A stretch of DNA of 64,000 nt from Squalus acanthias (taxonomy: Eukaryota): the NCBI GenBank assembly GCA_030390025.1, contig CM059431.1, positions 130,946,001 through 131,010,000 on the forward strand. Reading direction: 5' to 3'. The position numbers and the translations under genes are program-made. How positions within the stretch are numbered: position 1 is the first letter of the stretch; every line of letters starts with the position of its first letter. The notes beneath the pieces are model-generated. The model was not told the origin of the DNA and searched no databases. It worked only from the letters and a program-made list of their open reading frames with translations. Positions 1 through 64,000 of this stretch are shown here, piece by piece.

Positions 1-1241
1 GCAAGTGACTGCAGTCTGGTCTGCCAGAGATAGCAGTCAGCAGGGATATACTTGAGATAGAGGTTCTCAGGTCCCAACCCTATCTGTCGTGATACATGGA
101 TCCTTCTACAGTGCACAAACCAATAAGGCATCGGACGTGTTTCTGATGCTGTTCGAGCGTGAGAGGTTGGCCCTCTAAATTGGACTTCTTTGCACCTGCT
201 TTCTGCCTGGAAAATGGATGAAAGGAGGTCCAATTTCACCCCCCCTAAAGTCAATTAAATGACAGGGCACATGTAACAATAGCACTGTGTTACCTGGTTG
301 AAAGGTAACAAGAGATGAGTTATCTAGAACTTGGTATCCCTTAATCAAGATGTCAAAATCTGAAAAGGATTAATAATAAAGAGCGTAGGGATCCAGATAT
401 TCTAGTGATTCATGGGCCTGAACAGTAGCCAGCCAAAGAAATTCACACTACTTTGTATATTAATTAATCAAAGTTACCTTTAATGACTTAACATTGCACA
501 CAGCATTAAAACTGTTTACACAAGCATGAAGACAGCCTCAAGCATTACAATCAACCTTTAAACCATGGAATCAGCGTCAAGGCAGCAGAGTGATCAGCTG
601 AGCTCTCACCTGGTACTTGACTCTTCTTCTCGTGGGACGTCCCCCTCGAGACAGAGCTTTGTTAGGCTCTCGTCAATTGCATTTCTGGACCTGCCACAAT
701 GATTTTCACAGTAGACAGTGAACAACTTGTTTACTTAATACTTTTAATTGGTGTAAGATTTCCTGGCAGTCTTAACAATGTCAGACTGTCAACTGGTTAT
801 AGTTGAAGTGCAACACAAAAAAGTGTCTGTAATATATGATATAAATCTGCTAAAATATGTAGTCTATGTTTTTATTATATGGTTCTTGGTAGTTGGGGCA
901 TGAGTAAAAGTTAAGGGAGAGTCCCATTTTGTCCAATCACCCCACCCCCGCCAGTTGCCAGGCCTCAATAGTTAACAGGCCTCAATGATGGACAGTTGTC
1001 TGTTTGCATTTAGCTTCTTCATGATGTTAAAACCAAATGCAATTATCTCACTTGGTTTTATGGATGATAGGAATGTGTAGGCCTCATCTTATCTGGGTGC
1101 AGACCCTCTCAGTGCCTTTCATCTCTTCTCCTCCCTTCCCCTTCTCAAGATGTTGACTCTGTGGTGGAGTACATTTCCACAGGTGCCAGGTACCCTCTAG
1201 TCCATTGTCCAAGGATATTTTAGTGTGGCCTTTGACAGTAA

Positions 1242-2114
1242 GGCCGGAATTTTGCCAGCGCTCAGAGTGCGAGTTTGGAGGCGGGACCGCTGTCAAAATC
1301 GCAAAGATTGACAGCAGGTAGGAAACCTGCTGTCAACCCGCCTCCAATCAATCTTCCCAAGTGTCGGGTCCCCAATTTGCGCATGGACCCGACACCTAGC
1401 GGCGGGAAGAGGATTAAAACCACTTAACTGCCTGTTAACAGGTACTTGATAGTTGTTAACAGGCTCTTTTTCAATTTTGCCACTTCTGCCTCGGGTTTCC
1501 CGATGACCGGACACCACGCCAGGTAAGTGTGGCGTGTTGTGAGTCTGCTGTAGTGTTTCTGCATTGATGACAGCTGCAGAAGTGGTGTGAAGGATCCAAT
1601 GGTGCACTGGTGAGTTTCAGAGGTAAGAAAATGTTGGGAAAATCAATTTTAATGCATTTACACTTTTCCGAAGGTAACAAGTTTTGAATTGGATGTCTAG
1701 TCCCACCTCATTGGGAGAACCTCTCTCACCAGTGACAGATCGCTGCTATCACCTCACCTGCAGCTGCCATCTGTTCTAGCCTATGGAGGGAGTCACTGGA
1801 GAGCCTGGGTGCAAGAGCTCACCTTTGTACAGTGATTGTCAGTGTCTGCAGCACCTCAATACTGTCAAACAGAGAAATGAGCTGTCAAAAAAAAATTGTG
1901 CGTGGTCCCTTTAAGAAAACAGGCAGATGACGCGTCATCAAATGATGTCATCTGACTGGCTTCCTCTTAATTGGCTGGCAAGCCCGCAGGGCGGGCTTAA
2001 CAAGATCAATCAAGGGAAAATCACGTCCGTGGGCCGGATGCAGTTGGGGCAGGACTGGAACCCGTAAACCAGCTGACCCGCTCCCAAGCCGCATCCATTT
2101 ACAAAATCACGGCC
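1242..2114. mobile_element. Non-autonomous PIF/Harbinger-type element (MITE)
   Basis: Imperfect TIRs ggccggaatttt / aaaatcacggcc, flanks taa/aaa. Both ends resemble (inverted) the ends of the coding Harbinger at 17240-25931. Confidence 0.75.
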
Positions 2115-4621
2115 AAAGTGTTGGCACGCCATTTTACTACAGGGGACTGAGCCCTATACCATTTTTAACTGACATCCACACATGTACATATGCAACTGGG
2201 GTCACTGGGTCGGAATCAGGAGCAGGAATCCAGGCCAATTTCCGAATTCCGAGGGAGGGACTGAGGCTTATTGTTGTGCTTCTACTGCTGCCCAGCATGA
2301 AATCAGTTAACTCAGAAAAGACGGATTGAACTTAGGACCCCCCTGATCTGTAAAGCTGTGCCAGTCGTCGGATAAAGCCTTTGGGAAACCAATGTTTAAT
2401 GTTTGCAATTGGCTCAAATGTTTTTCAAGAGGAGCCACAAACAACGCTGCCCTGCCACCACCACCACCTTTCCAGTGAGTCTACAGTAAGGATTACTGGA
2501 TGACCTCATTTCAAAGTAACATACATTTGAACACCGGTACATTATATCTTTTTATATTGTAGCGATTTTGACAGGCATTTTTGGTTCTTTCTTACATTTG
2601 ACTTTAATATTGTGGAAGTGTTTTCATCTCAGTAGTAATAGATGTTGCTACTGCCAAGATCCATTTAGATATATGTACAAACTGAAGGTTAATCCAGCAT
2701 TTGAAAGAGCTGTATGAGTAAATCCAGTATTGATAGTGGAATCATTAATATTATTCTACCACTGAAAATTTGGAAAATAAATTTCTATATTTTCAAATAA
2801 ATAATTACAAGCTTAGAATTACTCCTGCTATTTTTCAGGGCCACAATTTTAAACCACCTCCCATCTGACCCATTATACCAGACTCACTATCCTGTCCACT
2901 GATCTAAATGATGTTGAACAGAAGCTGGACCTTCTCTACTGGAATGTCAGTTCCATAATCCTTTAAATCTAGAAAACTCACAACGAATGAGCATACCTTA
3001 CAGTCTTTACTTGTTAATCCAGATGACACCATGCATGTATCTTCGATAAATAAGGGTGTTGGACCAGCAAATTCAAATTGGTCACTGAAACTTAAATAAC
3101 CAAACATAAACAACAGTGTTAATGACCTGCTATTTAACACTTTAATGAACATTAAAGCACTTGAACAATTTAACACTATACAGTAATTTTAAACAATTTA
3201 ACTTTACACTAACACATTTTAACTTAATACTATAATACTTTAACTATAGTTGTAATTTTAACTGCTATTGACAGTCCTGCAGTGCTCTTGCTTGAGTTAT
3301 GGGTTGTCGTCTGCCTCTCTCAGTTCTGCATAACTTGGCGAAATTCTGGATGAAGTCTTTTGATAGAGCTTTTATTGCGCATGGAAGTATGTTCTGGGTT
3401 TTGCACTATGAACTTCTACACGTTTAGGACATTGGCTGCAGACATAACTGGCAGTTCACTGGAATTGTCATTGCTGATCTTTGTGAGTGGCAGCTGTGCC
3501 AGTGGATGCAGGGGCTTCAGGCTAGGCACAATATGCACAATCTGGTTGTCCAGGCAGCAGCTCCTCACAGGAGACGCATCACAGTTGAGAAAATCTTTTT
3601 CAGAGTTGTCAAAGCAATGAATTAAATCTACTTGATTGTCCAGAAAAAAAACCAATTAAAAATGTACCCTCATAAAGAATGAGAGTACATTATTGCATGT
3701 ACAATCAAGTTAATTTCCCCCCATCCCCCCCAAAAAAATTAAGCAATACAGCTCCTTTATACAACTGCATCCGTTCAAGCCATTGTTTTGATTTTATAGC
3801 AAGTTAATATTTTTGATCCTGGCATCTCTGTTTGCCAGGCAGCTGGTACTGGCAGCTGTTTGGGAGACCCTGGAGAGAAAGGATTCACCTGGAACTGTCA
3901 GGTGGCTGACAAGAAAAAATTGTTCCATTTGTGGTGGTCTAATAGATATATATGTATGTTCCCAGGTGCTCCAGTGGGTTTGATGCATCTGAGCTCTTTG
4001 GTAGTCTGGATAGGCTTTCCTTCACTCACTAGCTAACATTTTTAATGGAATCTAGAGGAAGATAATCCCGAATAAAAATAATGTTTTTTTGGTGCAGTGA
4101 CCCACAGAACACTTCAATACTGTGCTTTGCACTCACCTCACACGATTACTACCACCCTCAGGCTGTACATAACTGAGATAACTCCCCAGTGTTGCAGCAA
4201 TATCTTTGCACCATTTGCATGAAATTCATATGAAAATCTGTCTTGTGTGACATGTCAGAAGACAGAGATAAAAATTCAGCCATCAATTTGTTGGTGACAA
4301 ACTTTGTTGATGCAGTGGCATGTAGGGAGGGGGATTAATCATTAAATACTAAAGGCTGCAGAATATATTGACAAATTCTTCAATCTGGATAAACTATGCA
4401 TTAAAAACATTTATGGATTGTTTTCTTGCAGCATGGAAGACCCAGCCTGACCTGATATCATTTAGGAATGTTTCCTTGAGAAAAAACAAAAATAATAAAA
4501 TAAAATGATAAAATCATTGAAAAAAATTGTGACTATTTTAGAATTATAATATCTTGGTAGTAGCAGTGGTTAGAGGTAAGTATTGTTTTCTAATGCCATG
4601 TGTAATATGGAAGCAGATTAT

Positions 4622-4930
4622 GGCCCAGATTTTCCGGGTTTCAGCTTGACAGATTGTACGAATGTGCAGGAAATGGACATTGGCTGGTGCAGAGTTGGGC
4701 TATTTGCCCAACTATTGCCCAGCGAATGCCCACGAATCTCTTACGCCTGGTAAAAGCAGGCGTAAGGCCTTTTACCAGTGTAATTGTTTAAATAAACATT
4801 AAAATAATTTTTTTTAATGATTTAAACATTCAAAAACCTTTAAAATTAGTTTAGGTTATTTTTGGCCCCTTCAAAAATGTTTACATTTATTTTTCAAAAA
4901 ATTAAATTTTTGTTTTAAATATTTAATTAA
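4622..4930. mobile_element. Harbinger-like MITE end (host of the L2 insertion)
   Basis: Begins ggcccagattttcc like other Harbinger TIRs in the window, followed by an AT-rich interior resembling 21243-21986. Confidence 0.45.
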
Positions 4931-6340
4931 CAACAACAACAACAACTTGTATTTTTTTAGCACCTTTAACGTAGTAAAACGTCCCAAGGCGCTGCACAGG
5001 TGTATTTTAAGACAAAAAATTTGACACCGAGCCACATAAGGAGAAATTAGGGCAGGTGACCAAAAGCTTGGTCAAAGAGGTAGGTTTTATGGAGCGTCTT
5101 CAAGAGGAATGAGAGGTAGCGAGGCGGAGTGGTTTAGGCAGGGAATTCCAGAGCTTAGGGCCTAGGCAACAGAAGGCACGGCCACCAATGGTTGAGCGAT
5201 TATAATCAGGGATGCTCAAGAGGGCAGAATTAGAGGAGCGCAGATATCTCAAGGGGGTTGTGGGGCTGAAGAAGATTACAGAGATAGGAAGGGGCGAGGC
5301 AATGAAGGGATTTGAAAACAAGGATGAGAATTTTGAAATCGAGGCACTGCTTAACCAGGAGCCAATGTCTTCTCTTCTTAGGCAGTCCCTCGGAACCAAA
5401 GATGGCTTGCTTCCACATTAAAAATTAGTTCTCAGGTGACTGATGAGTCCAATGCGGGACCTACAGTCTCTGTCACAGGTGGGGCAGACGGTGGTTGAAG
5501 GGGCGGGTGGGTGGGGTGCTTGGGTTGACGAGCGCTCCTTCCGCTGTTTGTGCTTGACTTCCGCTTGCTCCCGGCGAAGAGACTCGAGGTATTCGGCGCC
5601 TTCCCGGATGCTTCTCCTCCACTTTGTACGGTCTTGGGCCAGGGATTCCCAGGTGTCGGTGGGGATGTTGCACTTTTTCAAGGAGGCTTTGAGGGTGTCC
5701 TTGAAGCATTTCCTCTGCCCACCTGGGGCTCTCTTGCCGTGTCGGAGCTCCGAGTAGAGCGCTTGTTTTGGGACTCTCGTATCGGGCATGCGGACGATGT
5801 GACCCGTCCATCGGAGCTGATCGAGCGTGGTCAAAGCTTCGATGCTGGGGATGTTGGCCTGAGCGAGAACACTGACGTTGGTGTGCCTATCCTGCCAATG
5901 GATTTGCAGGATCTTGCGGAGGCAGCGTTGGTGGTACCTCTCCAGTGCTTTGAGGTGCCTGCTGTACATGGTCCATGTCTCTGAAGCATACAGGAGGGCG
6001 GGTATTACTACTGCTCTGTAGACCAGGAGCCAATGTAGGTCAGCGAGCACAGGGGAGATGGGCGAACGGGACCTGGTGCGAGTTAGGACACGGGCAGCCG
6101 AGTTTTGGATGACCTCAAGTTTACGTAGGGTGGAATGTGGGAGGCCAGCCAGATTTTTGTTGGAATAGTCAAGTCTAGAGGTAACAAAGGCATGGATGAG
6201 TTTTTCAGCAGCGGATGAGCTGAGGCAAGGGTGGAGACGGGCAATGTTACGGAGGTGGAAATAGGCGGTCTTTGTTATGCTGAGGATATGTGGTCGGAAG
6301 CTCATTTCAGGGTCAAATATGACACCAAGGTTGCGAACAG
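4931..6340 (-). mobile_element. L2-clade LINE 3' fragment, split by an RTE insertion
   Basis: (CAA)n tail at 4931. Translation VRNLGVIFD...HAFVTSRLDYSN...LHWL / GGRAFCCLGPKLWNSLP is typical of the L2 ORF2 C-terminus. Similar to 55496-56045. Confidence 0.85.
5369..6021 (-). mobile_element. RTE-clade LINE, 5'-truncated, with 15-bp TSD
   Basis: VYRAVVIPALLYASETW...LRWTGHIVRM...C2H2-like CPTC..HLRT. TSD accaggagccaatgt at 5354-5368 and 6022-6036; short (AAG)-like tail. Confidence 0.9.
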
Positions 6341-6511
6341 TAAAATACAATTATAATGTATTTTAATTAATTATGAACATGTGATGATTTATTTTTATTT
6401 AAGTGGTGTGTAAGTGTGTTTTAGGGGATTCCTATTATGCTTATAGGGATTCCGTATGTAAAGGAGGTGGAGTGGGTACTTCAAAGGGGAAGATGTAAGG
6501 GTAATGAGGGT

Positions 6512-6728
6512 AGCTACCACAGAAGGTAGTTGAGGCCAAGTCATTAAATATATTCAAGAATGAGTTAGATATATTTCTTAAAGCTAAAGGTATCACGGGA
6601 TATGGGGAGAAGGCAGGTACAGGGTACTGAGTTTGGATGATCAGCCATGATCTCATCGAATGGCTGATCATCCAAGGCTCGAGGGGCCGAATGGCCTACT
6701 CCTGCTCCTATCTTCTATGTTTCTATGA
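6512..6728 (+). mobile_element. CR1 LINE 3' end
   Basis: Near-identical to the CR1 3' end at 22525-22731; ttctatg tail. Confidence 0.85.
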
Positions 6729-7399
6729 TAGCATGAGGAAGAGATAGTGGAAAGGTGAAGGGGTAGGGAATGCAATGGGAGTGAGCGGTGAGGGAAGTAT
6801 GAGTGATTGTGCAGGGGATGAGAAAGAAGCCCCTGAGGGCCTCATTTTCTCCACAGCCTCCATCACAAATTCAACCTACAGCCATTGGTTTCTCAGCACA
6901 CCACACTGTGCTATCCACCACCTCCCACTCAAAAAGACAAAAAATAGAAAAGAACAAAAGACAGAGAGAGAAGCAGAAGAAGATAAAGGTAGAAGCAAAA
7001 AGAAGAGTTAGGGAGAGAGAATCTAAAGAGAAAGAGAGAGACAGAAGTAGGTGAGGAGTGATAAAGCAAGAAGGCAGCACAGCGAGGTAAGTGAGAAACC
7101 ATGGGGGTAATTACCAAATGCCTGGGAAGTAATGTGACAGAGCAGATTTCCCACCTGTTACAGAACTCGTTGGATTTTCGGTCAAGTTCTGTGCTGGCTG
7201 GACGATGCTCTCGCCACATTACAGCCCAGATGGTGAAGTTGAAAATTACCTGCCATATAATTTGTGCAGTTTGTAGGGTTGTATTTTTGACATGTTTATA
7301 TTGTGTTGTTTATGAAATTACAATATTTAGCATTTAAACAAATGTACTTAAAAAGTACACCAACACATAACTAGCCATATTGTGAATTATTTCTGGACT

Positions 7400-7601
7400 G
7401 CACTGTCTGAAAGGGTAATGGAAGCAGATTCAATAATAACTGTCAAAAAGGAATTGGATAAATATTTGTTGGGGAAAAATTTGCAGGGCTATGGGGAAAG
7501 AGCAGGAGAGTGGGACTAATTGGATAGATCTTTCGAAAAACCTACACAAGCATGATGGGCCAAATGGCCTCCTGTGCTATGATTCTATGATTCTATGATT
7601 C
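7400..7601 (+). mobile_element. CR1 LINE 3' end (older)
   Basis: CR1 3'UTR motif gatgggccaaatggcctcc followed by an (attctatg)n tail. Confidence 0.75.
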
Positions 7602-8198
7602 CAATGTAAACTTGGTTGAAATTCTGTTGGCTGTGATTTTGAAGGAAAGAAGCTTTTCATTTCAACGGAAATTTTCAGACATTTGCCACTGGCCAAAATT
7701 CCATGTCACTTGTATGTGTTCCATTCAGCCAAAAAAACTAGCATCATCACTTCTTGTTAATTTTGTAATGTTCTCCTGACTATTTCTGTCCCAGCAGAGC
7801 TAGCTAATAAATGAAATCCCTACTGCTTCTTTGCCAGTAATATTGGTTTGTCCATAGCAGACTAAAACTTGCATTGCCATGTAATACAATCAATAACACA
7901 AAAAATAGTCTATCATTTTCTTTATAATTAATTTGTCTACATGAGCATTGTCATTTGGAATGACTGAACAGCACTGTAGATCACTGGTGTACCTAATAAA
8001 AACAAATTAAGCAATATTGAATGAGCCTGCTTGAGTCCCTTGGTAAATGAGAAACAAGTGCTTTCTCCATTTACACGTTTGCTGGAAGCAAGATCACATA
8101 GTCCCTCTCAAGGAATTTCTATCATCACTGTTCTTTGCAGCCAACTCTATTCATATGAACTAGAATCAAGGCAAACTAAATTACAAGTCTGACACATT

Positions 8199-8912
8199 GG
8201 CCCCGATATTTGTGGGGAGGGAGCAGAGGAGTGCGTTAGCAGCAGGGGAGACCCAGAAATCCCAGGAATGTGGAGGTCTTGCTGAATTTAACAACAGGAC
8301 CTCATTATCATTTTTTTACTCTGTTTCATGCCCAACAGCCGGCCAGATTGACAGGCTGCCAGGTAGCAAAGCCAGCAGCAGATGGCCGCAGCCGGGGACT
8401 GTTGGAGATAGTTCCCCGGCAACCGGTAAAGATGGGGGCGGGGGGCGGACCGGCAATCGGGAGGGAGAGTGGGAGTGAGAGACTGCGGGGAAGAAGGCTC
8501 GGGATTGCTGGTTTGGAGGAGGGGCTGTCGGCTGATCGCAACAGAAGATTTGCTTGAGGGGCTGAGTGGGGAGCACACCTGCTCCTCCCGGCTCACAAGC
8601 AGTGCTATAAAAAGCACTTACCTGCTTGATCTGGCTGCTCCTATCTCCATTAGCTGCCGGGTTTCCCGACCCCTGGGTAACCCAGCCGGCCAGTGTTGAA
8701 TTTAAATCAGGCTCCCAACTGCATTGTGGGAGCCAGATTTAAATATTATAATGAGAGCGGGGCACAGATATGCCACGCAACCTGCTACAGTAAAAATGGC
8801 GGCAGGCGTGTACACAGCGGTTTGGATTCTTGTTACCCATTTTTTAATTTCTAACCCCATCCTCCCTGACCCTCTCTCACCCGTCATGGTGGGGTTAAAA
8901 TTCCTCCCCCCC
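8199..8912. mobile_element. Harbinger-like MITE
   Basis: GC-rich island bounded by ggccccgatattt / aaaattcctccc; internal similarity to 57140-57604. Confidence 0.55.
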
Positions 8913-8971
8913 CAATTAAATCTGTTTAATTCTTTCAGGTAGACATTTGTTTATCATAAAAAGAAAAAATT

Positions 8972-9216
8972 TAAAGAATTGTATTCATATAGGACCTTAT
9001 TGTGTCTGTCAGAAGTATCTCAAAACATTGCAGTGATTGTTGATAAATAGACAAAGGCAGCAGCCATTTTGCGCACAGAAAAATCCCACAAGTGAGATGA
9101 ATGACTGGTTTCTCTGCTTTTGGTGGTGTTGGTGAGTGAGGAATTTTGGCTAGGATACCAGGAAAATGTACTGCTCTGCTTTGAATAGTAACATAGGACC
9201 TTTCACATCCACCTGG
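8972..9216 (-). mobile_element. Deu-domain SINE fragment
   Basis: Aligns by eye to the 3' half of the complete SINE at 62890-63322. Confidence 0.6.
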
Positions 9217-10124
9217 ATCACAGTGTAATAAATTGGATTTTGCCTAGATTGCCTGAGCTGAATTTTTTAACTCGTTATTTCTGTAATGCTAGATTTAGCA
9301 TTTGTGTCAACAATAAGCCTGCAGCATGGAATTAGTTTCAACAACAGTGACTTGAAGTGTTATGGACCAATTCAATCGGAGGATTGTTTCAAGTCCAATG
9401 TCAAATATTCCATACTATTGTGAGAAGATCACTCCTGGAGACACCCGAGAGTCCAGGTGTCAATCTCTTCCATCAACAGAGTGGGGGGGGGGCTTTGCTT
9501 GGCCAGACATGTGAGAGCCTCCTGCTGTTGCTTCAAAGAGTAGGTGTTACCTTTGGGGTTGATAGCTTAGTGGGTCGAGCAACACCCCTCGCAACCATCT
9601 CACAGGCTTAAGGCAGGTCCTGCTCCCTCAGTCACTGAGACACATGGTGATCTGTGTTCTCACTGTGTTGTAAAACTCTGAACCAGCCTAACTTTGTAAG
9701 ATTAAGCAAGCAAAAGGATCCCCATGTTTATAGAGTTACTAAGTTTCATATTTCTCCTAACAGAACAGTGTAGGAAAATGGATTGTTTGCACAGTGAAAA
9801 CTGTTCATTGTTTATTCATGTATTTTATATAAATAAACCATTTGATGGTTTGAAGCCTCATTCGGCAAGATGCTATTTCAGTCCATCTTCCATAAAGAGA
9901 TACATTTCAGTAGCTGTGATGCAGAGCAAGGGTTCTCTGTCATGATTCCTGGGTCATGTGATTGTTTATCTAGATAGTGGCAGAAAATATGAGCACTCTG
10001 GATTGTGTGGGCCACGAGTCTGCTTCCAGGGGTGATTGGTGACGCTGGATTTGAGCAAATATCTAGTGCAAAAACACAACAACTGTGACACATAGGAACA
10101 GGCAAATAGAGTCACAGTTTCATG

Positions 10125-10571
10125 TATTTGAATTCAGCTTCCCAAGTATTGTTCCTAACCATATTCATCCAACGCCATATTGGCGATATTCAGGCATCCC
10201 TGGCGGCTGCCTAAAACAGGCGTTAAGCCCCTTGCATATGTTAATGAGGGGCCTAAAGCCTGTTTAAGCACCTTTCTTGGAAATCTGTCAGCACTGAGTG
10301 GGCCTGCTCCCCTCTGTTTCTTGGTCTACCAGTCTCAGCGAGGTAGCTCGCACAAATTGGTGCTCTGGGGTCCGGCGAGCTGCTTCAAGACACTTGATTA
10401 GCATCTTCAGCTCACCGAAAATGTTATTGCAACATTTAAATCAGATTGATTTTGAACGATGAGGCTCGAGTTGCAATTTCAGTCGAGCCTCGGGCCTCCG
10501 GATTCTGGTGCATGCTCCAAGCTCGCTAACCATTCTGTGCCCGAAAACGTACTAAAACCAATTTCTCCCCC
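10125..10571. mobile_element. Harbinger-like MITE
   Basis: Ends in aatttctccccc as other MITE TIRs here; partial similarity to 45065-45832. Confidence 0.45.
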
Positions 10572-11558
10572 AATGTCTTGCTCACTGTAGTAGTATGTGA
10601 TATAATAAAGAGAAGCTACAGTGCACTTTTGATTGTCCAAAGTCAAATTCTGATTCAGATGTCAGGTTCTCTTGATTGTATCAGTGCTCTGAGTCCAAAG
10701 ATTGGATTATTAGAAATCGGAAGTATGTGGCTTTGACCATCTAAAGCGATATGACAAAAGCTCAACTTCTGCAATTTTTACTCAGGTTTACAAGTTATTA
10801 GGGTTGTACATTTTGTTTGAACAGCATTTACAGAAATGTACAGAGCTATAATGATTCTGATGGCATGTTGATACAGCATATTTTGTGGACACGGGTGTAT
10901 GTACAAGACACATGAATTACAGCACCTATACTTGGAATGGAAAGTTAACACAAGGTCCCTGATCCAGACCTTCCTCCAGCATTACAGCTTTAATTTCAAA
11001 TTTCCCTGCAACGATCTCAATCTTCTGTTGAAGGAAAGAGAAACTGAATGAAAGTGGTTAGACTTGTTCAAAGCCTTGCTCTGTTGTTATCAGTGCAGCT
11101 GACTCATTTAATTATATTTGTATTGACTAATATGAAACCTTTTCTTCAGCTGCCCTGATTTAATTGGTATGTCAATATTGGTGTAATTTAATCAGAGTAT
11201 TGAATTTGGAGTTATTCATTATGATGGATAATTATACATAACTGGTTCTTTTGGCAGGGGATGAAATTTTATGCAGGTTACTAATTCTTTTCAGCTGATG
11301 CTGTTGCCAGGACCAATTTTTCTTTTCATTCTCCTGTAAATCACTGTATTTGACCATGACTTGGTTCCAGTTTGAAAGTTGACATCTTTTCTTTTGTGTC
11401 GCATTGCCTGGAGTTTAGAAACTGGCCTGGATAGTCAGAGTGAGGGACGAGGTGTGGCGGGCCCTGAGCTCTGTATATTTAGACCGACACACACAGTATC
11501 ATTTTACCTTAACTGATGAAGCAATGCATCATTCTCTGTTTCTTATTTGCTTCGGCAG

Positions 11559-11728
11559 GGCTGCCTGACAAGAAAAATAGACATGGTTTCGCTCTGGATG
11601 ATGTCGATACAACCACGCGGACAGAAGATGGCAGCTATTCAAATAAACCTGGCGCAGGAGCCATGGTCTCAAGTGGAAATGTAATGGTTACTCTGATAAA
11701 TTTGGTGGCTTTGATTCTTTTTTGGTAA
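11559..11728 (+). CDS. GPC5: Glypican-5, terminal coding exon (GPI-anchor signal)
   Basis: Pyrimidine tract plus cag acceptor ending at 11558 (phase 1). The peptide GLPDKKNRHGFALDDVDTTTRTEDGSYSNKPGAGAMVSSGNVMVTLINLVALILFW* parallels the recalled human GPC5 C-terminus (GMPDD...DVKQIHQTDTGSTLDTTGAGCAVATESMTFTLISVVMLLPGIW), with small residues followed by a hydrophobic tail. Confidence 0.8.
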
Positions 11729-13693
11729 ATTCACATCTTTCCATTTTTGCCTTATGCCTTTTAGTTGAATACTGGATAAACAGCAGTGATGCAAAGAATA
11801 TTTAACACTTTAATGGCAATGATGTATGCTTTAAAAAATACTTTCTGTTTTGATTATTTTAGTTTATTCAGAGTGTGCTGCAAATGAAGATATGTTAGTT
11901 CTATGTATTTTTATAACAGTGCTTTACAATATTCAGCTTAACAGAGCTTTTTTCCATAATTGTTGCTGTAGTGCATAGAAAATGTGGGACACACTTCTGC
12001 TCAAAATAACTGAAACATAATGTGCATGTTTTTCACTATATCATCTTCTTCACCCTTGTGCCCCTAATCTACTAGGAACAATTGGGCAGTTTTAAGTCCA
12101 GAGCTGTTCCACTTTTCCTCAGGGTCATTCCGCACCCTTATCACTGTTTACTCACGCCCACACCCCAGTCTTTTCTCCTCCTTTCCTTTGCTCACTTGGT
12201 GCTCTTCTCCTTTGATTTGCCTCTAGCATTTCAATTGTACCCTGCTGCATTAGCAGCTTTTGATCTGTGGCCTCTGCTACTCTGAGTCCTTGGCCTCAGA
12301 TTAGCTTTGTTTTTCTGTGTAAGGCAGAGCCCTCCCAGACACTCCAGCAACACAAGTCCAAGTGGATATGGGGCATACTGCCTCACTTGGGAAGCTAATC
12401 CAATGCTAGTGACAAATAGAGTGCAGAAGTTTGTGAATCAAAGGCCAGAGATGCAAGAAATCATGACTTAAAAGTCAAAGGAGACAGAAGAGGATGACTC
12501 AGTGGCTAAGAATGTGATGGTGCAAGCCCTGGCCTGTAAATATGGAAATGGACTTATTATCAGGAATAACAATTCAAATTATGATATACCTTTTGGTTCT
12601 TCAGCAGGGGTGGGCAAGGGAGGGTGTCATTCTCCAGATTCTAGCCATCCCATTCATTGTAATCTGGAAGGAAGCTTGGGTAAGAATGTTTCTCAGTCAT
12701 GGAATAATCTGCCAAAGGCTAGATTTTACAAATGAGTGCTCCCAGTGTGGAGCTTTGTACACTGGAAGCAGATAGTGAGAATTTGGGTGTCAAGATCCAT
12801 TAAAATGAATGGACGTAAAGTCCCATGGGATGTGCTGACCTCAGTGGCAGAATTTCTGGTATGTGTTCCTAATACATGGTGCTCAGAAACAGGAATGCAA
12901 CTTTGTAAAATCGAACATGTGGAGTTCATGTTTTCCTCCCATTGGTAAAAATGTAACAAAATATTTCAACACAGTTTTAGCAAGATACAAGGTAAGGCCT
13001 AAAAAAATTACTTTGCCCTTACAAGGGTTATTAATCAAATTCAAATAATTGTGCAGTTTGAAAGCTGCAGAAGAACAAAAGGATTCAAGATTGTGTTCAA
13101 TTAACCCATTCAAATGTTGACACTCCTTTGCATAATCCAGAACACAATGGAGATTTGCATCTGCTTGTTTGGAGTTATATATAATTAAAATAAATTGAAG
13201 CATGCACCGCAAAGAACACTTTTAATAATATTCTGTGGAATAATCTAAATCACAGGTGCAAAAACTCCTTTCTATTCATCTATTACAGATTAAATATCTG
13301 TAATAGACAAACCTATCCACAATTTTTTTTTAAACTTATTTTTGTTTCTTTCAGCTTACATTTTAATATATTCATTATAAAGTTTCACAAAAACTACCAT
13401 AATTATATATACCATAAAATAAATAGATTAAGTTTTGCAGGGCACTGTACCAGAATGATCTAAAATAAAACATTTGAAGTAAATTTTCCTTTTGCAGGAA
13501 TTTTTCACCCTATTTAATCAGCTGTTCCTTCCTTGAATTTATTGAGGTCTTACATTCAGATGTGTCATTGGTCAGATAATGTTCAAAGTGTCTATTGGCA
13601 CGACTGTCAGTCAATGAGTTGGAGGCGGGGCGGGATTTACAGCAGGACTCAGCAAACAGTCTATTTCACAGCAAACAGAGTCTATTTAAAAAG

Positions 13694-13790
13694 AGAAATA
13701 GAAAGAGGAAATGCTGGAAATACTCAGCTGGTCACGCAACATCTGTGGAGAGAGAAACAGAGTTAATGTTTCAGGTCGATTACCTTGCAT
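13694..13790 (-). mobile_element. Penelope terminal-repeat fragment
   Basis: Matches 26270-26360 and 41003-41100 (aaatgctgga..ctcagc..catctgtggagagagaaacagagttaa..tttcaggtcgat). Confidence 0.75.
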
Positions 13791-15795
13791 CTCTACGAAC
13801 TACAGCAAACAGAACACATGACCTAAACTGTAGCAACGTCTCCCGATTAAAGCAGTGTGACTTATTCAGAAAAATGCAGTGAGTGGAGGATAGTTACATA
13901 ATACAAATTATGTGCATAAAATTAATCCCAGTCACTGACAGCAGTGATTGACCGGGGAATTATCCAATCTTCTCCATTCTGGCCAGAAACAGTGGTGTCC
14001 CTGTATACAGCCGATAATATTTGAACCACTGTTTTAAAAATGTTGGAACATTACAGGAGGATTGGTATATTTGTTTTAACAAAATAATGGTAGTTTTGTT
14101 ACACAAAAATACTCTGTTACTGTGGTTCCTGTGTGGAAACAGAAAGGTAGAAATTAATGGCATGCAATTAAATATTATTGTTGAGTTTTTCTTTCTTCAA
14201 AAATTGACTATGTTGTAATCAACATTAGCATTAAATATATTGGGATTGACCAAACTATGTACAATATATTGCTTTTCACATAATGATTTATTTTCTTTAC
14301 TACTGTAAATGGAGTATTGGATTATATGTAGTTATATTATTGCTTGTTATCATTATACAGGAAATGTGCAAATTTTAAATAATTTCAAAAGTTGACAATT
14401 CTAAACTGCTACATTTCCATCTGCTAAGACCATTGATAACTCAATGCTACTAAGTAAATAGAAAGTGTTATTTCGCAGGCTGAAGAATCCATTTTCTGCA
14501 ACACTGAACTTGCATGTAAAGCTCAAATGTTCTGTTCTACAATTAACTATTATTAAATGTGCAGTGGCACAGTTCCCAGTTAAGTGAAACTTTCTGTTGT
14601 GCGAATAATTGATCTGACAGCTGTCACAAACAAAGATTTTTTTTAGCTCACTTTGTTCAGAAAAAGATGGCAATGATGTTATCGGCCATATGTTGAACCA
14701 GATTGACAAACTATACTATAATGTTTGAGGGCTAGTTACCCAGTTATAGCGGTGCCATAAACACAGTAAACTCCTTGGAATCACAATGAATAAGTAATTG
14801 TATCTCTGCAACTAAAGACTTCTTCCAGCGCCGAGGATGGAAGCTGCATGTTAGAATTGATGCAGTAATCCGTTGTTGAGTGACATCAATATCTATGAAA
14901 CTATTGTTATTAAGGATTGCTTAGTGTGCTTAATATCGTTGATACATTTTATTTTTGTACAAATAGATGGTGGTGAGAGAAATCAGGATGACTCTACTGT
15001 GCAGTTAGTTCTGGTTAGTTGTGAAAACATCTCTTGGTATCTGATTATATGTACATTGTGAGAAATGCCATGTTTATATTAATTAAATTATAGGTCTTAG
15101 AAACTCTTTAAAAGCCATTTGTTTAGACATCCTGTGTAAAATCTTTCTGAATGAACCAGGCTGTGCTTAGGACAAAGGCCAGCACTAAAGATGAGATCGG
15201 CTGGTAAAGAAAAAAATGTTTATCTGTCTGAAATCTTCTCTGAATTATAACTCTTCCGTAATCTTATTGGCCAAATGGAATGTGTTATGCTTATGGAAGA
15301 TGGGCACAGCAAGGTGAACAGTCTGGAAATACACTGGACTTGGCAGAAATACATCTCTGGAGATTCATGTTCAGCTTAATGAGTACAATGAATTGCAGCC
15401 GCATCCTTTATGAGATCACTACACTAAATGGAGTGATGAGTGGTTACAAATGCTCTGTTCCAAAGCAGTTATTATGGTGATCTCATTGTGATAAAGTGAG
15501 CAACAAGCCCTGGGATAAATGATCAGTGATATGGCAAATAGAAAAATATTGGCAAAAGATTATACTAGTGAACTCTCACAAACAAAAATATTTCAATATT
15601 TCTATCTTTGGGTGCATGCTATCTATGTTGTTGTGTGCCATTGTTTAACTAAAAGAATTACCAGTTTATCCATAATTAATTTTAAAATGTATAACATAGT
15701 TTGTATTTTTCAGATATCATTTGAAATGTACAGAAAATTGCACACTTGAAAGTTATATTATCTATTTTTAAAAGATGTAAAAGTTTAAAATACAG

Positions 15796-15801
15796 AATAA
15801 A
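15796..15801 (+). terminator. Candidate polyadenylation signal
   Basis: AATAAA preceded by U-rich/TGTA elements and followed by a GU-rich tract (ctttgtgtttcttt). Confidence 0.5.
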
Positions 15802-16799
15802 ATAACAGTACTCTTTCCAGCTTTGAAATCAGCTTTGTGTTTCTTTGAGAATGGGCTGCAAGTTAAATTGGCAGCAGATGTGTAGGATGAGATGATCTTG
15901 AAAACTTTTCCTCAATAACGCAACTGCTGCAGAGACCAGCCAATAAATAGGTTCTCTGTAGGTTTGATACATCAATATTCTCCTTCTATTAAATGTTAAA
16001 TTATGATCACTTCATTATGCTACATTGCACTCTGACTGTAGCAGTTATACTGCAGTAACAATGGTTCAAAACCAAATATTACAAATTATAAGATAACTTG
16101 TGCGGTTTGTACATAGGGTGAATTGCATAACCTGTGGCTCAGGGAGTTCTCGAGATATTTTTTTAGCTCCATTAATGACATGTGTGTGTGGAATAATTTA
16201 GAAAGCAAAGTCACTGAAGATCAGGAAGAGCACATTCCTTCTATAGTTGTTCACCCAATGATGAGCTGTGGTTATATGTAGGATAATCATCAGCAGTGAA
16301 GCGCGTCATTCAGTTAAGCATGGTAAAAATTCTGTGAAATAAAATAAAATCCCAGTGCTTGAATACAAAGGGAGGTTTATGACCTGCAATCCCATTTTAC
16401 TTAGGCACCAGTGTGAGTGATATTTTACCGGCAAACTAAAAGCTCACAAGTGCATTTTTTACACGAGTGGGCCATAGTCAATAGTTTTTGCAGTTGGTGA
16501 TAGGGTAATAATAATGAGAGTGGCATAGAACCTGAAGAGAATGACATGATGCCAAATACCTCCAGCTCCTATTTCATATATAATAATTCTAGATTTCTTT
16601 CAAAAGTGAATTACCTGGAAATATATGATACTGGGTAAATTTTGCAGTTGCGACCTTTGATATGGAGCCTCACTCGATCAGAACAAAGATCAAAGAATCT
16701 GGTGCAGAAATCAGCATGCTTGATGTCCTGATGATCAACTTAAAAATATTCTGAGGAACTGCTTTCTTTTTTTCCCAATTACACCAGGGAGCATAGTAA

Positions 16800-17239
16800 A
16801 CAACAGAACCATAGATGTTTACAGCACTGAAGCACGTCATTCAGCCCAACTTTTTGCTAGAGCAATCCAAAATAGTCCCACTGCCCTTCTCTCTTCTGAT
16901 AGCCTTTACATAGAATTATATAGAATATACAGCACAGAAACCGGCCATTCGGCCCAACCACTGCATGCCAGCATTTATGCTCCACTCGAGCCTCCTCCCA
17001 TCCTTCCTCATCGAACTGTATCAACATAACCCTCTATTCCCTTCTCCCTGATATGCTGATCTAGCCTCCCCTTAACTGCATCTATACTATTTGGTTCAAC
17101 TACTCCCTGTGGTAGCGAGTTCCACATTCTCACCACTCTCTGGGTAAAGAAGTTTCCTCTGAATTTCCAATTTGATTTCTTGGTGACTATCTTATATTGA
17201 TGGCCTTTAGTTTTGCTCTTCCTCACAAATGGAAACATT
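16800..17239 (-). mobile_element. CR1 3' fragments; the second resumes at 25932-26060 after the Harbinger insertion
   Basis: [15 protein letters not shown] motif; sequence continues seamlessly at 25932 (RLGLFSLEKRRLRGDLIE on -). Confidence 0.85.
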
Positions 17240-17509
17240 GGGCTGGATTTTCCCAGCTGAGGCGGGTTAGCATCGGGAGAGGTAGTTGACGGGTTCCGGT
17301 CCCACTCCCGGCTGCAGCCACTCTGCTGATAGAATTTTGCGATAATTGGGCTTGTTAAGCCCTCGGTGCGCGTTGCCCGGCCCAATCACTAGGTGCGGGT
17401 CTGTTCAGCTCCTGTGATGACGCATTTACTGCCGGTGTATTTAAGGGGGGCCATGTCCACATTTGCTGTCACTTCTACTTCCACACTCCTGAGTGCTGCT
17501 TGAGAGCAA

Positions 17510-19342
17510 AATACTGCACAGAGACAGAGGGCTGTGCCACGCTTCAACGATGACTCCCTCCATGTTCTTGTGGTGGGAGTCAGAGGACGCAGTGAGGCTC
17601 TGTTCCCTGGGAATGGAAGGAGGAGACCTCCTCACCAGACCAAGGCAGCCTGGCTGCAAATAGCTGAGGAGGTCACTGCAAGGTCTGTTGTTGCTCGCAC
17701 CTGGGTGCAATGGAGGAAGAGGTTCAATGATATCCTGCATTCAGGAAAAGTGAGTATAAAAGCACACTTACCTTCATTCTGCTGTGCCTGTCATCACATC
17801 CCCATCACTCTGCATTGCCAACCCTACTCCTACACATCCCAACTCACCCCAACATCCCTTGCACCATCACCCATCCCTGTCCCCCTATCTATAGAATCAC
17901 ATCCCCATCTTTCTATGCACCCCTCACACTCACCCTCAACATTGTGCAATGGCAACAACTAACAACTCAAAAGGAGGCAACTTGGTATTGGCACCCCACT
18001 CCATCGTAGTATCCCTCTAAACATCTATGCTATCCATTCTTTACACTCATTCCATCACTCTCACTGAAACTGCACTTCTTTCCCTCATTGCAGGAAAAGA
18101 GAGCCCACAATAAGAGAGAGAGGGAGAGAACAGGAGGACCACCATCGCTCACAGGAGGCAGCTCTGGAGATCGCAGGAGAGGTTGAGCAGCCTGAAGTGG
18201 GGGACGAAGAGAGGGGCTCATTAGAACAACCTGATGACAGAATTATTTTCCAGACATTTTATTTTGCAATCATGAATGACTCGATTGGGATCTGATGTCA
18301 ATAGAAATTGAGTGCTAATCATGTGCACAATGGGATGTGTCTGCAATCTACATATCACAAGTCTAACGCATGTATTTACTCTCCCACAGAACCATCAAGA
18401 GCCCCCCTCCCTACTGTCCAGGAGGAAGAGCAGGAGCACTCCTCAGAGGAACCTCCAGCCTCTGAGGGAGCAACGTCAGCAGAAATGAGTGCACCCAGCA
18501 CCAGCGCAGAGACGCACTTCTCAGAGTAGTGTTGTCACCTGGTGTATCAGAAGTCACAAGTGAGCAAGATCAGATGGTAGAGACAGGAACAGCAGTGGAG
18601 ACTCCTTGTCGGAATCCGCAGGAGTTTCCTAGCTCTGCTAAGCTGCAGGCAGACGCTGAGCTTCGGGTGCCATCCAGGAAGAGGGTGATCCTGGAGCTTC
18701 AGGAACAAGTTCAGGAGGCTCTGACAGGGTTTGCAACCACGGTTACTCCGAATGTGCAGAGAATGGAAGAGTCCATCTCAAATATGAGCAACATCATGGC
18801 AAATGCACTGGCAACTGTAGGTTCTGCCATGGAAAGGATGGCAACCTCCATGGAGGACTTAAATTGCCAGACTCAGGAGAACATGGTAACACTTCTAAAT
18901 AGATGGTCACCTATGGAGGATAGATGGGCATCTATTGAGGAGAGAAACCAGAGGTTCATGGGCGTCCTTATTATGAGGAATGTGAGCACAGAAATGGGTC
19001 CTCATTGCCCAAGTGTGGGTGGCCCAGGAGAGGGATGATGGTGGGAGGGGACATGGAAGTGGGGGCTCCTCTCCAAGAGCACAAACTCCACCCCCCACCC
19101 TTGCCAACCCCTCGGTCAGAGCCCCATATGCCTCCCCAAACAGTGATGGCCGAGTCTGCCCCTGCACAGCCGCAGGAGGAGCAGACTTTGATAGGCCCTC
19201 AAAGGCTCCAAAACCCAGAGGACGGCCGCCAAAGGCGTCCAAGCAGGCTCAGCAGGGAAGTGAGCAGCCTGCCTCTACATCTGGTGAAGCCACAGGGGTA
19301 GGAGCATGCGTAAAAGAAAGCTCACACATAAATAGTCACTAG
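17510..19342 (+). pseudogene. Harbinger Myb/SANT-like DNA-binding protein gene (spliced)
   Basis: Exon 1 PRFNDDSL..AWLQIAEEV..RTWVQWRKRFND with gt donor at 17750. Exon 2 after cag at 18093 (EKRAHNKRERERTGG). Exon 3 after cag at 18389, with a low-complexity/coiled-coil tail. Frameshifted. Confidence 0.8.
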
Positions 19343-19879
19343 GGTAGTCACTTGGGTGTTTTCCTATAAATGAATGCTGAGTCTCAGTTCTTTTATTTTG
19401 TTGTAATAAATAATGTTTTGTGAATGATTGATGTTGTTGCCATATGTATGGTCACAAATTGAGGTGGCACAGACAAGGGTAAGGGCGCCATTATTGTCCA
19501 GCAATGGTGGTGACAGTGCAAGGATTGAACAGTTCATTGCAGAGATGCTCTATGGTGTGGCAGTGTGGTAACGCCAACCTTCATGTGCATGTGGCAGCCA
19601 CATGTCTGTGCTGCATAAAGTTACGTGAATTTGGCATTGATTAGGCCATCGCTGGCATCACGGACAGCAACGTGCTCGCGTGCTGGTCACACTGGGGCAG
19701 CCACCTCCTCCAGGTCTTCCTCTTGCTGACCCTCATTCTGCTCCACCTCCTCCTCCTCCTCTGAAGAGGCTGTGCGCGCTGTGCCTTCTTCCTCATGCAG
19801 CGCTAATCCTCGCTGCAGTGCGATGTTGTGGAGGGCACAGCAGACAACAACGATTCTGGAGAACTTGGCTGGTGCGTAC

Positions 19880-22731
19880 ATTTAAAGTTCGCATGGATGA
19901 ACTACAGAATTTGTTCATCCCTGTTTGGCTTAAAAATAAAACAAAAAAGGTGACTCAACCGTGGCTAACAAGGGAAATTAGAGATAGCATAAGATCCAAG
20001 GAAGGGATTTATAAATTGGCCAGAAAAAGCAGCAAACCTGAGGATTGGGAGCAGTTTAGGATTCAGCAAAGGAGGACAAAGGGATTAATTAAGAGGGGGA
20101 AAATAGAATATGAGAGCAAGCTTGCAGGGAACATAAAAACTGACTGTAAAAGCTTCTATAGATATGTAAAGAGAAAAAGATTGGTGAAGTCAAGCGTAGG
20201 TCCCTTGCAGTCAGAATCAGGGGAATTTATAATGGGGAACAAAGAAATGGCAGACCAATTAAATACATACTTTGGTTCTATCTTCACAAAGGAGGACACA
20301 AATAAACTCCCAGAGATGTTGGGGAACATAGGGTCTAATGAGAGGGAGGAACTGAATGAAATCAGTATTTGTAGGGAAATGGTGTTAGGGAAATTGACGG
20401 GATTGAAGGCCGATAAATCCCCAGGGCCTGATAATCTACATCCTAGGGTACTTAAGCAAGTGGCCCTAGAAATAGTAGATGCATTGCTGGTCATCTTTCA
20501 AAATTCTATAGACTCTGGAACAGTTCCCAGGGATTGGAGGGTAGCTAATGTAACCCCACTATTTAAAAAAGGTGGGAGAGAGAAAATGGGGAATTATAGA
20601 CCGGTAAGCCTGACATCGGTCGTGGGCAAAATGCTAGAGTCCATTATAAAAGATGTAATAGCAGAGCACTTGGAAAACAGTGACAGGATCGGACAAAGTC
20701 AACATGGATTTACAAAAGGTAAATCATGCCTGACTAATCTACTGGAATTTTTTGAGGATGTAACTGGTAGAATAGATAAGGAAGAACCAGTGGATGTGGT
20801 GTATTTGGACTTTCAGAAGGCTTTCGATAAGGTCCCGCATAAGAGATTAGCGTGCAAAGTTAAAGCACATAGGATTGGGGGTAAGGTACTGATTTGGATA
20901 GAGAGCTGGTTGGCAGACAGGAAACAAAGAGTTGGAATAAACGGGTCTTTTTCCGAGTGGCAGGCAGTGACTAGTGGGGTGGGGTACCACAGGGATCGGT
21001 GCTAGGACCCCAGCTATTCGCAATATATATTAATGATCTAGATGAGGGAACTAGATGTAATATCTCCAAGTTTGCAGACGACACAAAGCTGGGTGGGCGT
21101 GTGTGCTGTGAGGAGGATGCAGAGAAACTCCAGTATGATTTGGACAGGTTGGGTGATTGGGCAGATGCATGGCAGATGCAGTATAATGTGGATAAATGCG
21201 AGGTTATCCACTTTGGTGGCAAAAACAGGAAGACAGATTATTGGCCCGGAAATTAAAGACGGAGCCTTCGTGCGGGGGTAAGGCTTCCCCGCGATATCTC
21301 ACTGCGCACCTGCCTTTTCATTCCGAGCTCGCACGAACTTGAGTTTCTAGACAGCAGCTGTGCAGTGCTTCCATATCCCACAGACGCAGTTAATTTGTGC
21401 GAGCTGTGGGATCACGTGATTCAGTTACAGCCAATGGCAGCACACCATCTTTCATTCATAGTTTTCAGAGCAAGGGCTGTGAAAGCTATGAATCTATACC
21501 CCTCCAAAAGAACAGCTAAACCTCAATAAAAATTTTTTTAAAAACCATCACATTAATAAAATAAGTATAGTTAAATAAATTAACCACTTTAAACAAAAAA
21601 TTAAATTTTTGAAAAAATTTAAAATCTTTTAAAAAGTTATAAAAATAAACTTACCTTTCTTTAAAGTCTCTAAAAAAGATATATCTGTTGAAAAAAATTC
21701 AAAATAATACTTAATTAACTACTTACCTTGTTAAAAGAGGGTCTTACGCCTCCTTTCTTTATGTGCAAAATCTTCCATGCTTACCTGCGCGTTCAAAGCA
21801 CTAAGTGCACTGCGTACGCGCAGCCTGTAGCGCGCAAGCGGTTCACTTAGGAACCGCCCCCTTTTGAAATCACCAAGTGCCGGTTTTCAGCGCATGCACA
21901 GTGCATGCAGAAAACCGGCAATTGGAGACAGAATACGCGAGAGTACACAGTGCGTACTCTCGCGTAGCAAGACTAATTTTTGGGCCAATATCTGAACGGC
22001 AATAGATTGGGAAAAGGGGAAGTGCAACGAGATCTGGGAGTCCTTGTGCACCAGTCGCTGAAGGTAAACATGCAGGTGCAGCAGGCGGTTAAGAAGGCAA
22101 ATGGTATGTTGGCCTTCATAGCGAGAGGATTCGAGTACAGGAGCAAGGATGTCTTGCTGCAGTTGTACAAGGCCTTGGTGAGACCACACCTTGAGTATTG
22201 TGTGCAGTTTTGGTTGCCTTATCTGAGGAAGGATGTTCTTGCCATGGAGGAAGTGCAGCGAAGATTTACCAGACTGATACCTGGGATGGCAGGAATGACG
22301 TATGAAGAGAGATTGGGTCAATTAGGCTAGAGTTTAGAAGAATGAGAGGGGATTTCATTGAAACTTATAAAATTCTAACAGGACTAGACAGACTAGATGC
22401 AGGAAGGATGTTCCCGATGACGGGGGAGTCCAGAACCAGAAGTCACAGGATAAGGGGTAAGCCATTTAGGACTGAGATGAGGAGGAATTTCTTCACCCAG
22501 AGAGTGGTGAACCTGTGGAATTCTCTACCACAGAAGGCAGTTGAGGCCAATTCATTAAATATATTCAAGAAGGAGATAGATATATTTCTTAAGGCTAAAG
22601 GGATCAAGAGATATGGGGAGAAAGCAGGGACAGGGTAGTGAATTTGGATGATCAGCCATGATCTTATTAAATGGCGGAGCAGGCTCGAGGGGCCGAATGG
22701 CATACTCCTGCTCCTATCTTCTATGCTTCTA
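19880..22731 (+). mobile_element. CR1 LINE, 5'-truncated, with RT domain
   Basis: NYRPVSLTS, YLDFQKAFDKVPH, KFADDTK, RPHLEYCVQFW; ttctatg tail; tac duplicated at 19877-19879 and 22732-22734. Confidence 0.95.
21243..21986. mobile_element. Harbinger-type MITE inside CR1
   Basis: TIRs ggcccggaaatta / taatttttgggcc; flanks att/aat; the CR1 frame rejoins across it. Confidence 0.85.
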
Positions 22732-23809
22732 TACTGAAGGGCTCCACCAGAAATGTCCAGGCACCTGAAACGCATTTTGAGCAACCCTATTGTTTGCTCT
22801 TTGAGACTTCTGGAGGAAATGTGGCTTTGATTGTAACGCTCCTCAGACTCGTTTGAGGGCCTCCTCAAAGGTATCATTAGCCACGACTTCAGGGGATAGC
22901 CCTTGTCCCCAAGGAGCCAGCTGGAAAGTTCATTTGGCGGAGCGAAGAGCTGAGGGACAGTGGACTGTCGCAGGATGTAAGAGTCATGGCAGCTGCCAGT
23001 TAATCTTGTGCACACATGCATGATGCTCTTCCTATGGTTGCAGACCAGCTGCATGTTAAACGAGTGGAAGCCCTTGCGGCTGACAAATGCTGCTGGGCCC
23101 TGATGGGCTGTCCTGATGGCCACATGTGTGCAGTTGATGACGCCCTGCACCCTTGGGAAGCCAGCCAGATTGACAAAGCCTAGCGCCCGCTCGGTAACAC
23201 TGGCTTCAACAGTGGAAAAGTGGATGTAATTTGCGGGCTTGTCAAAGAGGCCATCGGTGACCTGCGTGGTGCAACAGTGGGTGGCCGACTGGGAGATGCT
23301 GCTAATGTCTGCTGCTGATCCCTGGAAGGAGCCTGACACAAAGAAGATGAGGGTGGTGGTGACTTTCACAGCCACTGGTAAGGTGTGTTCACCCGCTCCT
23401 CTGGGCTGCAGGTCCTGATCGAGCATTGTGCAAATGTCTGCGACTACCTCTCGCAAAAGTCTCAGCCTGCCTTGGCACTGCTGCTCAGTCATGTTGAGGA
23501 AGCTCATCCTCGGCCTGTAAACCCTGTGTTGGGGGTATCTCCTACGGCGCGGGCCAGCCCTGCGCTGATGGCCTCTGCCCTGTGCAGCATGAGGTGTTTG
23601 AGGAGAAGGTTGGCGCTCTTGTTGTTGGTGATACTGCTGTGCCTGGTTCTGCTGCTGCTGCGGCTGATCCTCCTCAAATTCTGAGGACCAGGATGAGAGA
23701 GTATAAATCGTTCCCATTCTGCTGTTATATATGGCAGTTGAGGATGAGATGTTATAAGCAGTCAGTCAATGGGGAGAGAGGTTATTCCAAGGAGGTGACA
23801 GTGCATATA

Positions 23810-24666
23810 GGGGGAAAAATTCAGTTGTAAATGGGGTGCAAAGCAGCGAGCGCCCGGGCGCGGCGATGTTTGCGCCGCTCGCGCAATTGACCAGACATTT
23901 TGCAGCGGCGCTAAACACTACCACCACGATCTCCTGCGCCCGCAGATCGTGACGTCAGTCGAGCGTGCAACGCCCCGGTAGCGCCCCAGACTAGATATTG
24001 AGTGGCGCCCCCTGCCTTACCGCCTGCCGCTAGCAACGACAGGTTGAGGGGAGCGTTTTGCAGTCAGGAAGGGACTGGGGGAGCGCTATTTAAAGGCGAC
24101 TGCTTCCTGCCTTTATTTGCTGGCGACATTTTTGCATCACGTATTCTGAGAGAGAGAGAGAGACTTCTGGAGAGATTCAACGCTGTGTGAAGGAGTTTTG
24201 GGCACTGAGCAGCACTTTGCAGGTTCATTTTGATTTGACCTTACTTGTATCGATTTAGAAGAGACTGTGGGGCTGCATTCTGAGCTCTTTCCCTGGGCCT
24301 CTCCATTGTTCTTCCCAGCAGAATTGATGTACAGGTCTCGCCAGGCCGAGATTCTAGGCTGCAATGAGCAAGGTGTGGATGGAGAGCAAGATCGACCCTC
24401 CCCTTTAAGAACTGGCCGGCGCCAGTATGTCTGTGTTCCATTGCTACTGACATCACATGAGCTTCGTCAACACTCTGAGGAAGCGCCTCGCTCATCGGTA
24501 TTAGCGCCTTAAGAGAGGTGTGTAGCGCCTGATTTAGCATTCCAATCACCTCCAGGGGCGATAGAAGCCAAGTTTGCAGTCGGAGGCGATAATTAGCGCC
24601 AGGCACTAAACTTTGCGCCCGGCCGATAATTGCGCCCCAAACGGGACGATACCGAATTTCTTCCCC
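23810..24666. mobile_element. Harbinger-type MITE (inverted copy of 42094-42985)
   Basis: TIR gggggaaaaattcagt / accgaatttcttcccc; closely similar to the reverse complement of 42094-42985. Confidence 0.9.
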
Positions 24667-24963
24667 ACAGAGTTTACAACACACACTTGCAGCCTCAATA
24701 CAGATCAAATGTGTCTTCCAAATCCTGAAATCAGCAACCTCTGACATTTGAAAGTGAACTGATGTGAAAGGTTAGCTTTTATACTGAAATTGCAGCTGTG
24801 AACTATTCAGCTCATTGGAACTCCCAACCTACTTATCCGACGTGATCTGCGAATGACGTGAAACCCGTTGAAAATGTGGCAAAATAGAAAAAGGCTGGCA
24901 AAATAGCAGGTAACAAGCACTTAACAAGCAGTTAAGTATCTTAAATGCCTCCCCCGCAGTTTG

Positions 24964-25774
24964 GGGGGTGATTTTGCCAATGGGGGCGTGTTGGAGGCGG
25001 GACTGCTGCTTGTCGGGTTTTAGTCCCGCCTCCATCGACTTGTGGTCAACCCACGCTATTTTCCATTGATTGACCTTGTTAAGCCCGCCCAGCGGGCTTA
25101 GTAGGCCAATTAAGGGGAAGCCGGTTACAGAGAACATCTGCGTATGACGTTTCATCTGTCAAAAAATTTTGACAGATGAATTGCCATTGTTTGACAGCTT
25201 TGAGAAACAACTCTGTTGTTTGGTGAGTTCTTGTACTCAAGGCTCACCAAACCTATTTTCTGAGCAGAAAGCAGATGGCTGTTGCATCGGAAAATGCAGC
25301 AGCCATTCTGTCCCCTCTGCCATTGAGATGCCTGAGCCTCCAGATCCCCAATGATTGAAGCCTGCAGGAAGAAACAAAGGTAAGTAAACTTTTTCTAACA
25401 CTTTTCACTCACCTCACATACTTACCTCTCCACACTTGCACCCATCACTCACCTCCACGGCGCACTTTTGGATCCCTCCGCCCCCGCAGACCCACTGCTC
25501 GCTTCGCTGACCCTGGCGGGGTTTCCCGACGTTGGGAAGCCCGCACCTCTGATGGAAAAATGGGGATAATCCTCTTAACTGCCTGTTAACTACCTGTTAA
25601 CAGGCAGTTAAGTGGCTGTAATCCCCTTCCCACCTCCAGGAGACGGGACCCGGCGCGGGTCAGGTACCCGCCTCCTGGGAAGATGGCACGGAGGCGGGTT
25701 GGGGGCGGGATTCTGCATTTTCCCAGCAGTCCTGCCTCCAAACCCGCCTCCCCAGGGCTGGCAAAATCGCCCCC
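24964..25774. mobile_element. Harbinger-type MITE nested in the Harbinger subterminal region
   Basis: TIRs gggggtgattttgcca / tggcaaaatcgccccc (15/16); TTG TSD at 24961-24963 and 25775-25777. Confidence 0.9.
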
Positions 25775-26269
25775 TTGGTGTCGGGTCTGTTCTGAAATCG
25801 CAGACCCGACACTTTGGAAACTCACATGGAGGCGGGTTCGTGGCGGGTTCGCAACCCACCGTCAATCATTCTGAATTTAACCGCTGATCCACCTCCGAAC
25901 CCACTCTTTGAGCGCTGGCAAAATTGCAGCAATTCCCTCTGTATCTACTCTATCAAATCCTTTCATGATTTTAAAGATCTCTATTAGGTCACCCCTGAGC
26001 CTTCTCTTTTCAAGAGAAAAGAGACCCAGCCTGTTCATCCTTTCCTGATAGGTATAACATCGTATCTTACTCTGCTTTAAATATTTATCCAATTTTCCCT
26101 TAAAAGATGTATGGTCTCTAACTGAAGCTTTCCTTGTGGCAAAATGTTCCATGCTGTGTGTGCAGAAAGTCCTTTGCACATCTTTCCTCACTCTCATAAT
26201 GATAAATTGATGAGTCCTTTGGGGTAATTTTGGTATGTGGAGCAGATCAGACAGAGGGTGGGTGGGATG

Positions 26270-28476
26270 AAAACAGAAAATGCTGGAGAACCTCAGCAGG
26301 TCAGGCAGCATCTGTGAAGAGAGAAACAGAGTTAACATTTCAGGTCGATGACCTTTTGTCAGAACTGGAAAAAGCAGGAAATGGAACAGATTTTTAAGCA
26401 AGTGTAGAGGCTGGAAAAGGGGGGAGGGGATGAAAGAACAAAAGGGAAGGTCTGTGATAGGATAGAAGGCGGAAGAGGTTAAGAGACATTAAGAGATATT
26501 CAAGGCAAAAGGAGATGGTAATGGGACAGGTTAAGAAACAAAGGATGGCTCTAGATGAAGTGTAAATTGCGCTGGCAGAATGGAAGACAGCTGCCATGTG
26601 GGGGGAGAAGAAAAAAAGACAGACAAAGAGTGTGGATAAAAAAAATATATATATATATGATAGGGACCGAGGTTATGATCTGAAATTGTTGAACTCTATG
26701 TTGAGTCCAGAGGGCTGTAAAGTGCCTAATCGAAAGATGAGGTGCTGTTCCTCGAGCTTACGCTGAGCTTCCATGGAACAATGCAAGAGGCCGAGGACGG
26801 TGAGATGTGAGTGGGAGTGAAGTGGTGAATTAAAGTGATAGGCGACCGGAAGCTCGGGGTCCCCCTTCCGGACTGAATGGAGGTGTTCCGCAAAGCGGTC
26901 ACCAATCTGCGTTTGGTCTCCCCAATGTAGAGGAGACCACATCGTGAGCAGCGAATACAGTATACTAAATTGCAAGAAGTACAAGTAAATCGCTGTTTCA
27001 CCTGGAAGGGGTGTTTGGGGCCCTGGACAGTGGGAAGGGGGGAGGTATAAGGGCATGTGTTGCATCTTCTGCGCTTGCACGGGAAGGTGCCGGGTGAAGG
27101 GGAAGGGGTGTTGGGGGTGATAGAGGAGTGGACTAGGGTGTCGCGGAGGGAGCAGTCCCTACGGAATGCTGAAAGGGGAGGTGAGGGGAAGATGCGTTTG
27201 GTGGTGGGATCACGCTGGAAGTGGCGGAAATGGCGGAGGATGATCCGTTGAATGTGGACGCTGGTGGGGTGAAAGGTGAGGACAAGGGGAACTCTGTCGT
27301 GGTTCTGGGAGGGAGGGGCAGGGGTGAGGGCAGAAGTGTGGGAGATAGAACGGACACGGTCAAGGGCCGTGTCAACCACTGTAGAGGGGAATCCTTGGTT
27401 GAGGAAAAAGGAAGACATGTCAGAAGCACTGGTATGGAAGGTGGCATTGTAAGAGCAGATGCGGCGGAGACGGAGAAACTGGGAGAATGGAATAGAGTCC
27501 TTACAGGAGGCAGGGTGGGAGGAAGTGTAGTCCAGGTAGCTGTGGGTGTCAGTGGGCTTGTAGTGAATGTTAGTCAATAACCTATCCCCAGAGATGGAGA
27601 CGGAGAAGTCGAGGAAGGGAAGGGAAGGGAAGAGTCGGAGATGGACCATGTGAAGGTGAGGGAAGGGTGGAAATTGGAAGCAAAGTGAATGAAATTATCT
27701 AGTTCAAGGCGAGAGTAGGAAACGGCACTGATACAGTCATCAATGTACTGGAAAAAGAGGTGAGGGAGGGGACCTGAGTAGGACTGGAACAAAGAGTGTT
27801 CCACATATCCCACAAAAAAGCAGACATAGCTAGGACCCATGCGGGTTCCCATAGCAACACCTTTGATTTGGAGGAAGTGAGTGGAGTCAAAGGAGAAGTT
27901 GTTCAATGTGAGAACAAGTTCAGCCAGGCGGAGGAGGGTGGTGGTGGTGGATGGGGACTGGTTGGGCCTCTGTTCAAGGAAGAAGCGGAGCGCCCTCAGG
28001 CCATCCTGGTGGGGGATGGAGGTATAGAGGGATTGTACGTCCATAGTGAAAAGGAGGCGGTTGGGGCCAGGAAACTGGAAACTGTTAAAGTGGCGGAAGG
28101 CGTCGGAAGAGTCGCGGATGTAGGTGGGAAGAGACTGGACAAGGGGAGAAAAAATAGAGTTGAGATAGGAAGAGATAAGTTCCGTGGGGCAAGAACAGGC
28201 TGAAACGATGGGTCTACCAGGGCAGTCCTGTTTGTGGATCTTGGGAAGGAGGTAGAAGCGGGCTGTGCGGGGTTGGGGAACTATGAGGTTGGCGGCCGTG
28301 GGGGGAAGATTTCCAGAGGAGATGAGGTCAGTGACAGTCTTGGAAATGATGGCTTGATGTTCAGTGGTGGGGTCATGGTCCAGGCAGAGGTAGGAGGAGG
28401 TGTCGGAGAGTTGGCGTTCAGCTTCTGCTAGGTAGAGGACAGTTCGCCAAACAACAACAGCACCACCCTTGTCAGC
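26270..28476 (-). mobile_element. Penelope-like element (RT plus GIY-YIG endonuclease), 5'-truncated
   Basis: PADKGG, YLLPKIHK, GVAMG, YIDD; CxxxxCxxC; NLVYCIRC..YIGET..RFAEH..GLN. 15-bp TSD agggtgggtgggatg (26255-26269, 28477-28491). Two frameshifts. Confidence 0.95.
26328..26368 (-). ncRNA. Minimal type-I hammerhead ribozyme motif (degenerate)
   Basis: Minus strand agtt-CTGACAA-a-aggtc-atc-gacct-GAAA-tgtt-aact; core CUGANGA mutated at G8. Confidence 0.65.
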
Positions 28477-29299
28477 AGGGTGGGTGGGATGTCTGCTCTC
28501 CACACCCGATGATGTCAGTGGTAGCCCGATCGAATTTTGTGGTTTGGTTTAATTTAAATATAGGTGGCAAGCTGCCAGTGCTAAACCTGCTCTCTTATAG
28601 GCAGCTCGCCATTTGGGAGGGCAGGAAATCTAGTGTGCATGCCGTTCCTTAAAGCAAACCTGCAGCTCTTAAATAAGAGGTGGTGGTGAGTGGAGAGTAC
28701 ATTGCTGAAGCAACCTGATAGAATAATGGTGGCCAGGGCATCTCAATTTTGGAGGTCCTCGTGCAGCAAGTGGGGCATAGGGAGGAGGTCCTCTATCCTT
28801 CAGATGGGTGAGGGATGCCCCAAAAAATTAACCAGGAGCAGTGGAGCGAGATGGCTGGGCAGGTCAATGCCGGCAGCATAGATCCTCGGGTGTGGCTGCA
28901 GTGCACGAAGAAATTTAATGACCTCTCTAAGATTGCTACAGTAAGACTCCTCTTCACATTTCACTCATTCTCTGTACAGTCCTGAAACACGAGACTTTAA
29001 TCCCAGCAATAGCAATCCTTCGCTCCCCCGCTTCACAAGCCTCGCCTCCAATCACTGTGGAACACATCACTATACCTCCTTCTGCTTTCACTCACACATT
29101 CAATACGTGCTATTGCCCTCACAGATGATTTCTGCTTCTTGCCCACACTCACTGCTTCTTGGACACAACATGTACACTATGCTAAGCTGCCTTACACATC
29201 TTCAGAACCCTTCAACAGGGCACAGACAAACCCAATTCCATACTTCTTGCAGAGGAAGAGCCACCCAATTGCCAGTGGCTCGTTGGTCTTGGGGTATGA

Positions 29300-31040
29300 T
29301 TCTTGTTTAGGGAGTTTCATTGATTGATATACGAGAGTTCTTGTGTCACTATTTAGTGGGACAAGTATGGCATGTTTCAGTGGGAGAGCATTTGGGGAAC
29401 AGTGATCAAAATAACAAATTTAGAATAGAGATGGAAAAGGACAAGGTACAATCAAGCATAAAAATACTTAACTGGAGGAGGGCTAACTTCAGTGAGTTGA
29501 ACAGGGATCTGGCCCAGGTAGATTGGAATCAAATATTGGTCAGCAAAACAGTAATTGAACAATGGGAGGCCTTCAAAGAGGAAATGTTTCGGGTACCGAG
29601 TAGACACGTTCCATGGAGGGGGAAGGGCATCCAAAGCCAGAGCTCCCTGAATGACTAAAGATATAGAGGTTAAAATGACACATGAAACAGCAGGCTTATG
29701 ACAATTGTAAGGTAATAATACAGTAGAGAACCAAGCTGAATATAGAAAGTACAGAGGAGATCTAAAAAAGGGAATAAGAGGGGCAAAGAGAGAGTATGAG
29801 AATAGATTAGTGGCTGACATAAAAGGGAACCCAAAAGTCTTTAATAAACACATAAGTAGTAAAAGGGTAGTCAAAGGAAGGGTGGGGCCAATTAGGGACC
29901 AAAAAGGAGATCTTCTTGTGGAGGCAGAGGGCATGGCTGAGGTACTAAATGAGTATTTTGCATCTGTCTTCACTAGAGAAGAGGATGCTGCCAATATAGC
30001 AGTAAAGGAGGAGGCAGTAGCGATATTGGATGGGATAAAAATAGATAAAGAGGAGGTACTTAAATAGTTGAGAGTTCTCAAAGTAGAAAAGTCACCTGGT
30101 CCAGATGGGATGCATCCTAGGATAGTGAGGGTGGAAATTGTAGAGGCTCTGGCCACAATCTTCCAATCCTCCTTGGATATGGGGTGGTGCCAGAGAACTG
30201 GAGGATTGCAAATGTTACACCCCTGTTTATAAAGGGACGAGGGATACACTCGGCAACTACAGGCCAGTCAGCTTAACGTCGGTGGTGGGAAACTTTTAGA
30301 GTCAATATTCCAGGACAAAATTAATTGGCATTTGGAAAAAAATGGGCTGATAAATGAAAGTCAGCACGATTTGTTAAAGGCAAATCATGTTTGACTAACT
30401 TGATTGAATTCTTTGATGAAATAACAGAGAGGGTTGATGAGGGTAGTGCAGTTGATGTGTATATGGACTTTCAAAAGACATTTGACAAAATCCCACGTAA
30501 TAGCAAAATTAAAACCCATGTGATTAAAGGGACAGTGGCAGCATGGATACAAAATTGGCTAAGGGACAGAAAGCAGAGAGTAGTGGTGAATGGTTGTTTT
30601 TCAGATTGGAGGGAAGTATAAAATGGTGTTCCCAGGGGTCAGTCATAGGACCACTGCTCTTTATGATATATATTAATGACCTGGACTTGGGTACACAGGG
30701 CATAATTTCAAAGTTTTCAGATGAAATGAAACTCAGAAATGTAGTAAACAATGAGGAGGATAGTAACAGACTTCAGGAGGACATAGGTGAGTAAAAGGGG
30801 CAGACACATGGCAGATGATATTTAACGCAAAGAAGTGTGACGTGATACATTTTGATAGGAAGAATGAGGAGAGGTAATATGAACTAAATGGTACAATTTT
30901 AAAGGGGGTGCAGGAACAGAGAGACCTGGGGGTATACATACTCAAGTCTTTGAAGGTGGCAGGACAAGTTGAGAAGGCTGTTAAAAAAGCATATGGGATA
31001 CTTGGCTTTATGAATAGAGGAATAGAGTACAAAAGCAAGT
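29300..31040 (+). mobile_element. CR1 LINE fragment (degraded RT)
   Basis: LTNLIEFF..DVYMDFQKTFDK; KQRVVVNG; multiple frameshifts. Confidence 0.9.
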
Positions 31041-31045
31041 AAGTT

Positions 31046-31514
31046 ACGAATTTTTTCCGGCACTGCATCCAGGTCCTTGGGGCTTGACTGCTGGCATTGA
31101 CCTCTCTCCTCTTGTCCACCTCCTCCAACAAGGCCTCGAGTGCAGCGTCTGAGAACCTTGGAGCATGCTGTCTCCCCATTGCGCCATTAATCAGTGTTCT
31201 TGCAGGCCAGACTCTCTTCCCCAGCTACTTCCAGCACCTGCTCAAGACAAAATGCACCTCCCCTTTAAGAGGTGCAAGCTGGCTTTAAGTATTGCAGGCT
31301 AGCTTTAAGTGGTTTTTGCCTCACACGAACTTGGGTTCCCTGCTGAGGCGTTCAGCCACTCAACAGAGCATTTAGCACTGCCTCAACGCTGCAATCATTT
31401 AAATTAGCAGGCAGCACAAAGTTTGCGTGCTGCCTGCATTGGAAGCAATGGCTGCGGGTTAATCACGCATCGCGATCCCCACGCCCGTTTTCAGGGTTAT
31501 CGCATTTAGCCCCC
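31046..31514 (-). mobile_element. Harbinger end with internally deleted Myb exon
   Basis: MGRQHAPRFSDAALEALLEEV..RTWMQCRKKF; TIR-like gggggctaaat at 31514. Confidence 0.7.
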
Positions 31515-34146
31515 TCTGTTTCTAACCTACCAAATTCCATTATCATTTTAAACACCTTTGTAATATATGTGGGTAGAACAAATGAAGGACAGAGACACGA
31601 TGAGTTGCTAGTCAAGGTGCTTGTTTACTAGGCCAGAGCGAACTGAGCATGCTCATACTAAACCATGTGACAAACTGCTTTCCCCTAAAAGAAAATTACA
31701 TATTCCCCTCTCAAATACAACAAAACTATGGTCCCACCATTCCCAGCATTGCATGTACCACATAACAAAAACTCCTGGCTTTTTTTCTTTTAAATCAACT
31801 ACAAATGATACAAATGAACTACAAATCCAGTTTAATAACAGGTTTGTGGAGCCTTCCTGATCTGCTTAGAAAAGGTTTTGGTGTTGAACCAATTTTCAGG
31901 CTGTTCTGGTTACGAACTCAAAGATGATCCTGTTTCTATCTCAGATTTGTTTGAACCTGGTACTTCAGTTTCTGAAGTCTGAACGGAGTCAAACTCATGT
32001 ATGTGTTCATGATCACGTCTTGGTTCATCTCTAGCAGAGATCATTTGACCTACATGAATACTTCGGATGTGGTCGTAAATATCTCTTGATTCCACCAACC
32101 TCTACTATGGTTCCTATATCCCACTTGTGTGAACTTGACTTGCCAGAGCAACTGAGAACACGAACACACTCGTTTTGTCTGAAACTGTGTTCTTTCTGAT
32201 TGCTGTCATAATAACGTTCCTGACTCAACTGTTTCTGTTCAACTCTTGAGGCCAAATTTTGTTGAACAAGACTCAATCATGTTCTCAATCTCCTCTTCAT
32301 CAAGAGTTCTGCTGGGGTATGTCCAGTTGCAGTGTGCGGAGTAGTTCTGTACTTCAGCAAGAAATTTGTCAAATGTTGCTTCATGCTGAGTCCCGAACAA
32401 CCCTGCAATACTTGCTCTTTGAGAGCTTCTTTTACTATTCTGACTGACCTTTTGGCTGCTCTGTTTGAAGCTGGATGATATGCTAGAATGAGAGTGTGTT
32501 TGATACCGTTCCATTTCATTACTGTTGGATAGAGCAGAACGGAACTGAGGGCCATTGTCAGAAACAAGCTCTTCAGGTAAGCCATGACATGCGAAGATAG
32601 ACCTCAACTCATCTATGGTACGTTCAGTTGTAGTATTTGAACCCATATGTTTCACTTCAATCCACTTTGAGTGATTATCTACAAGTACCAGGAAATAATC
32701 ATTTGCTTTCTCACAGAAGTATACATGTACTCTCTGAAAAGGTCTACTTGGCCATGACCAGGGTTGTAGTGGAGTTTTACGTGGTTTGTTTCTGAAATTT
32801 TGGCAAACGCTGCATTTACTGACAAGTGACTCAAGATCACTGTCCAATCCAGGCCAGTAAACAAAGCTTCTTGCAATTGATTTCATACTGACGATCCCTG
32901 GATGTTCAGTATGAAGTTTGGCCAGAATTCTATCTCTCAAAGAAGTAGGTACCACCACTCTGTTTCCCCACTTAATACAATCTTGCTCACAAGACAATTC
33001 AGTCCAACGGTTATGGAATGGTTTCAATTCTGTGTCCATACACTGATCAGTCCATCCATTCTAGGTGTTTTCGTACACTCTTTTCAGTACTGAGTCCTTT
33101 TGAGTCTCATTTGCATTCATGGGAAAGTCTTTGTCAACTGCACTAAGCGTGAAAATCTCACCCTCACTCCCAACACATGAGTCTTCATGTGGCAACCTGG
33201 ACAAGGCATCTGCGATTGCGTTTTGCTTTGAAGTGCGATATTCAGTCGTGTAGTCATATTGTGACAACAACACTGCCCAATGTTGCATTCTTGATGTGGC
33301 CATTGCAGGGATGGCAGATTTGGGCCCCAATATTGCTAGAAGTGGTCTGTGATCGGTTATCAGGATAAACTTTCTGCCGATCAGGAACTGTTGAAATTTC
33401 TTGATTCCAAACACTATGGCAAGTGCTTCCTTTTCAATTTGCATGCAGTTTCTTTCGCTCCTTGTGAGGGTTCGCAATGCGAACGCGATTGGTTTCTCTT
33501 GGCCATCATCCATTACGTGGCTTATGACAGCTCCCACACCATAGGTAGAAGCATCACATGCTAACTTAAGCTCACGCTCTGTATCGTAGTGCATAAGTAG
33601 AGCATCGCTAGAGAGACTTCCCTTACAAGCATCGTAAGCTTCCTGTTGCGCTTTTGTCCACTTCCACTGGACAACCTTCTTGAGGAGCTCGTGCAATGGA
33701 GCTAACATGGTCACTAACTCAGGTAAGAAACGTGCGTAGTACTGGACCATTCCAAGGAAAGATCTTAACTCAGACAAGTTCTGTGACTTTGGAGCATTGA
33801 TGACAGCATCTACCTTTTCCTTAACTGGTTGCAAGCCATTTGCATCAACTTTCAGACCAAGGTACACAACCTCGGGCTGCACAAAAGCACATTTGCTCCT
33901 TTTCAATTTGACATTGTGGGCAATCAACCTTTGAAGCACTATATCTAACACTTCTAGATTTTCTTCCTCGCTGCTTGCTGCGATCAGCACATCATCTTGA
34001 TTGCGTAAGCAATTTGGAATTCCTTGCAAAATCTTATCCATCGTAGCCTGGAAGATTTTGGGGGAGGACTTTACACCATATGGCAGCTTGGTGTATGAGT
34101 ACAGTCCCTTGTGTGTGTTGATAGAGAGATACTGTTGACTCTCTTT

Positions 34147-35087
34147 AAATATAAGGGGTATGATTAAGAAGTTTGCAGATGATACTAAAATCGGCTGTGT
34201 GGTTGATACTGAAGAAGGAAGCTGTAGACTGCAGGAAGATATCAATAAATTGGTCAGGTGGGCAGAACAGTGGCAAATGGAATTCAATCCGGAGAAGTGT
34301 GAGGTAATGCATTTGGGGAGGGCTAACAAGGAAAGGGAATACACATTAAATGGTAGGACACTGAGTAGTGTAGAGGAACAAAGGGACCTTGGAGTGCATG
34401 TCCACAGATCCCTGAAGGTAGCAGGCCAAGTAGATAAGATGGTTAAGAAAGCATACGGAATGCTTGCCCTTATTAGCCGTAGCATAGAATACAAGAGCAG
34501 GGGGGTTATGCTTCAACTGTATAAAACACTAGTTAGGCCTCAGCTAGAGTACTGCGTGCAGTTCTGGTCACCACATTACAGGAAAGATGTGATTGCACGA
34601 GAGAGGGTACAGAGGAGATTTACAAGGATGTTGCTGGGAGTAGAGAATCTTAGCTATGAGGAAAGCCTGGTTAGCTGGGTCTGTTTTCCTTGGAACAGAG
34701 GAGGCTGAGGGGAGACCTTATTGAGGTGTATAAAATTATGAGGGGCATAGATAACGTGGATAGAAAGGACCTATTTCCCTTAACAGAGGGGTCAAAAACC
34801 AGGGGGCACAGATTTAAAGTAATTGGTGGAAGGTTTAGAGGGGATTTGAGGGGAAATTTCTTCACCCAGAGGGTTATGGGAGTCTGGAACTCACTGCCTG
34901 AAAGGGTGGGAGAGGCAGGAACTCTAACCACATTTAAGAAGTACTTGGATGTGCACTTGGGAGGCTCTAACCTGCAGGGCTACGGACCAAGAGCTGGGAG
35001 GTGGGATTAGGCTGGATAGCTCTTTGTTGGCCGGCGCGGACACGATGGGCTGAAATGGCCTCCTTCCGTGCTGTAACTTTCTATGAT
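34147..35087 (+). mobile_element. CR1 3' fragment inserted in Gypsy A RT
   Basis: KFADDTK..RPQLEYCVQFW..NFFTQRV with tail; Gypsy frame LDLSHAYTQLNV|KESQQYL rejoins across it. Confidence 0.9.
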
Positions 35088-37005
35088 TCTACATTTAGCT
35101 GAGTGTAGGCATGTGACAGGTCAAGCTTGGAGAAAACCTTTGACCAAGAGAGTGCTGCATACAAATCTTGCAATGTAGGTAACGGGTACTGCTCATCGTC
35201 AATTGCTTGGTTAATAGTCACTTTGTAGTCACCGCACAAGCGTACAGTTTTGTTTACCACGATCAGGGTAGCCCATTCACTTTTGTCAGTTTTTACTAGC
35301 ATCCGTTCTCTCTCAGTTTCTCTAGCTCTTCCTCCACCTGACTTTTCAATGCATAGGGGACTGGCCTTGCCTTACAATAGATAGGCTTCGCGTTGGACTT
35401 GATGCGGATATGCGCGTCATACCCAGTGGTGTCCTCATAACTGTCTGTGTACATGCATTTGTACTTGTTCAGCATTGTGTCAAGTTGCTTCTTTGAAGCA
35501 TTTACACTGAAGATGTTTTTCCAGTCTAGTTTTAACTTTCTCAACCAGTCTTTGCCCATGAGGGTTGGCCTGTTGTTGTAGCTCGCTACAATAATGGGCA
35601 GCTTTACTGACTGGCCATTGTGTTGAACTGTACATTCCATTTGTCCACATGTTTCTAGGATTTCTCCAGAGTAGGTTTTTAACTCTGCGGTACTCTTTGT
35701 AAATGGTATTTGATTAAACTTACTCTCATATGTGTCCTTACTCATGATAGAGCAGTCTGCCACCGTGTCAATACATATCTCAATATATTGGTCATTGATC
35801 AAAAGTTTTGTACGGAAGTCTTTCTCACACCTGCTAGTGTTGCCGTTAGTGACATAGATACTGTAGATGTCTAGTTCTTCAACAGCAAGTGTGTTCACTT
35901 CAATATTGTGAATTCCTCCCTTTTGTTGTTGAAGCTTTTCATTGCCATGAGAATGGTTCTTTCTTCCTGCTTTCAATCTAGCTTTGCAAGCTGTTGAAAT
36001 ATGGTCTTGTTTCTGGCAGTGAAAGCACTTCACATTTCTGTACTGCATGACTGTGGTGAGTGATTTCCATTGCAGTGATAACAATTCACTGAACTGCTCT
36101 CATTGACATGCTTTTGACTTGCTCTCACAACTTTATGTTTGGCGGTGGTTTTGTGACTGTCGACTTCAGCTGCACTAGTCACTTGAGTTGGACGGAGCTC
36201 CCTAGCATTCTTAGATGCCATCTCCATAGATAGGGCAATTTTGCATGCTATGTCAAATGTTAGGTTCGGAGTGTTCAGTAATTTGGACTGTGTGCGCTCA
36301 TCCACCAGTCCACGCATAAACTTATCTCGTAACACACGATCCAAAAATGTGCCAAAGTTACAATACAAAGACAGGTTTTTAAGAGCTACAATGTACTCAC
36401 TGATGGCTTCACTTTGCTTTTGGTTTCTGGTACCAAACTTATAGCTCTCTGCTATTTCTAATGGCTTTGGGTCGAAATGGTCCTCGAGTTTCTTGACAAT
36501 GTCTTCAAACGATACACCCATCGCTTTCCCTGATGCGTGTAGGTTTGTTAATGTTCTGTAGACATCTGGCCCGATCTCCGTTAGAAAAATTGCTTTTTTA
36601 CGTTCACGAGTTAATTTATTTTGACCTTGAACATTCTCATCTGCACCTTCGGTCTCAATAATGTTATTGGCTTAAAAAACATCTCAATCCACTCAATGTA
36701 AGAACTGAATGGTTCGCGAGCTCGGTCATACATGCCGAGGCTTCCGATGAATCCCATAGGCGCGGCCATGATTGTCCCGATCCCATTGAACAGTGACTCA
36801 GCATGCTACCTGTGTACCTGTGAGAATCAATGACATTGTTGCTGTGTATACATGCACGCGAAGGCGAAGCACAGATGATTCTGCATCAGCATTAACAGTA
36901 AAACATCGCAAAAAATTCAGTTTAGGTGTCACAAATTCACCTTAAACTTTTTCACTCAAAGGTTGAACACTGTGTCCTTCCATGATCCCTAAAAATAGTT
37001 TTGGG

Positions 37006-37023
37006 ATCCCATTCTCATCGCCA
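37006..37023 (-). promoter_or_regulatory. Primer-binding site complementary to tRNA-Ser(GCU)
   Basis: TGGCGATGAGAATGGGAT, 4 nt from the 5' LTR; 16/18 match to the complement of the recalled tRNA-Ser(GCU) 3' end ATCCCATCCTCGTCGCCA. Confidence 0.75.
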
Positions 37024-37151
37024 AAAATGTAATATATGTGGGTAGACCAAATTAAGGACAGAGACACCATGAGTTGCTAGTCAAGGTGCTTGTTTACTAG
37101 GCCAGAGCGAACTGAGCATGCTCATACTAAACCATGTGACAAACCATTACA

Positions 37152-38130
37152 ACCTTTATAAGATCACCCCTCAACCTTATAAACTCAATGGAATACAAAC
37201 TACATTTAAGCAACCTGTCCTCATAATTCAACCCTTTAAACCCTGGTATCATTCTGGTGAATCTGCACTGTACCTGTAATATATTATTCCTAAAACTAAA
37301 CCCAATATTCCAGATGGGGTCTGACCAAGGCTCTGTACAACTGAAGCATAACTTCATCCTCTTTGTATTTCAGCCCACTTGAGGTGAAGGCCAACATTCC
37401 ATTAGCCATTTTGATTACTTCTTGTAGCTGTGCACTAGCTTTTAGTGATTTGGTACATTGACACCTAAATCTCATTGCTTCTCCACAGCTCCTAGTCTCT
37501 CAACATTAAGAAAATATTCCAAATTATCTTTCTTGGATTCAAAGTGGATGACCTCACATTTCTCCACATTGAAATCCATCTGCCATAATTTTGCAGATGA
37601 ACATAAGCTATGTCCCTTTGTAACTTCTTGCCTCCATCAACACAACTTACTATGCCTCCTAACTTAGTGTCATCTGCAAACTTGATTAAACAACTCTATT
37701 CCTTCATCCAAGCCAAAAATATATAATGGTGAAAAGTTGAGGCACCAGTGCAGATCCCTGGGGAACACTACTTGTCACATCCTGCCAATCAGAGAACGTT
37801 TCTTTTATCCCTACTCTGTGTCTCCTACCTCCCAACTAATTACCAACTTATGTCGCAAGATTACCTCCACTACTGTGTGCTTTCATTTTGGATAATCTCT
37901 TGTGCAGAACCTTATCAAATGCCTTATGAAAGCCCATGTCAACAACATCCATAGACACGCCCCTATTCTCCATGTCAGTGACATTCTTAAAACATCCAAC
38001 TAGATTAATCAAACATGACCTACCCTTCACAAATCCCTGATGATTCTCTTTGATCAGCTCATACTTTTCCAGGTGCTCAGTCTCTTTCTCCCTGATGATA
38101 GATTCCAATAGCTTGCCCACAACATCTATC
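37152..38130 (-). mobile_element. Old CR1 fragment (host of Gypsy A; left remnant 31515-31558)
   Basis: RLRGDLI, MGFHKAFDKV, GKLLESII motifs. Confidence 0.8.
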
Positions 38131-39190
38131 TGGTCTCCCAGCATGTCAGTTTGCTCCTTCTTCCATTTGTTGCTGCTCTTATTCCTCTAGCTAGGGTGGA
38201 ATTCCGAGAAGGACCCTCATGTAGGAAAAAGTATGTTCCCAGAAGCCCCTTCAGATTTCAGAAGTTTGTACAGCCACTACAAGCACTTTAAAATGATCTA
38301 AGTAGCCAAAAAACACTATAAATGACCAACAAATATCTCCTACACAGATATAGCATTTTAAATGAGAGCAGATGAGGATCCCTTTAAATAACGCTGGAAA
38401 TGGTCACCTCCTGACCTGTACCATCCATGATTCGTGGGCGGGTTCAGGGGGTAGTAATGGGAGCATTGATGGGCATGAATATCACATTTGACCCCTATTT
38501 GAATAAATTCTTTGGGCCCTCGTCTGTTCCTGGTGGAAGCACTGGCCGCTTAAATCGAGATCCACCCAAAAAAATCCGAACTGGTGGACCTCCAGTAGTA
38601 AGTTGTGTTTTTCGTGTCGATTTTCATTTTACCACAGGTGTAATTGGGACTGTAGTGAGTTGAACCAGAAGAAATATATTTCCTTATTCCCGCTGTCAAA
38701 ATATAATATTTTTATAAATCTCTTATTAAATCTCCTCTTAACCTTCTCTGCTCCAGTGAAAATAGTCCCAGCTCTTTTTGGTAATGCCGTTTTCTTAAAA
38801 GAAAACTGCACAAAGTACTCTCATGTGGTTTAACCAATATTTTGTATGAATTCATCATTATTTCTTAACCTTTCTACTCAGTGTCCCTATTTATAAAAAG
38901 TAAAATTCAGTTGACTTTTTCCCAAAGGAAAGTTTTTAATGTATTCTCTCACACTTAAGTGAAAGTGTAGTGATGTGCTTCAGTAAGTAACTCCCTGATA
39001 CCAGGTCAATCAGTGTATTAATATGCTGAACTCTCATTAAGAAACAGAGCGATATGGATGAATATTGTCCCACACAAATATTTAAAGGAGGATACTGCAG
39101 GAAATATTACCTGTGCTGAATATTAACACGTTTATATTGATATATTTTAAGATGAATTTTCAGATATTGTGTAACCTGGTTAAACATATT

Positions 39191-40223
39191 AGGGCGATTT
39201 TCAACAGCATGTTCAAGCGCTAAAGAGTCTCTGAGGTGGCCAAGATGGGGTCTTGAGCTGAAACGGCGGCTTGGCCTGCATTTAGCGCAAGATGTCATCT
39301 TGGTAAAGGAGTTGAAGCTTGCGCTAGGAATGACCACCCGGAGGATCGTTAAGGGACTGATTGATACTTAAATTGCCTGCTAGTGCTCATTAAAGAGGCT
39401 GCATGGCATTTTGGTGGCTAGCACGTGTCCTAATGCCCTCTCCTAACAGCGACCAGCTGATTGGGAGCAAGCTAGTCATTGCTGAGGATTTTAAGCGTTA
39501 CTTAAAGATTTCACTATTCACTTGCTGCTGGAGGTTTGAAGAAGACTTTTGAAACACATCGGAAGACTTTCTGGGACACTTTGTCAAGACTTCACCAACA
39601 CTCTATCAACATTTATTCCAGAAACTCTCTGAGGACTTCACCTAAAAAGAGTAAGTGCTGTGCTACCTTATTGGACACCTTATAGGAGTCACCAGGAGAA
39701 AGGGCATGCTTGGTCATGGGCATCTTGCTAGGGGTCCCCCTTGGTCTGCAGGGGAATGGGAGGAGAACATGAGGCCAGGCAGAGCAGCACCAGCTGTTGC
39801 TGGAGAGAGAAGCAGGAGGGCGAGGTGGACTCCTTCCCCCCTGCGGGTACAGGACATCCCTCTTCCTCTGGACCTCCTCCACCAGGACCTCCAGTGCCGC
39901 ATCCAAGAACCTGCGCGCCCTCTCACTCGGTCACTGAGTGATCCTGAAATGAGCCGCTGTGTGTGTCAGCCAGCGCACTCCACACCTTCATGGAAGAGGG
40001 TGAGGGGAGCTCACATGTACTGCTCCACAAAAATTGCATCTAATCAGCGCTTGTGTGCTGAGCTTGCAGGTGTCTGATTTAGCGCCTCCAGGCAAGTTCA
40101 AATTGTGGTAATCAGCAATTAGGACCAAAATTGCGTGCTGAGACCAGACCTTCAAACAGGCGTGTCTTATTAGCACAGCACCTATTTAGCGCCTGTTTTC
40201 ACCCTTTCATCAAATTAATCCCC
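39191..40223 (-). mobile_element. Non-autonomous Harbinger with Myb exon remnant
   Basis: ATT TSD (39188-39190, 40224-40226); RARRFLDAALEVLVEEVQRKRDVLYP. Confidence 0.75.
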
Positions 40224-40254
40224 ATTACTGTTTCCTCACTGAGGCTGTGAGGTT

Positions 40255-40885
40255 GGGGGATTTTTTTCTAACTGCTGCTCTGTTTTTCAGCATGAGTGGG
40301 GCAGTAGCAAGGCAAATATTGAAATAAGAACTTCCCGTCGAGTTTGCAACTGAAGTCAACCAGCGGGGCTTGATCTAGTTGGCCTGTCTTCCCTGGGCGG
40401 CAGCCTCATATTTAAATCGGTGCTCTCGGATATATGTAATTTTGGGCTTCCACTGGGCAAAGCACGCGCTGTACAAGCCCCGAACGTAGAGCGGCTAAAT
40501 CAGCAGCCCTTAAAGGGCCGCTGGAAGCTGCTTGGAAAATATGAGGGTAAGGATATATTTTTCTCATTTTTGTTGGGCCAAGAAGAGTATGAATGCTCCT
40601 CCTAGCCCCACATAAATTGTCCCAGCCACTGACAGTCCTTCCGCAACCCCCCACCTCTATCGACTGCCCCCTACTGTAAGGTCTCCATGCCAGCTCGACT
40701 CCATGGAGGAGCTGCCAGATCTGCTGCCCCTCCCAATCGGGGAGCTGCCTGTAGGCACTCGATTAGTGCTTGCAACTCGCCGATTTTATTTAAACGGGGC
40801 CCAATCACCAAAACCGATTGGGCTGCCAGTGCAATAGCTTCAGCCATTTCCTACGCGATAAACACTCAAAATGAAAATCACTCCC
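40255..40885. mobile_element. Harbinger-like MITE
   Basis: gggggatttt / aaaatcactccc ends around a GC-rich island. Confidence 0.5.
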
Positions 40886-41002
40886 AATATTAAAGTATAT
40901 GTGCATTTGGTGGTATTGACAGATTTTAAAAGACTCAAAAACCTAAAAATACATAAGTAAGATCTAGGAATATGAGGCGCAAATCCAAACCGGTCAAAAT
41001 TA

Positions 41003-41323
41003 GAAATAAAAGCAGAGAACGCTGGAAACACTCAGCAGGTTAGGCAGCATCTGTGCAGAGCGAAACTATGTTAACATATCAGGTCGATGACCTTTCATCA
41101 GGACTGGAAGATGTTAGAGATAAACAGCTTTTAAGCAAGTGCAGAGGTAGGGAAAAGGGAGGGGGCAGTGAAAGAACAATAAGAAAATGTCTGTGATAGG
41201 ATGGAGGGCAGGAGTAATTAAATGATGAAATTGATGAAGGTGCAAGGCAAAAGGAGGTGATAAAGGGACAAGTATAGAAGCAAAAGATGGGTCCAGGGGA
41301 GGTGTTAATGGCTACAGCGGAAT
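41003..41323 (-). mobile_element. Penelope terminal fragment
   Basis: Colinear with 26270-26582. Confidence 0.85.
41069..41107 (-). ncRNA. Minimal hammerhead ribozyme motif (degenerate)
   Basis: agtc-CTGATGA-a-aggtc-atc-gacct-GATA-tgtt-aac; CUGAUGA intact, GAAA mutated to GAUA. Confidence 0.65.
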
Positions 41324-41399
41324 AGCAGAGGCGGAGGGAACCATGGAAAATCTGGAAAGGGGATAGGGTTGCTGTGGCCCGGGAATGTGGTGGAAGATA

Positions 41400-43860
41400 G
41401 GTCAAAAGTAGGTTGATTCAGATTTATTCAGAAATGTTAACATTTATCCCAATTCCGATTTAGCTACATGTCAAATGGATGAAATAATACTTGAACAAAG
41501 AGTCAATTTTTATTTTGCCAAAAGTTTGTATGGTGGGTGTCTATGATTAAATCATTGTTGGTTTGGTGGCTTCTGTCAAGGGTACAATGAGGTCAACGTT
41601 ACTTGGCAAAAGTCACAATCCTTTTATGGATGTTTAGGGTTGTTGAGGCTGTTTATTTTGGCAGTCTAATGGTGGCTATACTTCCTACTCCTTTCAGTCT
41701 GCATCCCGGGTCCTTTGGATCTACTCTGCATGCCATTGAACATCTATAAATTCAAACTTCGGATTTGCATGATAAGAATTTGGGATACTCCAAATTGAAC
41801 TTCAAAATTCCTTTGAATATCCTTTGCAGTTAAAATTCCAAGGCATGAGGAGGTCTTATCCCAGATATTGCGATGTTCTCTTCACTGTGTGCTCTCTTGC
41901 TCGATAGAAGTGAAGACTGGAGAATCAGGCACAGAGTCAGCACATCCATCGAGAAATAATCTGTGTTGGAAGCACATCTTGCATTTTTAGGGCTATAAGG
42001 CTAAACTATTCATATAATTGGGATACTTCTGCTGTGGGATCTTTGTAAGCTGAATTTTGAATGAATTTCATTTTATAACCATCTTCAGTCATTGGGGGAG
42101 AAATTCGGTCTCGCCCCGTTTGGGGCGCACTTATCGACCGGGCGCAAAGTTTAGCGCCTGGCGCTAATTATCACCTCCGACTGCAGACTTGGCTTCTATT
42201 GCCCCTGGAGGTGATTGGAGCGCTAAATCAGGCACTACACACCTCTCTTAAGGCGCTAACGTCGAGGAGTGAGGCGCTACCTCAGATCGCTGGTGAAGCT
42301 CATGTGATGTCAGTCAGCAATGGAACACAGACACACTGGCGCCGGCCACTTCTTAAAGGGAAGGGTTGATCTTGCTCTCCATCCACACCCTGCTCATTGC
42401 AGCCTTGAACCTCGGCTTGGAGAGACCTGTACATCAAATCTGCTGGAAAGAACAATGGAGAGGCCCAGGGAAAGAGCTCAGAGTGCAGCCCCCAAGTCTC
42501 TTCTAAATCGATGCAAGGAAGGTCAAATCAAAATGAACCTGCAAAGTGCTGCTCAGTACCCAAAACTCCTTCACACAGCGTTGAATCTCTCCAGAAGTCT
42601 CTGTCTCTCTCTCAGAATGCGTGGTGCAAAAATGTCACCGACAAAAAAAGGCAGGAAGCGGTCGACTTTAAATAGCGCTCCCCTAGTCCCTTCCCGACTG
42701 CAAAACGCTCCCCTCAACCTGTCGTTGCTAATGGCAGGCGGTAAGGCAGGGGGCGCCACTCAATATCCGGTCTGGGGCGCTACCGGGGCATTGCACGCTC
42801 AACTGACGTCACGATCTGCGGGCGCAGGAGATCGTGGCGGTAGTGTTTAGCGCCACCGCAAAATGTCTGGTCAATTTCACAAGCTGTGCAAACATCGCCG
42901 CGCCCGGGGGCTAGTTGCTTTGCAATCCATTAGCGCCCTCTTAGGGCGCTAACAGGAGGCGCAAAGCAACCGAATTTTTCCTCCTATTGGATTTTGGTTA
43001 TATCCTTAAGAAAGCAGGAAATGTGAAAAGGTAATTTGGGATAACAAGCCTGCTTTTTACCAGATCATGAGTAATCTACCTTATTATGGACTCTGTCACA
43101 TCAATTTCATCTCTAGAAGGAAAGTTTTCCATAAATACTCTGGGCTACAGAGGTAACCATGCAAAACTCTAGAATATCTATGGATCCCCCACATCTCCAC
43201 TATTCAATGTTAGACATCCTGGAGAGATGTATGCTGGGCATCTTGGGGAGTTAAAAGTTTCACAGTCGATTTTCTTTGTTAAACAGGTTTTCCTGGCAGT
43301 GTCGTAAAAGGAATGCATTGTCAGGCTTTCCGATATAAGCAAGATGACATTGAAGTGAGAAGGCATTGCTTGTTTTCTGAAATGTAAAATGCTTGAGTAA
43401 GGGAATAAGTGTTAGCAATGACATCACCCATGAATGGTTAATGTTTAGTTTTAGGGTAATAAACATGGGAAGTAGGTATCCATTAGATACAGATAACAAT
43501 TGGTCAAAGATGCAAGAAAATGTTACATCAGGAAGTCTCGTATTGGGGAAATAGTTCTGAGGTTAACAATTGCAAACTTTTCATAGATAGTCTGTTTTCA
43601 GAGGATTTGGGAAATAGATATGTCATTTTGACATTTTCCTTTGATGTAGTCAAAATATGGTGTATAAAGGAGCATGGTTTTCAGCAGTTTGTCAGAGTGT
43701 ACTTGAAAGGTACAGAAACTGAATATCCACTCTCTGTATACAGTTAAGACTGATCACCTTTACTGTGTATCAATAAAGTCTGTTCTGTATACTCCACTAT
43801 GAAGTCTCGTGCTTACTCGAAACTTGTTGTTGTGAACCAGAGGAGAAAGGAGGTTGCTTA
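41400..43860 (-). pseudogene. Possible endogenous negative-strand RNA virus L-gene fragment (connector/cap-methyltransferase region), split by a MITE
   Basis: Long stop-poor frames; K, GxGxGG-like, KSR.V..P..D and K(x)20F(x)18Y spacing resemble the recalled VSV L methyltransferase. Needs several frameshifts. Confidence 0.35.
42094..42985. mobile_element. Harbinger-type MITE
   Basis: TIRs gggggagaaattcggt / accgaatttttcctcc; att on both flanks; CpG-rich. Confidence 0.9.
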
Positions 43861-45064
43861 ACATTCAACCATTGCTATTTTTGTTTTTGTTCTTTTCAGT
43901 TTCTTGGTCTCAGCAGCATAGCAGCCATTGTGTTCTATGGAGTGCTTAATATCTCTGCCTTTACTTATTCCTATAACCAGCAAACCCAGTACTAATCAGA
44001 CATTTAACAGGGAGTTTTTGAACAAAACAATTGACACAACTGCCCTTTCAAAGAGCCAGCACAGGCACGATGGCCTCCTTCTGTGCTGCAAGTTTCTATG
44101 AACCTTCTATTCTATCATTAATTGGTTTTGTTGGGAGTCAGTTCCACTGTTTGGTGAGAAAAGAATCTTCTAATCCTCAACTCTTGCTTGAGGCATGTCA
44201 ATGTGTTAATTTTCAACTTGTGCCTTCTAGTGCTACACTAACAGTAGAATTAAATTGTCTGCTGTACCTACATTTTCGATCCACCCAGAATTTTAGAGAC
44301 CCAGATCATACACCCCCTTCTCTATCTTCTTTTTTCCAATGACAAAACTTTCAGCTCAATTTGGCTTTCATAAATAGCACCCTATTGCCTGCAGATTTGG
44401 CTCTTCACATGTTAGTATCCGAATGGTTAAGGTGTTTATATGAAATTCCTTTCCCTGAATAAAGGCATTAATCTGTTTAAAATAGATAGGTTGACATCAT
44501 CCTGAAATTCTGCTTCTTTGATAATCTAATTTACAGCATGCTTTATTTTGGGATATATTGAAAAGAAAGGTGAAGTCCCTTTAAAAAAAGTTAAATTCTT
44601 TCTTCCTAAAAGTAAGGAAGAAGGACGTCATTATACAATATCTTTTGGATTTAGCTAACACATGTGTAGGATTATTACTTCAAGAGGATATTCCTTTTCT
44701 GTTATGGACTGTGCAAGCTCAAATGGTGTTCCTTGAGTAAGAACAGATGCACAACAGGCTGAGCACAGTCTTGATTCACAGCACAAAATCTTTCTTTTAT
44801 GGTTTCATATATACAAGAAGAATCATATAAACAAAAAGTATAATTAGATTGCACTCATTCATAAACATAATTCTCACAGAATAAACAAGGTGCTGAAAGT
44901 CACAATTACGATCTAAGACAGAATTATTTTTCCAACTAAAGAAATATTAATACAAGAACTCATGATAATGATACATGTATAGTGAAGTGCTGTAATTTTT
45001 AGCATTTAGATTCCCCATGAGACAAAGACCAACATGCTAAAACCAAAACAAATGTTGAACTTAC

Positions 45065-45832
45065 TGGACAAAATTTCAATTTGGAAAAATGCCACAAGCA
45101 CTGTTTGGGTCAGCACAAATGGAAGTGTTGCTCGAGGTTTTTTTAAAGACTTTCACTCAGTGTTGAGCACCAGAGAACTAGAGTTGATGGCCGGTGCAAA
45201 CTGAGTGCAGGGGGCAATCCCTGAGGCACACCTGATACTGGTCCTTGGGTCTCATTTATGGAAGACGGGCGAGCTGCAGATACCCGCTGAGCATTCCCTG
45301 GCAGCTCACCGGTGAAGAGGATTTCAATTTCAGAATGCTGCACCAGCGGCAGCGGACGTCAGGTAGGTCCTAAGAGAGCGGGTGAAGCAATCGTGGGCGG
45401 GGTGGTGGTTGGGAGAGGGGAGTAAGCGATTGGGAGGGGAACGACCGGGCTGGAGGGGGGAAGCAATCGGGAGGGAGGGATAGGGCATTGCGGAGGTCTT
45501 CGGCTCCACAATCAGGTAAGTGTTTTTTTTTAAATGTACCTTTTTGGTGGCAGCCTCCAGCGGACCCTTTAAGAACCACTGGTTAGGCTGCATGTAGACT
45601 AATTTTCATAGAAGGCACCAAACAGACTTTATATCCTCTATTTGCATATGTAAAGAGACTAACTCCTGTTTCAGGTATGTGCCCTGGGTACGTCGTTTTC
45701 TGCCTTTACGAATATAGTAGATGGCACACCTATGGCGTGAAAGGAGTGCCCATGCCCTGCCCGCCATATTGGATGTTTAGGCACCCATTTTATGCCTGAA
45801 AAATGGGCATGGCATAATTGAATTTCTAGGCC
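45065..45832. mobile_element. Harbinger-like MITE
   Basis: ggacaaaattt / gaatttctaggcc ends around a GC-rich interior. Confidence 0.5.
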
Positions 45833-48664
45833 TATGCATCAAATGGAAGTGTTGTAGCTACTTTGAAGTCTTCCATTCAGTAAGAGCACTAGGGAACTAG
45901 CGTTGATCAATCAAATGGAAGCGCAGAAGGATGGTGACATCAGCTTCTTACCAAATAATGTGACCTCTTTGTAGGCTAGTAATGCATTAAACATAAAGGC
46001 AGCTGAGATCTTTCATTGTGTCTCTGGGAGGAGCTATTTAACATTTTCAGCATGTGTGGCTCTCTCTTTTCCTTTACCATCATTTATAGTATTTGGTGCA
46101 GTCCAGCAGCATATGTCCACAGTAACTGCCAACGAGCAACAAACCAGATCCTCATTAATGATGATTGAATCTACCATGTTATGAATAAAAATTAACTAAT
46201 TTAGTGAATGATGATAAAGACTTGCTCACCCATATCCAAATTTTATTTTAACAAGGTTATGTGCATTTCTCATAAAATGTATTGAATGAACAGTAAAACT
46301 GATGTTTCTGCCATAAGTTTAATAGAGCAAAATTACCTCTGACAAGTAGCTCTCTGTAACAGGGTGCAGCTCGTAATCACATTATTCTGTCTGTCTTGTG
46401 TTAGTGCCAAATTGAGTCCAAACAGAAATTTATTGAGCACGTATCCTGATGCAAGGCAGATATTGCTTCACTGGACTGAATACTGGAATTTGTTTTTCTT
46501 CTGCCTGTGAATGATGATGGCATTAAAAGGCTTCACATTTGTAAATTATTCACCCACTAATGGACACATGGATGTGTACTGTCTTACCAAATTGAGGAAT
46601 GGTTGGTTGATGATTGATGGGTGAGATCAAAGGTTCTATCCATCAATCATTCAGCTTCTTCTTAAACTAGTATAATATTACTCAGGCATCTGATGTTCAT
46701 AAATAAGACTGAAATCCCACAATCCTTCCACATCTGATGTAATAGCTGAGTTGAAAGGGAAGTAATATACCTTCTGCTGATAAAATTCCTCTGATAAATT
46801 TAATCCTGATCCCGTTTAAAAGCCTCTACAAACTTCATTCTAGTTGTCTTTTCATCGGCAATATGGAATCTGAGTTTACAGATGTCCCACAATCCCAATC
46901 CGGGTTAGGAGGTAAAGGAATTATGGAATCTAGGGTCCTGAGTGAGAAAGATTGGGGAAACAGCCTGAGAAACTGGGATCACTGAACCAAAATAAGGGTC
47001 TTAGGCAGTTGATGATCCAGGCCTCTTACAGTGCTACTTCTGAGCCAACCTTAGAAGATCTACTGCAGCAATCGGGTGACCTGTTCACCAATTTTCACTT
47101 GCTACGGGTAAGTGCTACCTTCTCCGATAACACAGCCATGTGAGAACTTGTTATGAGGGGAACCATTGTATGGCAAAGCATATTGGAGCACCGACAAAGA
47201 CTTAGATTTTTTTTTAATGGGATTAGGGTGAAATGTAACATGAATTTCAACCGAGTTGCAATTAATGCAATTCTGGATTCTTTTCTGACATAACAGCAAC
47301 TACAAGCAACATCTGAGCAGAATTCCAGACCAAATTGGGAATAGTCATGTGGGCAAATACTGAAGAGACCCTTAATCTTATCACTCCTTGCAGTTGTGCC
47401 ATCCGATATTTCCATTTTTTTTGTGTTGAGAAAGTAGTTGATGTCTTATTGGCCAAAATATATTTTACCCCTATTTCCCATATTCGACCATGCTGTCAGA
47501 AGAATTCACGAGATATCAAGCAGGTGCCAGGCTGTTCCCCACAGGAAGGGAAAGTTTGTAAATTAATCCATAATTGGCTCATTTTGGTGACTGGAATTCT
47601 GTTCAAATCTTGCTCATAGTCACTACTATTCCAGAAAATCCAAAGGCATATTAATAGTGAAAGTGTTGTCAGAGGAGCAGTGGGGCCAATTACGGACCAA
47701 AATGGAGATTTATTGGTAGGGGCATAAGTCATGCCTGAGGTACTAAATCAATACTTTGCATCAGTGTTAACCAAGGAAGAGGACTTTGCCAAAGTTACGG
47801 TAAATGAGGAGGATGTCGGGATACTGGATGAGATAAAAATAGATAAAGAGGAGGTACTAGAAAGTCTGGCAGTACTTAAAGTGGATAAGTCACCCGGTCC
47901 GGATGGGATGCATCCTAGGTTGTTGAGGGAAATAAGGATAGAAATTGCGAAGGTACTGGCCACAATCTTCCAATCCTTCTTGGCGGTAGGTGCCAGAGGA
48001 CTGGAGGACTGCAAATCTTACACCCTTGTTCAAAAAAGGGGAGAATGATAAACCTGGCAATTACAGGCCAGCCAGTTTAACAACGTGCTGGTGAGGAAGC
48101 TTTAAGAAAAAATAATCCAGGAGAAAATTAACAGCCACTTGGGCAAGCATGGACTAATAAAGGAGAGCCAGCACAGATTTGTTGGACAAATCGTGTTTGA
48201 CTAATTTGATTGAGTTTTTTGATGAGGTAACAGAGAGGATGGATGAGGGCAGTGCAGCTGATGTTGTGTATATGAACTTTCAAAAGGCGTTTGATAAAGT
48301 ACACATATTAGGCTTATTAGCAAAATTGAAGCCCATGGGATAAAAGAGGCGGTAGCAGCATGGATACAAAATTGGTAATAAACAGAGAGTTGTGGTGAAT
48401 GGCCGTTTTTCAGACTGGAGGGAGGTTGTTGTTTCGTATGATGGGAAAAACTTATAATCGGATGTCTAGTTTGGCTATCCAGTCAATGGCCTCCTGAGAT
48501 GCCGAGTGGAGGGAAGTATATAGTGGTTCTCCCCAGGGTTCTGTACCAGGACCACTTTTGAAGCATTTAGATGAGCACTTGAAACGCCATAACATACAAG
48601 GCTACGGACCAAGTGCTGGAAAATGGGATTAGAATAGATAGGGCTTGATGGCCGGCATGGACAC

Positions 48665-48847
48665 TGTCGTAAGAATGAGCCTTACGCGTGGTAAACTTAA
48701 TGTAAGCTTTAATCAACTTAAAACGGTGCTGCATACAAAAGAGGTCTTACCCTATGCCTCTTCCAGATCTGACTGATCAGTCCAGTATTTATCCTGGACT
48801 GATTACAGGAAGTGATGTAATACAGGAAGCTGAAAAGTGTTACCACA
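48665..48847 (-). repeat. 3' LTR of Gypsy B
   Basis: Base-for-base identical to 52902-53084. Confidence 0.97.
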
Positions 48848-48865
48848 TTCTCCCCCCCCAAAAGA

Positions 48866-51800
48866 TTAGGAGGCCGGGATGCTCCCTCCATTTCGTAGCC
48901 GTTGGATGAGGGAGAGCCGCACCCGTTTGGGTTCTCGTAGCGGTAGAGGGCCCCTAGCCCGTTTACCCGCTGCAGGCCATGGACCAGAGTCCGAGTGCTC
49001 CAGCCCGCTCTGTGAGGGGTCAGAACGATCCTGACTGTGTACTGGTACCCGAATGGGTGTCGGGCAGGGCTGTGGCAGATCCGTTTCTGAGCGTACGGTA
49101 CAGGGTTGATCGTGGCTGCGCGTGCGAGCCCCGACGGGCTCATAGTCAGTCTGCCCCAGGTCGGCACGCTGGAGTGAGGTACCAGCCGGCGTCAGATCCC
49201 GATCATGATGAGAGGCACCTGGCAAGCCCAGAGATGTGCCTGGTACAATATCATCCCCTGGTGTCCCTCTATGTTTCGGCGGGCAGGGAGCCAGATCCCG
49301 CAATGACACGGTAGATTCCCGACCGTCAGGATACCGAATATAGGCGTAGGTAGGGTTGACGTCAGTGAGCTCAACCTCATCTACCAGGGGGTCATTCTTA
49401 GACGCCCGGACATATCTTCGGAGTAGCACTGGTCCCGGTGCAGTCAGCCACGACGGGAGAGATGTCCCATAGGATGAGCGACGCTGAAATCGGAAGAACC
49501 GTTCATGAGGCGTCGTATTTGTGGCGGTCGAAAGGAGGGACCGTGTGGAGTGTAATGCGTCTGGAAGTACTGCTTCCCAATGCTGGTTGGGTAGGCCCCG
49601 AGATCTCAAAGCCAGACGTACCGCATTCCAGATGATAGCGTTAAAACGCTCGACTTGCCCATTCCCAACCGGATGATAAGGCGTCGTTTTGCTGGCAGCA
49701 ATACCCCGTTCCGAGAGATAGGCCTTGAGTTCTCCCGACATAAAAGAAGGGCCCCGATCTGAATGAACATAGGATGCCATGCCACAGAAAGCAAATACCT
49801 GTTCAAGGCAGCTGATAACCGTGGTTGTCAGCATATTGGGGCAGGGAAAGGCAAACGGAAAACGAGAATACTCATCAACCATTGTTAATAGATAAGTGTT
49901 GCGAGTCGAAGAGGGCAACGGCCCCTTAAAATCGATGCTAAGCCTTTGCATTGGCTGGGTCGCATGTATGAGTATACCACCCGAGGGGCGGAAAAACCGA
50001 GGTTTCAATTCCGCACAGACTCTGCAGTCCGAGCACATCTTCTTTACATCCCCGGTAGAGAATGGGAGATTTCGGGACCGCACGAAGTGCAGCATGCGAG
50101 TAACGCCTGGATGACACAACCCATCATGGATGTCTACGAGCGTAGAGGGTGCCATGGCGGAGCAGAATGCTCGTGTGAGGGTATCCGGAGCCACATTCTC
50201 CTTGCCAGGTCGATAGTGGATGGTGTAACCAAAAGAGGCCAATTCCAGCCGCCAAAGCTGGATTTTATTATTTTTAATTTTGGTCCGTTTTCGATTATCG
50301 AGCATGAAGGCGACCGATCGCTGGTCCGTGATTAAGGTAAAGTGCTGGCGAGCCAGGAGATGACTCCACTTCCGTACTGCCTCTATGATGGCTGTAGCTT
50401 CTTTCTCGACTGGAGGATAATGTAGCTCAGCCCCTTGAAAAGTCCTGGACAAAAATGCCACCGGACGACCTTCCTGATTCAGAGTGGCTGAGATTGCCAC
50501 CTCCGAGGCATCACACTCAACCACGAAAGGAAGACTCTCATCGATGGAGTGAAGAGCCGCTTTCTCCAACTGCTTTTTCAGGAGGTTAAAGGCTGCAACA
50601 GCCGTTGTGTCTAGTGGGAATATGCTGGCCTTCAGTAGAGGTTGGATTCGGTCCGAGAAGTTAGGAATCCATTTCGCATAGTATGCAAACAGGCCGAGGG
50701 CCCGGCGCAAGGAGGCCGGATTCTTAGGTGGCGGGAGTTCTTGGAGTGGGCGAAGCCTTTCAGGGTCAGGTTTAATGATGCCATTGCCCACACAATAGCC
50801 AAGGATGTTGATAGTTGGTTGTGACTCAATGGATTTAGCCGCATTCAATGTCAAATTACGGTGCTGGAGTGCATCCCAAAATCGTTGGAGATTGGCGTCA
50901 TGTTCCTGCTGATTGCGACCTGCGACAGTAATATTGTCCAGATAAGGAAACGTATCCTTCAAGTCTTCCTGTTTGACCAGGTCATCCATTGCTCGCTGGA
51001 AGACAGCCACTCCATTAGTGACCCCAAAGGGGAGGCGACGAAATTGATACAGCCGCCCATTGGCTTCAAAGGCTGTATACTGCTTGTCTGAGACCTTCAA
51101 GGGTACCTGATGATAGGCGCTTTTCAGATCATAAGTCGAGAACACCGTGTACTCAGCCAATTTATTAACCATATCATCGATGCGCGGCAATGGGTATGCG
51201 TCCAAGTCCGTATACTGATTGATGGTCTGTGAATAGTCAATGCACAGCCGTTTCTTGTGAGGTTGTAGAGGGTTCTTAACAATAACGACCTGGGCGCGCC
51301 ATGGCGACGAACAAGGCTCGATGATATCCTCTGCTAAAAGCCGAGAAATCTCAGCCGCAATAAAAGACTGGTCTTCCTGACTGAAACGGCGTGACTTTGT
51401 TATAATCGGTTTGCATCGAGGAGGGATACTGGCAAACAGTGAGGGTTCATCCAGTGAAGCTGCTGACAAGGCACAGAACGGTAATCGAGGTCGTATATTA
51501 GAAATAGTGAGTTCAGGTTTGGATCCGCCGAACTCAATGGTAAGCTTCTTATGCTGCTTTTGAAAATCCAGCCCTAAGATAAGATCACTACATAAGTCCT
51601 TGAGCACCGAAAGCCGGGTGGAGGGATACCTGTGACCTTTAAGCATTATTTCAACTACACAGAAGCCAGAAATTCTGGTATTAAGTGATGACTGAGCCAT
51701 CGCAACTGCCTGGTCCGATGGAAAAACATGTAGCTTTAACTGTGCAACAGTCTGTTCCCTAATGAAACTATCAGTGCTACCTGAGTCAATTAAGGCATCT

Positions 51801-52822
51801 AAAGTATGTCCATTAATTGATGCTTTTGTAGCTGCATGGAATAGGTTCTGAGGACAAGCAGCTGTAATTGGTGTCGTTGCACAAAGAGTGGCTGAAATTC
51901 TAGGTGTGTTTCTTCGAGAAAAAACCCGAGAGGAAGCACGATAGTTTTTAGTTGGAACATCCTGATAGGCCCTTACTGGGGCAGTTCGGTAGGACTTAGC
52001 TTGATAAGCCCTCGTAGAGGCTCTTGATAGGCAAACCTTTACAAAATGACCCTTTTTGTTGCAATGACTGCAAAACGCATTGCGAGCAGGGCAGAATCTC
52101 CGAGGGTGAAACTCATCACCACAAAAAAAGCATTTCTTAGATTGCCAAGAGGCTGCCACAGTGGGGTCATCATCCTCTTCATCAGTGAAGTCATCAGATC
52201 GATCGTCAGGGATAAAGTCCTCCCTAATAGAGTTCACCTGTGGCCTCTTAAATTGCCTGACTGTAGTTAAGGCAGCAGACCGAGGTCTGGGCACTGTAAA
52301 AAGGTCTGCATTTCTTTTTGCCAGATCTAGAGAGCAAGCCAGGTCATAAGCTCTCTGCAGCTCAAGTGTCTTACTTTCCAGTAGACGCTGGCGTATAAAT
52401 GGGGAGGCAAGCCCGCAGATGAACGCATCACGGATCATTTCTTCGCGGTATAGCTCAGCTGAGGCTGCCCGAAAGTTACAGTCCATACTAAGTCTGCGAA
52501 GCTCTTGGAGGAATTTATCAATGGATTCCTCCGGCCCTTGTTGGGCTGTAGCTAGTAGATGTCTAGCATAGACCTCATTCGGTGTCTTAGTATATAGTCT
52601 CTTAAGCGTCTGAATTGCCTCCTCATAACTGTCCCAGTCTTCCACATACTGAAATACATTCGGGGTGACACAGTTGATGAGTATCCGCAACTTTGAGTTA
52701 TCATCAGCTTTGCAATACTCAAGAAAATTCTCAAACGTGCGATACCAGTGTTTCCACACCTTACCGGCTGCTGGGGTGTTTGGGTCCAAGTCAAGACGCG
52801 ATGGTTTAAGGATGTTTTCCAT
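48866..52822 (-). CDS. Gag-Pol polyprotein (1318 aa): gag, zinc knuckles, protease, RT, RNase H, integrase
   Basis: CFFC..H..C and CSHCNKKGHFVKVC; LIDSGST; DLKSAYHQ, LPFG, YLDN; VECDAS, TDQ; HPG..CRVC, IDFKG, HSDRG, GNGQVERFN. Confidence 0.97.
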   Translation of the reverse strand: MENILKPSRLDLDPNTPAAGKVWKHWYRTFENFLEYCKADDNSKLRILINCVTPNVFQYVEDWDSYEEAIQTLKRLYTKTPNEVYARHLLATAQQGPEESIDKFLQELRRLSMDCNFRAASAELYREEMIRDAFICGLASPFIRQRLLESKTLELQRAYDLACSLDLAKRNADLFTVPRPRSAALTTVRQFKRPQVNSIREDFIPDDRSDDFTDEEDDDPTVAASWQSKKCFFCGDEFHPRRFCPARNAFCSHCNKKGHFVKVCLSRASTRAYQAKSYRTAPVRAYQDVPTKNYRASSRVFSRRNTPRISATLCATTPITAACPQNLFHAATKASINGHTLDALIDSGSTDSFIREQTVAQLKLHVFPSDQAVAMAQSSLNTRISGFCVVEIMLKGHRYPSTRLSVLKDLCSDLILGLDFQKQHKKLTIEFGGSKPELTISNIRPRLPFCALSAASLDEPSLFASIPPRCKPIITKSRRFSQEDQSFIAAEISRLLAEDIIEPCSSPWRAQVVIVKNPLQPHKKRLCIDYSQTINQYTDLDAYPLPRIDDMVNKLAEYTVFSTYDLKSAYHQVPLKVSDKQYTAFEANGRLYQFRRLPFGVTNGVAVFQRAMDDLVKQEDLKDTFPYLDNITVAGRNQQEHDANLQRFWDALQHRNLTLNAAKSIESQPTINILGYCVGNGIIKPDPERLRPLQELPPPKNPASLRRALGLFAYYAKWIPNFSDRIQPLLKASIFPLDTTAVAAFNLLKKQLEKAALHSIDESLPFVVECDASEVAISATLNQEGRPVAFLSRTFQGAELHYPPVEKEATAIIEAVRKWSHLLARQHFTLITDQRSVAFMLDNRKRTKIKNNKIQLWRLELASFGYTIHYRPGKENVAPDTLTRAFCSAMAPSTLVDIHDGLCHPGVTRMLHFVRSRNLPFSTGDVKKMCSDCRVCAELKPRFFRPSGGILIHATQPMQRLSIDFKGPLPSSTRNTYLLTMVDEYSRFPFAFPCPNMLTTTVISCLEQVFAFCGMASYVHSDRGPSFMSGELKAYLSERGIAASKTTPYHPVGNGQVERFNAIIWNAVRLALRSRGLPNQHWEAVLPDALHSTRSLLSTATNTTPHERFFRFQRRSSYGTSLPSWLTAPGPVLLRRYVRASKNDPLVDEVELTDVNPTYAYIRYPDGRESTVSLRDLAPCPPKHRGTPGDDIVPGTSLGLPGASHHDRDLTPAGTSLQRADLGQTDYEPVGARTRSHDQPCTVRSETDLPQPCPTPIRVPVHSQDRSDPSQSGLEHSDSGPWPAAGKRARGPLPLREPKRVRLSLIQRLRNGGSIPAS

Positions 52823-52901
52823 GATGGGTGATTCCCTGGATCCTTAGCTCCGAGTTCGTCCAAAAAGTTTGAGTGCGAAGTTTTTCCAAAGTTGATTAAA
52901 T

Positions 52902-53084
52902 TGTCGTAAGAATGAGCCTTACGCGTGGTAAACTTAATGTAAGCTTTAATCAACTTAAAACGGTGCTGCATACAAAAGAGGTCTTACCCTATGCCTCTTC
53001 CAGATCTGACTGATCAGTCCAGTATTTATCCTGGACTGATTACAGGAAGTGATGTAATACAGGAAGCTGAAAAGTGTTACCACA
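52902..53084 (-). repeat. 5' LTR of Gypsy B
   Basis: Base-for-base identical to 48665-48847. Confidence 0.97.
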
Positions 53085-53775
53085 GACACGATGGGCCGAA
53101 GGGCCTCTTTCTGTGCTGTATAAATCTATGACTCTATGACTCTGTGACACTGCTGTTTTTGATATACATTAATGACTTGGACTTGGGGGTACAGGATACA
53201 ATTTTGAAATTTGCAAATGACCCAAAACTTGGAAGCATAGTAAACAGTGAGGAAGAGAGTAATAGACTTCAAGAGGACATAGACAGGCTGGTGGAATGGG
53301 CAGACACATGGTAGATGAAATTCAATGCAGAAAAGTGTGAGGTGATACATTTTGGTTGAAAGAATGAGGAGAGACAAGAGAAGCTAAATGGAACAATTTT
53401 AAATGGGGTGCAAGAAAAGAGAGACCTGAGGGTATTTGTGCACAAATCTTTGAAGGTGGCAGAACGGGTTAACAAAGCAGTTAATAAAGCATATGGGATC
53501 CTGGGCTTTATAAATAGAGGCATAGAGTACAAAAGCCAGGAAGTTATGCTAAACCTATATAAAACACTGGTTCGGCCCCAGCTGGAGTATTGTGTCCAAT
53601 TCTGGCCACAACACTTTAGGAAGGAGGTGAAGGCTTTGGAGAGGGTACAGAAGAGATTTACTAAAATGGTTCTAGGGATGAGGCAATACAGTTATGTGCA
53701 TAGACTGGAGAAGCTGGGGTTGTTCTCCTTAGAGCAGAGAAGGCTAAGAAGAGATATGATAGAGGTGTTTAAATG

Positions 53776-54719
53776 TTTTTTTATTATTTATTCATGGGAT
53801 GTGGGCGTCACTGGAAAGGCAGCCATTTATTGAGCATCCCTAATTGCCCTTGAGAAGGTGGTGGTGAGCCGCCTTCTTGAACCGCTGCAGTCCGTGTAGT
53901 GAAGGTACTCCAACAGTGCTGTTAGGGAGGGAGTTCCAGGATTTTGACCCAGCAACGATGAAGGATCGGCGATATATTTCCAAGTCAGGATGGTGTGTTA
54001 CTTGGAGGTGAACTTAGAGGTGATGGTGTTCCCATGCGCCTGCTGCCCTTGTCCTTCTAGGTGGTAGAGGTCACGGGTTTAGGAGGTGCTGTCAAAGAAG
54101 CCTTAGCAAGTTGCTGCAGAGCATTTTGTAGATGGTACACACTGCAGCCACGGTACGCCGGTGGTGGAGGGAGTGAATGTTTAAGGTGAATGGGGTGCGA
54201 ATCAAGCGGGCTGCTTTGTCTTGGATGGTGTCGAGCTTCTTGAGTGTTGTTGGAGCTGCACTCATCCAGGCAAGTGGAGAGTATTCCATCACACTCCTGA
54301 CTTGTGCCTTGTAGATGGTGGAAAGGCTTTCGGGAGTCAGGAGGTGTGACACTCGTCACAGAATACCTAGCCTCTGACCTGCTCTTGTTGCCACAGTATT
54401 TATGTGGCTGGTCCAGTTAAGTTTTTGGTCAATGGTGACCCCAGGATGTTGATGGTGTGCTATTCGGCAATGGTAATGCCGTTGAATATCAAGGGAAGGT
54501 GGTTAGACTCTCGCTTGTCGGAGATAATCATTGCCTGGTACTTCTGTGGCGCAAATGTTACCTGCCACTTTTCAGCCCAAGCTTGAACGTCGTCCAGGTC
54601 TTGTTGCATGCGGGCATAAACTGCTTCATTATCCGAGGAGTTGTGAATGGCGCTGAATACTGTGCAGTCATCAGTGAACATCCCCATCTCTGACCTCATG
54701 TTGGAGGGAAGGTCATTGA
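53776..54719 (-). mobile_element. Second CR1/L2-group LINE family, 3' fragment
   Basis: MFTDDCTVF, WQVTFAP, YKAQVRSVMEYSPLAW; 3' end shared with the SINE at 61567. Confidence 0.85.
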
Positions 54720-55250
54720 ATTGCCAATTAAAGTCACCGTAGAATGTTAGGTCTGCTGCTTAACAGTGTAACAATTTTTTAATGTTGAGATTTATGTTGC
54801 TGCAATGCTACTCAACCTCTCTAGCCCAGAAAGGTTACAATTAGAACTGTGGAGTCTTTTTCCTGCAGGTAGTAAATTGTTGTTAGAGATTATTTTAATT
54901 TAAAATTTTACATTGTTAAATTTTTTCTTACTTTTCCATTCTGTCTCTTTTTTTCTCTCTCTCTTAATCCAATCGTTCTTTTCCTCTCATTATTTCTCTT
55001 TCTGTCCCTGATTTGACTCTGATTCATCCTCCTTCTCCATTGTTCCTCTGTTTCTTTCTCAATCCTTAAATCTCATTGATCAAGGAAATAGACTGTTGTT
55101 CCCATTGTTTACCAAAGTCCCAGATGCCACGATGTCCTTGCATCTGTTATCAGCTCGCACTTCCAGCAACTTCCAGTGCAAAGTTTTTTCAAGCTGACAC
55201 GTGAGGCAAAAAGTCTAAATGACAGGGCACGTTCCAGCAAAATCTGAGCC
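54720..55250. mobile_element. MITE fragment with CT-rich interior
   Basis: Ends aaaatctgagcc; CT-rich tract like the reverse complement of 6930-7060. Confidence 0.4.
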
Positions 55251-55495
55251 AATCTGCTATTAAGTCAACAGAAAAATAAATAAATTGGATAATGGATGGA
55301 CAGAAATTGGATGACCTTCAGGATTTGCAATGTTCTCTTTGCAGACTCTCTGTGCAAATAGAACTCCACTTTGAAGACCTCTGATCTATGTCATTTAAGA
55401 AGTATTCACAGCATGATAATCAGACAAGCTTTGACTACCACTATTATCTTACGAACAAACAATTACGTGATTTTAGATATAGTTTTGGGGTGGAT

Positions 55496-56045
55496 CAACA
55501 ACAACAACTTGTATTTATATAGTGCCTTTAAAGTCGTAAAATTTCCCAAGGTGTTTTACAGGAGTCTGTTTTATCAGACAAAATTTGATACTGAGCCACA
55601 TAATGAGATATTGGGACAGATGACCAAAAGCTTGGTCAAAGAGGTAGTTTTTAAGGAGCACCTTAAAGGAGTAAAGAGAGGTAGAGAGGCGGGGAGGTTT
55701 AAGAAGGGAATTCCAGAGTTATCGGCCTCGGCAGCTGAAGGCACGGCCGCCAATGGTGGAGTGATTAAAATAGGCGATGTGCAAAAGGCCAGAATTAGAG
55801 GAGCACAGAAATTTCGGAGGGTTGTACGGTGGGAGGAGGATACAGAGATAGGGAGGGGCGAGGCCAGGGAGGGATTTGAAAACAAGTGTGAGAATTTTTA
55901 AATTGAGGCGTTGCTGGACCGGGAGCCAATGCAGGTCAGCGACGGGTGAACGGGAATTGGTATGAGTTAGAATACTGGCAGCAGAGTTTTGGACGAGCTC
56001 AAGTTTATGTAGGGTGGAAGATAGGAGGCCGGCCAGGAGAGCCTG
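55496..56045 (-). mobile_element. L2 LINE 3' fragment
   Basis: (CAA)n tail; QNSAA..LHWLPV..KIL..GGRAF; homologous to 4931-6340. Confidence 0.85.
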
Positions 56046-56871
56046 CCCAGGAGACAAAGCAAAAGGCTTCGACACTCACCTGATGGCACCAGCCTCAACC
56101 TGGCCCTGTCCTCGTGTGCAGTCAGCTGTTTCAGGAAGGGGATTCCAGCTCCTGAGTGGGCGTGCTCCCGTGCCTGAGAAATCATCCCAGAGTTAGCAGG
56201 GAAACACCTACAAAAAGAATATTGGGGAAAGTCAGGTTTCCCAATCTATATTTATATTACTTGCCTTCTCTGCTCTGCCTGGGTTCCAACAGTTTGAACA
56301 GCTGGATTTTTACCCAGCTGTGCAGGGAACTTTACAGTAGTTGGTGCAAGTGGATTGGAAAACAATTATGTCCATTTAGAAGGAGAAAACAGCACCAAAA
56401 AGAAATAGGAAAAACTGGTAACAAATCGAGACGAGGCTGTGATCAAAATCAATAACAATCAAAATTATTAGAGCTAGCTCATGAGTTGGGAGCTATCTTG
56501 CAAGAACTGCTGTTTCCCACACCTCTCAGACTGTGGGAGTCAAAACCTGAAAGAGTTGGTGGGTATTCTAGAGGGCCAGGTCCATGGCTTGGTGAATTAA
56601 GCAAAATGGTACAACAGCTGAATATCTTTATTCTAATTATTTTGTTCCAAGGAAACAACATAACACATAAGACAGGGGTTCTTAATTCTATTCAACGTCC
56701 TCTTACCTGATTTTGTGATCTTACTGAGGCCATGATGGGACTCTCTCAATCCTATTTTTGTTGGGGTCAATGGAAGGATCGCCAACCCACGACACTAGCA
56801 AAACCTGAGCGACAGCTTCAAAGACGCTGCCACAACCACCAAAAAACTGACAACTCAAAAGCAAAAGAAAG

Positions 56872-57092
56872 TAAAAAGAAAGACTTGCATTTATATATCG
56901 CTTTTCACAACCACCGGACATCCCAAAGCACTTTACAGCCAATGAAGTACTTTTTGAAGTGTAGTCACTGTTGTAATGTAGGAAACGCAGCAGCCAATTT
57001 GCACACAGCAAGCTCCCACAAACAGCAATGTGATAATGACCAGATGATTTGTTTTTAGTGATGTTGATTGAGGGATAAAGATTGGCTAGCAA
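56872..57092 (-). mobile_element. Deu-domain SINE 3' part
   Basis: Matches 62890-63070. Confidence 0.75.
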
Positions 57093-57139
57093 CTCTAAAT
57101 ATAGGCCTATGACATGTGTGAATAAGTAATTACACTGAA

Positions 57140-57604
57140 ATTGTAGTAGGATCAAAATGGCCAGGAAGTCGACGGGAAGCAGCTGGCTGTTACAATCGTG
57201 ACGGTCGGAAGCAGCCACTGAAGACCAGAGGGAATGACCCCCGGCACTTACGCAAGTGGTAGGTGGGGGCAGGTGGAATCCCGGAGTAGGGAAGGCACAA
57301 GGTTCCTTTGTGTGGCTGGGATGAGCACTCCTGCTCCTCCTGACCCACAAGGAAACTAAAAAATTAACTTGCCTTAACTTGCTCCTGTTCCTGTCAGGTT
57401 GGGCCTGGTGGGGAAACCACTGCTGCTTCCCTGCTCAGGCCTCAGGCTAGAATCACAGATAAAATTATCATAGCCCGATCTGCATATTTGAATAGGATGC
57501 CTGGGCAAGTTCCCTGCTCCATTTTAACACCCCCACCCACCCCCCCCACTTCACCATCCCCCCCCCCCAGTTTCTACCAGGCAAGGGAAGTTAAAATCAA
57601 GGCC
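57140..57604. mobile_element. Harbinger-like MITE fragment
   Basis: Ends gttaaaatcaaggcc; similar to 8500-8912. Confidence 0.45.
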
Positions 57605-58277
57605 ATAGTATCAGTTTGGGCTAGGATAGGACTTCAGTGAGTTAATTTAATTTAATCTCCCGATACCCAGAATCAGTTGCTCACTGCTGTACCTTCTCAA
57701 AGCAACATTATCCTTCCTATGATTTGGTGGCTAGAACTGAATTTTGTACTGCAGATAAGCCCAAGCAATATGTCTTGTACTATGTTACAGTTCAGGCTTT
57801 TTTGTTGAAATGGTAAATTGTTTACTGAACTTATGTTGGATCCCCATCATTTCTTCTGAAGCATTTTAGATGTAAAATACCAGAGTGGACCAACTTCATG
57901 CTGGTTAAAACAAGTAATTTAATTTATACTAATTTAGATTCGCAGTGGGTCATTTTGACTTTGGACAAGAATGTGTAATGTATGATATTGACTACATTTC
58001 ACGCTGAGAATAATTTGTTCCCCTCAAAGAGAGTTAACTAATTATATTAATTAGTTGTGGTCCCATTGAAGTATAGACTGTAAAATTAAAAACCACAGTA
58101 GTGTATTTAATTTACTGCCTGTAGTATTTTGGTCAATACATCAAAAATAAACGAACAAAATTTCACAATCTATGACAGTCACAAAACCTCTTTCGATTTG
58201 TACTCTATCTCTCTGCTAATGAAATCCAGTACATTCCTTTTCTATCACAGCGAAGCAGAATGCTGATGGTTTTCTAC

Positions 58278-58572
58278 CTGGATATGCACTTGAAATGCTG
58301 CAACCCACAGGGCTACGGACCAAGAGCTGGAAAGTGGGATGAGGCTGGATAGCTCTTTTTCGGCTGGCACAGACATGATGGGCCGAATGGCCTGCTTCTG
58401 TGCTGTAAATTTCTATGATTCTATAATTTAATTGCCCCATTTAATTTAATAATTTAATTTCCTACATTACAACAGTGACTACGCTTCAAAAAAAAGTACT
58501 TCATTGGTTGTAAAGCGCTTTGGGACGTCCAGTGGTAGTGAAAGGCGTTATATAGATGCAAGTCTTTCTTTC
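58278..58572 (+). mobile_element. CR1 tail followed by a Deu-SINE tail
   Basis: gatgggccgaatggcct plus ttctatga; then the reverse complement of 56872-56985. Confidence 0.7.
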
Positions 58573-58702
58573 TTACCATCCCTCTGTCACGGAACATTAC
58601 AGTGTCCTCTTGTGCACAAGACTGAAATGAAAGGTACCATAAAACAAACATTCCAAACATCATTTACAAATGATGAATTCTAATATTACATTACAAAGTC
58701 AA

Positions 58703-60700
58703 CTAATCACCCTTGTGCATTCCCTTAGTATCTGTCTTTTGTGTTCCTTTACCTATTCTAGTGCTCCTTTGCAGTGCTACCCCAGTGGCTGCAGCATGGC
58801 TGGTGGAAGGCTGCTGACTTTCAGTGGAGTACACTGCAGATAGTCTTGCAGGACGACCCAGAGCAGCTCTGGACCTAGAAGGCCCGGCTGTAGAAACATA
58901 GAAATATAGAAGATAGGAGCAGCAGTAGGCCATTTGGCCCCTCGAGCCTGCTCCGCCATTCGATGAGATCATAGACTGCACCTCCTTGGCCTGGGCGGCA
59001 GCAGTCTGAGCTGGCTGGCTGACAGAGAACTGCAATGGCACTGGTGGAGTGGCAGTGGTAGAAGTATGAATACTGTCATCCTGAGAGAGGACAGCAGGTT
59101 CTTGCTCCACAGACCCACTGCCACTCCCCCGGGGTGGCACCTCAGCATTGCTAGCCATCTGTTGGATGTCAGATTGCTGGCCTGCTGTGAGACCCTGCAA
59201 GCCCCTTTCAACAGTCGTAAACTCAGCCACGATAGCCGCAGTCTGATCTTGCGTGGCAGCAAACTGAGCCTGCATGAGAGCCGTCTGCGCTTCCACTGCA
59301 GCACTCAGACGTTGGATCACTTCCGCTTCAGCTGCAATGGAAGTTGAGAGATCGTCCATCACACTCAGCATCATGGTTGGGTCCACAAGTGCTCTAATGG
59401 AATTGCCCTTCACTTCCATCTTGGAAATCATGGGCTCCAAGCTCTTCACAAAGCCCCGGGCAAGGTTGGAGCTGGACTTCTCCATACTCCTTGACAGTGA
59501 CAACAGCCTCTCTGACAGGCCTGCCATTGCAGCAAGCATTTCTGTGTGCATGCTCATCACCCTTCCTCTGAAGGCCACCCCATCGAGGTCATCATCTGAG
59601 TTCTCTGCAGCAGAACTCGCATGTGAACTCGCCCTCTGGGGAGTTGGCACCTGCGCTACACTTTCGCCTGGCCTGGCTGCAGGCCACTCATGCCCAGTGA
59701 CTCACCACAATCAGATCCTGCCTCTATACTACCCTCTAAAGTTCACACAGTGCCTTTTACTGAGCTGGTGCCTGGGAGTGTCTGATCGAGTGACCGTGTC
59801 TCTTTTTCTCTATCACTTTCCTCCTCTACTTCTCCCTGCACAGGCTGGGCTGGTGGCAGTTCCTGGGTATCTGAAAAGAGAAAGGCACAAGCGTTGGGTT
59901 GTGGTGAGGGGACGGAGCGAAAGTAAGATTTGCATCCTTACATCATCAGCAGCTTGTAAGTGAGAAGAGATTGTGGAATGAGGGGGAAGTGGGTTGTGAG
60001 AAGAAGGATTAGGTATGAGCATACCCTCACCATCAATGCTTTTAGCCTCGCCGATCGCCACAGTCTCAGTGACGGCCCCTCCAATTATATCGAGAACCGT
60101 CTCTTCCAGCTGGGTCAGGTTTTACAGCCGTGTTTGCCCCCGCCTGTTAGCTCCTGCTAGCATCGGTTCTGCGCCACCTTGGCTTGCAAAGAGAAAGGTA
60201 GGTGTGCCAGTGAGTGTGGTGCAATGTGTTTGGGTGATGCACCTGTCATGGTTGAATGGCTGACATTGTGTGTAAGGTGTGAGGTGTGGGTGTGAGTCTT
60301 GACACAGTGGTAAATGTGTGAGAGTGAGGTGAAGCTATGATTATGGTGTATGAGTCGTGATTGATAGAGATTGTTGATAGGTGAGTGACAGTGGTGCGGT
60401 GCATTAAGCAGTGTGTGAGGCTAGTGGTGCAGTTGGTGAGATATGGCATTTGTAGATGCATTCACTGACCTTGACCACTCGTGTGAGGTCAGTAAACTTC
60501 TTCTGGCACTGGGTCAGGTCCTCGGGCAGAGACTAGTGGCACCGACGACTTCAGCTATCTGTTCCCACTGCCTTTGAACAATCTGTCTTGAAGGCTTCCT
60601 GGCCCCCTGCGGGTAGAGGAGCTGCTTTCTCCTATCGCACACTGCACCAAGGCCTCCAGTGCTGTTTCTGAGAACTGAGGTGCCCTTTCTCTGCCCTGTT
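58703..60700 (-). pseudogene. Second Harbinger Myb/SANT-like gene (spliced, degraded)
   Basis: Exon 1 RKAPQFSETALEALV..QCQKKFTDLTRVVK followed by gt; exon 2 AKVAQNR..ELTGGG; long Ala/Ser/Gln-rich last exon similar to 18529-19342. Confidence 0.75.
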
Positions 60701-61566
60701 GCCTAAGGGATAGTTGAAGAGAAGGAACAAATTTGTTAAAAATGTGCTATTGTGCATCAAAAGATGCTAGGTCGTTTTCTGTAAGTGAACTTGTTTTTCT
60801 TAAGTCCATATGTCGTGACAGAAAGAATAAAAAGCAATAGCAATAATATGATACATCAAGATTTTTGTCGCATCCAGCAACACTGAACCCTGGTTTAACT
60901 CAGATTCCAGCAGGTGTCCTTTGCGCCTGCTTAGAAGAACAAGTTAAAATTGGAACCTGCGGTGTGGCTGTGGGACGTTGCCGGGTGAGTCCCAGGCACG
61001 ATTTTAAATACCGTCCTGGTAGCCTTGAAGTTTGTTCTCCCTAGTCCATCAAAATTGGAGGTTTAGGAAAACTGACTGCTATTCATTTTCGTTAAGGAAT
61101 TCTCCTGTGCCAAGGCAAATAACATCATATACATGTCTGGCTGACAGCAGATCTCACGTACTCACCCATCCACACAACTAAGCATCCATGGGAAACTTTG
61201 TATAGACGTTTACATTACAATTATAGCTACAAGGAATCAGATATAGCTAAGTCTACTCTCTCTTCTCTGCGGTCAGTAAACATTCTCATGGTGTAAGCCT
61301 TATGAATCATCAGTGAAACAGGGAACACAAAAATGCTAATAACATCAAAGTTATTGCATTCTCTGCATGAGAGAAATATGCTTTTTTTGTATTATTCCCA
61401 TGGGAAGCTGCTCATCCAGTGAGTAGGTACCTGTGGTATCACCCTTTAATGATCACTTTATGGTAGCAGAACAACTGGTGGAAGATCACTCTTTCAACAT
61501 AGACATTTAAACCACTCAGGGACTGGTGAGAGGACCAGCAATACTCTCTGGTAAAGGAATATCTGT

Positions 61567-62775
61567 TTTTTTAAATTCATTCTCAGGGTCTAGGTGTCAC
61601 TGGCAAGGTCGGCATTTATTGCCCATTCCTAGTTGCCCTAAGAAGGTGGTGTTGAACCTTCTTCTTGAACCGTTGGTTTGAAACAACTGTGTGGCTTGCT
61701 CGGTGCGGCAGTTAAGAATCAACCACGTTGGTGTGGAACTGGTATCAAATATAGGCCAGACCAGGTAAGGATCATAGCTTTCTTTCCCTGGAGAAGTTGA
61801 AGCATTTAGTTGGGCTTTTATGACAATCCAACAGTGTTATAGTCACTTTTACTGACATATAGGAACATAGGAACAGGAGTAGGCCACTGAGCCCCTCGAG
61901 CCTGTTCCGCCATTCCATGAGATCATGGCTGATCTGCGACCTAACTCCATATACCCACCTTTGGCCCATATCGCTTAACCTTTGGTTAACAAAAAGCTAT
62001 CAATCTCAGATTTAAAATTAACAATAGATCTAGCATCAATTGCCGTTTGCGGAAAACAGTTCCAAACTTCTACCACCCTTTGTGTGTAGAAGTGTTTCCT
62101 AATTTCACTCCTGAAAAGTCTGCCTCTAATTTTTAGACTATGCCCCCGAATCCTAGAATCCCCAACCAGCGGAAATAGTTTCTCTCTCTCTACCCTACCT
62201 GTTCTCCTGAATATCCTGAAAACTTCGATCAGATCACCCCTTAACCTTCTAAATTCTTGGGAATACAACCCTAATTTCTGTAATCTTGCCTTGAAGTCCT
62301 GGTATCATTCTAGTAAACCTACGCTGCACTCCCTCCATGGCCAATATATCTTTCCTGAGGTGTGGTGCCCAGAACTGCTCACAGTACTCCATGTTTGGTC
62401 TAACCAGGGCCTTGTACAGCTGCAACATAACTTCTACCCCCTTGTATTCTAGTCTTCTAGATATAATGGCCAGCATTCCATTAGCCTTTTTGAATATTTT
62501 CTGTACCTGGTCATAACATTTTCATGATCTATGTACTTGGACCCCCAAGTCTCTTTGGCTTGGGTTTTTAGCTTTTCACCATTTAGAAAGTACCCTGTTC
62601 TATCCTTTTTAGGTCCAAAGTGGATGACCTAACATACCAACATTGTTTTTATTTCCAGATTTAAAAAATACTGAATTCAAATGATCATGGTGGGATTTGA
62701 AGTCATATTTTCTAGATTCTTACTCCAGGCCTCTGGACTATTAGTCCAGTAACATAATCACTATACAGTACTACC
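61567..62775 (-). mobile_element. tRNA-derived SINE split by a CR1 fragment (61855-62633)
   Basis: tRNA-like head at about 62690-62775; 3' end shared with the LINE at 53776; the CR1 carries RRLRGDLIE..FYTQRVVEVWN. Confidence 0.7.
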
Positions 62776-62889
62776 ATTCCCCTATCACTATCACGCACTG
62801 GTTTCCAATTAGGGACCAAAAGAAATGTAGTCAGCGTTGCATGACATCAAGAATACATTTTTTGGTTTACTTTATTCTTGAATGAAAGA

Positions 62890-63322
62890 GAAAAGAAAGA
62901 ACTCGTATTTATATAGCGCCTTTCATAACTGCAGAACATTCCTAAGTGCTTTACAGTATTTTGAAGTGTAATCACTGTTATAATGTAAGGAAACATGGCA
63001 GCCAATTTGTGCACAAACAGCAATGAGATAATCTATTTTTTAGTGGTATTGGATGAGGCATAAATATTGACCAGGACACCAGGAGAACTCCCTGTTCTTC
63101 TTGGAATAATGTCACAGGAACTTTTACACCCACCTGAGAGATCAGACAGAACCTCTGTTTAACATCTCATCTGAAAGGCAGCACCTCCGACAATACAGCA
63201 CATCCTCAGTCCTGCACTGACGTTTCAGCCTGGATTATGTGCTCAGGTCTCCGGAGTGGGGCTTGAACTGATACCATTCTGACTCCAAGGCAAGAGTTTT
63301 GCCACTGAGCCAAGGCTAACAC
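62890..63322 (-). mobile_element. Full-length Deu-domain SINE (SacSINE1-like)
   Basis: A box TGGCTCAGTGG and B box GTTCAAGCC; central gtttaacatctcatctgaaag..cacctccgac resembles the Deu core; L2-like tail. Confidence 0.75.
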
Positions 63323-63965
63323 AATAACGTAATAGAATCCCATCCCAACCTCCTCCCACCTTTTAAGGCTGGTAAATATGGTTTGATGGGGCTCGAGATG
63401 TCATTCACACAAGAGCTAAATATTGCTGTTGTCCTGGCCAGTAGCTCTGGCACAGTCAGATTCTCAGTACATCAGCATGCCCTACCTTCCTTGAAAATGT
63501 TGACTTTTTACACTTTCATTGGTACATTTTTAACAATTGGATTATTATTACAATTTGCCTTTTAAATATGGAAAAGTTATTTTCTGATATGAATACTACA
63601 TCTTATGAATGTACCTGCTTAAGTGAAGACTAAATGCTGCAATGGTGAATCATGTACATTTGAGTAATCTATTAACAAAATAATACATTAAACATACTTT
63701 TATTTGACTCGTTTCTTGCTATATCATTGTTGGAACATGGGGCATGTTGGAACATGGAGAAGGAAGAGGCAGAGAGGTTGATGGGAAATTAAGGCTAGCT
63801 TATGAGGCAAATGAACTAGCTTGGTATTTAAATTATATTTCCTTACAACTAGAATGGTCATTAGTTTCAAGGTCTCCATTAACTGTTGAATAAAGAAGGT
63901 TTGTAGGAAGTTTAAAACAAAGATAAGGGGAGCCTAAGCCTTGTCTCTGTCTAATTAGGATAGAA

Positions 63966-64000
63966 GTGAGAAGTCGCACAACACCAGGTTATAGTCCAAC
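63966..64000. mobile_element. Start of another shark Penelope-type short repeat (truncated by window edge)
   Basis: cacaacaccaggttatagtccaac recalled as a common shark repeat terminus. Confidence 0.35.

Follow-up and report, generated by a model that had tools for sequence, protein, structure and literature searches.

The aspartates of the YxDD motif of reverse transcriptase (RT) are taught as invariant. Within a 64,000-nucleotide stretch of the Squalus acanthias genome (contig CM059431.1, positions 130,946,001 to 131,010,000; hereafter the window) lies an LTR retrotransposon that departs from this rule. A preliminary description of the locus had reported the motif YLDN at amino acids 627-630, an uninterrupted ORF of 1318 residues and identical LTRs, and we confirmed all three. 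The locus therefore raises the question of whether this polymerase is functional with an Asn closing the motif, or is a defective enzyme in an element that has only recently moved. From the comparisons described below, we consider it very probable that the RT of a large clade of elements naturally works with Asn at this position, the Asn state being selected and lineage-wide.

Results

Architecture of the element

The element spans 48665-53084 on the minus strand (4420 bp; Table 1). The traits of Metaviridae are all present: direct LTRs bounded by TG...CA, a polypurine tract, a short target-site duplication and the domain order gag-PR-RT-RH-IN, as given by Pfam and translation, with no env. 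The canonical YxDD, which is typical of Ty3/gypsy elements and not the basis of their classification, is replaced by YLDN. Judged by its sequence, the element is an autonomous LTR retrotransposon of the Ty3/gypsy group that inserted not long ago, and it belongs to a large clade found mostly in aquatic animals. Its protease, RNase H and integrase sites have been retained. No chromodomain at the integrase C-terminus was among the eight Pfam hits. The polyprotein ends in a Pro-rich variable tail (48866-49250), and is about 100 residues longer than most full-length relatives (about 1200-1230 residues).

The element was inserted into the tail of a host repeat that is very abundant, with LINE-like pieces on both sides, and we take the repeats flanking the element to be of the kind found in cartilaginous fishes. 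Contigs that skip exactly the element and its duplication (4425 nt) were present in three of four runs; they probably stem from other copies of the host repeat. Elsewhere in the window, ORF fragments at 5418-6305, 19893-21005, 26726-28044 and 34160-34708 presumably belong to LINE (RTE/CR1-like) and Penelope-like retroelements.

Table 1. Features of the element and of the rest of the window, in window coordinates.
Feature	Position	Strand	Basis
gag-pol ORF, single, uninterrupted, 1318 aa	48866..52822	-	translation
5' LTR, 183 bp, TG...CA	52902..53084	-	direct repeat comparison
3' LTR, 183 bp, 100% identical to 5' LTR	48665..48847	-	direct repeat comparison
Target-site duplication GACAC, left copy	48660..48664	+	sequence; contig joints 48659-53085
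Target-site duplication GACAC, right copy, 5 bp	53085..53089	+	sequence
Polypurine tract (G8 then AGAA), adjoining 3' LTR	48848..48859	-	sequence
Primer-binding site, 12 nt, from 1 nt past 5' LTR; no TGG start	52889..52900	-	sequence
LTR segment (LTR nt 129-140) complementary to primer-binding site; proposed self-primer	52945..52956	-	complementarity
Two CCHC zinc knuckles of Gag, aa 231-244 and 251-264	52031..52132	-	translation; without Pfam hit
Aspartic protease, LIDSGST	51563..51826	-	Pfam PF13650/PF13975, aa 333-420
Reverse transcriptase core	50795..51256	-	Pfam PF00078, aa 523-676; RT fold
RT motif A, catalytic Asp565 (YDLKSAY), intact	51128..51130	-	translation and alignment
RT motif C, YLDN; Asp629 = 50936-50938, Asn630 = 50933-50935	50933..50944	-	alignment to Ty3 RT
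RNase H; D771, E808 and D833 present; TDQ where outgroup has TDH	50231..50539	-	Pfam PF17917, aa 762-864
Integrase zinc finger and core, D-D(35)-E	49670..50143	-	Pfam PF17921/PF00665, aa 894-1051; spacing from translation
Second, older gypsy element, several ORFs (hits to protease, RT and RNase H as well as integrase), RT motif NQDD	about 32239-36521	-	Pfam and ORFs
Harbinger-like transposase piece, DDE_Tnp_4 / Plant_tran hits	22443-23717	-	Pfam

The Asn codon is present in sibling copies

The four codons of the motif read TAT CTG GAC AAT on the minus strand. In an alignment to Ty3 RT (PDB 4ol8, E 8.7e-46), YLDN falls on YLDD without a gap, and N630 is therefore the equivalent of the final aspartate in motif C. 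Eighteen runs, labelled with seven organisms, contained 50% or more of the words sampled from the element. Siblings were compared as the assembled contigs, and their best-supported variants, of four (X2, X7, X11 and X17) of the 24 runs listed; runs X19 and X20 (share 0.10-0.13) were left out.

A contig of run X2 (record 18), which covers 48665-51643, had 12 differences from the window, none of them within 50933-50944, and carried the same Asn codon. No change at the motif was among the best-supported variants listed for X7, X11 and X17, and an 88%-identical homologue (P0025) has Asn at the same site. The idea of an assembly error, which had been raised for this position, is contradicted by the X2 contig. 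That the Asn is a private mutation or an error in this copy has a negligible probability, given that Asn recurs in P0025, in the majority of homologues and, with the same codon, in the X2 contig. This copy does differ from its relatives elsewhere, at roughly a dozen sites.

Asn is the majority state among homologues

Among the best 120 of 1196 full-length homologue hits, the motif ended in xDN in 97 and in xDD in 23. The best 120 of 1291 shorter homologues comprised 88 with N, 28 with D and four with another residue; three rows of this set are also among the representatives taken at 50% identity. The protein set that includes these representatives covered the motif in 268 of 269 members, and all 65 gypsy RTs below 38% identity had D. 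The counts of 97 and 88 support the first of the two possibilities put forward in the preliminary description, a lineage-wide active-site variant. The second, a private mutation in a copy mobilised in trans, is countered by this N majority and by the strong purifying selection reported below.

Named hosts of N-type elements span Cnidaria, Arthropoda, Mollusca, Platyhelminthes, Nematoda and Chordata (Xenia, Paramuricea, Stylophora, Oculina, Macrobrachium, Palaemon, Caligus, Mytilus, Plakobranchus, Clonorchis, Spirometra, Trichinella, Scyliorhinus and Narcine), while the hits from Trichuris and Trichonephila carried D. At the DNA level we collected 87 loci (86 plus the window, many of them redundant): 64 were N (43 AAT, 21 AAC), 13 D and four unmapped, and the six with another residue were mostly degraded or misaligned copies. 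Clusters at 90% identity were uniform in their covered members, with N in 6/6 and 6/6, and D in 12/12, 12/12, 4/4, 8/8 and 8/8. Families of the D type are also large, with clusters of 444, 242 and 153 members, and so N has no clear advantage.

In run X2, a single N-type contig covered most of the listed places inside the element, and the siblings listed at 85% identity or above included none of the D type. Minor D-type siblings may be present in X7, a host-like run.

The named shark and ray members (P0076 and P0094) are 58-59% identical to this element (P0001) and branch far from it; its nearer named relatives come from an octocoral and prawns (67-71% identity). This placement suggests that the clade entered fishes more than once. 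A scan of viral contigs found no relative of the element. Six loci of the clade (L081-L086), the prokaryote-genome hits, lie on MAG contigs and are probably eukaryotic contamination of those bacterial assemblies. At L001, L007, L013, L026, L030, L075, L081 and L082, the contig shows a circular permutation of the element about a single LTR, or has the same repeat at both its ends; such contigs would reflect either identical LTRs collapsed during assembly or circles with one LTR.

N and D have replaced each other repeatedly

For the phylogeny, the N/D column was dropped and 27 of the 269 proteins were left out (26 for short coverage, one without the motif). The resulting 242-row tree separated 179 ingroup rows from 63 outgroup rows with a support of 100. 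In the ingroup the site is N in 121 rows, D in 56, Y in one and a gap in one. A minimum of 14 changes between N and D was required on this tree, and 12 on a 66-row IQ-TREE subset, where at least eight were forced by starred branches. N as a single clade was rejected (p-AU 2.6e-5). So was the exclusion of the six D rows from the element's own 22-row group (p-AU 0.018), a group picked after the tree had been seen.

With outgroup rooting, D is the early state, N is dominant in the derived group, and D recurs inside that group, sometimes in large families. The deep position of a single N row, P0224, points to a separate gain of N.

Several sequence signatures were clade-wide, in N and D members alike: R509/Q511, S531 with an inserted residue, G604/V605, D642, N644 and, in RNase H, TDQ for TDH. 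T632 and G635 were strongly enriched. Close to the polymerase site the signature motifs are SPWRAQ, DYSQT with its extra residue, and NGV in motif B. When 14 columns were tested for residues that switch together with N/D in eight independent pairs, none was significant among the best-column results listed. As the signatures are clade-wide and none of the columns listed switches with the site, we read them as permissive changes that preceded Asn; naming individual compensating residues would be a guess from these clade signatures.

N-type RTs are maintained by selection

The remaining catalytic residues are kept in the 121 N rows. Asp565 was present in 118 of 120 and Asp629 in 121 of 121, and in RNase H we found D771 in 118 of 119, E808 in 113 of 115 and D833 in 108 of 109. 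An intact RT stretch was available for 44 loci. For 14 between-family N-N pairs with measurable dS, which come from six loci and are not independent, dN/dS of the RT was 0.025-0.066. Seven within-family pairs had values of 0.6-1.4, as expected from decay after insertion. Over all 630 N-N pairs, the median pN was 0.28 compared to a pS of 0.86.

Near-identical siblings showed a similar pattern: 14 of the 17 listed differences in the core were at third codon positions (P 5e-5), and those in the C-terminal tail had no bias (5 of 10). Six other N-type insertions (L006, L012, L014/15, L018, L019 and L024), from one assembly series and three families only, had 5-bp duplications, an LTR identity of 99% or higher and 975 or more codons of open frame. 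By these measures, the N-type RT is under strong purifying selection. Together with the kept catalytic residues, this pattern is not what a dead polymerase carried in trans would be expected to show.

A putative self-priming site is shared by N and D members

No tRNA-type primer site was seen after the LTR of the element, and ARAGORN found no tRNA gene in the 64-kb window. The 12 nt that begin one base past the 5' LTR are complementary to LTR nt 129-140. Perfect self-priming stems of 11-19 nt were present in 35 of the 41 loci with a mappable gag start (all except L038, L039, L055, L057, L071 and L080). In controls, stems of at least 11 nt arose in 4 of 1230 shuffles and in none of 40 gag controls. 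About 20 different arm sequences occur by our own count, with both sides changing in step. The window's own fold is weak when taken alone (z -2.1).

The stem was also found in the D-type loci L026 (15 nt) and L016 (12 nt), of which L026 lies outside the main N-containing group; D-type L002 had no stem in the available DNA. Priming and Asn are therefore uncoupled. Of the suggestion that the Asn might be linked to unusual priming, one part stands, in that the self-complementary site is real and clade-wide, but a causal link is not supported, given the stems in D members and the position of L026.

We infer that minus-strand synthesis is self-primed as in Tf1. The 12-nt LTR segment would pair with the post-LTR site and be cut at its 3' end to yield the primer, and this mode of priming would be older than Asn and independent of it. 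In the region of LTR nt 136-160 (about 52925-52949), here and in relatives, the self-primer arm terminates in T/A-AAA, a motif resembling a poly(A) signal, after which GCCT/ACCT and a small hairpin usually follow. Pairing of the arm may also hide the 5' poly(A) signal or indicate where the cut is made.

How an Asn may be tolerated

What would allow a polymerase to work with Asn at this position? In the mechanism that we favour, the two kept aspartates (Asp565 and the first Asp of motif C) would bind the metals, while the amide of Asn would take over the secondary role of the third residue, in primer-end positioning, pyrophosphate release and processivity. The clade-wide changes near the polymerase site, including the T and G after motif C, and the TDQ of RNase H would have arisen while the site was still Asp. 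On this permissive background N and D would become nearly interchangeable, and the penalty in vivo would be removed. An AlphaFold model has the RT fold (pLDDT 87); accommodation of the Asn is not visible in it.

Two other explanations would deny that the Asn form is the working enzyme. If the N-type RT were dead or crippled, it could have been moved in trans by D-type relatives, since D-type families occur throughout the clade (23 of the 120 best full-length homologues), and a D-to-N change is lethal to the transposition of yeast elements. Such an enzyme is very improbable, because it is at odds with strong purifying selection of the RT in N lineages over saturated synonymous distances, with the retention of the other catalytic residues, with clusters that are uniform for N or D, and with the lack of a D sibling among those listed in run X2. 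Scarcely more credible is a gene that encodes Asn and a working enzyme that carries Asp, through post-translational deamidation or because A-to-I editing changes the first base of the codon. AAT/AAC and GAT/GAC are a single A-to-G change apart, the restriction of the site to N and D fits a chemical or editing interconversion, and a small converted fraction could suffice. However, toggling between N and D only is equally expected of two tolerated isosteric residues, and in 117 of the 121 N rows the Asn is followed by Ile or Val. Asn before Ile or Val deamidates slowly. Nor was a change at 50935 among the best-supported variants listed (9 of 27) for run X17, which we guess to be RNA.

A third explanation accepts an active N-type enzyme and regards Asn as an adaptation (for self-priming, use of Mn2+, lower pyrophosphorolysis or altered fidelity) and not as a near-neutral tolerated state. 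N predominates in the large derived group and has persisted in six phyla, and Ty1 D211N favours Mn2+ and has 320-fold lower pyrophosphorolysis (in the accessible part of PMC2148107). Self-priming in D members, repeated returns to D with large families, and the lack of a co-switching residue all weigh on the other side, and we regard adaptation as unlikely, if far less so than the two explanations above. It is compatible with our preferred explanation, a naturally active N-type RT, and differs from it only on why N persists.

Copies in other organisms

In comparisons with runs X2 and X17, the element had an identity of 99.6% in organism B and of 97.9% in organism G, while a piece of the flank (46500-46770) reached only 91% in B. 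It was contained in two runs labelled B, which are equally large and may be a single data set, but not in two further runs from that study. These observations hint at a recent horizontal transfer, a patchy invasion or contamination. In run X7 the depth of the element was 1.5-2.8e5, compared to 14-34 for unique flank contigs, which suggests a high copy number, although summed contig depth is not equal to copy number.

Discussion

The data above can be drawn together into a broader proposal, which we think quite possible while stopping short of calling it probable. An undescribed, animal-wide Ty3/gypsy clade would have acquired Tf1-like self-priming independently of the chromoviruses, and its RT would then have been remodelled so that the third Asp became dispensable. 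The outcome would be a transposition-competent, two-aspartate polymerase that switches freely between N and D, and that spreads between distant aquatic hosts, including a very recent transfer between species of the host group.

If this is true then, taken with BEL/Pao and HEART elements, the 'invariant triad' becomes an invariant dyad plus one site that is repeatedly Asn. The natural N/D sister enzymes of the clade allow a direct test: P0069 and P0081, for example, are each separated from the node that joins them by only about 0.1 substitutions per site. Targets for such a test are the role of the third aspartate and the second-site changes that make it dispensable. For annotators, YLDN is no ground for calling such elements defective. 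In addition, the clade seems to provide a further, separate instance of reverse transcription in animals that is self-primed.

Where does the clade stand among described elements? We take the label PolGy to denote metazoan Gypsy clades that possibly include this one, and the doubled CCHC of its Gag presumably resembles that of Mag. It may be among the large gypsy clades of aquatic invertebrates named MolGy1-16 (PMC6238403), a paper whose accessible part has no mention of the active site or the primer-binding site. The motifs of the clade were absent from the searched supplements of PMC6238403 and PMC8556966, in the parts available. DYSQT, GVTNG and SPWRAQ had no matches in the available supplements of PMC11673190, PMC2774666 and PMC13524379, where alignment gaps could hide motifs. 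The accessible parts of a chaetognath paper (PMC2678813), PMC2774666 and PMC13524379 contain nothing on the motif, and that of PMC10886601 nothing on self-priming. In the literature searched, which did not extend to Repbase Reports and subscription journals, we found no account of YxDN or self-priming in a metazoan gypsy clade; members of the clade are probably catalogued in those two places under family numbers. Kuafuorterviruses and Troyka elements were rejected as candidates, as they have I/V/L-ADD and are mostly 5-6 kb (from the accessible part of PMC11673190), compared to YLDN and 4420 bp here.

Among known systems, Ty3 shares both the RT fold and the residue register with the element and is its best match by sequence; ranked by fold among solved RTs it comes fourth, after two MMLV entries and CaMV. 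The primer used by Ty3 is a tRNA. According to the accessible parts of PMC2148107 and PMC5371799, the motif A aspartate and the first YxDD aspartate are essential in Ty1 and Ty3, and the mutants Ty1 D211N and Ty3 D214N keep polymerase activity and lose transposition. Asn at the last position lowers rate and processivity, with kpol of Ty1 cut 223-fold, and second-site suppressors in Ty1 map to RNase H and restore 5-10% (same sources). The earlier expectation that D-to-N cripples the RT or blocks transposition therefore holds for transposition in these mutants, but not for polymerase activity, which stays. In Ty1 and Ty3 the Asn is artificial and stops transposition, whereas that of the clade is natural, is the majority state and is found in recent insertions.

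A natural Asp-to-Asn change at the same position is known from the YVDN of nematode BEL/Pao elements (Cer7-Cer12 and Atlas virus), including an intact element with identical LTRs (accessible part of PMC9094657). Whether activity is retained was left open in 2005, in the part of PMC554778 available. BEL/Pao elements, which form a different superfamily, have a triple Cys-His Gag and DD(45-53)E, some with env, whereas our element has two CCHC knuckles, D(35)E and no env (PMC554778, same part). The two knuckles and the D(35)E spacing rule out an identity as BEL/Pao (Belpaoviridae), and the Asn of the clade presumably arose independently of theirs. HEART elements of ticks have YIDN or HLDN in motif C, in a supplementary RT alignment (PMC11673190, as available); they are a separate retroelement group, and their motifs otherwise differ from those of the clade.

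Self-priming has been reported for Tf1/sushi, Tcn1 and the copia TAR lineage (accessible part of PMC6317226). In Tf1, Tf2, sushi and Tcn1 the primer-binding site is complementary to at least 11 nt of the element's own LTR, as it is here (PMC7175516 and PMC6317226, both in part). The primer of Tf1/sushi chromoviruses consists of the first 11 nt of the RNA and is released by RNase H. Unlike Tf1/sushi, our element has no chromodomain hit, and the stems of its clade are 11-19 nt long and always end at T/A-AAA.

Follow-up and report, generated by a model that had tools for sequence, protein, structure and literature searches.

A primer-binding position that covaries with its own LTR points to probable self-priming in a Gypsy retrotransposon of Squalus acanthias without a detectable chromodomain

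Introduction

How does an LTR retrotransposon start minus-strand DNA if the sequence next to its 5' LTR does not resemble a tRNA-type primer-binding site (PBS)? The question is raised by a complete LTR retrotransposon of 4420 bp that lies on the minus strand (53084..48665) of a 64-kb window of Squalus acanthias DNA, the window being the whole stretch that was analysed. Priming from the element's own RNA is established for Tf1 and Tf2 and, in the account given in PMC4600332, was inferred for Tj1 from the same sequence signature, Tj1 then being shown to be mobile. Vertebrate Gypsy elements of the Tf1/sushi group are likewise reported as self-priming in work cited in PMC6317226 and PMC4600332, and the former describes Tf1/sushi elements as chromoviruses. 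The same source gives self-priming as a prediction, made from the same signature, for the plant elements Tcn1 (Gypsy) and TAR (Copia).

Results

A complete Gypsy element with a fused gag-pol frame

The element carries direct LTRs bounded by TG..CA, a target-site duplication and a polypurine tract (Table 1), all hallmarks of Ty3/Gypsy; G-rich tracts similar to its ggggggggagaa directly precede the 3' LTR in relatives too. The frame shows the protease, RT, RNase H, integrase order of Ty3/Gypsy (Metaviridae), with Pfam matches to Asp_protease_2 (residues 333-420), RVT_1 (523-676), RT_RNaseH (762-864) and rve (955-1051). The closest solved structure in a PDB search is Ty3 Gag-Pol (E = 2.8e-59), and the matches to the protein in PDB and in the protein atlas are generic Gypsy or retroviral ones, none being lineage-specific. 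A reading of this DNA made earlier from the sequence alone (the sequence-only reading) had seen no evident chromodomain, and this is borne out by Pfam, which gives no Chromo match in the 1318-aa frame at E <= 0.01; by this chromodomain test the element is therefore not a Tf1/sushi chromovirus. Past the integrase, residues ~1180-1318 (48866-49400) form a Pro/Ser/Arg-rich stretch of ~140 aa; matches to relatives stop near residue 1180, and the relatives' proteins are mostly ~1200 aa long.

When the LTR plus leader (79 nt in the window's element) was used to query the element's own 3.7-Gb genome, 1539 candidates were returned and at least 40 copies, those scored, were 99-100% identical, from which it follows that the family is young and numerous.

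Table 1. Coordinates of the element in the 64-kb window and of the features discussed in the text
Feature	Position	Strand	Remarks
Whole LTR retrotransposon	48665..53084	-	Direct repeat pair, 4237-nt spacing; 5-bp target duplication
5' LTR, 183 nt, TG..CA	53084..52902	-	Direct repeat
3' LTR, 183 nt	48847..48665	-	Direct repeat; 100% identical to 5' LTR
Target duplication gtgtc, 5 bp	53089-53085 and 48664-48660		Flanks both LTRs
Polypurine tract ggggggggagaa, G-rich	48848..48859	-	Adjoins 3' LTR
gag-pol frame, single, 1318 aa	48866..52822	-	Two CCHC knuckles, aspartic protease, RT, RNase H, integrase
5' arm AAGTTGATTAAA, candidate self-primer	52956-52945	-	43 nt before LTR end; perfect complement of 3' arm; aligns with relatives' covarying arms
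3' arm TTTAATCAACTT, primer-binding site by position	52900-52889	-	Exact reverse complement of AAGTTGATTAAA
Spacer, single A	52901	-	Between LTR terminal CA (52903-52902) and 3' arm
Copy of AAGTTGATTAAA in 3' LTR	48708..48719	-	No complementary partner downstream
Hairpin 1, gctta-cat-taagt	52944-52932	-	Abuts 5' arm at first base after arm
Hairpin 2, cgtaagg-ctcat-tcttacg	52923-52905	-	Near LTR end; not conserved as such in relatives
TGG, only possible start of a tRNA-type PBS	52886..52888	-	14 nt after LTR; not conserved

The sequence at the PBS position complements the element's own LTR

The sequence-only reading had reported a perfect pairing of 12 nt between a site one nt after the 5' LTR and a segment inside that LTR, enclosing a loop with a cgtaag/cttacg hairpin. 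The coordinates and the pairing proved correct to the base, and the hairpin is present (hairpin 2 of Table 1); the loop between the arms is 44 nt long and holds hairpin 1 as well. What lies next to the 5' LTR is hence a complement, over 12 nt, of the element's own LTR and not of a tRNA 3' end, the property by which the self-priming class is recognised. The 3' arm is the PBS by position, since it begins one base after the CA of the LTR and since the corresponding arm is, in several relatives, the only non-coding sequence before the start codon.

Both arms are unchanged in all 30 sister copies fetched from the same genome (30/30), while the bases just downstream vary. In contigs of run X5, from a related organism, the A at 52955, in the first AA of the 5' arm, is deleted at a depth of 442.8 of 536.7 and the G at 52886, in the GG just past the 3' arm, at a depth of 277.1 of 287.3, these depths being counted per site and not per copy; both deletions are a minority in run X1. 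The deletion at 52955 leaves a stem of 11 bp, in which the arm, AGTTGATTAAA, has the majority letters of the relatives' alignment.

The same geometry recurs in distant relatives

At E <= 1e-3, a protein search returned 1430 homologues. The best 120 are 46-89% identical to the query; the named ones among them belong to shrimp, sea louse, tunicate, soft coral, sea anemone and whipworm, and PF00385 is in the precomputed Pfam list of none of the 120. Even very distant animal phyla hold full-length gag-pol homologues that are 50-69% identical, a high level of identity that might reflect slow evolution or horizontal spread. For the non-coding sequence we used a DNA profile search built on an alignment of 20 proteins, which confirmed 552 of 601 candidate stretches; the best 80 metagenome loci were retained and, with 7 further loci (L111-L117) on contigs filed under bacterial MAGs, gave 87 relatives' loci in all. 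The MAG labels of the latter (Ekhidna, Rubritalea, Leptonemataceae, Metamycoplasmataceae, Bacteroidetes) almost certainly result from eukaryotic DNA having been binned by mistake.

The relatives in which the fold-back is found are 37-69% identical in protein, the most distant being L112 (37%), and share a common geometry: the LTR ends in ...CA, one spacer base follows, then TTT..., and the arms pair perfectly over 11-19 nt although their sequences differ from one relative to another (for example TTTAGCTAGTTAAA, CAAGTTTATTAAA, TAAGCTGTTAAAA, TTTCTAGTCGAATAAA, CTTTTGTTTGTTAAA, TAAGTTTAATAAA and CTTAGTTGAATAAA). Wherever the LTR pair is clean, the site lies 0-1 nt past the 5' LTR and complements perfectly, over 12-19 nt, a segment 21-56 nt before the LTR end. 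The automatic LTR pairs of L031, L038, L046, L057, L066, L111 and L112 were rejected, being overlaps of circularly permuted assemblies and not LTRs, and the sites of these seven loci were taken from the strict scan described below instead.

Of the 30 loci with enough sequence upstream of the frame for an unbiased search for inverted repeats, 23 gave a perfect arm of at least 10 nt in the common geometry. Among the seven scannable loci that lack one, L082 has a single mismatch, L083 and the L106/L109 pair are decayed, the upstream sequence of L043 is too short to be read clearly, and inspection of L055 and L110 gave no clear site. Two further loci are slightly imperfect: L099 has a perfect arm of 10 nt with one mismatch in a longer arm, and L070 has one G.U pair. 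The strict scan is strand-specific and demands CA, then A or T, then TTT..., with a perfect arm of at least 11 nt and a loop of 15-80 nt. Over 791,480 bases, 27 of the 87 loci gave a total of 28 sites on the element strand, vs 1 site on the opposite strand, the other 60 loci being mostly fragments without the junction of LTR and frame. Every one of the 28 element-strand sites lies 15-82 nt before the predicted ATG or, on circularly permuted contigs, one element length after it.

Several features are nearly constant: the LTR end is CA in 26/26 and the spacer is A in 25/26 and T in 1/26, with AAA at the end of the 5' arm and TTT at the start of the site. The loop measures 21-70 nt in the 26 relatives, and in 14 of the 18 relatives that were folded a hairpin begins immediately behind the 5' arm, at the very next base. 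In L034, L041, L042, L069, L037, L075 and L052 the start codon comes 1-5 nt after the 3' arm, and in L103 it is overlapped by the arm (the sites lie near position 10000 of each, 8730-8745 in L041), so that these compact relatives have no other non-coding site available for a PBS. Their leader is essentially the PBS alone, and the fold-back could influence translation initiation where the arm stands beside the start codon.

Compensatory changes maintain the duplex

The arms were put in register by MAFFT in alignments of 18 and of 26 sequences, each compared with 500 shuffles. Paired cells amount to 90.3% with 18 sequences (72.3±1.7 in shuffles) and to 87.7% with 26 (70.9±1.3), and 12 of the 16 stem pairs have changed on both sides in either alignment. 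Cells with a double change number 49 in the smaller alignment, vs 14.7±2.9 in shuffles, and 68 in the larger one, vs 22.0±3.3, values that were reached in 0/500 shuffles in both cases; the row of L112 is one column out of register in the 26-sequence alignment and counts there against the structure. Sliding the partner by 1-3 columns left only 26-50% of cells paired (18 sequences). RNAalifold, unaided, returned the same stem of 13 bp with compensatory changes in 9 of the 13 pairs. The sequence-only reading had proposed compensatory change as a test of the pairing, and the outcome is strongly positive. It had also described a tttt/aaaa extension of the stem; in the element this does exist past a t+tgg bulge (52960-52957 with 52885-52881, tttt/aaaa(a)), but the three outermost stem pairs do no better than chance in the alignment (14-16/26 paired), and the extension is therefore not a conserved feature.

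When post-LTR sites were compared with LTRs, 15 of 19 matched their own over 11-16 nt, and foreign LTRs were matched only where the arm sequence was common. A post-LTR site that changes in step with its own LTR is what self-priming would predict. Covariation in such alignments is nevertheless proof of a conserved duplex and not of priming.

A self-primed start is the best reading of the duplex

Because perfect pairing at the position of the PBS has been kept by compensatory change in distant relatives, we regard a Tf1-type start of minus-strand DNA, primed by the element's own RNA and not by a tRNA, as the best reading of these sequences and as a probable one. In this scheme, the 5' end of the transcript would fold back so that a segment internal to the LTR (AAGTTGATTAAA in the window's element, 11-19 nt with an ...AAA end in relatives) pairs with the post-LTR site. 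The RNase H of the element's RT would then cut after the last paired A, and the freed 3'-OH would be extended through the spacer and U5, as far as the cut. The resulting short strong-stop DNA would transfer to the matching stretch close to the RNA's 3' end, the functional repeat for strand transfer reaching from the cut to the poly(A) site, with the abutting hairpin inside it. Plus-strand synthesis would finally copy the RNA primer and rewrite the PBS from the LTR segment, and through this copying the arms would be kept perfectly matched in each cycle. Cleavage, extension and PBS rewriting are all inferred, and so is the presence of the 5' arm in the RNA.

Alternatively, the conserved duplex could be a regulatory or packaging RNA structure in an element whose reverse transcription is primed otherwise; possible functions would be concealment of the 5' poly(A) signal, control of the start codon close by, or help in dimerisation or encapsidation. 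This would agree with covariation, which speaks for the duplex and not for its use, with the hairpin abutting the arm in most of the relatives folded, and with the proximity of the 3' arm to the start codon, or its overlap with it, in several of them. It would also agree with the 5' arm ending in a poly(A)-type hexamer, ATTAAA in the window's element and AATAAA or ATTAAA in 14 of 26 (this element and 13 others). The remaining 12 arms end in GTTAAA, TTTAAA, TGAAAA and similar words, two of the 12 having a canonical hexamer in the loop, and poly(A) masking can therefore not be the general reason for the duplex. Moreover, rebuilding of the LTR requires a PBS right next to U5, a place that in the compact relatives is taken up by the arm alone, and 0 of 26 sites begin with TGG. 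A structural role and a primer role do not exclude each other, and a duplex that is regulatory instead of priming appears unlikely to us.

The same counts decide how much of the sequence-only reading can be kept. Its proposal of self-priming is sustained by the pairing at the PBS position, by covariation and by the lack of a tRNA site, while the coupling of priming to read-through of a masked poly(A) signal holds only in part: it fits the 14 arms that end in a canonical hexamer, the window's element among them, and not the other 12. Where the arm does end so, the duplex may, as a secondary and weaker point, hide AAUAAA/AUUAAA in the 5' copy only; in the 3' LTR, the copy of the arm has no complementary partner downstream and its ATTAAA is therefore unpaired. 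HIV-1, in which an RNA hairpin occludes the 5' poly(A) signal, offers a precedent for a stem that hides the hexamer in the 5' copy alone. It differs in that the hairpin of HIV-1 is local and unrelated to priming, whereas the partner strand in the element is the PBS itself and the hexamer is confined to the 14 of 26.

It is also conceivable that the element self-primes through the arm of the 3' LTR copy, on the same RNA or on a second packaged RNA, transcription then starting downstream of an arm that would lie in U3. In 18 relatives the stretch 25-35 nt upstream of the arm holds no TATA-like word, and a poly(A) hexamer placed in U3 is a known retroviral layout. A cut after the arm in the 3' copy would, however, detach the 3' repeat that strand transfer needs, and the short, bounded loop of the relatives, together with the hairpin stacked on the arm, fits a local structure. 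In Tf1, besides, it is the 5' end of the RNA itself that serves as primer (PMC7175516). Priming from the 3' copy or a second RNA is accordingly improbable, and more so than a purely regulatory duplex. With regard to the start site, alignment A3 has, in columns 14-17 (~52958-52954), a G in 25/26 preceded by an A in 22/26, after a T-rich run; this fixed AG of the covarying stem sits 10-11 nt from the 3' end of the arm. The T-rich run and AG may be an initiator-like start site that would give an 11-nt primer as in Tf1, which is only a guess.

For conventional priming, the site would have to be matched by a tRNA or tRNA half of the host or by another small RNA. A tRNA-type PBS runs over 8-18 nt, starts with TGG and lies a few nt from the LTR; the site of the element starts with TTTA, and the nearest TGG is the one 14 nt away, which is TTG in 3 of the 30 sister copies and has no counterpart in relatives, in agreement with the sequence-only reading, which had denied a tRNA-type PBS. 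An Rfam tRNA search of the host's own genome supplied 38 tRNAs, 13 of them distinct and representing 4 anticodon types, and within this sample no complement of at least 7 nt to the site was found, the best being 6 nt. No tRNA gene was detected in the window by ARAGORN, and no Rfam family matches 52700-53150. Nor were four 7-nt arm words found in the supplements of a metazoan Gypsy survey, which according to PMC13524379 include tables of tRNA and PBS 12-mers. With four tRNA types sampled, an internal tRNA fragment, of the kind that Copia-type elements use (PMC6317226), could still be imagined for the window's element. Across relatives, however, site and LTR change in concert and the site is not the same from host to host, which disfavours a conserved host RNA as primer and makes this route very improbable.

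As to chance, the 64-kb window holds three occurrences of the 12-mer (in both LTRs and, as complement, at the post-LTR site) vs 0.03 expected, a count reached in 0/100 shuffles, and none of 1558 control windows of 16 nt, drawn from the element and 18 relatives, has a complementarity of 10 nt or more to its own LTR tail, the maximum being 9. The folding energy of the region, -20.4 kcal/mol, is not exceptional (z = -1.94; 8/200 shuffles are equally stable), and our argument is accordingly built on where the site lies and on comparison instead of stability. A merely accidental complementarity of AT-rich sequence, which the composition of both arms and the modest z-score might have suggested, is refuted by the 12-mer count, the control windows, the strand-specific scan and covariation, and its probability is negligible.

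Discussion

The class of mechanism to which the fold-back points is already known; what the element adds is a different animal lineage, devoid of a detectable chromodomain, that carries the same signature with unusually clean covariation. As in Tf1, Tf2 and Tj1, there is no tRNA-type PBS and the post-LTR sequence complements LTR-derived RNA of the same element farther upstream. The arms of the element and Tf1 are of similar size (~11-13 nt; 11 in Tf1, PMC7175516), and both have a further stem-loop beside the duplex, which in Tf1 is the U5-IR stem-loop. In contrast to Tf1, Tf2 and Tj1, the element has no chromodomain match and its hosts are metazoan; it differs from Tf1, too, in that its primer segment is a candidate by sequence, which always has the AAA end and often a poly(A) hexamer. 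The plant elements Tcn1 and TAR, for which self-priming is deduced from the same signature, are a parallel in showing that such predictions are not confined to one clade; they belong to other superfamilies or clades and other hosts, and an overlap with a poly(A) hexamer is not mentioned in the passages of PMC6317226 that deal with them.

Architecture separates the element from the vertebrate Tf1/sushi group (sushi-ichi, V-clade): pufferfish V-clade elements are described in PMC11117352 with LTRs of ~330-540 bp and mostly separate gag and pol, whereas the element has LTRs of 183 bp, a fused gag-pol and no chromodomain. It is closer to fish Mag, for which the same paper gives ~4.7-4.8 kb, LTRs of ~210 bp and gag and pol fused in a single frame of 1330-1365 aa; at 4420 bp, with a fused frame of 1318 aa, the element shows the short size, short LTRs, fused gag-pol and missing chromodomain of the Mag family, a likeness by architecture alone. 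The Mag lineage (Mag, SURL/C-clade, Jule) is widespread in metazoans (PMC6238403, PMC8220671), and so are the homologues of the element. Full-text searches gave no paper in which Mag, C-clade, Gmr1 or Cigr-1 elements are connected with self-priming; an earlier description in older primary papers is possible.

To the Tf1/sushi chromoviruses, in which self-priming is accepted, and the few plant lineages for which it is predicted, its signature now adds a chromodomain-less animal lineage whose homologues span crustaceans, tunicates, cnidarians, nematodes and a vertebrate. We put forward, tentatively and with clearly less confidence than self-priming of the window's element, that a metazoan-wide Gypsy lineage, Mag-like in architecture and without chromodomain, self-primes from an LTR-internal piece of RNA with an ...AAA end, usually a poly(A) hexamer, so that one duplex would be primer, start of the repeat and mask of the 5' poly(A) signal. 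Were this true, self-priming would be ancestral to, or would have evolved independently in, one of the commonest retrotransposon lineages of animals, and unassignable or mis-assigned tRNA sites in the annotation of these lineages would be explained. It would also bear on hairpin priming as an ancestral state of LTR elements, an idea raised in PMC3601003. For annotation, pipelines that match tRNAs would mislabel or miss the primer site of such elements, which can be searched for by a simple rule: an LTR ending in ...CA is followed, after a single base, by TTT... that complements a segment 21-70 nt upstream. As copies of this very young family abound in the genome, its native RNA ends and cDNA intermediates could be accessible to direct reading.

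Some minor observations concern single contigs and the surroundings of the element. L043 is a permuted contig of 4046 nt that stops within the 5' arm and has its first base immediately past it, with its ends at the proposed cleavage point, which may be an accident of assembly. In the RNA-labelled run X9, three contigs were found, all in pol and at a depth of ~3, which is no proof of transcription. The insertion is hosted by another repeat, the halves of which flank the element (53085-53170 and 48560-48664), reading ...ggcccatcgtgtc up to the insertion and catgccggccatcaagccc... after it; in contigs of run X1 the summed depth reaches 33,728 in the bin 53024-53150 vs ~150-700 over most of the element, and the flanking repeat is therefore far more abundant than the element itself.
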